Source: Anaeramoeba ignava BMAN
Taxonomy: Eukaryota > Protista > Anaeramoebae
Reading direction: 5' to 3'
Assembly (NCBI GenBank): GCA_028826165.1
Contig: JAPDFW010000091.1
Span: 62,001-126,000, forward strand
Length of the DNA: 64,000 bases
Translations under genes and position numbers: made by a program
The notes under the pieces: generated by a model
Told to the model about the DNA's origin: nothing
What the model saw: only the letters and a program-made list of their open reading frames with translations
The model's database searches: none
Shown here: positions 1-64,000 of the stretch, in pieces
How the letters are laid out: the number at the start of each line of letters is the position of its first letter
Numbering within the stretch: the first letter of the stretch is position 1

Positions 1-276
1 CAGAAAACTCATAAAGATAAATATGCTTCTTTGCTTGTTAGAGCTAAATCTGATGATGTTATGAAAAGGTTGTTGAAAGAATTTGGATTGGAAGTGGATA
101 TTTGGAGAGATAAATTGATTGATTTTATTTTGGAACAAAACGAAAAGAAAGAAAAGAAAGAAAATAAAGAAAATAAAGAAAGTAAAGAAAATAAAGAAAA
201 TAAAGAAAATAAAGAAAATTTGGAATTAAGAATAAGTGATTCAAGTGATTCAAGTGATTCAAGTGATTCAAATTAA
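1..276 (+). CDS. 3' end of a class IV sirtuin (SIRT6/SIRT7-like NAD-dependent deacylase), 5'-truncated by the window edge
   Basis: Frame 1 from base 1 reads QKTHKDKYASLLVRAKSDDVMKRLLKEFGLEVDIW, matching the SIRT6/7 C-terminal motif (NLQxTxxDxxAxLxIxxxxDxVMxxLMxxLGLEIPxW). A low-complexity KEN/SD tail follows. Confidence 0.75.
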   Translation, partial: QKTHKDKYASLLVRAKSDDVMKRLLKEFGLEVDIWRDKLIDFILEQNEKKEKKENKENKESKENKENKENKENLELRISDSSDSSDSSDSN

Positions 277-510
277 AAATCAAAATCAAAATCAAAATCA
301 AAATCAAAATGAAAAAAATTAAAATTAAAATCAAAATCAAAATCAAAATCAAAATCAAAATTAAAATGAAAATCAAAATTGAAAATAAATTTAAATTTAA
401 AATTGAAAATCAAAATTAAAATCAAAATATAAATCAAAATAAAAATCAAAATCAAAATTAAAATCAAAATTAAAATGAAAATCAAAAATCAAAATGAAAA
501 ATTAAAATGA
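277..510. repeat. Intergenic AAAATC/AAAATT hexamer microsatellite
   Basis: Visible tandem hexamers; they generate the spurious ILIL ORFs at 125..376 and 273..485. Confidence 0.9.
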
Positions 511-556
511 AAAAAATTTTTTTGATTTAAAAAAAATCATTTTTCTCTTTCTATTT

Positions 557-2287
557 ATGGAAGGTGGAATTATTCAATATTTAACTTCTTTAAATAAAGA
601 AAATTTAAATGAAATTTATTCACAACCTTTTACTTGCAAAACAATTTTAAAAATTTTATCTCCTTTATCAAAACAATATGTTCTTCAACTTCTTTGTTTT
701 CCTCAAAATGAGCCTGTTGATCTTCAATCAACATTTTTATCATTTATAAAACCTGAAATGAAAGAAAATCATCAAATTTCTTTAAATAAACTTGTTGAAT
801 TGAACATTTTTATCCAATGGTTTATTATTATTATTTATATTATTTATATTTTTATTTATTTATGATTTTTATTTATTTATGATTTTTATATTTTTTAAAA
901 AAAATTTCAAGTTATTCAAAAACTTCAAAAAATTGTTATTCTTTAAATCCACATTTTTATCAACAATTAAGTCAACTTATTATTAATTATGAGTAGGAAA
1001 TTTTAAAAATCAAAAATCAAAAATCAAATGAAAATTTTAATTTAAATTTTAATCAAAAAAAAAAAGAGAATTTGTTGAAGAAAAAGAATATGAAAATCAA
1101 AATGAAATTATCGAAGAAGTTACAGAAAAACAAATCAAATCAAAATCCAAAAAACAATGGGAAGCAATTTTAAGTTATTTAATTGATCACGTAGAAGAAG
1201 AAGAAAATAAAGTTGAATCCAAAAGTCAAAAAAAAGGAGAAGAAACAAAAACAAGAAAAACAAGAAAGAAAAGAAAGAAAGAGGAAGAAAACCCAAAAGT
1301 AAAAACGGAACCCAAAAAAAACAGAAGAAGGAGACATGAAATCAAACTTTCGCAAGGATTTATTTCGCTTCTTGAAAAAACCGGATTTCTATCCAAAAAA
1401 ATTATCAAGAAAAAAACTCGTCATAAAACAACACAAGAAGGTTTCCGGTTTCTTTTTGAAGATCAACACACACAAATGTGGAGAATTCTACTTTTTTATA
1501 TTGATAATTGTGAAGAAAGAGGAATGGTGAAAAGTGAAGTCATTTCATTCTTGCTTCGTTTAAGCTTTATGAAGTTTGGAAGAGTAAGAAAATAATAGAG
1601 TAAAGAAAATCTCTGTTTGAAATATTAACAAGAATTTTCCAAAAACAATAGAAATATAACTCAGAAACTTTATCTTTAACACAACAAACTTTTCTACTTG
1701 ATTTGGATGAGATTGGACTTGTTTATTTAACAAAAAATTCTCAGATTTATTACCCTTCTCACATTACTTCGGTGCTTTCAAATACTGCGCCAAAATATTC
1801 GGGAAACGGTCACTTAATTATTGAAACAAATTTTCGAATTTATGCAAAATCACCAAATCAAATCCAACTACAACTCTTCACATGGTTTGTGCATTCCCAA
1901 CATGCGCTTCCTAACCTCGCCTCGGGAGTTCTTACAAAAAGAAGTATCCGCTCGGTTCTTATTAAAGGTCTTACTGGAGAGCTACTGCTTAAATACATAG
2001 AGCACAACACTCATCCTGAAATGCTCTGTAAATTTCCAGTTATTCCACCAACAGTAACTGAGCAAATATTGTTATGGGAAAAAGAACGGAACAGGCTCTC
2101 CTTCAAACCTTGCAGGAAGTATTTTGAATTCCCTTCTCATGATGAATATTTTGTTGTCAAAAAATTTGCAGAAGATTCTAATTTTTTAATTTGGTCAAGT
2201 GATCATGATAAGATTATTATCACTCTTGAATCTGCTCATAAACAAATTGAGAAGTTTATCAGTTCTCTTTCTGAGAAAAGGAAATGA
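557..2287 (+). CDS. GTF2H4: TFIIH subunit 4 (p52/Tfb2), 4 exons
   Basis: Introns 820-911, 993-1066 and 1584-1651 (GT..AG) join in frame. Motifs: LSPLSKQYVLQLL, KQWEAILSYL, GFRFLLEDQHTQMW, GHLIIETNFRIYA, LPNLASGVLTKRSI, VIPPTVTEQILLWEKERNR. Confidence 0.95.
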
Positions 2288-2574
2288 TATTATGAACCAA
2301 AATAATAAAAATAAATTAAAATAAATAAAATTTTTTTTTGATCAAATGAGAATTTTAAAAAATTCTTAATTATTTTTAATTTTGAAAAAGCAAAAAATTT
2401 GAATTAAAAAATTTGAATTTTTTTATTATTTTTCTTTCTTAAAAATGTTAAAAGTTGTTGTTTTTGTTTTTTTTTTTTTGATAGAAATTAAGAAATGAAT
2501 TCTCAAAAAAAAAAAATCAAAAAAAAAAAAAAAAAAAGTGGAATGAGAATAGAAGTTATTTTTTAAAAAAAAGA

Positions 2575-3467
2575 TCAGACATCTAAAAGTTGTTTTACTT
2601 GAGCTTGAGTTGTTTCATCTTTCAAATGTTTTGTACTAAATTTGATTGCATTGATTAATCCTTGTTGTTTTGGTTGATATTCTAAAAGAAGAGTTAAACA
2701 TTGTTTAATCATAATTGGACTTTTTTTTCTGAAAGAACCAACAGGATGAACATGATCATATAATATAATACAACCAGTCATTCCTCTTAAGCAAAAAATA
2801 TTTGTTTCTTGATTTTCAAATCTAATTTTAAATTTTTTAATTTTTTAATTTTTTAATTTTTGAATAAATTTTTTCAATTTTTCATAAATACTTCTTGGTT
2901 TCGATTAATGAATAAAACACATTAGACATTGTTGCTAAAGTTTCATAAATATCGTGTTCTGGAATTTCATTCTAAATTTGTTTTTATATTTTTACTTGAT
3001 TTTTCATTGATAATTATTAAAAAAAAAGTTTTTTTTTTACTTTTGTTTTAAATTGGACAAGACAATCAATAACACATTTCATCATTGGAGTTGCATAAGC
3101 AAAAAATAAACTTAATTGATCAGCTTTTTGATCACTAATTCTTAAATCATTAGGATCAATTTCTGTTCTTTTTCTTTATTTTTTTAATTTTGAAATTTTT
3201 ATCCGATTTTAATTTTTTATCCGATTTTAATTTTTTATCCAATTTTAATTTTAATTTTTGAAATAATATACCGACTAACAACTCGACGATAATAACTAAA
3301 ATCGTTTTGAATTTTAGCTTTTTCAAACTTAATTTCATCGAAAGCAAGAACAAAATTTATAATATCTCCAAATTGTTTTGCTAAAGCTTGTTGTGAAACT
3401 AATCTATCACTAGCATCTTCACCTCCAGTTGAACAAAGACGAGATAATAATAATGGAATAATATTTG
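2575..3467 (-). CDS. CYRI: CYRI/FAM49 (CYFIP-related Rac interactor, DUF1394); four clean 3' exons, with the 5' part only in degraded sequence at about 4290-4810
   Basis: Spliced exons read QQALAKQFGDIINFVLAFDEIKFEKAKIQNDFSYYRRVVSR, LSLFFAYATPMMK, MTGCIILYDHVHPVGSF and GLINAIKFSTKHLKDETT, all hallmark FAM49 motifs. Confidence 0.92.
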
Positions 3468-3477
3468 CTAATGAAAT

Positions 3478-4285
3478 GAATTTTATAATTAATTTTATAA
3501 TTAATTTTATAAATAATTTTATAAATAATTTTATAATTAATTTTATATTTAATTTTATATTTAATTTTATATAATTTTATAATAATTTTATAAATAATTT
3601 TATATTTAATTTTATAAATAATTTTATATTTAATTTTATAAATAATTTTATATTTAATTTTATAAATAATTTTATAATTAATTTTATAAATAATTTTATA
3701 ATTAATTTTATAAATAATTTTATAATTAATTTTATAATTAATTTTATAATTAATTTTATAAATAATTTTATAAATAATTTTATAATTAATTTTATAAATA
3801 ATTTTATATTTAATTTTATAATTAATTTTATAAATAATTTTATAAATAATTTTATATAATAATTTTTATAAATAATTTTATAAATAATTTTATAAATAAT
3901 TTTATAAATAATAATTTTAATAAATATTTAATTTTATAAATAATTTTATAAATAATTTTATAAATAATTTTATAATTTAATTTTTTTATTAATAATTTTA
4001 TAATTTTAATTTTTATAAATAATTTTATATTTAATTTTATAAATAATTTTATAAATAATTTTATAAATAATTTTTATAAATAATTTTATAAATAATTTTA
4101 TAAAATAATTTTATAAATAATTTTATAAATAATTTTATAAATAATTTTATAATTATTATAAATAATTTTTTATAAATAATTTTAATAAATATAATTTTAT
4201 AAATAATTTTATACTTAATTTTATATTTAATTTTATAAATAATTTTATAAATAATTTTATAAATAATTTTATAATAATTTTATAA
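3478..4285. repeat. 12-bp minisatellite (ATAAATAATTTT)n inside a CYRI intron
   Basis: Visible tandem 12-mers upstream of the AG acceptor at 3468-3469 (minus strand). Confidence 0.9.
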
Positions 4286-5084
4286 ATAAGTTTGTAATCA
4301 ATTGAATAATTAAATAAATTATTTTTATTTAATTTTATAAATAATTCCATCAACAATAGGAAGAACAGAAACCCAAGCATTTTTTATATTCTTGACTTGG
4401 TTTTTATAATTAATTTTTACGAATAAAATTTTTACAAGTTTAATTTGACGAAAACGTTCAAGAATTTTATAATTAATTTTATTTAATTTTATATTTAATT
4501 TTTTATTTAATTTTATAAATAATTTTATTTTTATTTTTTATAAATAATTTTTATTCAAGTTTTGTAATCAATTGAATAATTAAGAAATAAATAAAAGTTC
4601 ACTTTGAGAAATCAAAAAAGAATTTAAAGGTTCATTGACAATGAAAAAGAACAGCAAAACCCATGAATTTTATAGAATTTTTGACTTGAAAAAGAAAATG
4701 ATTTTTATTTTTATTTTGACGAATAAATTTTTAAAACTCATTTAAAAGTTGAAAAAAACGTTCAATATTTAAGAAAATGACTCTAATAAATTTATTTTCC
4801 TCTTCAGATGTTTAAATTATATTTTTATTTTGTTTTTAATTAAAATAAAATTTTTATTCAAGTTATTTTTCTTTTTTTCCTCTTCTCTTTTATAAATGTT
4901 TTTGTTCCTAAAACTCAATTTAAAAGAAAAGAAAAATAATTTAAAGGTTAATTGAGGATGAAAAATAACAAAATAAAAATGAAATAATATTTAATAAATG
5001 GAAATTTTGAAATTGAAAAGAAAAATGATTTTTATTTTTTATTTGTTAAAATTCAATTTAAATTTTTAAAATAAATTATAAATT

Positions 5085-6750
5085 ATTATGAAATAAAAAT
5101 GAAATAAATATTTAATAAATAAAATATAAATAAATTAAATATAAATTAATAAATATTTAATAATAAATTTATTTAGAATTAAATTTAAAATTAAAATATA
5201 AATAAATAATAAATTAATTTAATTATAATAATTGAAATAAAAATGAAATAAATATTTAATAAATAAAATATAAATAAATTAAATATAAATTAATAAATAT
5301 TTAATAATAAATTTATTTAGAATTAAATTTAAAATTAAAATATAAATAAATTATAAATTAATTTAATTAAAATAATTAAAAATAAAAATGAAATAATATT
5401 TAATAAATAAAAATATAAATAAATTAAATATAAATTAATTAAATATTTAATAATAAACTTATTTAGAATTCAATTTAAAATTAAAAATATAAATAAATTA
5501 TAAATTAATTTAATTAATTTAATTGAAATAAAATTGAAATAAATATTTAATAAATAAAATATAAATAAATTAAATATAAATTAATAAATATTTAATAATA
5601 AATTTATTTAAAATTAAATTTAAAATTAAAATATAAATAAATTATAAATTAATTTAATTAAAATAATTGAAATAAAAATGAAATAATATTTAATAAATAA
5701 AATATAAATAAATTAAATATAAATTAATTAATATTTAATAATAAATTTATTTAGAATTAAATTTAAAAATTAAAATATAAATAAATTATAAATTAATTTA
5801 ATTAAAATAATTGAAATAAAATTGAAATAAATATTTAATAAATAAAATATAAATAAATTAAATATAAATTAAAATAAAATTTAATAATAAATTTATTTAA
5901 AATTATTAAATTTAAAATTAAATTTAAAATAATTAAAATAAAATTGAAATAAATATTTAATAAATAAAATAATAAAAAATTAAAATAAATTAAAAATTTA
6001 AAAAATTTATTTAAATTAAATTTAAAATTAAAATATAAATAAATTATAAATTAATTTAATTAAAATAATTGAAATAAAAATTGAAATAAATATTTAATAA
6101 ATAAAATATAAATAAATTAAATATAAATTAATTAATATTTTAAAAATTTAAAATTAAATTTAAAAAAAAAATATAAATAAATTATAAATTAATTTAATTA
6201 AAATAATTGAAATAAAAATGAAATAAATATTTAATAAATAAAATATAAATAAATTAAATATAAATTAATTAAATATTTAGTAATAAATTTATTTAGAATT
6301 AAATTTAAAATTAAAATATAAATAAATAATAAATTAATTTAATTAAAATAATTGAAATAAAAATGAATAAATATTTAATAAATAAAATATAAATAAATTA
6401 AATATAAATTAATTAATATTTAATAATAAATTTATTTAGAATTAAATTTAAAATTAAAATATAAATAAATAATAAATTAATTTAATTAAAATAATTGAAA
6501 TAAAAATGAATAAATATTTAATAAATAAAATATAAATAAATTAAATATAAATTAATAAATATTTAATAATAAATTTATTTAGAATTCAATTTAAAATTAA
6601 AATATAAATAAATTATAAATTAATTTAATTAAAATAATTGAAATAAAAATGGAAATAAATATTTAATAAATAAAATATAAATAAATTAAATATAAATTAA
6701 TAAATATTTAATAATAAATTTATTTAAAATTCAATTTAAAATTAAAATAT
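5085..6750. repeat. Intergenic satellite, unit about 144 bp, about 11-12 copies
   Basis: GAAATAAATATTTAATAAATAAAATATAAATAAATTAAAT recurs at 5101, 5245 and onward. Confidence 0.9.
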
Positions 6751-6885
6751 AATTGAATAAAAATTGATTTTTATGTTTATTCTTTACTAAAGAATTGAAT
6801 CAAAACTGAATTAAAAAAAAAATTAATTTTGAAAAAAGAAAAAAGAAATAGGAATGAAAAGGAGAAGAAATGGAAAAGATAAAGA

Positions 6886-9042
6886 TTAATTTTTTCTGAT
6901 TCGTTTGTAAATGGTAACATGATCTAAACTAAAAACAGGAACCAAACCAACAATATCCAAAGTTTTTTGATGAAGCCTATGATAATTATTAAAATAAACA
7001 TAAGAAACATTAAACTGGTCAAAAACATCATTAATCCACTTAGCCTTTCCATAACTTTCACAATTTTCAAGAACTCTCAATGATTCTTTTTTCTTTGAAT
7101 CAGTTTTTGTGTAAGAAATACCATGAGTCCAAAGCCAACCATCATTTCCACAAACAATTTGCCTACCAGCAAGGGCAGTAACAGGAGTTGCATGATAATT
7201 ATTATCCATGATGAAAACAGAGTTTGGGTCGGTATTGTATTTAATCCAATGAGCAATTTCAATATCATTATGAGTATGCAATTCAGAAGTTTTAAGAGGC
7301 AATCTTACTGTTGAGAGAACTCCTGAGAAAATACAAACAATAAAAAAGGTGACTGCAATGGATATCACCATTCCACTCAATATTGTGCGGATGATACCCT
7401 GCGAATCCGAGAATCGCGAGCCTATCCAGACGATAAAATTAGCAGCAACACCAGAACCCATGAATAGCCAAACATTGATGATCTTAATATTATCGAATTT
7501 CCAAGGTTGAAACATTACAAGAACACACACCACTGCAAGAAGCAGCGATGCCAAGTAGAATCGCAATTGTTTGTGATTTAGAAGAATGATTCCAATGAGT
7601 GAGAAAAGAAGTAAAAATCCAAGTGCGTTGAATAAGTACATAAAAGGACTTTCACCAACATTCCTCCAAACAGGATGAAAACGAACAAAATTTTTCCCAG
7701 TTGCGCGAGTAAAATAACCGTAAAGTTGAGGCAGAGCAAGGATGTTCGCAGAAATACCGTAAACACCCCAAGAACCGATGTATTTACCCCAACGTGAAGG
7801 AGAGAAACTGAATGGGATGAAGAAAAGACAAACAAGAATTGTGATGAAAGCAACAGCCGCGAAGGAATGAACATGAATCAATGGGAGTATCCCAGTGAGG
7901 AAACCCGCGCCAGCAAACGCACGCACATAACTGCCAAAAGAAGTTCTTGTGGGGTTGACATAGACTGCGGTCCAGACCCAAATCAGGACGCCGAGAACAA
8001 GTGGGTATCCAAACAAAGCCGTGCGTTGCGGAATCAATGTGCTGTCAATTGGATTAAAGAAATAGTATATTTTTCCGTGATCAATTTTCTGCACATAATC
8101 AAAAAGATGGAGTTCAGTATCTCCCGTTGAAAAAAGTTTACGGATAAAATCGAGAAATCCTAATCCGCCCGAAAATAGAAAAAGAAAAACCGAAATGACA
8201 GCTGTTTCTTCCTTTTCGAATATCCTGAGGTTGAAGAAGTATAATAAGGTAATAAACGAGAAAATCATCATCATGCTTGTGATGATTAAACTTGTGCGCA
8301 CACTGGCTCCTCCAGCACCAACAAGAAGCGCAGTGTGGAAATCTGGAATAAACGGGTAAACAAAAGACTCTCCGTAAAAAAAAAGTGTTTTCAAGCTCGT
8401 TAATCCCTGCCAATGATAATTGGCTCCGTGGGTAAAGGAACTGATAATGTTCTCATGAAACGGTAAATCTCCATAGCAGTTCAATGCAGTTCCACGTCCT
8501 GAAGGAACGGGATCCAAAAAGTGAATTGAGAATAAATAGTAAAAAAGTGTTGAAAGAAAAAGTGTTGAAAGTAAGTATAAAATATTGTCAAATGCCTCGT
8601 TAACAATTTCCGAAATGATTCTTGTCTCAAAGAATATTTTGCGGGTTCGGACTTGTTTATTATTATTTTGGATTTTTGCTTCTGAATTTTCTTCTGAATT
8701 TTCTTTTTTTATTTTTTCATTCATCATTTTTCTTCTTTTTTGCTCGTTTTTAAACATTTCAAAATATCTTTTATCATCTTTTGCTATTGGTCTCTTCAGC
8801 ATAACTTGAATTAAACTCAAGGTGAAAAAAATTATATTTATTATTATTGCATGTTCTTGTGAAAAATAAATGTGAAAAAGCATTCCTAATAAAAATGAAG
8901 CTATTGATGATAATGCAACTCCAACTGGGATTGATAAAGCAAAACATTCTAAAAGTCGGAACGGTTTGTTGTAGAAATGATTATAAAAAAAAATAAATGG
9001 CGCAAAAGTTGAAGAAATTAAAATAAAAATCCAATCAAACAT
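6886..9042 (-). CDS. Intronless multi-pass membrane protein, probable GT-C-fold glycosyltransferase of a prokaryote-type family (718 aa)
   Basis: About 13 or more hydrophobic segments. First luminal loop has CYGDLPFH (candidate catalytic Asp), followed by YPFIPDF, LIPQRTALFGYP, GILPLIHVHSF and FQPWKFDNIK. The soluble C-terminal domain has WIKYNTDPNSVF...GRQIVCGNDGWLWTHG. Confidence 0.65.
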   Translation of the reverse strand: MFDWIFILISSTFAPFIFFYNHFYNKPFRLLECFALSIPVGVALSSIASFLLGMLFHIYFSQEHAIIINIIFFTLSLIQVMLKRPIAKDDKRYFEMFKNEQKRRKMMNEKIKKENSEENSEAKIQNNNKQVRTRKIFFETRIISEIVNEAFDNILYLLSTLFLSTLFYYLFSIHFLDPVPSGRGTALNCYGDLPFHENIISSFTHGANYHWQGLTSLKTLFFYGESFVYPFIPDFHTALLVGAGGASVRTSLIITSMMMIFSFITLLYFFNLRIFEKEETAVISVFLFLFSGGLGFLDFIRKLFSTGDTELHLFDYVQKIDHGKIYYFFNPIDSTLIPQRTALFGYPLVLGVLIWVWTAVYVNPTRTSFGSYVRAFAGAGFLTGILPLIHVHSFAAVAFITILVCLFFIPFSFSPSRWGKYIGSWGVYGISANILALPQLYGYFTRATGKNFVRFHPVWRNVGESPFMYLFNALGFLLLFSLIGIILLNHKQLRFYLASLLLAVVCVLVMFQPWKFDNIKIINVWLFMGSGVAANFIVWIGSRFSDSQGIIRTILSGMVISIAVTFFIVCIFSGVLSTVRLPLKTSELHTHNDIEIAHWIKYNTDPNSVFIMDNNYHATPVTALAGRQIVCGNDGWLWTHGISYTKTDSKKKESLRVLENCESYGKAKWINDVFDQFNVSYVYFNNYHRLHQKTLDIVGLVPVFSLDHVTIYKRIRKN

Positions 9043-9271
9043 TTTTTTTTTTTGAATTTAAATTTAAATTTAATTTTTTGAAAAGGAAAAAAATGAAAAA
9101 AAAAAATTGTCAAAAAAAAAAATAATTTTTCAAAATTAAAAAATCAAAAAATTATTTAAATAAAGAAAACAAAAACAAAAATAAAGAAGAAAAATAATAA
9201 GATTAATTTAAATATTCATATAATTAGAGAATAAGAAAGGAAATTGAAAAAAAACAAAAAAATTTTTTTAT

Positions 9272-12200
9272 TCATTTCCAAACATTAACAACACCATCTC
9301 TACTTCCTGATATAATCATAGGTGAATCAAGTGCAATCATAGAAATATCAGTGATTGATGCTTTATGACGTGAATAAATTTTTTGTAAACTTGTTCTTGG
9401 AGATTTTAGAATCATTCCACTTAATGTTTCATTATCTCCTACATATTCTGAATTTACTTTGAGATTTTCATATTTTTTGGAAGAGTATAAAATAGATGGT
9501 CTATCACCTGAAATAATAAATGAATTTGAAATTTGAGAACGATCCCAATATCTTAAGCAAGAATCAGTACCTCCTGTAAGAAGAAAAGAACTATTTTGCG
9601 GAGTCCATACTGAGAGGATTGAATTTGGATTAACTAAATTAAAAATAAAATTATTTTGAATATTTAAATATTTATATTTGAATATTTTTATTTGAATATT
9701 TTTATTTAAATATTTGAATATTATTATTTAAATATTTTTATTTGAATATTTTTATTTGAATATTATTTATATTTTTATTTGAATATTTATATTTGAATAT
9801 TATTATTTAAATATTTGAATATTTTTATTTGAATATTATTTATATTTTTATTTGAATATTTTTATTTAAATATTTATATTTGAATATTTTTATTTAAATA
9901 TTTGAATATTATTATTTAAATATTTTTATTTAAATATTTGAATATTATTATTTAAATATTTTTATTTAAATATTTGAATATTATTATTTAAATATTTTTA
10001 TTTGAATATTTATATTTAAATATTTATATTTTTATTTAAATATTTAAATATTATTATTTGAATATTTATATTTTTATTTGAATATTTATATTTGAATATT
10101 ATTATTTAAATATTTGAATATTTATATTTGAATATTTTTATTTAAATATTTGAATATTCATTTATTATTTATATATTTTTATTATTTATTGATAAAATAC
10201 CTTTTCTCTCATTTTGATCCTTTTTAGAATCTTTGGTTTCATCAGTTAAACTATACTTCATTAAATTCGGTATTTCATTATCAGATGATTCGGAAACTTG
10301 AAATAATTCTGTACATTTTTGATTTCTAATATCCCAAATTCCAACTTCATTATTAATTGTGGGAATCATCAAAGAAAAATTAGAATGAGGATTATTGAAA
10401 TAATACAAACGAGAAATAGAATCAAGATAAGGATGTTGCCAAGTTGAAAAAGGAATAAGATATCGAAGATCAAAGCATTGAATATAAGCTTGTGATGTTG
10501 CAATCGCACACCAATTTGATTGAGGATCAACAGCAAGTGAATTGATAAGTCCAAGATTCAAAGGAATAGAAATATCCAAAGCATTCTTCTGCGTGCGAAG
10601 ATCAAACACATGAGAAGAACCCTTCTGTGTTGCATACATCAACGAGTACGGAATATTCCCAGAATTGGAAAGAGAAAGAAGATCAACAATGCAACCTTCA
10701 TGAGGGTTGAATTGATTAATTGATTTATAAATTTTTTGATGAATTGGCGGTTTAAATTTCTTTGAAGATTCAAAAATTTCTTTTGTAAGTGATTTGGATT
10801 TTTCTGAAGAATGAAGATCCATTCTGAAAAAGTGGATCTCACCAAAACTTGTTGAACATGCCAATAGTTTATTACTATCACAAATTGTTAACGAAGTAAT
10901 TTTGCCTGTTTTGGACTCGAAAGCGCCAGAAGAATGTAGAGTATTGGAAACGCCAATGGAACTGGTTGCCCATATTCTTGCAGTGCCATCATCTGAGGAA
11001 GTTGCGAAAAAAAGATTGTCAGAAGAGACTGCAATTCGAGTAATTGCGGCTGTATGTTCTTCCATTGTTGCCAGACAGACGCCAAGAGGCTTCCATGATT
11101 GAACAGAGTCTTCTGTTTTTGCGCGAGTCGGAATTGGTTGTATTTGAGGATCGGCATTAGTATGAATGATCCGTTGGATATTGCGGAAGACTCTGCGGCG
11201 AGATGCCTTGATGATTTTGGAACGGATCAATTTTTGTGCATTTGGATCAAAATGAGTATCAATTTTGTTGGTTACTTCCACTGGAATTTGTGGGGAAGAA
11301 GCCAACGGAATAGCACCAAAAATAAGCGCAATTAAATCGCGTGTGTTCTGAATGATAATGTTTTCTGTTTCGATTTGCTTGAGTTTCTTTTTGGAAGATT
11401 GATGAGTATTTCCGAGTGATTCGGAAAGAAAAGATCGATCAGCAAAACTTCCAATAAGAAAAGAATCCAAAGAAGAATTTGAAGGAGTAACAGACAAAGA
11501 TGGACTTCGCGAAAGATTTGAAATTAATAGATCCGAATTTTGGGGGTTAGAAGTAACAAGTGGAAAATCAATTAAGGGGTTATTGGGGGATACAAATGAT
11601 AAGGAAGATTTAACTGGATTTTTGATAGATCCGCGAAGTGTTCGGAATGCCTTTCGGGAGAGATTTGGTGAGCCGAACATATCCTGCCACTCAGCCTCGA
11701 ATGAACGGAAGCTTGAGAAGGAGCTATCTGAACGGACAAGATCGTTAGGTGCTTGTGTTGATCGGCGGGGTTTTTTCTTGCGTTCTGCACGAATTATGGA
11801 GAATACAGGCGTTTCTTGACCAGAATCTTCTTGATAACCTTGGAAAATATCAAGCGGTTGCTTCTCATTTTCGCGCTTGATCTCGCTGCTTAACATTTCG
11901 CGGCGACTTGGGTTGTTGGCAGCATCGAGAAGATAATCATGAAGAAAATTAACTTTGCGTTTTTCTTCCGGACTAAACGATGGATTTGTTGATTCCAACA
12001 GATAATGAAGAGGGTTTCCAGTAAGAAGCATTGTGCGGATGATGTAATCGTATTTTTCTCGATAAAGAGGGGAATAAATATGCGAGAGGACATCCATGGC
12101 TTTGATTTTGAGCAAAGAATGGGTAAGATAGGGTGTAATCCAAGATCTGATCCAAAAATTTGTATCTGATTCTCTCAATTGCATTGTTGCTGAATGGAAC

Positions 12201-15099
12201 AACCCGACAACACCAAATCGGACGCAGGCGTTGGGATGGATGAAAAGAGGGAATGTTTTTTGGCAAATACGCACGATAGTCTGCGGTCTTAGACACTCCA
12301 AATCACAGAGCATGGAAAGCGTGTCAAGTGCTTTTTCAACAACATATTCTTCAATATCGTTAAGTTTCTCTAAAATACAGGGAAGTAGAACATCCTCTGT
12401 CTGATCGCGCTCCATAAACACTGCGATCTCCACAAAACGATCAAGTACTTCCTCGCGAAGAGTCCATTCTGTTGTGTTAATACACGAGATTAAGAGAATC
12501 AATATGTTCATAACTGCTGTGCTTCTTCCCACAAAAATACACATTTCTGTCACCCTTCCCAAAAGCGCGCGCCGCACATCCACTTGCAAGTCTCCGAACA
12601 TCTTCGTGAAAATGGCAACAAATTGTGTTTCAAGACTCTCTAAATGACTGGATATTGAGATGGTTACATCCGATGAAATTGTTCCTCTTCCTGTTTTCTT
12701 GACAATCTCGAAATCATGATTTTCTGCTTCAATCGCATCGTATATTTCATCTTCGCTCTCTTTTCGAATTAGATTCTCGCTGTCAGAATTTTGCTGAGTG
12801 ATATTTTCATTCATATCATTTCCATTATTTTGATTTTCATCAACAGAAAATCCGTTTTGTTTTTCCGTTTTTAATTTTTCAAGTTCTCTTTCCTTGCGCG
12901 ACAGCAACTCTCCAAGTTCTGCAAATCTTTTCGCAGTCAATGCAAGTCTTCCAATGCATTTGGCAAGAGTAATCTGAACAACCAATTCCGAATCGTTAGC
13001 GAGTGTATGTAAAAAAGGGAGAATGTATTCAACAAACAAAGGCTGATCACTAAGAGAAATTTCTTCCACCATTTCAAGCACACATGTCGCAGTTATAACA
13101 GCTTCTGCTCGCACAACCGCACTTGAATCGCTCAGCATGCTCATCATATATGGCACAATTCGCTCAATTTTAAGCGGATCGGGTAAATATTCTGCAATCA
13201 TGCAAATCACTCGCATGCCATTGATTTTTGTGCTTGTTTTGAAACAGTTTCGAATGGATGAGAGTAAGATATTCAAAACAAGCACAAGCCCTTCTGAGAG
13301 TTTCCCTTGAAAAGACCGTCTTCTTTTGTTCTCGACTCTTCTTTGGAACTCATTCCGCATTTTCACAATTATTGATTCTTTTGGCATTTTTTTTGGATCG
13401 CTATTTTTCTCTTTTTCGAGAAGATCAGAGATTATTTTCAAATGGCGTGTTTTTGTTTTCAGCAGTTTTTTCTCCCGCAAATCCTTTTTAGAATTTGGGG
13501 TTTGTTTTTGATTCTGTTTTTCTTGGAAACGATTTTTGAATTGATTTGCGAAATTTTGAACATTTAAAAGGGATTTTTCTGAATGAAAATGAGATAAAGA
13601 GATCCATTTTTGCTTCATCTCTTGTTCAGCTGAAAGTTGATTTTTTGAACTATCATGACTGCTTTGGAAATTTCTTACAGATCGTGATTTTTTCTTTGTT
13701 TGGGAATCATCGATCAATTCCGTTTGGGGTGAAGTTAAAGGTTGCAGAATAAGATCAATATTCTTTACAATATACTCAATTTTTTCATCTGGAATTAAAA
13801 ACAAGAGGTTTCTAAAAAGCGGGAAATAAAACTTGAAATAATTTGGAAAAACAGTTCCTTCACATTCAGTGAGATATTCACTTGCTTTCTTTCTTTGTGA
13901 TGGATCAAGAGAAATCATGCTTTGAATCAAGTCTTGAATCTGTGGATCTTGAATCGCTTGAATTCTTTGAATTGGATCGTATTCCTTTTTTTTGTAACTG
14001 AGTAATTCCGATAGATGAAAAAGTGGTTCTCCATCAAGAAACATTTCGCTGATAACGCAACCCAATGAAAATATATCAGATGCGCTTGTGAGAGTTGGTT
14101 GTGATTTTGTTGGATTTTCTTTTTCTTTCTCAATTGAATTTTCATTTTGATTTTGATTTTCAATTTGATTTTGATTTTGATTTAAATTTAAATTTAAATT
14201 TTGATTTTGATTTTGATTTTGATTTTGATTTTCGTTTTGATTCTCATTTTGATTCTCATTTATTTTTTCTTTTGATATTGTCTCATCTGGTTCTAAAAAG
14301 AATCTTTCTGGAGCAATATAACATTTTCTTCTTCCAGAAATATCAAAATAATAAGAGAAATCTGATGGATTATTCTAAAAAGAATTTTTTGTTTTGTTTT
14401 GTTTTGTTTTTGAATTGTTTTTTTTTTGAATTGTGAATTTGATTTAAAATTGAAAATGAATTTGATTTACTTGGGGAAGCATAACTGGTTTAAATATCGC
14501 AAAATCTGTTAAAAAAACCCACATAAATGAAGTAATTAAAATATTTTCAGTTTTAAGATCTCCATGATAAACACCAACTCCATCAGAATCACGCAAAGCC
14601 ATTAATATTTGATAAAGAATCCATCTTTTTTCAAGTGACGTTAAAAACGGTCTTGTGCTAAAAAACGAAAAATAATAAAAATTAAGAAAAAAATAAGAAC
14701 GTAAGTTAAAAATTCTTTTTTGATTTTTTTTTTAGATTAAATTCAAAAAAAAAAAAAAAAAAATCAAAACCTCAAACGATCTTTAAGATTAGAAAACAAA
14801 TAATTTCGAATAAGATAACCTGCTCGATTTGTTTCAACAAGATCTGTGTGAGTTATAAAATTGGAAGAGTTTAACGATGAAATATTTGATTTTATTTGAT
14901 TTAGTAATTTTTTATATTTCCGAAAATTTGTGCTTGGATCGTGTTTTGGAAACACTTTAACATAAACAGGACCTGAATCATCTTTCATCATTTTCATTGT
15001 TTTAAAAAATCTCCCTCCTTTTACTTGATCTGTTAATGTATATCCTTCGAGTTCATATAGATAATTCCATTTGGGAAGTGAATCTAGTTGATTTCCCAT
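9272..15099 (-). CDS. VPS15: VPS15 / PIK3R4 (kinase-like, HEAT, WD40), 4 exons
   Basis: Exons 15099-14771, 14657-14471, 14374-10201 and 9633-9272 join in frame. N-myristoylation MGNQL start, HGDLKTENIL, DFAIFKP..NNPSDFSYYFDISGRRKCYIAPERF, HEAT repeats (IERIVPY, FIHPNACVR) and C-terminal WD40s. Confidence 0.95.
9655..10170. repeat. Degenerate (TATTTGAATATTT)-type minisatellite in the last VPS15 intron
   Basis: Visible tandem 8-14 bp units between splice sites 9634 and 10200. Confidence 0.85.
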
Positions 15100-15160
15100 C
15101 GAATAAAATTTTGAAAAAAATGAAAAATGAAAAATGAAAAAAGAAAAATGAAAAATTTTT

Positions 15161-15178
15161 TTCATTTTTTTTCTTTTC
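15161..15178 (+). promoter_or_regulatory. Initiator-like TTCATTTTTTTTCTTTTC element in a 113-bp divergent promoter (VPS15 / RCC1-BTB)
   Basis: The same TCA-T(n)-C(C/T)TTTT motif lies about 10-60 nt upstream of most ATGs in the window. Confidence 0.55.
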
Positions 15179-15212
15179 GAAAAATTAATAAATTAAAAAA
15201 TAAACAAAGAAA

Positions 15213-16946
15213 ATGAATCAAATTTTATTTTTTGGAAGAAATAAATACCCAAGACTTATCGAAAATGAACCAGAAAAAATAAAAAAACCAATTCAATTTA
15301 AATTTGAAAATGAAAATGAAAAACAAATTAAACAAATTGAATCAAGTTATTTTTCAACAATTTTCCTTTTTGAAAATGGAAAAGCAATAGAATATTTAAA
15401 TGATTCATATCAAAATCCTGAAAAAATTCAAATTGAAGAAAATATTCAAAAAGTAACTGTTGTTTCTAGAAGTGAAGCTATTTTAACAAAAGAAGGAAAT
15501 GTATTTGCAAAAGGAAGAAATATTAATCCAAAAACCCAAAAGAATTTATCAATATTTCATCATTAATTGAAGATACAAATGATAGATTAATTCAAGATAT
15601 TGTTTCTGGAACTAATAATTCAATTTATTTATTAACTTCAAATCAAATGCTTATGGAATTGGTTCAAATCAAGATGGTCAACTTGGTTTAGATTCTGAAA
15701 CACTTAAAACAACAGAAAAACCAATTTTAATAATGAAAAATGTTTCTAAGATATTTTCAGGAATAACTTCAAATTCTGTTTTTCTTTTGAATTCAAATCA
15801 AGAATTATTCGGATGTGGTGATAATAGATATGGTCAACTTGGATTAGGAGAATCAAGAAAAGAAAACAATCCAAAAATTAACACAAATCCAAAATATTCC
15901 AAAAGGTAAAATAATTGATATTCAATGCGGATATTGGCATTCAATAATGTTGATTGAAAATCCAGAAAGAAAACTTTATTCATGCGGATATTATCAATAT
16001 AATGGACTTGGCAATAATCAAACTACTTATGAATTTACTGAAATCAAATCATCTTTATTTGAAAATGATAATATTATTGATTTTTCTGTTGGAAATCTTC
16101 ACACTTTGATTTTAACTTCCAATCCAAAATTAATTGGATTTGGAGAGAATTATTATGCACAATTAGGAATTGGAAATACATATAATCAATCAATTCCAAT
16201 TCAAATTGAACTTCCTAAATTAAGATTTAATGAAAATATTTCTAATTATCATGTTCTTTGTAGAAATGAAAAATCATTTCTTTATTATTCTCCTCCTTCT
16301 TTTTCCAATCTTGAAGAAGATTTGATAAAATTATTTGAAAGAAAAGAATTTTGTGATATTTCATTTAAAACCAAAAATGGAGAAATAATTGAAGCTCATA
16401 AATTAATATTGAAATATAGATTAAATCAAAATCAAAATCAAATTGAAAAACTTAAAGAAATTATTTCAAAAAAATCAATTCAAAGAATCAAATCAAATAT
16501 TTGAAATGATTTATTCAAACAGAATAATAAATCCAAAATTATATTCAGAAATTAAAGAAATTATAAATTTAAATGAAAAAATTGAAGAAACAATGAAAAG
16601 AATTTATTTAAATGAAAATGAAAATGATTTTATAATTGAAAGAAAAGGAAAACAATATAAATTTCCTAAATTAATATTAATAATGAGAAGTGAATTATAT
16701 CGAGGAATGTTTTTATCTGTAACTGAAGATAAATCTAATAAAGTTACAGATTATAGTGAATTAAGTAATAAATCATTTCAAATATTAGAATATTGGATTT
16801 ATTCAAATCAAATTAAAGATGGAATTCAAATTACAAAAGAAATAATTGATGAAATTCAAATTGGAATTGATTATTTTCAATTAAATCAAACAAATCCAAA
16901 TTTATTTGATTTATTAATTAACAAATTTAATAATCAAAATCAATAA
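15213..16946 (+). CDS. RCC1-repeat + BTB-domain protein, with about 4 single-base frameshifts (errors or a young pseudogene)
   Basis: RCC1 motifs GSNQDGQLG, GDNRYGQLG, IIDIQCGYWHS and GENYYAQLG. BTB-like FCDISF...AHKLIL and RSELYRGMFLSV. Fragments 15213-15566, 15947-16504 and 16443-16946 are collinear in shifting frames. Confidence 0.8.
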
Positions 16947-17200
16947 AAAATAAGAATAGATTTAATTTAATATTTAATTTATAAATTAATTTAAAAATAT
17001 AATTTAATATTTAATATTATGTTTAAAATAATAATTTAATGTTTTAGATTTAAATATTTTCTTATTTAAATATTTAACATATAAATATAAAAAATAAGAA
17101 TAGATTTAATTTAATATTTAATTTATAAATTAATTTAAAAATATAATTTAATATTTAATTTTATTATTAAAATAATAATTTAATGTTTTAGATTTAAAAA
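16945..17200. repeat. Two-copy tandem repeat, unit about 144 bp
   Basis: AAAATAAGAATAGATTTAATTTAATATTT at 16947 and 17091. Confidence 0.8.
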
Positions 17201-17613
17201 AATTTTTTTATTTTATTTAAAAATATTTTGAAAATTGATTTTTGAAATTAAAATTTTATCTTTTTTTGAATTAAATTGAATTAATATTAATTTGGAAATT
17301 TGTTTTTAAAATTTAAATTTATTAATAATTTTTAAATTCCAAAAAAAAATTAAATTAAAAATTAAATTAAAAATAATTTTCCTTTTTTTTTAATAAAAAA
17401 ATTAATAAAAATAATAATAATTTATTAATAAATTAATTTAAAATAATAAATTCAAAAAGAAAATTAAATTAATTTTTCCTTTAAATTTATTCTTATTTTT
17501 ATATTTTTTAAATTTATTTTCAAAATCCACTTTTTATTCATTTTTAAATTTTTTTCATTTTTCCTTTTTAAACAACAAACACAAAAACAAAAAACACAAA
17601 AACAAAAAACAAA

Positions 17614-19191
17614 ATGGATAATAATAATAATAATAACCAAATTGAAAATGCAAATCAAAATCAAAATGAAAATGAAAATGAAATGAAAAATTTAGAAAAA
17701 AAAGTAACAAAAAATTTAATTAAAGATTATTCAAACCTTTTAAATGGAAATTCATTTAAAGATTTTTCAATTTTTGTTGAGAATAAATCAAATCCTTTTG
17801 AAATTAAAGTTCATAAATCAATTTTATCTTCAAGATCTCCTTTTTTTAATGAATCATTAAGGCAAGAATCTCTTTCTATTTCTTTAAATCAATTTAATAA
17901 AAAAGAAATGGAATCAATTTTGAGTTATATTTATTATGGAAATATTTCTTTTGAGAATCAAGAAAATCTTCTCCAATTATTGGAAATTTCAATTTATTTT
18001 AAATTAAATTTATTGAAAGAAATTATTCAAAAAAAAATTTCAAATTCAATTAATTATTCAAATTTTTTCCAATTTTTATTCCAAAATCGAAATTTAAATT
18101 CAAATGAAATTGAAATAAAATGTTTTGAATTAATAAATCAAAATTTTTCCCAAATTCAAAATAATGAGAATTTATTCAATTTAACTAAAGAAGAAATTAT
18201 CAAATTTATTCAATTTAAACAAGAAAAAAAAGAAATTTTTCAATTTGATTTTTTTCAATTTTTAAATAATTGGATTGAAAAAAGAAATAAAAAATTAAAA
18301 GGAAAGAAAGAAAAGGAAAAAGAAAAAGAAAAAGAAAAAGAAAAGGGAATTGAAAAGAAGAGATTATTTCATTCTTTTTTTTCATTATTTGATAAAGATT
18401 CAATTTCAAAACAAGATTTTGATAAATTAAAACAATTTGATATTTTTCCTAAATCTTTTTTAATTGATATTCAAAACAAAGTTATTCAAGATAATCAAAA
18501 AGAAAATCAACAAATGAAAATTGAAATTGAAGAGAAATGGAAGAAAGAGGTTGAGGATAAAAACAAAGAAATTGAAGAGAAATGGAAGAAAGAAATTGAG
18601 AAAATGAAACCTATTTTTGATAAATATCGAGATCAACATTTTTCAGATTCAGAAATTGTTCAAGATATTGAATATGTTAAGAAATTACAAGAATGGATAA
18701 ATGATAATGATTTTTTTTATAAAATGAAAAAAGGATTTTCAGCAAAAAGAGATGGATTTAATTGTCAAAATTGGCATAAAGCAGTTGATGGGAAAGGAAA
18801 AACATTAGTTATTATCAAAACAAAAGATAATTTTATTTTTGGAGGTTTTACTCAAGTTGGATTTAATGGAACTACAGAATGGACTAATGATTCAAATGCA
18901 TTTATTTTTTCATTAAGAAATGATAAAGGGGATAGAATACCTGCAAAGTTTACATATAAACAAAATTATGCAATTTTTTGTGGTTTAAGTTATGGTCCAT
19001 TATTTGGATATAATATTGGGTATTATTGGGATTTCGGTTTAAATTCTGATTTACAACCTGGTTATTCGAATATTGGTTATAGTTATAATCCACCTAATGG
19101 AATTACTTATAATACAAATGAATCAAAAAGTTATTTAGCTGGTTCTCCGAATTCATGGGTTGTTGATGAAGTTGAAACTTATTTCATTTAA
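17614..19191 (+). CDS. BTB/POZ + coiled-coil + TLDc domain protein (525 aa, intronless)
   Basis: N-terminal BTB (FKDFSI...VHKSILSSRSPFF, ILSYIYYG). C-terminal TLDc (FSAKRDGF, KGKTLVIIKT, FIFGGFT, AFIFSL, YGPLFG, VDEVETY). Confidence 0.9.
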   Translation: MDNNNNNNQIENANQNQNENENEMKNLEKKVTKNLIKDYSNLLNGNSFKDFSIFVENKSNPFEIKVHKSILSSRSPFFNESLRQESLSISLNQFNKKEMESILSYIYYGNISFENQENLLQLLEISIYFKLNLLKEIIQKKISNSINYSNFFQFLFQNRNLNSNEIEIKCFELINQNFSQIQNNENLFNLTKEEIIKFIQFKQEKKEIFQFDFFQFLNNWIEKRNKKLKGKKEKEKEKEKEKEKGIEKKRLFHSFFSLFDKDSISKQDFDKLKQFDIFPKSFLIDIQNKVIQDNQKENQQMKIEIEEKWKKEVEDKNKEIEEKWKKEIEKMKPIFDKYRDQHFSDSEIVQDIEYVKKLQEWINDNDFFYKMKKGFSAKRDGFNCQNWHKAVDGKGKTLVIIKTKDNFIFGGFTQVGFNGTTEWTNDSNAFIFSLRNDKGDRIPAKFTYKQNYAIFCGLSYGPLFGYNIGYYWDFGLNSDLQPGYSNIGYSYNPPNGITYNTNESKSYLAGSPNSWVVDEVETYFI

Positions 19192-19649
19192 AAATTAATT
19201 AATAATAAGAAAATCAAACTTTTTTTTTTTAATTTTTTTTTTCAAAATTTAATTCAATTTTAATTTACTTTTAATCAAATTAATTTCTTTAAAATAATAA
19301 ATAAGAAACAAATTTAATTTTAAATAATTTAATTTTAATTTAAAATATTTATTAAAAATTTAATTAATAAAAAATAATCCAAAAAAAAAAAATAATAAAT
19401 TTTAAAAATTGAATATTTTTAATATAATAAATAAAAATAAAAATTGAAAATAGAAATTAATAATAATTAAATTTAAATTCATTAATTAAAATATTAAAAA
19501 TAAAAAAAATCAAATAAAATTTATTATTAATTATTATTTAAATATTAATAAATTATAATCAAAATCAAAAATAGAATAATTAGTAAATTATTTTTTTAGA
19601 AAGTTTATCTTATTAAATCATGTTAAATTCAATTTATTTAAAATTTTTA

Positions 19650-20422
19650 ATTTTTAATTTTATTTTTAATATATTTTATTATAATTAAAATTGGAATAAT
19701 AAATAATTAAAAATATTAATATAATAAATAAAATTATTATTTCAGATTAAAATAAAATAAATCTAAATTAAATTATTATTAAATATTATTAAAATTAAAT
19801 ATTTATCTTTATTAAAATATTTATTCCACTTTTTAATATATTTTATTATAATTAAAATTGAAATAATAAATAAATAAAAATATTAATATAATAAATAAAA
19901 ATATTATATTAAATTAAAATAAAATAAATCTAAATTAAATTATTATTAAATATTATTAAAATTAAATATTTATATTTATTAAAATATTTCAATTTTTCTT
20001 CTCAATTTTATTAAATTATTGAGAATAATTTTATATTATTTTAAATAAAGAAATATTAATAAAATATATAAAATAGAATTAATTTTAAATTTAATTATTT
20101 AATATTCTTTATTCTATTTTTGAAATAAATCAATTAAAATATTTTAATAAATTTTATTAAATTATTGAGAATAGTTTTTATATTATTTTAAATAAAAGAA
20201 ATTTTAATAAAATATTAAAATACAATTAATTTTAAATTTAATTATTTAATATTCTTTTATTCCATTTTGAAATAAATTAATTAAAATATTTTTATTATTT
20301 GTATTAAATTATTGGGAATAATTTTATATTATTTTAAATAAAGAAATATTAATTAAATATATAAAATATAATTAATTTTAAATTGAATTATTTAATATTC
20401 TTTATTCCATTTTTGAAATAAA
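19650..20422. repeat. Two short intergenic tandem arrays: about 167-bp unit x2, then about 146-bp unit x3
   Basis: TTTTAATATATTTTATTATAATTAAAATTG at about 19664 and 19831. TTAAATTATTG(A/G)GAATA at about 20011, 20157 and 20304. Confidence 0.75.
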
Positions 20423-20424
20423 TT

Positions 20425-20754
20425 AATGAAAAAGATTTTATTATTGAAAGAAAAGAAAAACAATATAAATTTCCAAAATTAATATTAATAATGAGAAGTG
20501 AATTATATCGAGGAATGTTTTTATCTGTAACAGAAGATAAATCAAATAAAGTTACAGATTATAGTGAATTAAGTAATAAATCATTTCAAATATTTGAATA
20601 TTGGATTTATTCAAATCAAATTAAAGAAGATGAAATTCAAATTACACAAGAAATTATTAATGAAATTCAAATTGGAATTGATTATTTTCAATTAAATCAA
20701 ACATATCCAAATTTATTTGATTTATTAATTAACAAATTTAATAATCAAAATTAA
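20425..20754 (+). pseudogene. 5'-truncated paralogous copy of the RCC1-BTB 3' end
   Basis: Near-identical to about 16620-16946 (MRSELYRGMFLSVTEDKSNKVTDYSELSNKSFQI...). It starts directly after satellite DNA, with no upstream exon visible. Confidence 0.75.
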
Positions 20755-20816
20755 AAATTCAAAAAATTTTTTTCATTTTTTTCTTTTCAGAAAATTAAAT
20801 AATAAAAAAAAAGAAA

Positions 20817-21404
20817 ATGAAACGAGTTAATTTATTTTCAATTGGAGATTCAGATTCAGATTCAATATTTATGTTAATTTCATACACAACAAATGTATTT
20901 TCAATAGAATACATTCCAACAATTTTTGATAATTACAATTCAAACGTGATGATAGAAGGAAATCCAATTAATTTAACATTATTCGGAACATCAACAGTCG
21001 AGGACTTCCATAAAATTTGTGAGAATTCTTCTCCTCAAGTTGATTCTTTCTTGGTTTGCTTCTCTTTGATTTCTCGTTCTTCTTTTGAAAATATAAAAAA
21101 TATTTGGATTCCTCAAATCCAAAATTCTCGTGAAAATGTTCCTTTTTTTCTGATTGGAACTCATTTAGATTTGAGAGATGATCAAGAAACAATCAAGAGA
21201 TTGGAAGAAAAAGGTTTGTCTCCTGTCAGTTATGAAGATGGAGCAAATCTAGCTCAAGAAATAAAAGCAGTTAAATATTTGGAATGTTCTTCTGTAACCC
21301 AAAAAAATTTGAAAAATGTTTTTGATGAAGCAATTCTTTTTGTTCTTAATCCTCAAAAATTCCAAAAACCAAATCAATCCAAAAATAAATGTTTGATTTT
21401 TTGA
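20817..21404 (+). CDS. Rac-family small GTPase with degenerate G1/G3/G4 motifs (probable pseudoGTPase)
   Basis: Collinear with Rac1: LISYTTN, EYIPTIFDNY, FLVCFSLIS, LDLRDD, AVKYLECS, VFDEAI, CaaX CLIF. The P-loop reads GDSDSDSI, G3 reads GTSTVE and G4 reads THLD. Confidence 0.9.
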   Translation: MKRVNLFSIGDSDSDSIFMLISYTTNVFSIEYIPTIFDNYNSNVMIEGNPINLTLFGTSTVEDFHKICENSSPQVDSFLVCFSLISRSSFENIKNIWIPQIQNSRENVPFFLIGTHLDLRDDQETIKRLEEKGLSPVSYEDGANLAQEIKAVKYLECSSVTQKNLKNVFDEAILFVLNPQKFQKPNQSKNKCLIF

Positions 21405-21482
21405 TTTTTTAATTTTTCATTTTTTTCATTTTTCATTTTTCATTTTTTTCTTTTCCAAATAAATAAAAATAAAAAGAGAAAA

Positions 21483-23692
21483 ATGAGTGATTCTCCAAAA
21501 GAAAATCAAAATAAAAAAGAATCTATTGAAGAAACAATAAAAGAAATGAAAGAATACCCAAATAATGAAATTATTCAAGAAAAATTTATTTCAATTTTAA
21601 TTAATATTGCTCTTAATTCAGGTAAAAAAAATTATAAGAATAAAACACAATATTTATTTATTTCTTTCTTTCCATCAACATTTAAAAATCAATTCCAATT
21701 TATTTTCCCAATAAAATAAAAAATAGAAAACCAAATTGAAATTAGAAATTTAAAAGGGATTGAACCTATTATTAAAGCAATGAATAATTTTCCAAATAAT
21801 CAATTTATTCAAGAAAAAGGATGCAGAGCTTTAGGAAATATTGTTATTGATAAAGGTAAATAAATTTATTAAAATATTTTAATAAATTATTATTAATTAA
21901 TAATCAAAAAATAGAAAACCAAATTGAAATTAGAAATTTAAAAGGGATTAAACCTATTATTAATGCAATGAATAATTTTCCAAATAATCAATTTATTCAA
22001 GAAAAAGGATGCAGAGCTTTAGGAAATATTGTTAGCAATAAAGGTAAATAAATTTATTAAAATATTTTAATAAATTATTATTAATTAATAATCAAAAAAT
22101 AGAAAACCGAATTGAAATTAGAAATTTAAAAGGGATTGAACCTATTATTAATGCAATGAATAATTTTCCAAATAATCAATTTATTCAAGAAAAAGGATGC
22201 AGAGCTTTAGGAAATATTGTTATTGATAAAGGTAAATAAATTTATTAAAATATTTTAATAAATTATTATTAATTAATAATCAAAAAATAGAAAACCAAAT
22301 TGAAATTAGAAATTTAAAAGGAATTGAACCTATTATTAATGCAATTAATAATTTTCCAAATAATCAAAATATTCAATTAGGAGGATGTTGGGCTTTAGGG
22401 AATATTGCTGATGATAAAGGTAAATAAATTTATTAAAATATTTTAATAAATTATTATTAATTAATAATCAAAAAACAGAAAACCAAATTGAAATTAGAAA
22501 TTTAAAAGGAATTGAACCTATTATTAATGCAATGAATAATTTCCCAAATAATCAAGATATTCAATTAGGAGGATGTTGGGCTTTAGGGAATATTGCTGAT
22601 GATAACAAAGGTAAATAAAAATAAAAATATTTTAATAAAAATAAATATTTTCATCAATTTATTTTCCCAATAAAAACAAATCAAAAATAGAAAATAAAAT
22701 TGAAATTAGAAATTTAAAAGGAATTGAACCTATTATTAAAGCAATGAATAATTTTCCAAATAATCAAGGTATTCAAGAAAAAGGATGTGAGGCTTTATTG
22801 AATATTGTTATTGATAATGGTAAATATAAATTAAAATATTTTAATAAATTATTATTAATTAATAATCAAAAAATAGAAAATAAAATTGAAATTAGAAATT
22901 TAAAAGGAATTGAACCTATTATTAAAGTAATGAATAATTTCCCAAATAATCAAGATATCCAATTAAATGGATGTGAAGCTTTAGGGAATATTGCTTTTTA
23001 TAATAATGGTAAATAAAAATATAAATAAAAATATAAATATAAATATTTTCATCAATTTATTTCCAAAACAAAATCCAATAAAAAAATCAAAAATAGAAAA
23101 CAAAATTGAAATTAGAAATTTAAAAGGAATTGAACCTATTATTAATGCAATGAATAATTTCCCAAATAATCAAGATATACAATTAAATGGATGTTGGGCT
23201 TTAGGAAATATTGTTGGCAATAAAGGTAAATAAAAATATAAATAAAAATATAAAAATAAATATTTTCATCAATTTATTTTTCCAATAAAAACAAATCAAA
23301 AAATAGAAAACCAAATTGAAATTAGAATTTTAAAAGGAATTGAACCTATTATTAATGCAATGAATAATTTTCCAAATAATCAAGATATTCACAAATATGG
23401 ATGTGGAAACTTTAAGGAGTATTGCTTTTTATAATAATGGTAAATCAATTTCAAATCAAAATGTGGAATAAAAAAATGGAAAAATGATTATTTATTTATT
23501 AATTTAATTAAAATATTTTTTCTTTTCCAAATAAAAATTCAAAAAAAAAAAGTAAATCAAATTGAAATAAAGAGATTAAATGGAATTGAACTTATCAAAA
23601 AAGTAATGAATGATTTTCCAAATAATCAAGATATCCAAAAATATGGGAAATTGGTTCTAGAAGAATTTGAAAAAAATGAATTCTACTATTAA
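21483..23692 (+). CDS. Armadillo-repeat (aardvark-like) protein, 11 exons, one 43-44 aa ARM repeat per exon
   Basis: Exon 1 is 21483-21621. Nine near-identical repeat exons follow (ENQIEIRNLKGIEPIINAMNNFPNNQxIQxxGCxALGNI), all flanked by phase-1 G|GTAAAT...AG introns. The terminal exon ends EKNEFYY* at 23692. One extra G at about 23406. Confidence 0.9.
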
Positions 23693-23959
23693 TTTTAATT
23701 TCATCTTCTTTTTCTTTTTCTTTCAAAATTAATTAATTAATGAATTAATAAAAAACAGAAAACAAATTTAAAGGACAAAATCAATGTTTTTTATTGAAAC
23801 TTTGTTGGAAATGAAAATTAAAATTAAAATTAAAATTAAAATTGGAAAAAAAAAGGAATTGAAGGAAAACGAGATTTTAATAAAAAAATTGTGTTTTTTT
23901 TTTTTAAAAAAAATGTTCGAAAAGAGTTTGATGTGAAAATTTGCCAAATATAATTTGAG

Positions 23960-26900
23960 TTAATTTTCTTTATCTTTATCTTTTTCTTTTTCTTTTTCAT
24001 CATCATTATCACTTTGTTTTTCTTTCTCATCATCTAAAAATAAAAATAAAAAATAAAAAATTAATTTAAAATTTTTAAATGAATTTTTAAATGAATTTTT
24101 ACTATCAGATTCAATTTGAGGAACAGGAGGTAAAGGAGGTAAAGGAGCACTTCGTATTGATTTTGAAGGATCAAGATTTGATAAAGAAGATTTTTGGATA
24201 TTTTCTTCTTCTTTCAAGTTGACATAATCAGGGATCATTTGGAAATCATTAAGAAGCTTAAGAGAGGATTTATGGATAAGACTTGAATCAGCACCTTCAA
24301 GCTCTTCATAATCAGGGGAAATTTGAGGGGTTTGAACTGAATGGAAGTTGCGATTTGCATAGAAATTAGCCTTTTCTTTAAGCTCTTTGATTTTCTTCTT
24401 AGTTGATTTGGCCTCTTTTTTAGACATTGAAGAAAGCATTTGTTCAATATCTGATTTAGGCCATTGAAAACGGAACAATTTTGTGTTGTTTTTCAAGCTC
24501 CAAACAAACTCCTGCAAATTTGAAAAAGTGGAGCAATTGTTGTCGAAGAAAACGAGCTGGAGATTGCAGGCATCCTGGGACAGCATGTTGGTAAGCTCTT
24601 TGAGCGCATCGAGACCGCAACGGTTTCCTGAGATATCGAGCGCAAGAAGGTTCGTGTTTTTCTGCAGTTTTGCAAGAAGATCCTGGATGTTTTTTGCGAG
24701 ATGAAATTTGTCGTTTCCTCGCATACGGAAATACCGAAGGTTTTTCATCTCCGAGAGCTGGGAAAGCGGCTCGGAAATTTTCGCGACGTCTTTTCCCTTT
24801 GCGATGTTTCTTGACAGGGAGAGTCGCTCTATTGATTTGTTGCTTAAGAACCCGTCCAGTCCGCACAGTGCGATTAATCCGTCGGTTCTAATTTTACAGT
24901 CATCGAGAATAAGCTCCTGAAGGGCTGCGGAGTCTCTGTTTTTCATAAGAACCCGAGTGATTGATTTTGCGCCCGGAATCCCTAAATCGTTGTTTGTTAA
25001 ATTGAGCGTGAATTGCAACAACTTTTCGTTGCCCAAAACCGCGTCCACTATGTCTCCTGCCATTTCCCCGATGATTTTTGTGCGCGCGAGATCGAGCAAA
25101 CGCAGTGTCTTGCTTGTTTGAATCATCTTCACTACGCAATCATCTTTTTTCTTTGCAAGAACATCATTATCAGCAAGATTCAAATACTTCAACTTTGATT
25201 CCGACAGAAATTCCGTTATTGTTTCCGTTACAACCTTCATTTCCAATCCAGTGTTTGCCAGATTGAGAAATTCGATCGGATTGTTTTCTTTTGTTGATTC
25301 GATCCACTTTTTAAACGCTTGTGATCCTTGTTTGGAAAACACATTGTTCGACAAATTTAGATAAATCAATTTCCCCTTTCCGCCGCTTTTGGCGAGTGCG
25401 TTGAACAGGCTTGAGATCCCTTTCGGTCCCAGTTGGCAGAACGACAGATCAAGGTGTGTTAGTTTACTGCTCATTTCTTCTATTCCTTTGGAAAGACTTG
25501 ACATCATCACTTTGTCGGGAATTTTGTTGACTGACAAATCCATATATTCCACAGCTATATTCTTGTTCTTTTGCAGTGCGTTTCCGAGTTCATCGAATCC
25601 TTCTGCTGTTTCCAGTCCGCTTATTGTTACTTTCCTTATTGTTGTGTTTTCTGTGAATGTCTCGCTGAAAATCTTCAGAAAATCTGGTCGATCCGAGTTA
25701 AAAATTGTGAATTGTGTGAAGTGGTAATCATTGCGTAATGCGTCTCGAATTGCGTTGATTTGATTGTCGTCTGCTTTGATCTTGTCTAATGCCTTGAAGT
25801 TTGTTAAGTCGAAGTTGTATTTTTTTGATAAATCTTCGCTTAGAAATAATTCTTTTTCAACGTAATCAATGAATTCTTGATTTTTGTTTGTTAAGTGGTA
25901 TCTGCAATAAGCTTCGTATCTGTTTACAAATGCGTCGCTTGAAGTCATTGCTTTTTTAATTTAATTAACAAAATTTTATAAAAGAATTTTATAAATGAAT
26001 TTTATAAATGAATTTTAATTTTAATTTTATAAATGAATTTTATAAATGAATTTTATAAATGAATTTTAATTTTAATTTTAATTTTAATTTTAATTTTATA
26101 AATGAATTTTAATTTTGATTTTATAAATAAATTTTAATTTTGATTTTTAATTTTAATTTTAATTTTAATTTTAATTTTAATTTTAATTTTAATTATAATT
26201 TTAATTTTAATTTTAATTTTAATTTTAATTTTAATTATAATTTTAATTTTAATTTTAATTTTAATTTTAATTTTAATTTTAATTTTAATTTTAATTTTAA
26301 TTTTATAAATGAATTTTAATTTTAATTTTATAAATGAATTTTAATTTTAATATTAATTTTAATTTGAATTTTAATTTTAATTTTAATTATAATTTTAATT
26401 TTAATTTTAATTTTAATTTTAATTTTAATTTTAATTTTAATTTTAATTTTAATTTTAATTTTAATTTTAATTTTAATTTTAATTTTAATTTTAATTTTAA
26501 TTTTAATTTTAATTTTATAAATGAATTTTAATTTTAATTTTAATTTTTAATTTTTAATTTTAATTTTAATTTTATAAATGAATTTTAATTTGAATTTGAA
26601 TTTTTAAATATATTTTTGATTACCTGGCACTTGGAATGGAACAATTCTAAATAAAAATATAATTAAAAATAAAAATAAATTTAAAATGATTAATAAATTA
26701 AATTATTATTGATCTTCTTAAATTTTTCTTTTTGATTCCAAATTAATGTGCAATTTACCTTCCTTCAGGTTGACAAATAAATTTTGCTTTTTTTTCTTCA
26801 GGAAAACCTTGAACAATTTTCATATATTTTGACTCTATCAAACGATAAATATTATCAGCTTCAACTGATTCTAATTCAACTTCAAAAGAATCAAAAGTAA

Positions 26901-27267
26901 TTTTTAACTAAAAGAAAAAGAAAAAAGAAAAAGAAACAAATTTTTTAATTTTAATTTTAATTTTAATTTTATATTTAATTTTAATTTTTTGATTTTTTGA
27001 TCAAATTAAAACCTTTTTTTCTCCAGAACTTTCAACTTTTTTAATATTATATAAATGAGCCGTTTGTAAAATTTTCTTTTTAATTCCATTCTTTGTTCCA
27101 GGAATTACAATAAAATGAAAATTAGAAACAACAAATAATCTATCTTCTTTCTTTTTCTTTGTTTTTTGTATTTGAAACCAACATAAAGTCATAATCACTC
27201 CATAATTTTCAACTAATGCTTGTGCTGTTGTTCTATCTTGTTCTGTAACTTCTCGAAAATCTCCCAT
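23960..27267 (-). CDS. CARMIL/LRRC16-like protein (PH-like + leucine-rich repeats + Pro-rich tail), 5 exons including a 23-nt microexon (26624-26646)
   Basis: N-terminal KKKKEDRLFVVSNF PH-like segment, FVNRYEAYCRY linker, RI-type LRRs (LTHLDLSFCQL, LIYLNLSNN, LLALDISGNRCG, FFDNN), and APLPPLPPVP. GT-AG junctions keep frame. Confidence 0.85.
25975..26605. repeat. (AATTTT)n microsatellite in a CARMIL intron
   Basis: Visible tandem hexamers; they produce the spurious NFNF ORF. Confidence 0.9.
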
Positions 27268-27424
27268 TTTTTATTATTATTTGTTTTTTAATTAAATTTT
27301 TCTTTTTCTTTTTGAAAAATTTTTTTTTTTTTTGATTTTTGTTTTTTAAATTTTTATTTTTAATTTAAAAATAAAATAATTTTTTTTTTGCTTTTTTTTT
27401 TTTAATTAAAAATAAAACAATAAA

Positions 27425-29555
27425 AAATTAATAAAAATTAAAAATAAATAATAAATTAATCTTATTTTAAATATTTATTTAAGATTATTTTATTTAAATA
27501 AATTAAAATTAATCAAAAATAAAAATAAAAAATTAATTAATAAAAAGTGGAATTAATTTTATTTCCAAATTTATTTACAAAATAAAATAAATAAAAATTA
27601 AAAATAAATAATAAATTAATCTTATTTTAAATATTTATTTAAGATTATTTTATTTAAATAAATTAAAATTAATTAAAAATATAAATAAAAAATTAATTAA
27701 TAAAAAGTGGAATTAATTTTATTTCTAAATTTATTTCCAAAATAAAATTAATTAAAATTAAAAATAAATAATAAATTAATCTTATTTTAAATATTTATTT
27801 AAGATTATTTTATCTAAATAAATTAAAATTAATCTAAAATATAAATAAAAAATTAATTAATAAAAAGTGGAATTAATTTTATTTCCAAATTTATTTACAA
27901 TAAAAATAAATAAAAATTAAAAATAAATAATAAATTAATCTTATTTTAAATATTTATTTAAGATTATTTTATTTAAATTAATTAAAATTAATTAAAAATA
28001 AAAATAAAAAATTAATTAATAAAAAGTGGAATTAATTTTATTTCCAAATTTATTTACAAAATAAAATAAATAAAAATTAATAATAAATAATAAATTAATC
28101 TTATTTTAAATATTTATTTAAGATTATTTTATTTAAAATAAATTAAAATTAATAATAAATAAAAATAAAAATTAATTAATAAAAAGTGGAATTAATTTTA
28201 TTTCTAAATTTATTTACAATAAAAATTAATTAAAATTAAAAATAAATAATAAATTAATCTTATTTTAAAAATTTATTTAAAATTATTTTATCTAAATAAA
28301 TTAAAATTAATCTAAAATATAAATAAAAATTAATTAATAAAAAGTGGAATTAATTTTATTTCTAAATTTATTTCCAAAATAAAATAAATAAAAATTAATA
28401 ATAAATAATAAATTAATCTTATTTTAAATATTTATTTAAAATTATTTTATCTAAATAAATTAAAATTAATTAAAAATAAAAATAAAAATTAATTAATAAA
28501 AAGTGGAATTAATTTTATTTCCAAATTTATTTCCAAAATAAAATCAATAAAAATTAAAAAATAAATAATAAATTAATCTTATTTTAAATATTTATTTAAG
28601 ATTATTTTATTTAAATTAATTAAAATTAATTAAAAATATAAATAAAAATTAATTAATAAAAAGTGGAATTAATTTTATTTCCAAATTTATTTACAAAATA
28701 AAATAAATAAAAATTAAAAATAAATAATAAATTAATCTTATTTTAAATATTTATTTAAGATTATTTTATTTAAATAAATTAAAATTAATTAAAAATATAA
28801 TTAAAAATTAATTAATAAAAAGTGGAATTAATTTTATTTCCAAATTTATTTACAATAAAAATAAATTAAAATTAAAAATAAATAATAAATTAATCTTATT
28901 TTTAAATATTTAAGATTATTTTATTTAAATAAATTAAAATTAATTAAAAATATAAATAAAAATTAATTAATAAAAGTGGAATTAATTTTATTTCTAAATT
29001 TATTTCCAAAATAAAATAAATTAAAATTAAAAATAAATAATAAATTAATCTCATTTTAAATATTTATTTAAGATTATTTTATCTAAATAAATTAAAATTA
29101 ATCTAAAATATAAATAAAAATTAATTAATAAAAAGTGGAATTAATTTTATTTCCAAATTTATTTCCAAAAATAAAATAAATAAAAATTAAAAATAAATAA
29201 TAAATTAATCTTATTTTAAATATTTATTTAAAATTATTTTATTTAAATAAATTAAAATTAATCTAAAATATAAATAAAAAATTAATTAATAAAAAGTGGA
29301 ATTAATTTTATTTCCAAATTTATTTACAAAATAAAATAAATAAAAATTAAAAATAAATAATAAATTAATCTCATTTTAAATATTTATTTAAGATTATTTT
29401 ATTTAAATAAATTAAAATTAATTAAAAATATAAATAAAAAATTAATTAATAAAAAGTGGAATTAATTTTATTTCTAAATTTATTTCCAAAATAAAATTAA
29501 TAAAAATTAAAAATAAATAATAAATTAATCTTATTTTAAATATTTATTTAAGATT
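27425..29555. repeat. Intergenic satellite, unit about 160 bp, about 13 copies, each with one AAAAGTGGAATT core
   Basis: TAAAAAGTGG at 27541, 27701, 27861 and onward to about 29450. Confidence 0.92.
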
Positions 29556-29576
29556 TAAAACTTTATTTAAATAAAC

Positions 29577-31437
29577 TTAAAACTTAAATTCATTCAAAAT
29601 TTTCTCATCTTCTTTTGTATCACTAGATTTAATTTCAAATTCTTTCAACTTCTCAATAATAACCTTAATCTTTTCATCAACAAATTCAGATATTAACCCT
29701 CTCTCTTTTAATACAGAATATTCAAATTCATCAACAACCTTCTTCGATCCATCATTTAAAACAATCATATCAATTTCAAGATCACAATAAGAAATATAAG
29801 AAAAACCAACAAAAATTGGAAGTGAAATATTGCAATATCCACATTTAAAATTCCCTGATTTATCACAATATCTATGAATAGAAACCCAAGATCCATAGCA
29901 AAAACTATAAATATCAAAATCTCCTTTTTCAATCCCTATTCAAATAATTATAAATATTTTTTTATATTTTGATTTTGATTTTGATTTCGAATTTATACTG
30001 TATTTCTCAGTTTGATAATCTTCAAATCCATCATAATATTGAATATTTTCCTGAACTTCCCATCTCCCTTCGAATAACATAAAACCGATTTTCATGATTC
30101 TTTTTAATTAAGGTTCCTCTTTTCAATTCAATAGCAAAATTTGTCCCGATTTTATAGTGATAAATTTGACAATCATCTCTTCCAAAAACTACATTCTCAA
30201 AATAATAATCCAAAAGCAAATCAGACATTTTTTCCTTTTCCTTTTCTGAAAGCTTATCTTTTGTTGAGATGAAATCAAGAAAATCAAGTTGAGGAGAAAA
30301 TTCAATAGGTCGAATTAAGTGATGATTTGGTGATGTTGGAAGCACTTTTCTTCTTTGTTCATCCAATATTCGTTTGCATTCTGTTGATAAATACATATTC
30401 ATAGAATGAAATCCTTGCGAAAGTAGCACATGTCCATAAAGCTTATTCTTATCATTTTGGATTTGATTATCATTTTCGAAATAACACGTGGTAATTCCAC
30501 TTTTATTTGCATTTTCCAAATAAAGAAAAAAAACACGAAGAAGCTCTGTTGATATGCCTATTTCCTGCAAGATCTCTGTTGAATTAGCTTCTGGATTAAG
30601 AACATAAAGCAGAGTTTTTGGTGGAATTTGGATTTGCTGGCTTTGCAAAAGAGGAAGCAAAAAATTGTCAATCCAATCTTTTTCCACTTCTTGTTTTTGG
30701 TTGACTAATATATTCACTCTGTTTTGAAGAGGAGTCTTTTCATCCATTTCTGGGCAATAAACCAAATAGCAACTCCATGTTTGATATCCATAATTAAATA
30801 AAGTGTTTTGATCCATCTTGCATTCAATTTGATCGCTTAATTTGTTTCTTTTTGACACAATTTGGAACAAGTAATATTTCCCAATTTCAACATCTTCTCT
30901 GCTTGTGGCCCAATTTCCAAATGTAAAAGAACCCAAATTCACAGTATAAGTTTTAACTTGTGCTTTTTCATCTTTTTTCTTTTTGACAATTTGAACACTT
31001 TCAACTTTGCCAAGCAAAATTGTTCCTTTATTCAATTCAATTGCACCCGAAATTGAAGGTATTGATTTTCTCAAGCTTACAAACAAATTCTGAAGATGGG
31101 TCTGTGTTCCTTGCGCTGTAAATCCCAATGAGGCAGAATTTTCTGAAATATCTTGAATTGTTAAATTGGGTTGATTCATTGGTTTTCGAATTGTTGGAAA
31201 TCGATTTCTTTGTTCTGACGATAAAAACATTTGTTGGTAATCTTGATTTAAAATTTGGATCAAAGCTGTTGAATATCTTCCTTTAGGAAAAAGAGAAACT
31301 GTCTTTTTTTAAATAAGAGAAAAAAAATCAAAATGATAAAAAAATTTTTCATTTATTATTCTCATTTATTTCGATTATTTTTTTACTGTTGGATCGTTTA
31401 TAGTTTGGATTAAATTCTCAAAAGAAAAAAATTGCAT
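29577..31437 (-). CDS. fau-1: FAU-1-like ribonuclease (archaeal AU-binding RNase; RNase E/G-like N-terminal half + DUF402 C-terminal domain), 3 exons, about 570 aa, one +1 frameshift near 30046
   Basis: Exons 31437-31387, 31302-29999 and 29935-29577 (1714 nt; 1713 = 571 codons after removing one base). Motifs KGRYSTALIQIL, CKRILDEQRRKVLPTSPNHHLI, YHYKIG, IRREMGSSG..YYDGF, EKGDF, SWVSIHRY, YCNISLP, YCDLEIDM, VVDEFE and GLISE correspond in order to FAU-1 motifs RGIYSTALTKLL, KxxLDExRxxVxPTxxGHH, HxKPDG, RRxxxxGxYDGL, EGD, YYNINTP, YVDLEVDV, IIDxEEL and GxISEEL. Confidence 0.8.
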
Positions 31438-31573
31438 GATTTAAATTAATTTTTTAAAAAGGAAAAAATGAAAAAAATTTTTTTGAAAAATTTTTTATTT
31501 TCATAAATTCAAAATTCAAAATTCTTAATTTAATTTAATTTAAATTTAATTTAATTTAATTTAAAAATTCTTT

Positions 31574-32843
31574 CTAAAATTGTTCTGTTTGTGTTTCTTT
31601 ATCAATTTTCTGAATCAAACTAATTTTTTCTTGACTTTTTCTTCTATTTCTAGCAGATAATTCTAATTGTGTCCATCTTTGTTGATAAATTTCAACCATA
31701 TTTTCCAATTTTTTTCTTTCTTCTCTTTCAAATTGTAATTGTTTTAAAATTTCTTCTTTTGAAATTGTATCTTTTTCAAATTCTTTTTTTGCAATTTGAC
31801 TTGCCATTAAAAAACTTTTTTGGAAACTTTTAGCACTTTTTGATAATTGATTTCTAAAGAGTTGAATTTTTTTTTTCATTGAAATATTTTCTTCTTCAAC
31901 TTTTGCGAGTTTTTTGTTTTGAAGTTTTAAATGAAGGATTTGATTTTCCAAATTTTGGATCAAATCATTTTGATTTTGATTTTGATTTTGATTTTGATTT
32001 TGATTTTGATTTTGATTTTGATTTTCATTTTGATTTTGATTTTGATTTTGATTTTTGATTTTGATTTTCATTCTTCTTTTCTTCTTTTCCTATTTTAGGA
32101 AGTATTGTCACAAGTTTGTTCATTGTTTCTTTAAAAAGTGCCCAAACTGCATTCATTTCTTGATTTGATTCTTCTTTATTTTCATCACTAAAAGATTCAA
32201 GTTCAATTTCTTCAAAAATTTCACTTGAATTAGTTGGGATTGTTTGAATATTATCTTCAAATTGAACTTCTTTAGTTTTTGAGTTTCGGTTCATTTTTGG
32301 GTTTTGATTATCACCAACATGAATTGTATCTTTAAGTAAAGTATTACTCTTTGAAATTTTGATTTGATGATTAAGATCTTTTTCTTTATCAATATAAGAA
32401 TTTTTTACATTCCAAATTTTTTGTTCTTCTAAAAAATTGATAAAAAATTTATAAAAAATTTATAAAATTTAAGATTCTTTTTTAAATATTTGATTTGGAA
32501 AATTTTATTTGTGTTTTTTTTTTTTACTTGAATTTTCTTCTGATTTTTTTGATTTATTTTTTGATTTATTTTTTGATTTATTTTTGGATTCAATTTTATT
32601 ATCAGAAGTTGATTGAAGTATTTTTTGTAATTCTTGAGCTCGAGAATAATGAATATTATAAAGAATTTCAAGTGGTTGTGTATCTTTTACATTTTGCATA
32701 ACTTTTTGATAAGATTCACAAGCATTTTGATGATTTTTAAAAGCTTGAACAAGATCTCCAGATTGTTCAGCTTTTTCTGCAAGTTCTGAATAAAAATCTG
32801 CTTCTACAAGCATACTATGATTAAGAATAAAAGATTGTGTCAT
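31574..32843 (-). CDS. MIT-like N-terminal domain + C-terminal coiled-coil protein, Atg38/NRBF2-like; 2 exons plus a 1-nt indel in an NQ repeat
   Basis: Intron 32527-32429 joins in frame. N-terminal three-helix ADFYSELAEKAEQSGDLVQAFKNHQNACESY. C-terminal coiled coil ending YQQRWTQLELSARNRR resembles fungal Atg38-type tails. Confidence 0.5.
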
Positions 32844-33112
32844 AATTAAAACACAAATTTGCTTTTTTTCTTTTAAATAAATTATAAAAAAAAAATAAAA
32901 TGAAAAAAAGAAAAAAATGAAAAAAAAATGAAAAAAGATTTTCTTTGTTTTTTTTTTTACCAATTCAAATTGAGAAAATGATCAAATTCTTCAAAAAAAC
33001 AAAAAGAAAAGAAAAAAAGAAAGAATTTTGTTTTTTCAAACAATTCATATTCTTTTTTTTTTTTTGTTTAATTTTCTTTTAAATCTTTTTGATTTTTATT
33101 TTTTTTTTGAAT

Positions 33113-36100
33113 TTATTTTTTTTTGAATTTTTGAAGGAAATTTTGGATTTGTTTTTTTAATTCTAAATTTGGAATAAGATTTGTTGAAGATAATTTCATT
33201 TCTTTATAAACAGGACTTGTATCATGATTTTTAAACCATTTCAATATTGCATTTCTTTCATAAGTTCTTCCATCATCAGCAATTACAGGATCATTCATAA
33301 TTTGGTTAGTTAACGGACAAATAAAATTTTGAGGAATTTTTTCGTCAATTTGAAGAAAATCTTCTGGAAATTGAATCGAAAATTGATTATCAAAATGTGC
33401 GGTTGAATTAAATGGCTGTATTAAATTTGGAGGAACTTCAATTTGATCATCAGTTGAAATGAAGGCTTCTTTATTATAAGCATAAGGATTATATCGCCAA
33501 TTTTTGGAAAAAAGATAATGATTAAAATCGCCTTCAAATGTTTTTGTTCCGTAAGGATTTGATCTTTTAATATTTAAATTCAAGATTAAATTTGGATTTT
33601 GATTTTGATTTTGATTTAAATTTAAATCTAAATTTTGATTTTGATTTTGATTTTGATTTTGATTTGGATTTGGATTTAAATTTTCCAAATCCATGATTTT
33701 TGATAATTTTTCCTTCTTTTTTGCAAAAAAAATATCATCTTCATTTTTGGTTAATTCTTTGAATTGATCAAATTCTCTTAATTTATGAATAATTTTTATT
33801 CTTAAACCTAATGATGTTATTCCCAATGCAGCCAAATTAAAATTATCCATATAAATCAAGTCTTTTCCCGAAATTCTTGCATCTTGGAAAATAAGAATCA
33901 AATCATCAAGTCCAATTAATTTAAGGAACATGATTGAATTTTCTTGATTCCAAGAAGAAATGGGTTTTTTTCGAAGTTCGGCTTCATTTTGAGTGATTCT
34001 TTTGCTTTTAAATTGCAATTCGCAATTGTCGTCATCCCAAATATATTCTTCAAGTGAATCATGTTCACATTTTTCTGGATTAATTAGCAATACAAAAGGC
34101 GGACATGAAAATCGAGCCTGAAGAATAACTCGACAGGACTCTTCCGCTATGCTTTTGGGTATTACATAAGGTGGTATTTTTGATCCTCTCTTCCGAATCT
34201 CAATCAACTCTTGTAATTTCTTTTCCTGTGTTTCCAATCTAAAATCATCAAAAATTGGTCTTTCTTTTTCTATTATTTTTTTTTCTTCCACAATTGAATC
34301 TAAATTTCCCATTTCAAAATTTACAATTCTAACAATATTTAAATTATCATGTGGATAAAATTTTGCAGTTGGATCGTTTTTCATTCCGTTTGTCCAGTAT
34401 GAAACGTATATATCATTATTTGCATGGAAATATATTCCTTCTGCTGATTTTGTATCCTCTCTCCAACTTCCTTGATATCGGTCTCTATCAATTTTAAAAT
34501 TATTTAAAATTTAAAATGAATTTGATTTGAATATTTTTTATTAATTTTAAAATGAATTTGATTTGAATATTTTTTAATAATTTTAAAATGAATTTGATTT
34601 GAATAATTTTTAATATAAATTTGATTTGAATATTTTTTAATAATTTTAAAATGAATTTGATTTGAATATTTTTTAAAATGAATTTAAATATTTGATTTGA
34701 ATATTTGATTTGAATATTTTTTAAAATGAATTTAAATAATTTTTAATATAAATTTGGAATATTTGATTTAAATATTTAATTTGAATAATTTTAAAATGAA
34801 TTTAAATATTTTTTAATAATTTTAAAATGAATTTGATTTGAATATTTGATTTGGAATATTTGATTTGAATATTTAATTTTAAAATGAATTTGAATATTTA
34901 ATTTGAATATTTGATTTGAATATTTTTTAATAATTTTAAAATGAATTTAAATATTTGATTTGAATATTTTTTAATAATTTTAAAGTGGATTTGAAATATT
35001 TGATTTGAAATATTTGATTTGAATATTTGATTTGAAATATTTGATTTGAATATTTGATTTGGAATATTTGATTTGAATATTTAATTTGAATATTTTTTAA
35101 AATGAATTTAAATATTTTTTAATAATTTTAAAATGAATTTGAATATTTTATTTGAATATTTAATTTGAATATTTGATTTGAATATTTTTTAATAATTTTA
35201 AAATGAATTTGAATATTTGATTTAAATATTTAATTTGAATATTTAATTTGAATATTTGATTTGAATATTTAATTTGAATATTTAATTTGAATATTTGATT
35301 TGAATATTTGATTTGAATATTTGATTTAAATATTTGATTTGAATATTTGATTTAAATATTTTTTAATAATTTTAAAATGAATTTGAATATTTAATTTAAA
35401 TATTTAATTTGAATATTTAATTTGAATATTTGATTTGAATATTTTTTAATAATTTTAAAGTGGATTTGATTTGAATATTTGATTTGAATATTTAATTTTA
35501 AAATGGATTTGGAATATTTGATTTGAATATTTAATTTGAATAATTTTTAATAATTTTAAAATGGATTTGGAATATTTGATTTAAATATTTAATTTCAAAC
35601 CCTGTTGCATAATAATAATCTCCAGTTCCATCTTTTAAATCATATCTCCAATCCCCTAAAAATTTTTTAAATAAAGAAATTTAAAAAACTTTTTTATTAA
35701 AAATTTAAATATTAAAAATTAATTTTTATAATACCTTTATAAATATCTCCTTCAGCAAAATGATATATTCCAAATCCATGTCTTTGATTACGATGCCTTA
35801 AATAAAAATGTAAATATATATAAATAAAAATATAAAGTAAAATTAATTTTTGGATTATTTTTAATTTTGAATGATTTTTGGATTATTTTTGATTTACCAA
35901 TGCCCTAAATATTGACTTCCATTATCTGCATAATAAAACATTCCTCTTTAAAATACAAAATCAAAATCAAAATCAAAATCAAAACTTAATTTGTTTTTGT
36001 TTGATTAATTAAAAAATTTTTAATTTTTTTTAATTACATTCCTTCTTTTTCTCCATTATACCAATCTCCATAATACCAATCTCCATTTCTATAAATATAA

Positions 36101-38265
36101 ACTCCTCTATTAAACAAAATTTTATTTATTTAAGAAAATTATTTGAATATTTTTAACTTTTTTGGAAATTAATTTCTGTTTGAAAATTACTTTCCATGTT
36201 TACGATCAGATCTCCAATATCCAATATATTGATCACCTTCTCTTCCATAAAAATAAATTCCAAATCTAATTTAAAAATTAAATATTATTTAAATCAAATA
36301 TTATTAATTAAATTAAATATTATTAATTAATTCAAATATTATTTAAATCAAATATTATTTAATAAAAATATTATTTAAATCAAATATTATTATTATTTAA
36401 ATTAAATATTATTTAAATCAAATTAAATATTATTTAAATCAAATCAAATATTATTATTTAATTCAAATATTATTATTTAAATCAAATATTATTCAAATTA
36501 AATATTACCCTTCTCTTTTCTCATTTCTCCATTGTCCTTCATAAATATCGTTTGTATTAAAATGAAATCTTCCATATCCCTTTTCATTTAATAAATTATT
36601 TTTAATTTAATAAACTAAGGTTTTAAATCTTAATTGAGTATATTTATTTTTTTTTACTTCTTTTGTTCCAAAAACCCATTCTCCAATATATTCAGAATTG
36701 CTAGCAAATCGATAAAAACCAATTCCATGTTTATGATCTTCAAACCACCAACCTTCATATTTATCACTTTTTTAATAAAATATTTTATTTCATTTTAATT
36801 TGTTGTTTAATTTCTTTTATTCCAAAATTTCAAATTATTTTGATTTTGAAAAAACCTACCCATTATTATATTGATAAATTCCAAATCTAAAATGGAATAT
36901 TAAACAAAAGTAAATAAACAAAAATTAAAATGGATTTTGAATTTGAATTTGATTTTGATTTTGATTTTGATTTTGATTTTGATTTTGATTTTGATTTTGA
37001 TTTTGGAATTGATTTTGGAATTGATTTTGAAATTGAAATTGATTTTGATTTTGAAATTGAAATTGATTTTGATTTTGATTTTGAAATTGAAATTGAAATT
37101 GATTTTGAAATTGATTTTGAAATTGAAATTGAAATTGATTTTGAAATTGATTTTGAAATTGATTTTGAAATTGATTTTGAAATTGATTTTGAAATTGATT
37201 TTGATTTTGATTTTGAAATTGAAATTGAAATTGATTTTGATTTTGAAATTGAAATAGATTTTGAAATTGATTTTGAAATTGAAATAGATTTTGAAATTGA
37301 TTTTGAAATTGAAATTGAAATTGATTTGGATTTTCATTTTGATATTGATTTTTAATTTTGATATTGATTTTTAAATTGATTTTTAAATTGATTTTGATTT
37401 TGAAATTGATTTTTAAATTGATTTTGAAATTGAAATTGAAATTGATTTTGAAATTGATTTTGATTTTGAAATTGAAATTTAAATTGAAATTGATTTTGAT
37501 TTTGAAATTGATTTTGAAATTGATTTTTAAATTGAAATTGATTTTTAAATTGATTTTTAAATTGAAATTGATTTTGGTTTTGAAATTGAAATTGATTTTG
37601 TTGTTTTAAACTCTTTTTGTTTTTTTTTTGGCATAATAAAAATGATAAATATACCCAGTTCGTTTATCATCTTTCCAATCACCTTCATAAACATCACCAC
37701 TTGGAAATTTAAAAGTACCTTTTAATTAATTAATTAATTAATTTTAAAATTTTAATTTTTGAATAATTTTAAAATAATTTAAATTTTTGAATCATTTAAA
37801 TTTTTGATAAAAAAACCTTTTCCTGTTTTTCTTCCATCAACCCATTCACCTTCATAAATACCCCCAGAAGTAAATTTATAAACTCCAAACCCATGTTTCT
37901 TATCAAATCTCCATTGACCTTCATATCTAAAATGGAGATGATTTAATTCCAATTCAAAAACAAATTATTTATTTATTTACTGAATTAACCACAATTTCAT
38001 TTACAAACTAAATTAAAAAATATTAAATTAATCCATTACACTTCTCCAGTAATATATTTATAAACGCCATATCTATTTTTATTGAATTATTTATTTGATG
38101 GTTTTTTTTAAAAGTGAGAAAAAATTTCATTTCGTTTTTTTTTTGCTTAGAAAATTCTTTTCAAAAAAATTACCCATGTCTCATCATTCCTTTAAATTCT
38201 CCTTCATAAATTGATCCATCATCATATTTATAAGGAGATGTTAAAGTTTTCTCTGTTGAAGCCAT
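33113..38265 (-). CDS. MORN-repeat + SAM + U-box E3 ligase, 13 exons
   Basis: Twelve short GT-AG exons encode about 12 MORN repeats (YEGEFK..HG, YEGDWKDDKRTG and similar) and all join in frame. The last exon (34484-33113) has SAM (SSWNQENSIMFLKLIGL..ISGKDL..LGITSLGLRIKI) and U-box ([30 protein letters not shown]). Confidence 0.9.
34495..35595. repeat. (TTTGAATATTTGA)-type minisatellite in a MORN-gene intron
   Basis: Visible tandem units of about 13 bp. Confidence 0.85.
36930..37600. repeat. (GATTTT/GAAATT)n microsatellite in a MORN-gene intron
   Basis: Visible tandem hexamers; source of the spurious DFEI/LKLI ORFs. Confidence 0.9.
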
Positions 38266-38524
38266 ATAAAAAAAATAAAATCAAATTTTTTAAATAAAAT
38301 AAATTCTTTGAAATGAAAAAAAAAAAATGAAAAGATTTTTTAAGGAAAAATTTTTTTTTAAATTAAAAGAATAATTTGGAAAAAGTTAAAAAAAGAAATA
38401 AATAAAATAATTTCTTCTTCTTTTTAAATTTGATTTAGTTTTCTTTTACAAAAAAAAAAGAAAAAAGAAGAATCCATTTTTTTTTTCATCAAATTTCCAT
38501 TTTTAAATTAAAATAATTTTGATT

Positions 38525-41500
38525 TTAAAAACAACAACAACAGCAACCACAACATTTTTTTTTCTTTTTTTCTAATAATGTTGAATCTTCTAATATTAGT
38601 TTATTAGATAGAGATTCATCAAAATAACTTTCTATTTCTGGATCAAGAATGTCATATCTTTATATTTTTTGAAATTAATTTGGAATTAATATTTTTGAAT
38701 ATTTTTTGGATTAATATTTTTTGGAATTAATTTTTTTAGATTAATATTTTTGGAATTAATTTGGAATTAATATTTTTAAAATTAATTTGGAATTAATATT
38801 TTTGAATTAATATTTTTGGATTAATATTTTTGGAATTAATATTTTTTGGAATTAATTTGGAATTAATATTTTTTAGAATTAATTTGGAATTAATATTTTT
38901 TAAATTAATATTTTTTGGATTATATTTTTGGAATTAATTTGGAATTAATATTTTTTGGAATTAATATTTTTAGAATTAATATTTTTTGGAATTAATTTGG
39001 AATTAATATTTTTAAAATTTATATTTTTTGAATTAATATTTTTTAGAATTAATATTTTTGGAATTAATATTTTTGGAATTGAATATTTTTTGAATTTATA
39101 TTTTTTGGATTATATTTTTGGAATTAATATTTTTAGAATTAATTTGGAATTAATATTTTTTGAATTAATATTTTTTGAATTAATATTTTTTTGAATTAAT
39201 ATTTTTTAGAATTAATTTGGAATTAATATTTTTGAATTAATATTTTTTGGATAATATTTTTTGGAATTAATTTGGAATTAATATTTTTTAAATTAATATT
39301 TTGAATTAATATTTTTGGAATTAATTTGGAATTAATATTTTTGGAATTAATATTTTTTGAAATTAATATTTTTTGAATTAATATTTTTTTGAATTAATAT
39401 TTTTAGGAATTAATATTTTTGAATTAATATTTTTTAAATTAATATTTTTAGATTAATATTTTTGGAATTAATATTTTTGAATTAATATTTTTGAAATTGA
39501 ATATTTTAGATTAATATTTTTGATTAATATTTTTTTTGAATATTTTTGAATTAATATTTTTTTTAGGAATTAATATTTTTTGAATATTTTTTACCCTCTT
39601 ATTTGATGATCTATAATATAATTTAAAATATTTTCAATTCCTTCATTAGTTTTAGCACTTGTTTCAAAATATACAAGATGATAACCGGTAACTATTTTCT
39701 AGATTTTTTTTTCCAATTTTAAATTTAAATTTTAATTTGAATTTTTAATTAATTTTTTTTCCGATTTTGAATTTCCAAATGAAATACATTAGCTCGATCT
39801 TTATTAATCTTACGTTGACTTTCTAAATCTTTTTTATTACCTGCAACTACAATTACTATATCTTGATCTTTGGGTATAATTTTAATCCAATCCTCAATAT
39901 ATGTAAAAGTTTTTTTATTGGTTATATCACAAACAATAATACATCCATGAGCAGAATGAAAATATGATGTTTCTATAGGTAATAAATATCTTTTTGCTAA
40001 ATTAAAAATTTTTAATATTATTTAATAATCTACAAAATATAAAAAATTTGGAAAAAAAACCTGTATCACTCTAATATTTTTTTTATTAAGAACAAAGTAA
40101 TTTTATAAGTAAATTTATAAATAATTTTATAAATAATTTTATAAATAATTTTATAAATAATTTTATAAGTAATTTTATATTTAATTTTATAAATAATTTT
40201 ATAAATAATTTTATAAGTAATTTTATATTTAATTTTATAAATAATTTTATAAATAATTTTATAAATAATTTTATAAATAATTTTATAAATAATTTTATAA
40301 ATAAATTTATAAATAATTTTATAAATAATTTTATAAAATAATTTTATAAATAATTTTATAAATAATTTTTTAATTTTATAAGTAATTTTGTAAATAAATT
40401 TATAAGTAAATTTGTGAAGTAATTTTATAAATAATTTAATAAATAATTTTATAAATAATTTTATAAGTAATTTTATAAGTAATTTTTATAAATAATTTAT
40501 AATTAATTATATATTTAATTTAATATATAATTTTGTAAATAATATTATAAATAATTTTATAAATAATTTTATAAATAATTTTATAAATAATTTTATAAAT
40601 AATTTTATAAATAATTTTATATTTAATTTTTATAAATAATTTTATAAATAATTTTATAAATAATTTTATAAATAATTTTATAAGTAATTTTATAAATAAT
40701 TTTATATTTAATTTTATAAATAATTTTATAAATAATTTTATAAATAATTTTTATAAATAATTTTATAATTAATTTTATAAATAATTTTTATAATTAATTT
40801 TATAATTAATTTTATAATTAATTTTATAAATAATTTTATAAATAATTTTTATAAATAATTTTATATTTAATTTTATAAAATAATTTTATAAATAATTTTA
40901 TAAATAATTTTATAAATAATTTTATAAAATAATTTTTATATTTAATTTTATAAGTAATTTTATAAGTAAATTTATAAATAATTTTATAAATAATTTTATA
41001 ATTAATTTTATAAATAATTTAATAAATAATTTTATAAATAAATTTATAAATAAATTTATAAATATAATTTTATAAATAATTTTATAAATAATTTTATAAA
41101 TAATAATTTTATATTTAATTTTATAATTAATTTTATAATTAATTTTATAATTAATTTAATAAATAATTTTATAATTAATTTTATAAATAATTTTTATATT
41201 TAATTTTATAATTAATTTTATATTTAATTTTATAAATAATTTTATAAATAATTTTTATAAATAATTTTATAAATAATTTTATAAATAATTTTAATAATTA
41301 ATTTTATAAATAATTTTATAAATAATTTTATAAATAATTTTATAAATAATTTTATAAATAATTTAATAAATAATTTTATAAATAATTTTATAAAATAATT
41401 TTATAAATAATTTTATAAATAATTTTATATTTAATTTTGTATTTAATTTTATAAATAATTTTATAAATAATTTTATAATAAATTTTATAATAAATTTTAT

Positions 41501-44500
41501 AAATAAATTTTATAAATAATTTTTATAAATAATTTTTATTAATAATTTTATATTTAATTTTTATATATAATTTTTATAATTAATTTTATAATTAATTTTT
41601 ATAAGTAAATTTATAAGTAAATTTATAAGTAATTTTATAAATAATTTTATAAATAATTTTTATAAATAAATTTATAAATAAAATATATAAATAATTTTAT
41701 AAATAATTTTATAAATAATTTTATATTTAATTTTATAAATAATTTTTTAAATAATTTTATAAATAATTTTATAAATAATTTTATAAAATAATTTTATAAA
41801 TAATTTAATAAGTAATTTTATAAATAATTTAATAAATAATTTTATAAATAATTTTATATTTAATTTTATAAATAATTTTATAATAAATTTTATAAATAAA
41901 TTTTATAAATAATTTTTATAAGTAATTTTATTAATAATTTTATTAATAATTTTATATTTAATTTTATATATAATTTATAAGTAATTTTATAAATAATTTT
42001 ATAAATAATTTTATATTTAATTTTATAAATAATTTTATATTTAATTTTATAAATAATTTATAATTAATTTAATAAATAATTTTATAAATAATTTTATAAA
42101 TAATTTTATAAATAATTTTATAAATAATTTTATAAATAATTTTATAAATAATTTTATAAATAATTTTATATTTAATTTTATAAATAATTTTATAAATAAT
42201 TTTATATTTAATTTTATAAATAATTTTATAAATAATTTTATAATAAATTTTATAATAAATTTTTATAAATAATTTTATAAATAATTTTTATAAATAATTT
42301 TATAAATAATTTAATAATTAATTTTATAATTAATTTTATAAATAATTTTATAAATAATTTTATAAAGTAAATTTATAAATAATTTTATAAATAATTTAAT
42401 AGATAATTTTATAAATAATTTTATAAATAATTTTTATAAATAATTTAATAGATAATTTTATAAATAATTTTATAAATAATTTTATAAATAATTTTATAAA
42501 TAATTTTATAAATAATTTTATAAATAATTTTATAAATAATTTTATAAATAAATTTATAAATAATTTTATAAGTAAATTTATAAATAATTTTATAAATAAT
42601 TTTATATTTAATTTTATAATTAATTTTATAAAATAATTTTATAAATAATTTTATAAGTAATTTTATATTTAATTTTATAAATAATTTTATAAATAATTTT
42701 ATAAATAATTTTATATTTAATTTTATAAATAATTTTATAAATAATTTTATAAATAATTTTATAAATAATTTTTTATATATAATTTTATATATAATTTTAT
42801 ATTTAATTTTATAAATAATTTTATAAGTAATTTTATAAATAATTTTATTAATAATTTTATAAGTAATTTTAATTTTGTAAATAATTTTATAAGTAATTTT
42901 ATAAAATAATTTTGTAAATAATTTTATAAGTAATTTTATAAATAATTTTATAAATAATTTTATAAATAATTTTATAAATAATTTTATAAATAATTTTATA
43001 TTTAATTTTATAAATAATTTTATAATTAATTTTATAAAGTAATTTTATAAATAATTTTATAATTAATTTTATAAATAATTTTATATTTAATTTTATAAAT
43101 AATTTTATAAATAATTTTATAAGTAATTTTATAAATAATTTTATAAATAATTTAATAAATAATTTTATAAGTAATTTTATAAATAATTTTATAAGTAATT
43201 TTATAAGTAATTTTATAAATAATTTTATAAATAATTTTATAAATAATTTTATAAATAATTTTATAAATAATTTTTATAAATAATTTTATAAGTAATTTTA
43301 TAAATAATTTATAATTAATTATATATTTAATTTAATATATAATTTTTGTAAATAATATTATAAATAATTTTATAAATAATTTTATAAATAATTTAATAAT
43401 TAATTTTATAAATAATTTTATAAATAATTTTATAAATAATTTTATAAATAATTTAATAAATAATTTTATAAATAATTTTATAAATAATTTTATAAATAAT
43501 TTTATAAATAATTTTATATTTAATTTTGTAAATAATTTTATATATAATTTTATATATAATTTTATATTTAATTTTATAAATAATTTTATAAGTAATTTTA
43601 TAAATAATTTTATTAATAATTTTATAAGTAATTTTATATTTAATTTTATAAGTAATTTTATAAATAATTTTATATTTAATTTTATAATTAATTTTATAAA
43701 TAATTTTTATAAGTAATTTTATAATTAATTTTATAAATAATTTTATAAATAATTTTATAAGTAAATTTATAAGTAAATTTTATAAGTAAATTTATAAATA
43801 ATTTTATAAATAATTTTATAATTAATTTTATAAATAATTTTATAAATAATTTTATAAATAATTTTATAAATAATTTAATAAATAATTTTATAAATAATTT
43901 TATAAATAATTTTATAAATAATTTAATAAATAATTTTATAAATAATTTTATAAATAATTTTATAAATAATTTTATAAATAATTTTATAAATAATTTTTAT
44001 AAATAATTTTATAAATAATTTTATATTTAATTTTATAAATAATTTTATAAATAATTTTATAAATAATTTTATAATTAATTTTATAATAAATTTTATAAAT
44101 AAATTTTATAAATAATTTTATAAGTAATTTTATTAATAATTTTATATTTAATTTTTATATAATTTTATAAATAATTTTATAAATAATTTTATATTTAATT
44201 TTATAAATAATTTTATATTTAATTTTATAATTAATTTTATAAATAATTTTATAAATAATTTTTAAATAATTTTTAAATAATTTTATAAATAATTTTATAA
44301 ATAATTTTATAAATAATTTTGAAATAAATGAAAAAGGGAATGATAAAGGAATTATTTAAAAAACAATTTACAAAATAAATTCCAATATCTTTATTTTGTT
44401 TTTTTCTAGTTGTTTTATGGTAATCAATTCCAGTTGTTGTTTTTGTTTCTTCTTTAAATTCTTCATTTATTGCTCTTTGAATTATAGATGTTTTCCCAAC

Positions 44501-44551
44501 TTTTGGATCACCTAAAACAACAATTTTTATTAAAAAATCTTGAAATTCCAT
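38525..44551 (-). CDS. Divergent Rab-family GTPase, 5 exons, with a 10-nt microexon (40061-40070) and a 4.3-kb satellite intron
   Basis: GDPKVGKTS (G1), TTGIDY (G2), FSDTAKRY (degenerate G3), VAGNKKDL (G4), YFETSAKT (G5). C-terminus is KKKKKCCGCCCCCF*. All junctions are GT-AG and in frame. Confidence 0.88.
38665..39590. repeat. (TTGGAATTAATATTTT)-type minisatellite in the last Rab intron
   Basis: Visible tandem 10-16 bp units. Confidence 0.85.
40095..44320. repeat. 4.2-kb (ATAAATAATTTT)n 12-bp minisatellite forming Rab intron 1
   Basis: Same unit as the CYRI intron repeat; bounded by the donor at 44371 and the acceptor at 40071. Confidence 0.92.
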
Positions 44552-44559
44552 CTTAAAAA

Positions 44560-44668
44560 AAAAGGAAAAAATGAAAAAAAAAAAGAGGAAAAATAAAAAA
44601 AATAATTTTTCTTCTTTTTAATTTAAATTTTTTTTTTCTTAATTTTTTTTTTCATTTTTTTTCTTTTC
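44560..44668. promoter_or_regulatory. Compact bidirectional promoter (Rab / GPR107-like) with an initiator-like motif on each strand
   Basis: Minus strand TTCATTTTTTCCTTTT at about 44560-44576 and plus strand TTCATTTTTTTTCTTTTC at 44651-44668. The ATGs are 137 bp apart. Confidence 0.55.
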
Positions 44669-44688
44669 TCATTTTTTTAATTTTGAAA

Positions 44689-47600
44689 ATGAACTTTTTT
44701 TACTTATTAATCATTTTCAGTTTTATTTTTCCTTTCATTTCTGCAATGATTGAAGATTATTCTTTTAAATCTGATGGAGACGTAATTCAATTTGATATGT
44801 TTGGATTTAAAAAAGAAGGAACAATAGAAATGAAAATCTCAATCGATGTACCATTTACCATTTCAAAATTAATTTTATTATTAAAAATAATTCATTCCAA
44901 AAAGAAAAATTCATTTACAAATTAAAATCAAAATTAAAAATTAAAATTAAAATTAAAATTAAAATTAAAATTAAAATTAAAATTAAAATTAAAATTAAAA
45001 TTAAAATTAAAATTAAAATTAAAATTAAAATTAAAATTAAAATTAAAATTAAAATTAAAATTAAAATTAAAATTAAAATTAAAATTAAAATTAAAATTAA
45101 AATTAAAATTAAAATTAAAATTTAAAATCAAAAATTAAAATTAAAATTATAATTAAAATTTAAAATTAAAATTAAAATTAAAATTAAAATCAAAAATTAA
45201 AATTATAATTAAAATTAAAATTAAAATTAAAATTATAATTATAATTAAAATTATAATTAAAATTAAAATTATAATTAAAATTATAATTAAAATTAAAATT
45301 AAAAATTAAAATTAAAATTAAAATTCATTTATAAAATTAAAATTGAAATTAAAATCAAAATTAAAATTAAAATTAAATTAAAATTAAAATTAAAATTATA
45401 ATTAAAATTATAATTCAAATTAAAATTAAATTTTAAATCAAAAATTAAAATTATAATTATTATTATTAAAATCAAAATTAAAATTAAAATTAAAATTAAA
45501 ATTAAAATTAAAAATTAAAATTAAAATTAAAAATTCAAATTAAAATTATAATTATTATTATTAAAATTAAAATTAAAATCAAAATTAAAATTTAAATTAA
45601 AATTAAAATTAAAATTAAAATTAAAATTAAAATTAAAATTAAAATCAAAATTAAAATTAAAATTAAAATTAAAATTAAAATTAAAATTAAAATTAAAATT
45701 AAAATTAAAATTATAATTAAAATTAATATTAAAATTATAATTCAAATTAAAATTAAAATTCAAATTATAATTCAAATTAAAATTAAAATTAAAATTAAAA
45801 TTATAATTAAAATTATAATTCAAATTAAAATCAAAATTAAAATTAAAATTAAAATTAAAATTATAATTAAAATTTAAATTTAAAAACATTTTTCTATTTA
45901 TTTTATATAGCCATATATTAGTGACGTTTATTATGTTGTTTGTTCATATGATCAACTTGGTTCTGTATGTTTTACTAATTCCAAAAAATTTCACAAATAA
46001 TTTTTATTTATTCATTTAAAAAAATTTTATTTTAAACAGAGGAGAATTAATGCTGATAAGTTCTGTAATGGATTAAATGACGGTACACTTGGTTGCTTAA
46101 TTCAAGAACCGATAAATTGGTCTTATTCAGGAAATTATACTATTCCAAAAGAAGATTTTTACTTTTTTTTTGTGACAAGTTGTTATTCAAATTCTGAAAT
46201 TAATTACAAAGTAAATTAAAATTAAAATCAAAATCAAAATTAAAATTAAAATTAAAATTAAAATTAAAATTAAAATTAAAATTAAAATTAAAATTAAAAT
46301 TAAAATTAAAATTAAAATTAAAATTAAAATTAAAATTAAAATTAAAATTAAAATTAAAATTAAAATTAAAATTAAAATTAAAATTAAAATTAAAATTAAA
46401 ATTAAAATTAAAATTAAAATTTAAAATTAAAATTAAAATTAAAATTAAAATTAAAATTAAAATTAAAATTAAAATTAAAATTAAAACAAAGTTTGATTAT
46501 ACTTTGATGAATCCTGGTGGTGAATATTTAGGATTAGGTTATATTCCACTTCCAAATATGTACATTTCTTTCACAGTTATTCTATTTGTCTTATTTTTTG
46601 TTTGGTTAATAAATTGGATTACACATCGATCTCAAAAAATTAAGCTTCATAAATTTCTAACAATTACATTTATTGTGATAGTTGTTTATATGGCTTCCAT
46701 GGCAGGATATTGGAAATATCAATCTAAAAAAGGTAAAATTAAAATTAAAATTAAAATTAAAATTAAAATTAAAATTAAAATAAAAATTAAAATTAAAATT
46801 AAAATTAAAATTAAAATTAAAATTAATATCAAAAATTAAAATTAAAATTAAAATTAAAATATTTAAAAACAGGACTAAGACCTATTGGATTTATTGTTTA
46901 TATTGTAATTATCGATGTTTTATATCAATTCTTTTTCTTTGCATCGTTACTTTTAATTGCAAAAGGTTGGAGTATCTTAAACCAAAAACTTGAACCAAGA
47001 TCCAAAAGAGCTATTGTTGCTGTTTTAGTGTTTTTCATTCTTTTTGCTGAATTACTTGTTTTTACAAAGACACTTATATATTTCCTTTATTTCTTTGGTT
47101 GGTTAGTCACATATTTTATAATTCTTCGAATGGTCTTTAGTGCAACAGAACAAAACAAACTTACACTTAAATCTCATCTTATTATGATTAGAAATGCTAA
47201 TATTGATCCTGTTACAACACCAATTTTCCAAAAATATAAACTTTTTAAGCATTTTAAACGAGTTTTCCTTTCCTTTGTTATTCTTCAAATTATTGTACTT
47301 ATATTTATATTTATATTTATATTTATATTTATATTTATATTTTTATATTTATATTTATATTTATATTTATTTTAAATATTTATATTTATATTTATATTTT
47401 AAATATTTATATTTATATTTATATTTTTATTTATATTTATATTTATATTTTAAATATTTATATTTATATTTATATTTTAAATATTTATATTTATATTTAT
47501 ATTTTAAATATTTATATTTATATTTTATATATTTTTAAATATTTATATTTATATTTATATTTTAAATATTTTATATTTAAGTTCATATTTTAAATATTTA

Positions 47601-48854
47601 TATTTATATTTATATTTTTAAATATTTTATATTTAACAAATTATATTTATATATTTATATTTAATTTTATATTTTATATTTAATTATTTAATTTGAAAAT
47701 ATTTATTTTATTTATTCATTTTTAAAATTCAAATAATGCATATTTTTATTATAATTATATCCTTTTAAAATATTTATATTTTATATTTATATTTATATTT
47801 ATATTCAATTTATATTTATTTATATTTATATTTATATTTATTTATTTTTATTTTTTATATTTTATATTTTTATATATTTATATCAAAATGATTTATATTT
47901 AGTATTTATATTTTGTTTATATTTTATAAAATATTTATATTTATATGTTATTTTATTTTTCATTTTATATTTATATTTATATTTTAAATTAATTTAATGT
48001 TTGGAAAATTTTAATTTTTTTTTTTTATATTTTATTTATTTAGGAAATTAATTTATATTTTATATTTTATATTTTATTTTATTTGAAATTTTTGGATTTT
48101 ATAATTATTATAGAATTTATATTTTATATTTTTATATTTATATTTATATTTATATTTATATTTATATTTATATTCATATTTATATTTATATTTATATTTA
48201 TATTTATATTTATATTTATATTTATATTTATATTTATATTTATATTTATATTTATATTTATATTTATATTTAATTTTATTAGTGTTATGTTATTTCCTTT
48301 TTATTCCTTTATTTCTATCCTTGGATTACAATGCTTTTATTCGTAATTGTTGATTGTATTATGATGATTGGAGTTGGTTGGACTTTCCGATTAAGAAGTT
48401 TCCATCCACTTTTTGAAGAACCACCAGCAATGAATCAACAAGTTGCTGCACCACCTTTAACAAATTCTGTATTAATTATTAATTTAAATTTTAAATTTGA
48501 ATTATTTAATTTGAAAAAATATTTTTATTTATTTACATTTTTAAAAGCAAATAATGCAAGAAGAATTAACTGGTCAACAATTAACTCCTTGGCAAAATGG
48601 AATGGCTTTGGTTCGTTAATCACTTATTATTTTAAATTCAAATCCTAAATTTATTTTAATTTATTAATTCAAATTTATTTATTTATTTTTATTTTTTTAT
48701 TTTTTAGCCAAGAAATACTTATAATCAAAATCAAAATCAAAATGATTATGAACTTAGTCCTGTTGTTGTTGTTCAAAATCCTTCAGAAAATAATCAAAGT
48801 AAAGATGTTGGTCTTGCTTTTCAAATGCCTCCACCAAAAGATAATCAAAATTAA
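44689..48854 (+). CDS. GPR107/GPR108/TMEM87-like (GOST / lung seven-TM family) protein, multi-exon
   Basis: Signal peptide, FDMFGFKKEGTIEM, MNPGGEYLGLGYIPLPNMY, KIKLHKFL, LLLIAKGWSI, KYKLFKHF and GVGWTFRLR. Introns are filled with AAAATT/ATATTT repeats. Confidence 0.85.
44925..48270. repeat. Intronic (AAAATT)n tracts (44925-45885, 46215-46485, 46735-46860) and an (ATATTT)n tract (47300-48270)
   Basis: Visible tandem hexamers between GT and AG sites of the 7TM gene. Confidence 0.88.
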
Positions 48855-49063
48855 TTTGAATGTTTGGAAAATTTTTTGAATTTTTTTTGAATTTTTGAAT
48901 TATTTTTTTTTTTAAGGAAAATTAATTTGAGGAAATTTTGAAAGAATTTAAGAATTGAAATTTTTTTTTTTTGGAATCTTTTTAATGAATAAACGGAAAA
49001 GAATTTTTAATTTTAATTTTTCAATTTTAATTTTAAATTTTCATTTTTCATTTTTCATTTAAA

Positions 49064-49675
49064 ATGACTAAAAAAATAATTAGAATAATAAACATAATAA
49101 TTATCATAACATTAGTTGCAAGTGAAGAAACAAAAGAAGAAAAAGTAGCAATAACATGTGGGTCAATAATCAAGCTCTCTAATGAAAAAACAGGGCATCG
49201 ACTTCACAGCCACAGTGTAACCTATGGAACAGGGAGTCGACAGCAGTCAGTAACAGGATTTCCAGAAGGAAATGATGTGAACTCATTTTGGATAGTCCGG
49301 GGAGCAACAGGAACAGAATGCAAACAAGGAGAAGCAATTAACGATGGAGACATAATAACGTTAGAACATTTAGTCACTCGAAAAAGACTTCATTCGCATC
49401 CGCATAAATCTCCATTGTCAAATCAACAGGAAGTTAGTGCTTATGATGGTAAAGACGTTAGAGATAATTGGATCGTTATTACTCAAGGTCAATGGATTAG
49501 AGATAATGTCGTTGTTCTTAAACATCTTGATTCAAACCAATTTCTTCATAATCATCTTAAGGAATATGGTCGTCCTATCCCTCATCAAACTGAAATCTCT
49601 TGTGTTTCTTCTTCAAAGGGAAAAGAGGTCAAATGGAGAGTTGTTGAAGGCATCTTTTTCCCCCAAATTCATTAG
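49064..49675 (+). CDS. SDF2: Stromal cell-derived factor 2-like ER protein (three MIR domains)
   Basis: ITCGSIIKL..TGHRLHSHSVTYGTGSRQQSVTG, RLHSHPHKSPLSNQQEVSAY, YGRPIPHQTEI and WRVVEGIFF. Confidence 0.95.
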   Translation: MTKKIIRIINIIIIITLVASEETKEEKVAITCGSIIKLSNEKTGHRLHSHSVTYGTGSRQQSVTGFPEGNDVNSFWIVRGATGTECKQGEAINDGDIITLEHLVTRKRLHSHPHKSPLSNQQEVSAYDGKDVRDNWIVITQGQWIRDNVVVLKHLDSNQFLHNHLKEYGRPIPHQTEISCVSSSKGKEVKWRVVEGIFFPQIH

Positions 49676-49754
49676 TTTTTTCTTTTGAAAAAGAATTTAA
49701 ATCATTTTTTTAAAAAAAGAATTTAAAATAATACATTAAATAAAATGGAATGAA

Positions 49755-50432
49755 TTTATATCAATTTTATATCAATTTTAAATCAATTTTATATCAATTT
49801 TAAATTAATTTTAAATGAATTTTATATTAATTTTAAATCAATTTTATATCAATTTTAAATCAATTTTAAATCAATTTTATATCAATTTTATATCAATTTT
49901 ATATTAATTTTATATCAATTTTATATTAATTTTATATCTATTTTAAATCAATTTTAAATCAATTTTATATCGATTTTAAATCAATTTTAAATTAATTTTA
50001 TATCAATTTTAAATCAATTTTATATCAATTTTAAATCAATTTTTTTAAATTAATTTTAAATTAATTTTATATCAATTTTATATCAATTTTAAATCAATTT
50101 TAAATCAATTTTATATCGATTTTAAATCAATTTTATATCAATTTTAAATCAATTTTATATTAATTTTATATTAATTTTATATCAATTTTAAATCAATTTT
50201 AAATCAATTTTAAATCAATTTTATATCAATTTTATATTAATTTTAAATCAATTTTATATCAATTTTATATCAATTTTATATTAATTTTATATTAATTTTA
50301 AATCAATTTTATATCAATTTTATATCAATTTTATATCAATTTTAAATTAATTTTATATCAATTTTAAATCAATTTTATATTAATTTTATATCAATTTTAA
50401 ATCAATTTTATATCAATTTTATATCAATTTTT
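49755..50432. repeat. 11-bp minisatellite (ATCAATTTTAA/ATCAATTTTAT)n
   Basis: Visible tandem 11-mers, intergenic. Confidence 0.92.
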
Positions 50433-50665
50433 TAATTTAGGTTGTTTGTTAAAAAACAGTTTCTAAAATTCAAAAAAAACATTCCTTGTGTGATTTTGAT
50501 TTTAATTTTAATTTTTTAAAAAGAAGAAAAAAAAAGGAGAAATTCTTCTTTTTTTTTTACACATCATCAAAAAAAAAAAGGAAAAAAAGGAAAATTAAAA
50601 ATTCATTTTCTTTCTTTTTTTCTTTTTTTAAACAAGTTTTTAATTACTTTTGTTTTAAAAAACAA

Positions 50666-53600
50666 ATGACAAATTGTTGTCCGAATTCAAAGAAAAGAAT
50701 TTCAAAATTGATTGGTAATTCAACTGTTCTTGATTTTGTTGGAGATGATGTAGTTTGGCGTGTTATTACAGTTTTTTTTCTTTCTACTTTTTTTATTTTT
50801 ACTTTTGGAGTTGGAATTAGATATTTATTTGAAGGAACAAAAATAAATGAGGATCAAATTGGAATCAAGTAAATAATCACTTTTTCCAATTTAAACAATT
50901 CAATCAATTTAAACAATTCAATCAATTTAAACAATTCAATCAATTTAAATTAAATTTTCATTTTTTTAAATTCATTTAATTAATTAATTGAAAAAATAAA
51001 AAAATAGTTTGGATTTCTTTAAATTTCCAAATCAAACTCAACTTTATTATGGAGAATCTTTTACTGCTGAAGTAAATTTGAATTTTATTATTGAATTTTT
51101 TAAAATTGTTTTGAAATAACTTATTCTTCTTTCATTCTTTTTTTTAATTAATAAAAAATTTAGTTAAGAGTTTCAAGAAAATTTAAATCCAAGGCAATCA
51201 AAAATTGTCAAGTAACTGTAAGTGCTTCTTCTTTAGATTCAATTCAAAATCAAGATCAAAATCAAGATTTAAGTTTAATTCAAATGAGAGATAATTTAAT
51301 AAATCAAATCCAAATGGCTGGAGATTTAACTCAATTTTCTGATGAAAATGGATTTGTGAAATTTTCAAATCTTTCAATATTTACAGGTTCAAGTCAAACA
51401 ATCAATTTAACATTTTTTGCTCAATGTGGATCTCATAGTGATTGGAAAGGATTAGGTCCATGTAATTAAAATATTCATTTTTTTATTTAATTTTTCAAAT
51501 TAATTTTTCTTTCTTCTTTCTTTCTTTTTGAATTAATTTAGCTTCTAATTTTTCATTTCAACCAAATAATCAATCTGATCAAATTTCATTTCCACTTTAT
51601 TTAAAATCAAAAAGTAATTTTTTCTTTTATTTATTTTTATCAACAACAAAACAATTTAATATTTTTTTTGGATTATTCCACTTTTTATTTGATTTTTTTG
51701 AATTAGTTCATTCTTTTTATCTTTTAAATTACTTTTCCATTAATGAAACAATTAATTATGAAGAAGAAATTGATTTTCAATTTTATGTTTCCATTAATCC
51801 TAATGTACCTGAATATTTAAAAAATCTTTCAATTTCTTTAGTTCCAGAAAATTCATCTTGGAATTATCCTGAATATGAATCTTATTGTAAAATTTCATTT
51901 CCTTATTTTCTTTTCCAAAAAAAAATGAAAAGAAAGAATTTTATTTAATTTTTAATTTTAATTTTAATTTTTTAGTGGATTATGATGTTATTTCTCAATA
52001 TCAAGATGAAAATGAAATTTATCATTTAAAATTAATATTTTTTGGATCAACTTCAACAAAAATGAATATTACTTTTTTTTGTGAAGGATTTCAGATTTCA
52101 GGATTGGTATATAACAATAACGAGTATCTAATTACATCTTATCCACTTAATTTTAATTCAAAAGGTTTTAATTTATTTTAAAACAAAATCAAATCAATTT
52201 TCTTATTAAAATAACAAAATAACAAAATAACAAATAGTTTCAAAAATTGAAATTCAAGAAAACAGATCATTAAGTGTAAAAGAAGGAGAAATATTTGCAA
52301 AACCTTGGATAATTTCTGTTAAAGATAATAATAGTAATCCTATTGGAAACAAAACAGTTTTTGCAAAAATTTCAAAACAATGCAATAATTCAATTTCAGA
52401 AAATCAATCACCTATTGATTATTCCAAAGTTCTTTTAAATTCTATTGTTAAAACAAATGGAAATGGAATGTAAGTTTATTTAGATTTTGATTTTAATTTT
52501 GATTTTAATTTTAATTTTAATTTTAATTTTAATTTTAATTTTAATTTTAATTCTAATTTTAATTTTAATTTTAATTTTAATTATTAGAGCAAATTTCTCA
52601 AATTTAAAATTTTCTGTTTCAGGATTTACAAATCAATATTGTTCATTTCAAATTAAATTCATTTCAGATGGAATTTTTAATGAAACAGAAAATATTCAAG
52701 TTAATTCATCAGTAAGTCAAATTATTTGGATTGAACATATGAATCATGTTTACACCGGAACTACTCTGCTTAATCTTTTGATCATTGGATTTGTTGGATC
52801 AGATGAATGGCCAGTTATCAAAGTTCAAGATGAAAAAGGAAAAGGAATTCCAAATAAACTTGTTACTTTTACTTGTTCCAATTTTTCAGCTAGACCTTAT
52901 CAATTTGTTACCGATCAAAATGGATTTGCTTCTTTATATATGAATATTCCATGGAGTGCTCCAAAGAAAATTCAACTCAACAATATTTTGTTACTGTTGA
53001 TGATTTTCAATCAGAATCTCAAGAAACCAATATAACATCCATTTTACGTTCAGATTATCCAACAAGAATTGTCATCTCAAATTGGAATGAATCTGTTAAA
53101 CTCAGGAGAATTATTGAATTTAAACATTTCTATATTAAATTATTTTGGAGAAGTGATGGAAAATGGTTCTTGGTCTGGTGATTTTTTCCTTATTGTTGCT
53201 TATGTTGATTCAGGAAATTTACCAATGGCATTTGCAACATTACCTGAATTTGGTTATTGGAATATCACAAATGGAGCAGGAATAATTTCAACTAGAATTT
53301 ATGGAATTTCAATGCAAACTCAATTTTGTTTAGTTGCCATTCAAAAAAATCCCCAATTTTTGAGGGAGCCCGATCAAGATTATTGGGATTCACAAGGATG
53401 TTTTAACTTGAGTATTGTGAATCAAATTGAAAAAGTAGAAATTTCTCATTCTCCAAATTTGAATAATTATTTTACTCCTGGTCAACCTTTTGGAAATGAT
53501 TCAATTAAACTTAAAATATTTCCAAATAATATTTCAGAAAATAATTTCACTATTCAGGTTCTTGCTTTGAATGCTGATGATCCTTATGGAGTTCTTCTTG

Positions 53601-55818
53601 GAAGAAATTCAAATGAAAGAACAAGAAATGTCACAACAATTTTATATCAAACAACTAAAAATTTAACAGAAGAAGGTTTTTATTATTCTTTTCTTTTCTT
53701 TTTTTCATTTTCAATTAAATTAAATTAAATTTATTTAGGAGAATTGATTTTGGATGATTTTGTTATTAATGATCAAACAACTTATATTAATTTTCAGGAT
53801 ACTTTTCTTCAAAATGAACCATTTCAATTACAAATTTTTGTAAATGGAGTTCCTGCAAATTCAATAGTTTCTGTTAATCTTGCTTTTCCATCTCAAGATT
53901 TGAATTTGACTATTGATTGGGATACTTCACTTCCATTTGTTTCAGGATATCAACAATTTTACTCTCAACCCGTTTTACAAATCACAAATAATGAAACAGG
54001 AGAACCAATTCAAGGATATTATGTTTATTTCAATATTCCATATGATTCCATAGATGGAATTTATCCTGCTTATGCAATAGATTATGATGCTGGAGATTAT
54101 TCAAATTTTGTTAGAAGTTTAGCTCCTTCAGATGAAAATGGATTGGTGACTTGGGATTTATCTTTTGAGTATGTATTGGGAATTGGAGAGATTTATGCGG
54201 ATTTTTATGCTTTCACTGGTGGAGAATGGCAATATGTTCCAATTAAAATTACTATTTCTGCAGATTATTTACTCTTGCAAAATTTATGTTGAAAAAGAAG
54301 ACATAAAGATGGATGTTTTCAATGATCAAAATTTAGGTTCCACATACGATACCCCGTTTGAAGTTCCTTCAACAGTAATGATTACTGATCAATTTGGAAA
54401 CCCTTTTCCAAATAAATTTGTTTCTATTTATACTCGATTCATTTCTGCAACAGGATACATTGAGAATATTTTTCAACAAATTCAATCTACAGACTCGAGT
54501 GGATTAGCATATCCCTATTGATATTCATGAAAAAGATTATAATAATATTTTTTTGAAATTTCAATGTGATGCCTTTAAATCTGGTCCATATAGTACTGCA
54601 ATTCTTAAATCACCAGGAGAATTTTATATGGAAAATGCTCCTTCTAATCACTCAAAAATTGGATATCCATTTCTTTTTAATAACCTCAGTTCTCTCACAG
54701 ATTTTCAGATTTTCTTAGTCAAGTCATATACATCATTGGCTCAGTTATTGTCACTTTGCTCTCTTCTGAAGTTCCAATTTCTGGAAAAATGATTTCTGCA
54801 GAAATTGAACAAAATGCAGGAAATGGGAAATTAGATCCAATAACAACATTAGCAGTAACCGATGAAAGTGGAAATGCTGTTTTCAATTTGAGAATGGAAT
54901 CAGGAAATACTGGATATTATACAATCAAATTTTCTTATAATAATGATATTCATATTTCAACATATCCTTTTATCTTATAAATCCTGTTGTTAATATAACA
55001 GTAAATCATCCAAATCTTCCAAATGAATTGAAAATTGGAGAAAATTTTTCAGCAAATATTTCAATTAAATTTCCTTTCAGAAATGAATCAAAACATTTCT
55101 TTTCCAATCAAAATTCTAACAAAATGTTCAAATGCTTCTGCTCCTGATGATATTTTATACACAAATTCAAGTGGAATTCAAATTTTACAAAATATAACAT
55201 TTGATTCAATTTCTGGAGAATCTGGATGTATAGTAAAAGGAGAAAAAGAAGCAAAAGTGAAAGCAGAAATTGCATTTTCAGTTTTAGGAATTGAATCTGA
55301 ATACAAAACAATTATGGTTTCTTCACCTAATGAAGTTATTTTCACAAAAGCAATTGATTCATTTAAACAATCACTTTTAACAATTCTAATAAGTTTATCT
55401 CTTGCTTTTCCTTTATTACTTAATTCATCAAAAAATCATAATATTCTCACATTTTTAATTTCATTTGGATTAATGTGTGTTTTGATTATTTTTCTTCCTA
55501 AATTAATTTTAACATCAGAAAAAGTTGAAACAAGACAATTTGTTGCTTTATCTTATTTTCAAGGAATTTTAGTTTCTTTTTCTCTTTTACTTTTATTGAT
55601 TATTCTTTTATCATCAATAATTCCAAAATTTAGAAAATGGATTGAAAAAAATGTTTTTATTCATCAAAGAATGTCAAGTTATTTTCTTCTTCTCAAAAAA
55701 TTACTTCCAATAGGTGCAAAAAAATCATTAAAATGGAGAGAAATTGAAAAAACAATTATTCAAAAAATTTCAGATTCAGAAACAAGTAAAAGTGAAAATG
55801 AAAGTAAAAGTGAAAATG

Positions 55819-55879
<61 letters not shown>

Positions 55880-57593
55880 TGGAATTGAATTAGAAATTGA
55901 TTCAGAAAATAAAAAGAAGAATAATTCAAAAAGAAATATCAAGAATAAAAAGATTTTAAAAGAAAAAGAAAAAGAAAAAGAAATTCAATTTAGTTTCAAA
56001 AAATCAACAAAAATTTCAAAGAAAAAGAAAATTATGAATTCAATTTTAATACAAAAAAAATTAGAAGAAGAAGAAAAAGAAGAAAAACAAAAAGAAAAGA
56101 GAAAGAGAAAGAAAAAGAAATCTTCAAATAAATGTTCACTTTTTATGAGTTGGATTGGTGAATTATTCAAGAAATTATTCAGAAAAATCAAATCAAAATT
56201 TCAAGATGAAGCAAATACACATAAAAAATATGAAAGTTATCATTATTTTTATTATCCACAAAGATTGATTGTTGCATTTTGGCTTTGGATTGTTTTAGTT
56301 GCTTTATTAGTTTTACTTTTAACAAAATTAATAAGAACTCTTTCTATTACTATTGAATTATCTCAACAACAAATATTTGGAGATACTCAAAAAAGTCAAT
56401 GTTTCAATGAAAAACCAAGTGTAAATGATTATCCAAATTCTATTTCAATTTATGGAGTTCAATTAATTCAAGAAATTGATGAAAAATATTCAGATAATCC
56501 AAATCCATTACCAAATTCATTTTCAAGATTTATTAATCAATTTTCTATAGAAAAAACAAATCAAATTCTGAATTCATTTTCAATTATTGCAGGAATTTCA
56601 GCATTTGTTTCATTTATTATTCTTCTTTTACTTTGGAGATCAATTTTCAAATTGTATCGAAAAAGAATAATGCTTTTAAGACAAGGAAAAAAACCGTTTG
56701 CAGAATTTAAATCAGCAGATCCAGTTAAAGTTACTTCTTATACAAATTTCCAAGTTTGGTTAGGATTAATCACATTTTTATTAACTTGGATTGTTGTTTT
56801 CATAATTTTATTTTTTATTCCAGCAGCTTATTGGTTAATTTCAAAAGAATTTCTTGATAGATTATTGAAATATCTTGGATGGGTTATTTTTTCGATTGTT
56901 GTTTATCAAATTGTTTTTGGAATTATTCTTCAAACTCTTATGAGAAAATTTTTTACTTCTCAAAAGAGAATAATCAACAGAACAATTTTTTCAATTTATG
57001 ATTTTATCAAATTTTTCCTAACAATATTTTCATCAGCAACTTCAGCAATTAAGAAATTTTTTGGAATAAATAATGCTTCAATTTTTTCACTTATAAGACT
57101 TGATGATAAAAGATCATTTGATGAATCTTATGCAGCAATGATGTTAATTGATCATCAAACAAACAATCCTGTTGTTAGAATTTTTACAAATTATTTGATT
57201 AATTTTGTTACTGAAAAAAAGAAATTGTTTCAACAAATATTTCCAAAAGGAATTAATAAAGATCTTTTCAATAAAGAAAAAAGAACACAACTTTCTTTTA
57301 TTGAATATCATCCAATTACTCATCAACCAATTCAAAAAGAAAAGATTAGAGAAAAATTTTTTTTACTTCTTACACTTTCAGCAAATAATGATTTAAACAA
57401 ATATCGAAAAAAAGAAATGAAGATAAAAAGAGAAAACGAGAAAAAATCAAAAAAAAAAGAAAAAAAAATTTGGGAAATGATTGAAAATTTAGATAAAACA
57501 AATGAAAGATATCAAGAAGAAAAAGAAAAAGATCATATTTTTGATAATCAAATTGAAGTTCCATTAATTTCACAAGATGATCACATTAATTGA
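50666..57593 (+). CDS. Large membrane protein: N-terminal TM, multiple bacterial-Ig-like repeats, C-terminal STRA6/RBP-receptor-like multi-TM domain; several introns and about 7 single-base indels
   Basis: Repeated (S/T)(D/N)xxGxxxF motifs (SDENGFVKF, TNGNGIANF, TDQNGFA, SDENGLV, TDSSGLA, TDESGNAVF, TNSSGIQ). C-terminal FYYPQRL, RKRIMLLRQG, INRTIFSIYDFIKFF, RLD..FDESYAAMMLIDHQTNNPVV and FFLLLTLSANNDLNKYRK follow STRA6-family motif order. Confidence 0.7.
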
Positions 57594-57629
57594 TTTCTCA
57601 TTCTCTTTTTGATTTTTAATTCCATTTTA

Positions 57630-60140
57630 AATCAATTTTAATTCCATTTAATATTAATTTTAAATCAATTTTAAATCAATTTTAAATCAATTTTAAATCA
57701 ATTTTAAATCAATTTTAAATCAATTTTATATCAATTTTATATCAATTTTAAATCAATTTTATATCAATTCTATATTAATTTTAAATCAATTTTATATTAA
57801 TTTTAAATCAATTTTATATTAAATTTAAATCAATTTTATATCAATTTTATATCAATTTTATATCAATTTTAAATCAATTTTATATTAATTTTAAATCAAT
57901 TTTATATTAATTTTATATCAATTTTAAATCAATTTTATATTAATTTTAAATCAATTTTATATCAATTTTATATTAATTTTAATATTAATTTTAAATCAAT
58001 TTTAAATCAATTTTATATTAATTTTAAATCAATTTTATATTAATTTTAAATCAATTTTAAATCAATTTTAAATCAATTTTATATCAATTTAATATTAATT
58101 TTAAATCAATTTTAAATCAATTTTATATCAATTTTATATCAATTTTATATCAATTTTAAATCAATTTTAAATCAATTTTATATCAATTTTATATCAATTT
58201 TATATCAATTTTAAATCAATTTTAAATCAATTTTAAATCAATTTTAAATCAATTTTATATCAATTTTAAATTAATTTTAAATCAATTTTAAATCAATTTT
58301 AAATTAATTTTAAATCAATTTTAAATCAATTTTAAATTAATTTTAAATCAATTTTAAATTAATTTTAAACCAATTTTAAATTAATTTTTAATTCCATTTT
58401 AAATCAATTTTAAATTAATTTTAAATTAATTTTAAATCAATTTTATATCAATTTTAAATCAATTTTAAATCAATTTTATATCAATTTTATATCAATTTTA
58501 TATTAATTTTATATCAATTTTATATCAATTTTAAATCAATTTTAAATCAATTTTAAATCAATTTTAAATCAATTTTATATCAATTTTAAATCAATTTTAA
58601 ATTAATTTTAAATCAATTTTATATTAATTTTAAATCAATTTTATATCAATTTTAAATTAATTTTAAATCAATTTTAAATCAATTTTAAATCAATTTTAAA
58701 TCAATTTTAAATCAATTTTATATCAATTTTAATATCAATTCTAAATCAATTTTAAATCAATTTTAAATCAATTTTATATCAATTTTAAATCAATTTTAAA
58801 TCAATTTTATATCAATTTTATATCAATTTTATATCAATTTTAAATCAATTTTATATCAATTTTAAATCAATTTTATATCAAATTTATTAATTTTAAATCA
58901 ATTTTTATATCAATTTTATATCAATTTTAAATCAATTTTAAATCAATTTTATATCAATTTTAAATCAATTTTAAATCAATTTTAAATCAATTTTAAATCA
59001 ATTTTATATCAATTTTATATTAATTTTATATCAATTTTAAATCAATTTTATATCAATTTTATATTAATTTTAAATTAATTTTAAATCAATTTTAAATCAA
59101 TTTTAAATCAATTTTTAATTCCATTTTAAATCAATTTTAAATCAATTTTAAATCAATTTTATATTAATTTTATATCAATTTTAAATTAATTTTATATCAA
59201 TTTTAAATCAATTTTAAAATCAATTTTAAATCAATTTTAAATCAATTTTATATCAAATTTTATATCAATTTTAAATCAAATTTATATCAATTTTAAATCA
59301 ATTTTATATCAATTTTATATCAATTTTAAATCAATTTTAAATCAATTTTAAATCAATTTTAAATCAATTTTAAATCAATTTTAAATCAATTTTATATCAA
59401 TTTTAAATCAATTTTAAATCAATTTTATATTAATTTTAAATCAATTTTAAATCAATTTTAAATCAATTTTATATCAATTTTTAAATCAATTTTATATCAA
59501 TTTTATATCAATTTTATATCAATTTTTAAATCAATTTTAAATCAATTTTATATTAATTTTAAATCAATTTTAAAATCAATTTTATATTAATTTTATATCA
59601 ATTTTAAATCAATTTTAAATCAATTTTAAATCAATTTTAAATCAATTTTTATATCAATTTTAAATCAATTTTATATCAATTTTATATCAATTTTTATATC
59701 AATTTTATATCAATTTTATATCAATTTTAAATCAATTTTAAATCAATTTTATATCAATTTTATATCAATTTTAAATCAATTTTAAATCAATTTTTATATC
59801 AATTTTAAATCAATTTTAAATCAATTTTTAAATCAATTTTAAATCAATTTTATATCAATTTTAATTTTAAATTAATTTTAAATTTTTTTAAATCAATTTT
59901 ATATCAATTTTAAATCAATTTTATATCAATTTTATATCAATTTTAAATCAATTTTATATCAATTTTATATCAATTTTATATCAATTTTATATCAATTTTA
60001 TATCAATTTTATATCAATTTTATATTAATTTTATATCAATTTTATATTAATTTTAAATCAATTTTAAATCAATTTTAAATCAATTTTAAATCAATTTTAA
60101 ATCAATTTTAAATCAATTTTAAATCAATTTTAAATTAATT
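57630..60140. repeat. 2.5-kb 11-bp minisatellite (ATCAATTTTAA/ATCAATTTTAT)n
   Basis: Same unit and orientation as 49755-50432; lies between convergent genes. Confidence 0.92.
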
Positions 60141-60324
60141 TAAAAAGTGGAATAAAAATTAAAAATTTGAAATTCCAAACAAATCCATTTTTCCTTTTAT
60201 TTCTTTTTCTTTTTAATCGAAAAAAAAAAGTAAAATTTAAAAAGAAAAAACCCAAAAAAAAATAGAAAGAAAGAAAGAAAGAAAATCAAAAAAAAAAAAT
60301 TGTGAATCATTTTGTTTTGAAGAT

Positions 60325-62184
60325 TTATAATTTTGCCAAAATATCACAAACTTCATCAAAAGCTGGTCTAACATCGGGATCATGGTCCCAACATCTCTGA
60401 ATCAAATCAATAATTTCCTGCGGGGCTTGTTCAGTTGTTGGTAAATCAGGACGGACTCTTTTAAAACCGACTTCATTTCTCAAATCATAATTTTGGATTG
60501 AAATAAGATGAGCTTTATATGGAACCTCACGGAAGACAATTTCCCAAAGAACGAGACCGTAATTATACACATCGACTTTTGAGGAGTAGTTTGCTTCGCC
60601 TCTGAGAATCTCAGGAGCCATCCAGTTAAATGTTCCTACGTTAAGAGACATTTCTTGATCGATTTGATCCTCATTTGATTTAAATCTTGCTAATCCAAAA
60701 TCCGTTATTTTGATTCGGTTGTCTTCCGTTATTAATAAATTTGATGACTTCAAGTCTCGGTGAATTATGTTCATGCTGTGTAAGTACTTCATACCTTCTG
60801 CTATGTCTTTGGCATAATTTACTATCGTTGATTTTTTTAGTTTCAGTTTTTTTTTCTTTAATTTTTTTAGTCGATCAAATAGATTCCCTTTAGGTACATA
60901 TTCTAATACTATGCATGTTGGGTATTTGTCAGGATCTTGATCTTGATTTATATTGAAAGCGATTGTTTGAACGATGTTTGGATGATTTGATTTACTATAT
61001 TAATTTTAATTTTGAAATGAATTTTATTTTATAAATGAATTTTAATTTTAATTTTGATTTTAATTTCAAATTTGATTTTAATTTTGAAATGAATTTTAAT
61101 TTTAATTTTGATTTCAATTTCAATTTTAATTTTAATTTTGATTTTAATTTTAATTTTAAATTTAATTTTAATTTTAATTTTAATTTTAATTTTGAAATGA
61201 ATTTAATTTTAATTTTTAAATTGATTTTAATTTTAATTTTAATATGAATTTTAATTTTAATTTTAATATGAATTTTAATTTTATAAATGAATTTAATTTT
61301 GATTTTAATTTTAATTTTAATTTTAATTTTGATTTTAATTTCAATTTTGAAATGAATTTTAATTTTAATTTTAATTTTAATTATTTTAATTTTAATTTTT
61401 AAATTGATTTTAATTTTAATTTTAAATTAAATTTTAAATAAATTTTATAAATATAATTTTAATTTGAAATTCACCATAAAAGTGCAACTTCACGATGAAA
61501 AAGTTCTAAATTCTGTTGTTGAAGTTTTGGAAACTTTTTAATAGCAACAACTTTACCATTATATTCACCTTTCCAAACATCACCAAAAGCGCCACTTTTA
61601 ATAAAAGAGATTTCTTTAAGCTTAGCAGAATCGAGAGCAAAATCAGTTAAATTTTGAAGAGTTTCATTCTTATATTCATTAACAAAACGGAAATATAAAG
61701 AAGGAGAATAATCAATAAATTCAAGAGTATAAATTTCAATAAATTTTCTAACGGAATCATTTTCTGCCAAATCAATAGCCTTTTCATCATACGAGTCTCT
61801 GAGGAGTGGATTTGCCCCGAACTCCAGCAAAAGCTTAATTATACGGTTATTACTGCTGATGACCGCGACGTGGAGAGGGGTTTCCAAATTCTCGTCAGCG
61901 AGATCCACATCAGCCCCATTTTGAAGTAAAATTTCCGTTATATTTCGTGAACTGTTCGTCACTGCTATCTTCAGCGGCGTTGCTCCATATACATCGCATT
62001 CGTTGGGGTTCGCTCCTTTTTCTAAAAGCATCTTAATCACTTCGTTTTTTCCTTCTTGTACTGCAATGTGTAATGGCGTTTTTCCATCCATCTCGTTCTT
62101 CGTGTTTACATCATATCCTTCGTCAAGTAACTTCTTGATTGCTAGATTGTCGTTCCTCCAAATCGCTTCGAAAAATTCATCCAT
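60325..62184 (-). CDS. Ankyrin-repeat + tyrosine-kinase-like (TKL) Ser/Thr kinase, 2 exons
   Basis: Exons 62184-61475 and 60994-60325. Ankyrin TPLH motifs; SGAFGDVWKG, VAIKK, HPNIV, IIHRDLKSSN, DFG, GTFNWMAPE and KVDVY. Confidence 0.95.
61000..61465. repeat. (AATTTT)n microsatellite in the kinase intron
   Basis: Visible tandem hexamers. Confidence 0.88.
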
Positions 62185-62279
62185 TTAATTCCCTTTTTGT
62201 TTTGATTATTGATTTTTAAAATTGTTGAAAAAAAAATGATTTGGAATTTTGGAAAATAAAAAATTTCTTTCAAAAATTT

Positions 62280-64000
62280 TGAAAATTAATTATTAAAATT
62301 AATTCTATTTTAATTTATAGTATTTAAATAAATCATTTCTAAATATAATTTTAAAACAAAATATTAATAAATATTAAATTAAAATTAATTTAAAAATTAA
62401 TAAAAAATAAATCAAATATTTTCTAAAATAAATTATTAAAATTAATTCTATTTTAATTTATAGTATTTAAATAAATCATCTTTAAATATAATTTTAAAAC
62501 AAATTATTAATAAATATTAAATTAAAAATTAATTTAAAAATTAATAAAAAATAAATCAAAATATTTTGAAAATTAATTATTAAAAATAATTCTATTTTAA
62601 TTTATAGTATTTAAATAAATCATCTTTAAATATAATTTTAAAAACAAATCATTAATAAATAATAAATTAAAATTAATTTATAAATTAATAAAAATAAATC
62701 AAATATTTTCTAAAAGTAAATTAATAAAATTAATTCTATTTTAATTTATAGTATTTCAATAAAACATCTTTAAATATAATTTTAAAACAAATTATTTATA
62801 AATAATAAATTAAAATTAATTTAAAAATTAATAAAAATAAATAAAATATTTTCTAAAATAAATTAATAAAATTAATTATATTTTAATTTATAGTATTTAA
62901 ATAAATCATTTCTAAATATAATTTTAAAATAAATTATTAATAAATATTAAATTAAAATTAATTTAAAAATTAATAAAAATTAAATCAAATATTTTCTAAA
63001 ATAAATTAATAAAAATAATTCTATTTTTAATTTATATTATTTAAATAAATCATCTTTAAATATAATTTTAAAACAAATTATTAATAAATATTAAATTAAA
63101 ATTAATTTAAAAATTAATAAAAAATAAATAAAATATTTCCTAAAATTAATTATTAAAATTAATTCTATTTTAATTTATAGTATTTAAATAAATCATCTTT
63201 AAATATAATTTTAAAACAAATTATTTATAAATAATAAATTAAAATTAATTTAAAAATTAATAAAAAATAAATCAAATATTTTTGAAAATTAATTATTAAA
63301 AATAATTCTATTTTAATTTATAGTATTTAAATAAATCATCTTTAAATATAATTTTAAAACAAATTATTAATAAATATTAAATTAAAATTAATTTAAAAAT
63401 TAATAAAAAATAAATAAAATATTTTCTAAAAATTAATTAATAAAATTAATTCTATTTTAATTTATAGTATTTAAATAAATCATTTCTAAATATAATTTTA
63501 AAACAAATTATTTATAAATATTAAATTAAAATTAATTTAAAAATTAATAAAAATTAAATCAAATATTTTCTAAAATAAATTAATAAAAATAATTCTATTT
63601 TAATTTTATAGTATTTAAATAAATCATTTCTAAATATAATTTTAAAACAAAATATTTATAAATAATAAATTAAAATTAATTTAAAAATTAATAAAAAATA
63701 AATCAAATATTTTGAAAGTAAATTAATAAAAATAATTCTATTTTAATTTATAGTATTTAAATAAATCATTTCTAAATATAATTTTAAAACAAATTATTAA
63801 TAAATATTAAATTAAAATTAATTTAAAAATTAATAAAAATAAATAAAATATTTCCTAAAATTAATTAATAAAAATAATTCTATTTTAATTTATATTATTT
63901 AAATAAATCATCTTTAAATATAATTTTAAAAAACAAATTATTAATAAATATTAAATTAAAATTAATTTATAAATTAATAAAAAATAAATCAAATATTTTG
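62280..64000. repeat. Intergenic satellite, unit about 143-144 bp, 12 or more copies, running off the window
   Basis: TAGTATTTAAATAAATCAT recurs at about 62318, 62461, 62605 and onward. Confidence 0.92.

What the first reader, a model, noticed from the sequence alone, without database searches (positions are those of the whole stretch)
29577..31437. Archaeal-type FAU-1 ribonuclease gene with spliceosomal introns in a eukaryote
Seen: three GT-AG exons (the ORF track splits them) assemble into an ORF of about 570 aa carrying FAU-1 motifs in order from the N-terminal KGRYSTALIQIL through LDEQRRKVLPTSPNHH and RREM..YYDG to a DUF402 domain (YCNISLP / YCDLEIDM / VVDEFE) with its acidic metal-ligand-type residues intact. 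Known: full-length FAU-1 is an archaeal AU-rich-RNA-binding RNase implicated in 5S rRNA processing in Thermococcales; stand-alone DUF402 proteins (Ntdp, FomD) are bacterial. Inference: the two introns, host-like composition and host Inr-like motif (31456-31474) argue against contamination. This would be either an archaea-to-protist transfer or an archaeal relic lost in most eukaryotes, possibly giving this AU-saturated transcriptome an undescribed RNA-processing activity. I know of no characterised eukaryotic FAU-1.
Basis: partly seen in the sequence, partly recalled or inferred. Interest (0 to 1): 0.88.

Follow-up and report, generated by a model that had tools for sequence, protein, structure and literature searches.

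The report
Archaeal RNase W gene in eukaryotes
The amoeba Anaeramoeba ignava has a spliced, expressed gene for RNase W (FAU-1), an RNA-cutting enzyme so far described only in archaea; its cutting site is intact, its 5'-end sensor is worn away, and a distant alga carries a related but apparently inactive copy.

Summary
A single-copy, three-exon gene (minus strand, 31437-29577) of Anaeramoeba ignava encodes a 570-aa homologue of archaeal FAU-1, renamed RNase W in 2024 and described as archaea-specific. Transcript-type contigs skip both introns. All four public runs lack one base at 30046-30050, so the frameshift is an assembly error; NCBI's 536-aa model loses 34 residues there. An archaeal profile matches the N-terminal, S1, helical and DUF402 parts. 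All nine catalytic, metal and main RNA-binding residues checked in the DUF402 cleft are kept except T378. The 5'-phosphate sensor residues and R10 are not recognisable. New here: a second eukaryotic homologue in the glaucophyte Cyanophora paradoxa, which has lost the metal ligands. The two eukaryotic proteins share a 27-residue S1 loop (10-18 in 186 archaea) and are each other's best match there, which points to one eukaryotic lineage. Trees cannot place it; descent from Heimdallarchaeia is not rejected. Most likely an active, 5'-end-independent nuclease for AU-rich single-stranded RNA; substrate unknown. Its range in eukaryotes is poorly sampled.

The parts
31463..31475 (-). Host Inr-like core-promoter motif (TTTTTCATTTTTT), 25 nt before the ATG
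   Evidence: 11 copies in the window vs 2.4 expected; each lies shortly before an ATG; function not tested
31387..31437 (-). Exon 1, 17 codons (N-terminal extension)
   Evidence: X3 contig 17 covers 31387-31442 joined to exon 2; same start in NCBI model P0001
31303..31386 (-). Intron 1, 84 nt, GT-AG, phase 0
   Evidence: skipped in X3 contig 17, kept in X1/X2
29999..31302 (-). Exon 2: N-terminal domain, S1 domain with a 27-residue loop, diverged 5'-sensor region, helical bundle with the PT.P.HH motif, and the first strands of DUF402 (H-x-K, R, YDG)
   Evidence: archaeal profile 80.9 bits in two stretches; hhalign 99.8%; AF2 pLDDT high at 1-150 and 290-417
30046..30050 (-). One surplus base in the assembly (false frameshift)
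   Evidence: one base left out in all four runs
29936..29998 (-). Intron 2, 63 nt, GT-AG, phase 1
   Evidence: joint 'skips 63, CT..AC' in X3 and X4
29577..29935 (-). Exon 3: C-terminal half of DUF402 with the metal ligands (N404, D420, D424, D437 equivalents), and the stop codon
   Evidence: PF04167 E 9e-13; 8wo8/8rza E 2e-12; archaeal profile 68.9 bits

Best explanation
An expressed, single-copy nuclear gene for a eukaryotic variant of RNase W. Shown: gene structure, splicing, open frame, homology, and conserved active-site residues. Inferred mechanism, by analogy to P. furiosus RNase W: single-stranded RNA lies along the S1 and central domains and enters the DUF402 cleft. There two Mg2+ ions, held by the equivalents of N404, D420, D424, D437 and D364 (N487, D503, D507, D520, D441 in the corrected protein), act with H326/K328 (H399/K401) to cut the backbone, probably at UA steps in AU-rich RNA. 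R10 and the 5'-phosphate pocket are gone, and R10D/R12D mutants of the archaeal enzyme are hyperactive, so the protein probably no longer needs a 5'-monophosphate end and is aimed by S1 or by a partner protein. The likeliest substrates are AU-rich pre-rRNA spacers (about 0.35) or general AU-rich RNA turnover (about 0.3), as an accessory to the complete eukaryotic nuclease set. Origin: one acquisition shared with Cyanophora (about 0.8). Within that, inheritance from the archaeal ancestor with wide loss is somewhat more likely than one transfer followed by eukaryote-to-eukaryote spread.
For: Splicing and frame. Single copy. Eukaryotic neighbours: LRR, SAM/U-box and weak MIT matches. Profile matches. 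ESM Atlas's own features and model give FAU-1 clusters first (scores 0.81-0.87, a lead only). Residue mapping from 8rza numbering; these columns are 88-99% conserved in 194 archaeal proteins. Hyperactive R10D/R12D mutant. UA preference. Shared eukaryotic origin: exon-2 residues 51-155 score 91 against Cyanophora (z 16) and at most 57 against 195 archaea; the S1 loop is 27 residues in both, 10-18 in 186 archaea; the pair joins at 94/88 under LG+G4. RNase W is in 69 of 121 Asgard genomes, Heimdallarchaeum included.
Against: No activity data. T378 is replaced by Tyr. The Cyanophora copy lost its metal ligands, so a non-catalytic role is possible in eukaryotes. The host keeps Nob1, two Fcf1-family genes, Las1, XRN and RNase MRP, so there is no obvious gap to fill, and the archaeal substrate (opened circular pre-16S) has no known eukaryotic counterpart (my knowledge). 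The eukaryotic join is between two long branches; each sequence alone goes elsewhere without support, and a shared-rare-residue count did not single out the pair (6, against up to 8-11 with archaea). No A. flamelloides homologue appeared. About 4% of Anaeramoeba genes are putative transfers. The AF2 models used archaeal rows, so their match to 8rza is not independent.
Confidence: 0.6

Rival explanations
1. Independent archaeon-to-protist transfers. Anaeramoeba took the gene from a sediment archaeon; Cyanophora took another separately; their resemblance is convergence or long-branch attraction.
For: High transfer load of Anaeramoeba, archaeal donors included. Not seen in A. flamelloides. The two sequences fall apart in some trees. 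The rare-residue test is neutral. The middle region is not detectably alike between them (z -0.6).
Against: Same-length S1 insertion and an 80-residue gap-free match that no archaeon approaches, despite opposite base-composition bias. At most 32% identity to any archaeon in conserved columns and a very long branch, so not a recent transfer. Halobacteriota and several other phyla were not in my set.
Confidence: 0.2
2. Not an RNase in this host. It works as an RNA-binding scaffold, or as a nucleotide or 3'-phosphate hydrolase like bacterial Ntdp/FomD.
For: The DUF402 metal site is shared with Ntdp and FomD. The 5'-sensor residues are lost. The Cyanophora copy persists without catalytic residues.
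Against: It keeps the RNase W-specific residues D364, H326, K328 and R355, plus H271/H272 and S1. NtdP and FomD models score 29 and 13 bits against cut-offs of 280 and 320. The archaeal enzyme showed no phosphatase activity.
Confidence: 0.17
3. A pseudogene, or an archaeal contaminant in the assembly.
For: The assembly shows a frameshift; the genome comes from a mixed culture.
Against: The frameshift is absent from all four runs; both introns are spliced in transcript-type contigs, intron 2 in two studies; the differences are synonymous. The neighbours are eukaryotic, and GC3 of 0.15-0.23 is host-like.
Confidence: 0.02

Closest known systems
RNase W / FAU-1 (P. furiosus 8RZA, 8WO8; S. acidocaldarius 8RZF; PMC11602121, PMC5627344)
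   Same: Domain order: N-terminal domain, S1, sensor position, helical bundle, DUF402. H271/H272 and the active-site residues H326, K328, R355, D364, Y391, N404, D420, D424, D437 are kept.
   Different: Eukaryotic nuclear gene with two spliceosomal introns; about 100 aa longer; R10 to F, R12 to K, T378 to Y; no sequence match in the 5'-sensor; 27-residue S1 loop; at most 32% identity in conserved columns.
Cyanophora paradoxa EP00741_P006774 (tig00001041_g6551.t1, P0005, 538 aa), uncharacterised
   Same: Full-length RNase W layout (8rza E 5e-10); same S1 loop length; shared VLPT.P.HH and DFLDF motifs absent from the 195 archaeal proteins (patterns chosen after seeing the pair).
   Different: Keeps R10 and R12 but lacks N404, D420, D424 and D437: a probable pseudo-enzyme. 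No Pfam hit. Its genomic context could not be checked.
Stand-alone DUF402 phosphatases (Ntdp/SA1684, FomD, SC4828)
   Same: DUF402 barrel and three shared metal ligands.
   Different: Single-domain nucleotide hydrolases; far weaker match (E 0.086; below NCBIfam cut-offs); they lack the D364 loop arrangement.
RNase E/G (bacteria, plastids)
   Same: S1 domain of similar fold (VIA Z 8.8).
   Different: No RNase E catalytic domain; no PF10150 match.

Membership tests
RNase W / FAU-1 | N-terminal (central) domain with G-x-Y-S-T-A-L, followed by an S1 domain | tested here: met
   profile positions 11-145 matched; hhalign 99.8%; pLDDT 71-97 over 1-150
RNase W / FAU-1 | 5'-sensor domain fold inserted after S1 | tested here: inconclusive
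   hhalign probability 0.2%; pLDDT mostly under 50 at 152-288, but strand-helix-strand-helix order fits; the Cyanophora model shows the same order with higher confidence
RNase W / FAU-1 | 5'-phosphate pocket and switch residues (R10, K170, S172, R173, K174, R181, R201, T202) | tested here: not met
   R10 is F; no K-I-S-R-K or W-R-T motif; S172, R181 and R201 are 84-93% conserved in archaea. Some short archaeal forms of 319-378 aa also lack this region.
RNase W / FAU-1 | Helical bundle with H271/H272 | tested here: met
   PTSPNHH
RNase W / FAU-1 | C-terminal DUF402 with N404, D420, D424, D437, H326, K328, R355, Y391, T378 | tested here: met
   8 of 9 identical; T378 is Tyr
RNase W / FAU-1 | D364 of the beta5-beta6 loop (second Mg site, specific to RNase W) | tested here: met
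   YYDG right after the corrected frameshift
RNase W / FAU-1 | RNase activity in DUF402; role in pre-rRNA maturation | not testable with these tools
   needs an assay
RNase W / FAU-1 | Confined to archaea | tested here: not met
   spliced nuclear gene; second eukaryotic homologue
Ntdp / FomD stand-alone DUF402 phosphatases | Single-domain protein reaching the family model cut-off | tested here: not met
   29 vs 280 bits and 13 vs 320 bits; multi-domain protein
RNase E/G | RNase E catalytic domain, PF10150 match | tested here: not met
   no Pfam match; structure match limited to S1

The most novel reading that the evidence does not exclude
RNase W was inherited from the Asgard ancestor, was present in the last eukaryotic common ancestor as a pre-rRNA processing nuclease, and survives in a few scattered protists: active but 5'-end-independent in Anaeramoeba, as a pseudo-enzyme in Cyanophora. 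It would then be a lost link between archaeal and eukaryotic ribosome biogenesis, not an archaea-specific factor.
Probability: 0.3. Interest if true: 0.85.

Novelty: new variant of a known kind. Interest (0 to 1): 0.66.

Why it matters
RNase W was proposed as the first archaea-specific ribosome biogenesis factor (PMC11602121). A spliced gene with an intact active site in a metamonad, and a related copy in a glaucophyte, removes that exclusivity. It may add a protein to the list that eukaryotes inherited from archaea and then mostly lost. The two copies are also a natural dissection of the enzyme: one kept the cutting site and lost the 5'-phosphate switch, the other kept the switch arginines and lost the metal ligands. 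That gives a direct test of the proposed autoinhibition model. The public protein model is wrong across the H-x-K and R catalytic residues, which hides the intact site.

Tried and rejected
Word-index protein searches returned only the gene's own model and missed even archaeal homologues, so they say nothing about absence. Metagenome scans: the eukaryote-specific patterns found no relative; the mixed patterns found 15 loci, all archaeal. The exhaustive search with exon 2 gave 4 other hits; P0003 is a spurious fibronectin-repeat protein. An alternative intron from GT at 30056 would also restore the frame but would drop YDG; the contigs show no such joint. Trees with the mixture model did not finish the careful search; placement among archaea is unresolved. 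The AU test rejects eukaryotes plus Thermococci (p 0.026) and does not reject eukaryotes plus Heimdallarchaeia (p 0.127) under LG+G4. Halobacteriota, Methanococci and Thermoplasmatota could not be reached. The idea that the gene replaces a missing eukaryotic nuclease was not supported. No mention of the gene or family in the text-held supplements of the genome paper (they may use other gene ids). As the operators asked, the spliced model was searched exon by exon and the joined, corrected protein was not submitted or built; full-length steps used NCBI's own model P0001.

Full report
Observation. On the minus strand the gene runs from an ATG at 31437 to a TAA at 29577. It has exons 31437-31387, 31302-29999 and 29935-29577, and GT-AG introns of 84 and 63 nt. 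The exons sum to 1714 nt, one base more than 571 codons. Four public runs were laid on the stretch. All four lack one base in 30046-30050, so the frameshift is an assembly error. Two runs are spliced: one contig of X3 skips both introns and one of X4 skips intron 2. X3 is a second sample from a second study. These are contigs, so they show presence of the spliced form, not its level. The two substitutions seen are synonymous. The organism is Anaeramoeba ignava; NCBI's model M0811_10587 (P0001, 536 aa) is 34 residues short across the error and loses the H-x-K and R catalytic residues. The gene is single-copy. Its neighbours encode LRR, SAM/U-box and weakly MIT-like proteins. An upstream TTTTTCATTTTTT motif is enriched in the window and lies shortly before ATGs. 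Contamination and pseudogene status are excluded.

Homology. Exon 3 matches PF04167 (E 9e-13). Its best solved relatives are the three FAU-1/RNase W structures (E 1.6e-12 to 4.6e-10), far ahead of bacterial Ntdp. Exon 2 has no library hit. A phmmer search over 1.84 billion representatives found an Asgard protein, a Thermoprotei protein and a Cyanophora paradoxa protein. A profile of 58 archaeal RNase W proteins, gathered, scores exon 2 at 80.9 bits over the N-terminal and S1 domains (positions 11-145) and over the helical bundle and first DUF402 strands (222-352). Profile-profile comparison gives 99.8%. The AlphaFold model of exon 2 is confident at 1-150 and 290-417 and aligns to 8RZA at Z 18.0, rmsd 3.7, 316 residues. 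Its alignment held archaeal rows, so this is not independent. The ESM Atlas, from the sequence alone, also lists FAU-1 clusters first, at lead-level scores.

Functional residues. FAU-1 was renamed RNase W, with the nuclease site in DUF402 (PMC11602121). By P. furiosus numbering the Anaeramoeba protein keeps H326, K328, R355, D364, Y391, N404, D420, D424, D437, and H271/H272. T378 is Tyr. D364 is the ligand that sets RNase W apart from DUF402 phosphatases. By contrast R10 is Phe and R12 is Lys. The 5'-sensor region (exon-2 residues about 156-285) shows none of the phosphate-pocket motifs and has no profile match (0.2%). It is poorly modelled, though its predicted strand and helix order fits the sensor fold. 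These residues are well conserved in archaea, but short archaeal forms without this region exist. A defining feature was tested and not met, so I file it as a variant of RNase W, not a plain member.

Mechanism (inferred). Single-stranded RNA is cut in the two-metal DUF402 cleft, probably at UA steps as for FAU-1 (PMC5627344). In the archaeal enzyme R10/R12 restrain activity until a 5'-phosphate is bound, and their mutation raises activity. Their loss here suggests an enzyme that does not read the 5' end. The host keeps Nob1, two Fcf1-family genes, Las1, several XRN genes and RNase MRP RNA, so the protein is an addition, not a replacement. Pre-rRNA spacers and general AU-rich RNA turnover are about equally likely substrates. 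A KKKK run in the S1 loop could be a nuclear signal; this is a guess.

A second eukaryote. The Cyanophora protein (538 aa) matches 8RZA by sequence (E 5e-10) and by model (Z 33.0, rmsd 4.2, 440 residues, same caveat on the alignment). It keeps R10, R12, H271 and H272 but lacks N404, D420, D424 and D437, so it is probably inactive. Its contig could not be fetched. Exon-2 residues 51-155 align to it without gaps over 80 residues, scoring 91 (z 16) against at most 57 for 195 archaeal proteins; the reverse search gives 91 against at most 80. Both have a 27-residue loop in S1 where 186 archaea have 10-18. Against a shared origin: their middle regions are not detectably alike, and a count of shared rare residues does not single them out.

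Phylogeny. On 275 conserved columns the two eukaryotes join at 94/88 under LG+G4 and at 83-89 SH-aLRT in two quick mixture trees, but not in a third. Each alone falls elsewhere without support. Long-branch attraction cannot be excluded. RNase W is common in Asgard archaea (69 of 121 genomes), Heimdallarchaeum included. A clade of eukaryotes plus Heimdallarchaeia is not rejected (p 0.127); one with Thermococci is (p 0.026). My odds: inheritance from the eukaryotic common ancestor about 0.45; one transfer then eukaryote-to-eukaryote spread about 0.35; two independent transfers about 0.2. Anaeramoeba has many transferred genes, and no A. flamelloides homologue appeared.

Limits on novelty. Paper searches found no eukaryotic FAU-1 or RNase W, and the 2024 paper calls the family archaea-specific. 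The library lacks most subscription papers. UniRef already labels the protein as DUF402-containing. My one exhaustive search recovered only two of the many archaeal homologues, so more eukaryotic copies are probably missed; rarity among eukaryotes is not shown.

Verdict. A real, expressed, probably active eukaryotic variant of an enzyme thought confined to archaea, with signs of a small eukaryotic subfamily. New variant of a known kind; interest 0.66.

Noticed in passing
window 27417-29587: A 160-bp AT-rich tandem array (13.6 copies, 94% matches) starts at the gene's stop codon and fills the whole 3' flank.
   Followed up: no
P0001 / NCBI KAJ5071103.1 (M0811_10587): The public model is 34 aa short, with several wrong-frame residues, because it was built around the one-base assembly error at 30046-30050.
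   Followed up: yes
P0005 (Cyanophora paradoxa EP00741_P006774): Probable pseudo-enzyme of the RNase W family in a glaucophyte, with no Pfam annotation; context and expression not checked.
   Followed up: partly
L163-L166, L169, L171-L173, L212, L216: Short archaeal RNase W forms (319-378 aa; Thermoproteota and metagenome contigs) match only the N-terminal domain and the C-terminal part, so they seem to lack S1 and the 5'-sensor.
   Followed up: partly
window 9088-44660: The motif TTTTTCATTTTTT, usually followed by (T/C)CTTTT, recurs 14-79 nt before ATGs on both strands, including a divergent pair at 15115/15158; a likely Anaeramoeba core-promoter element.
   Followed up: partly
G000:C2:716055-716341 (-): RNase MRP RNA gene (RF00030, 54.4 bits, above the cut-off).
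   Followed up: no
G000 contigs C35, C55, C82, C95, C112: XRN_N matches at five loci, more than the usual two XRN genes.
   Followed up: no
window 33113-34384 (-) and 23960-27267 (-): Neighbours: a SAM plus U-box protein, and an LRR protein that looks CARMIL-like (the family name is from memory).
   Followed up: no
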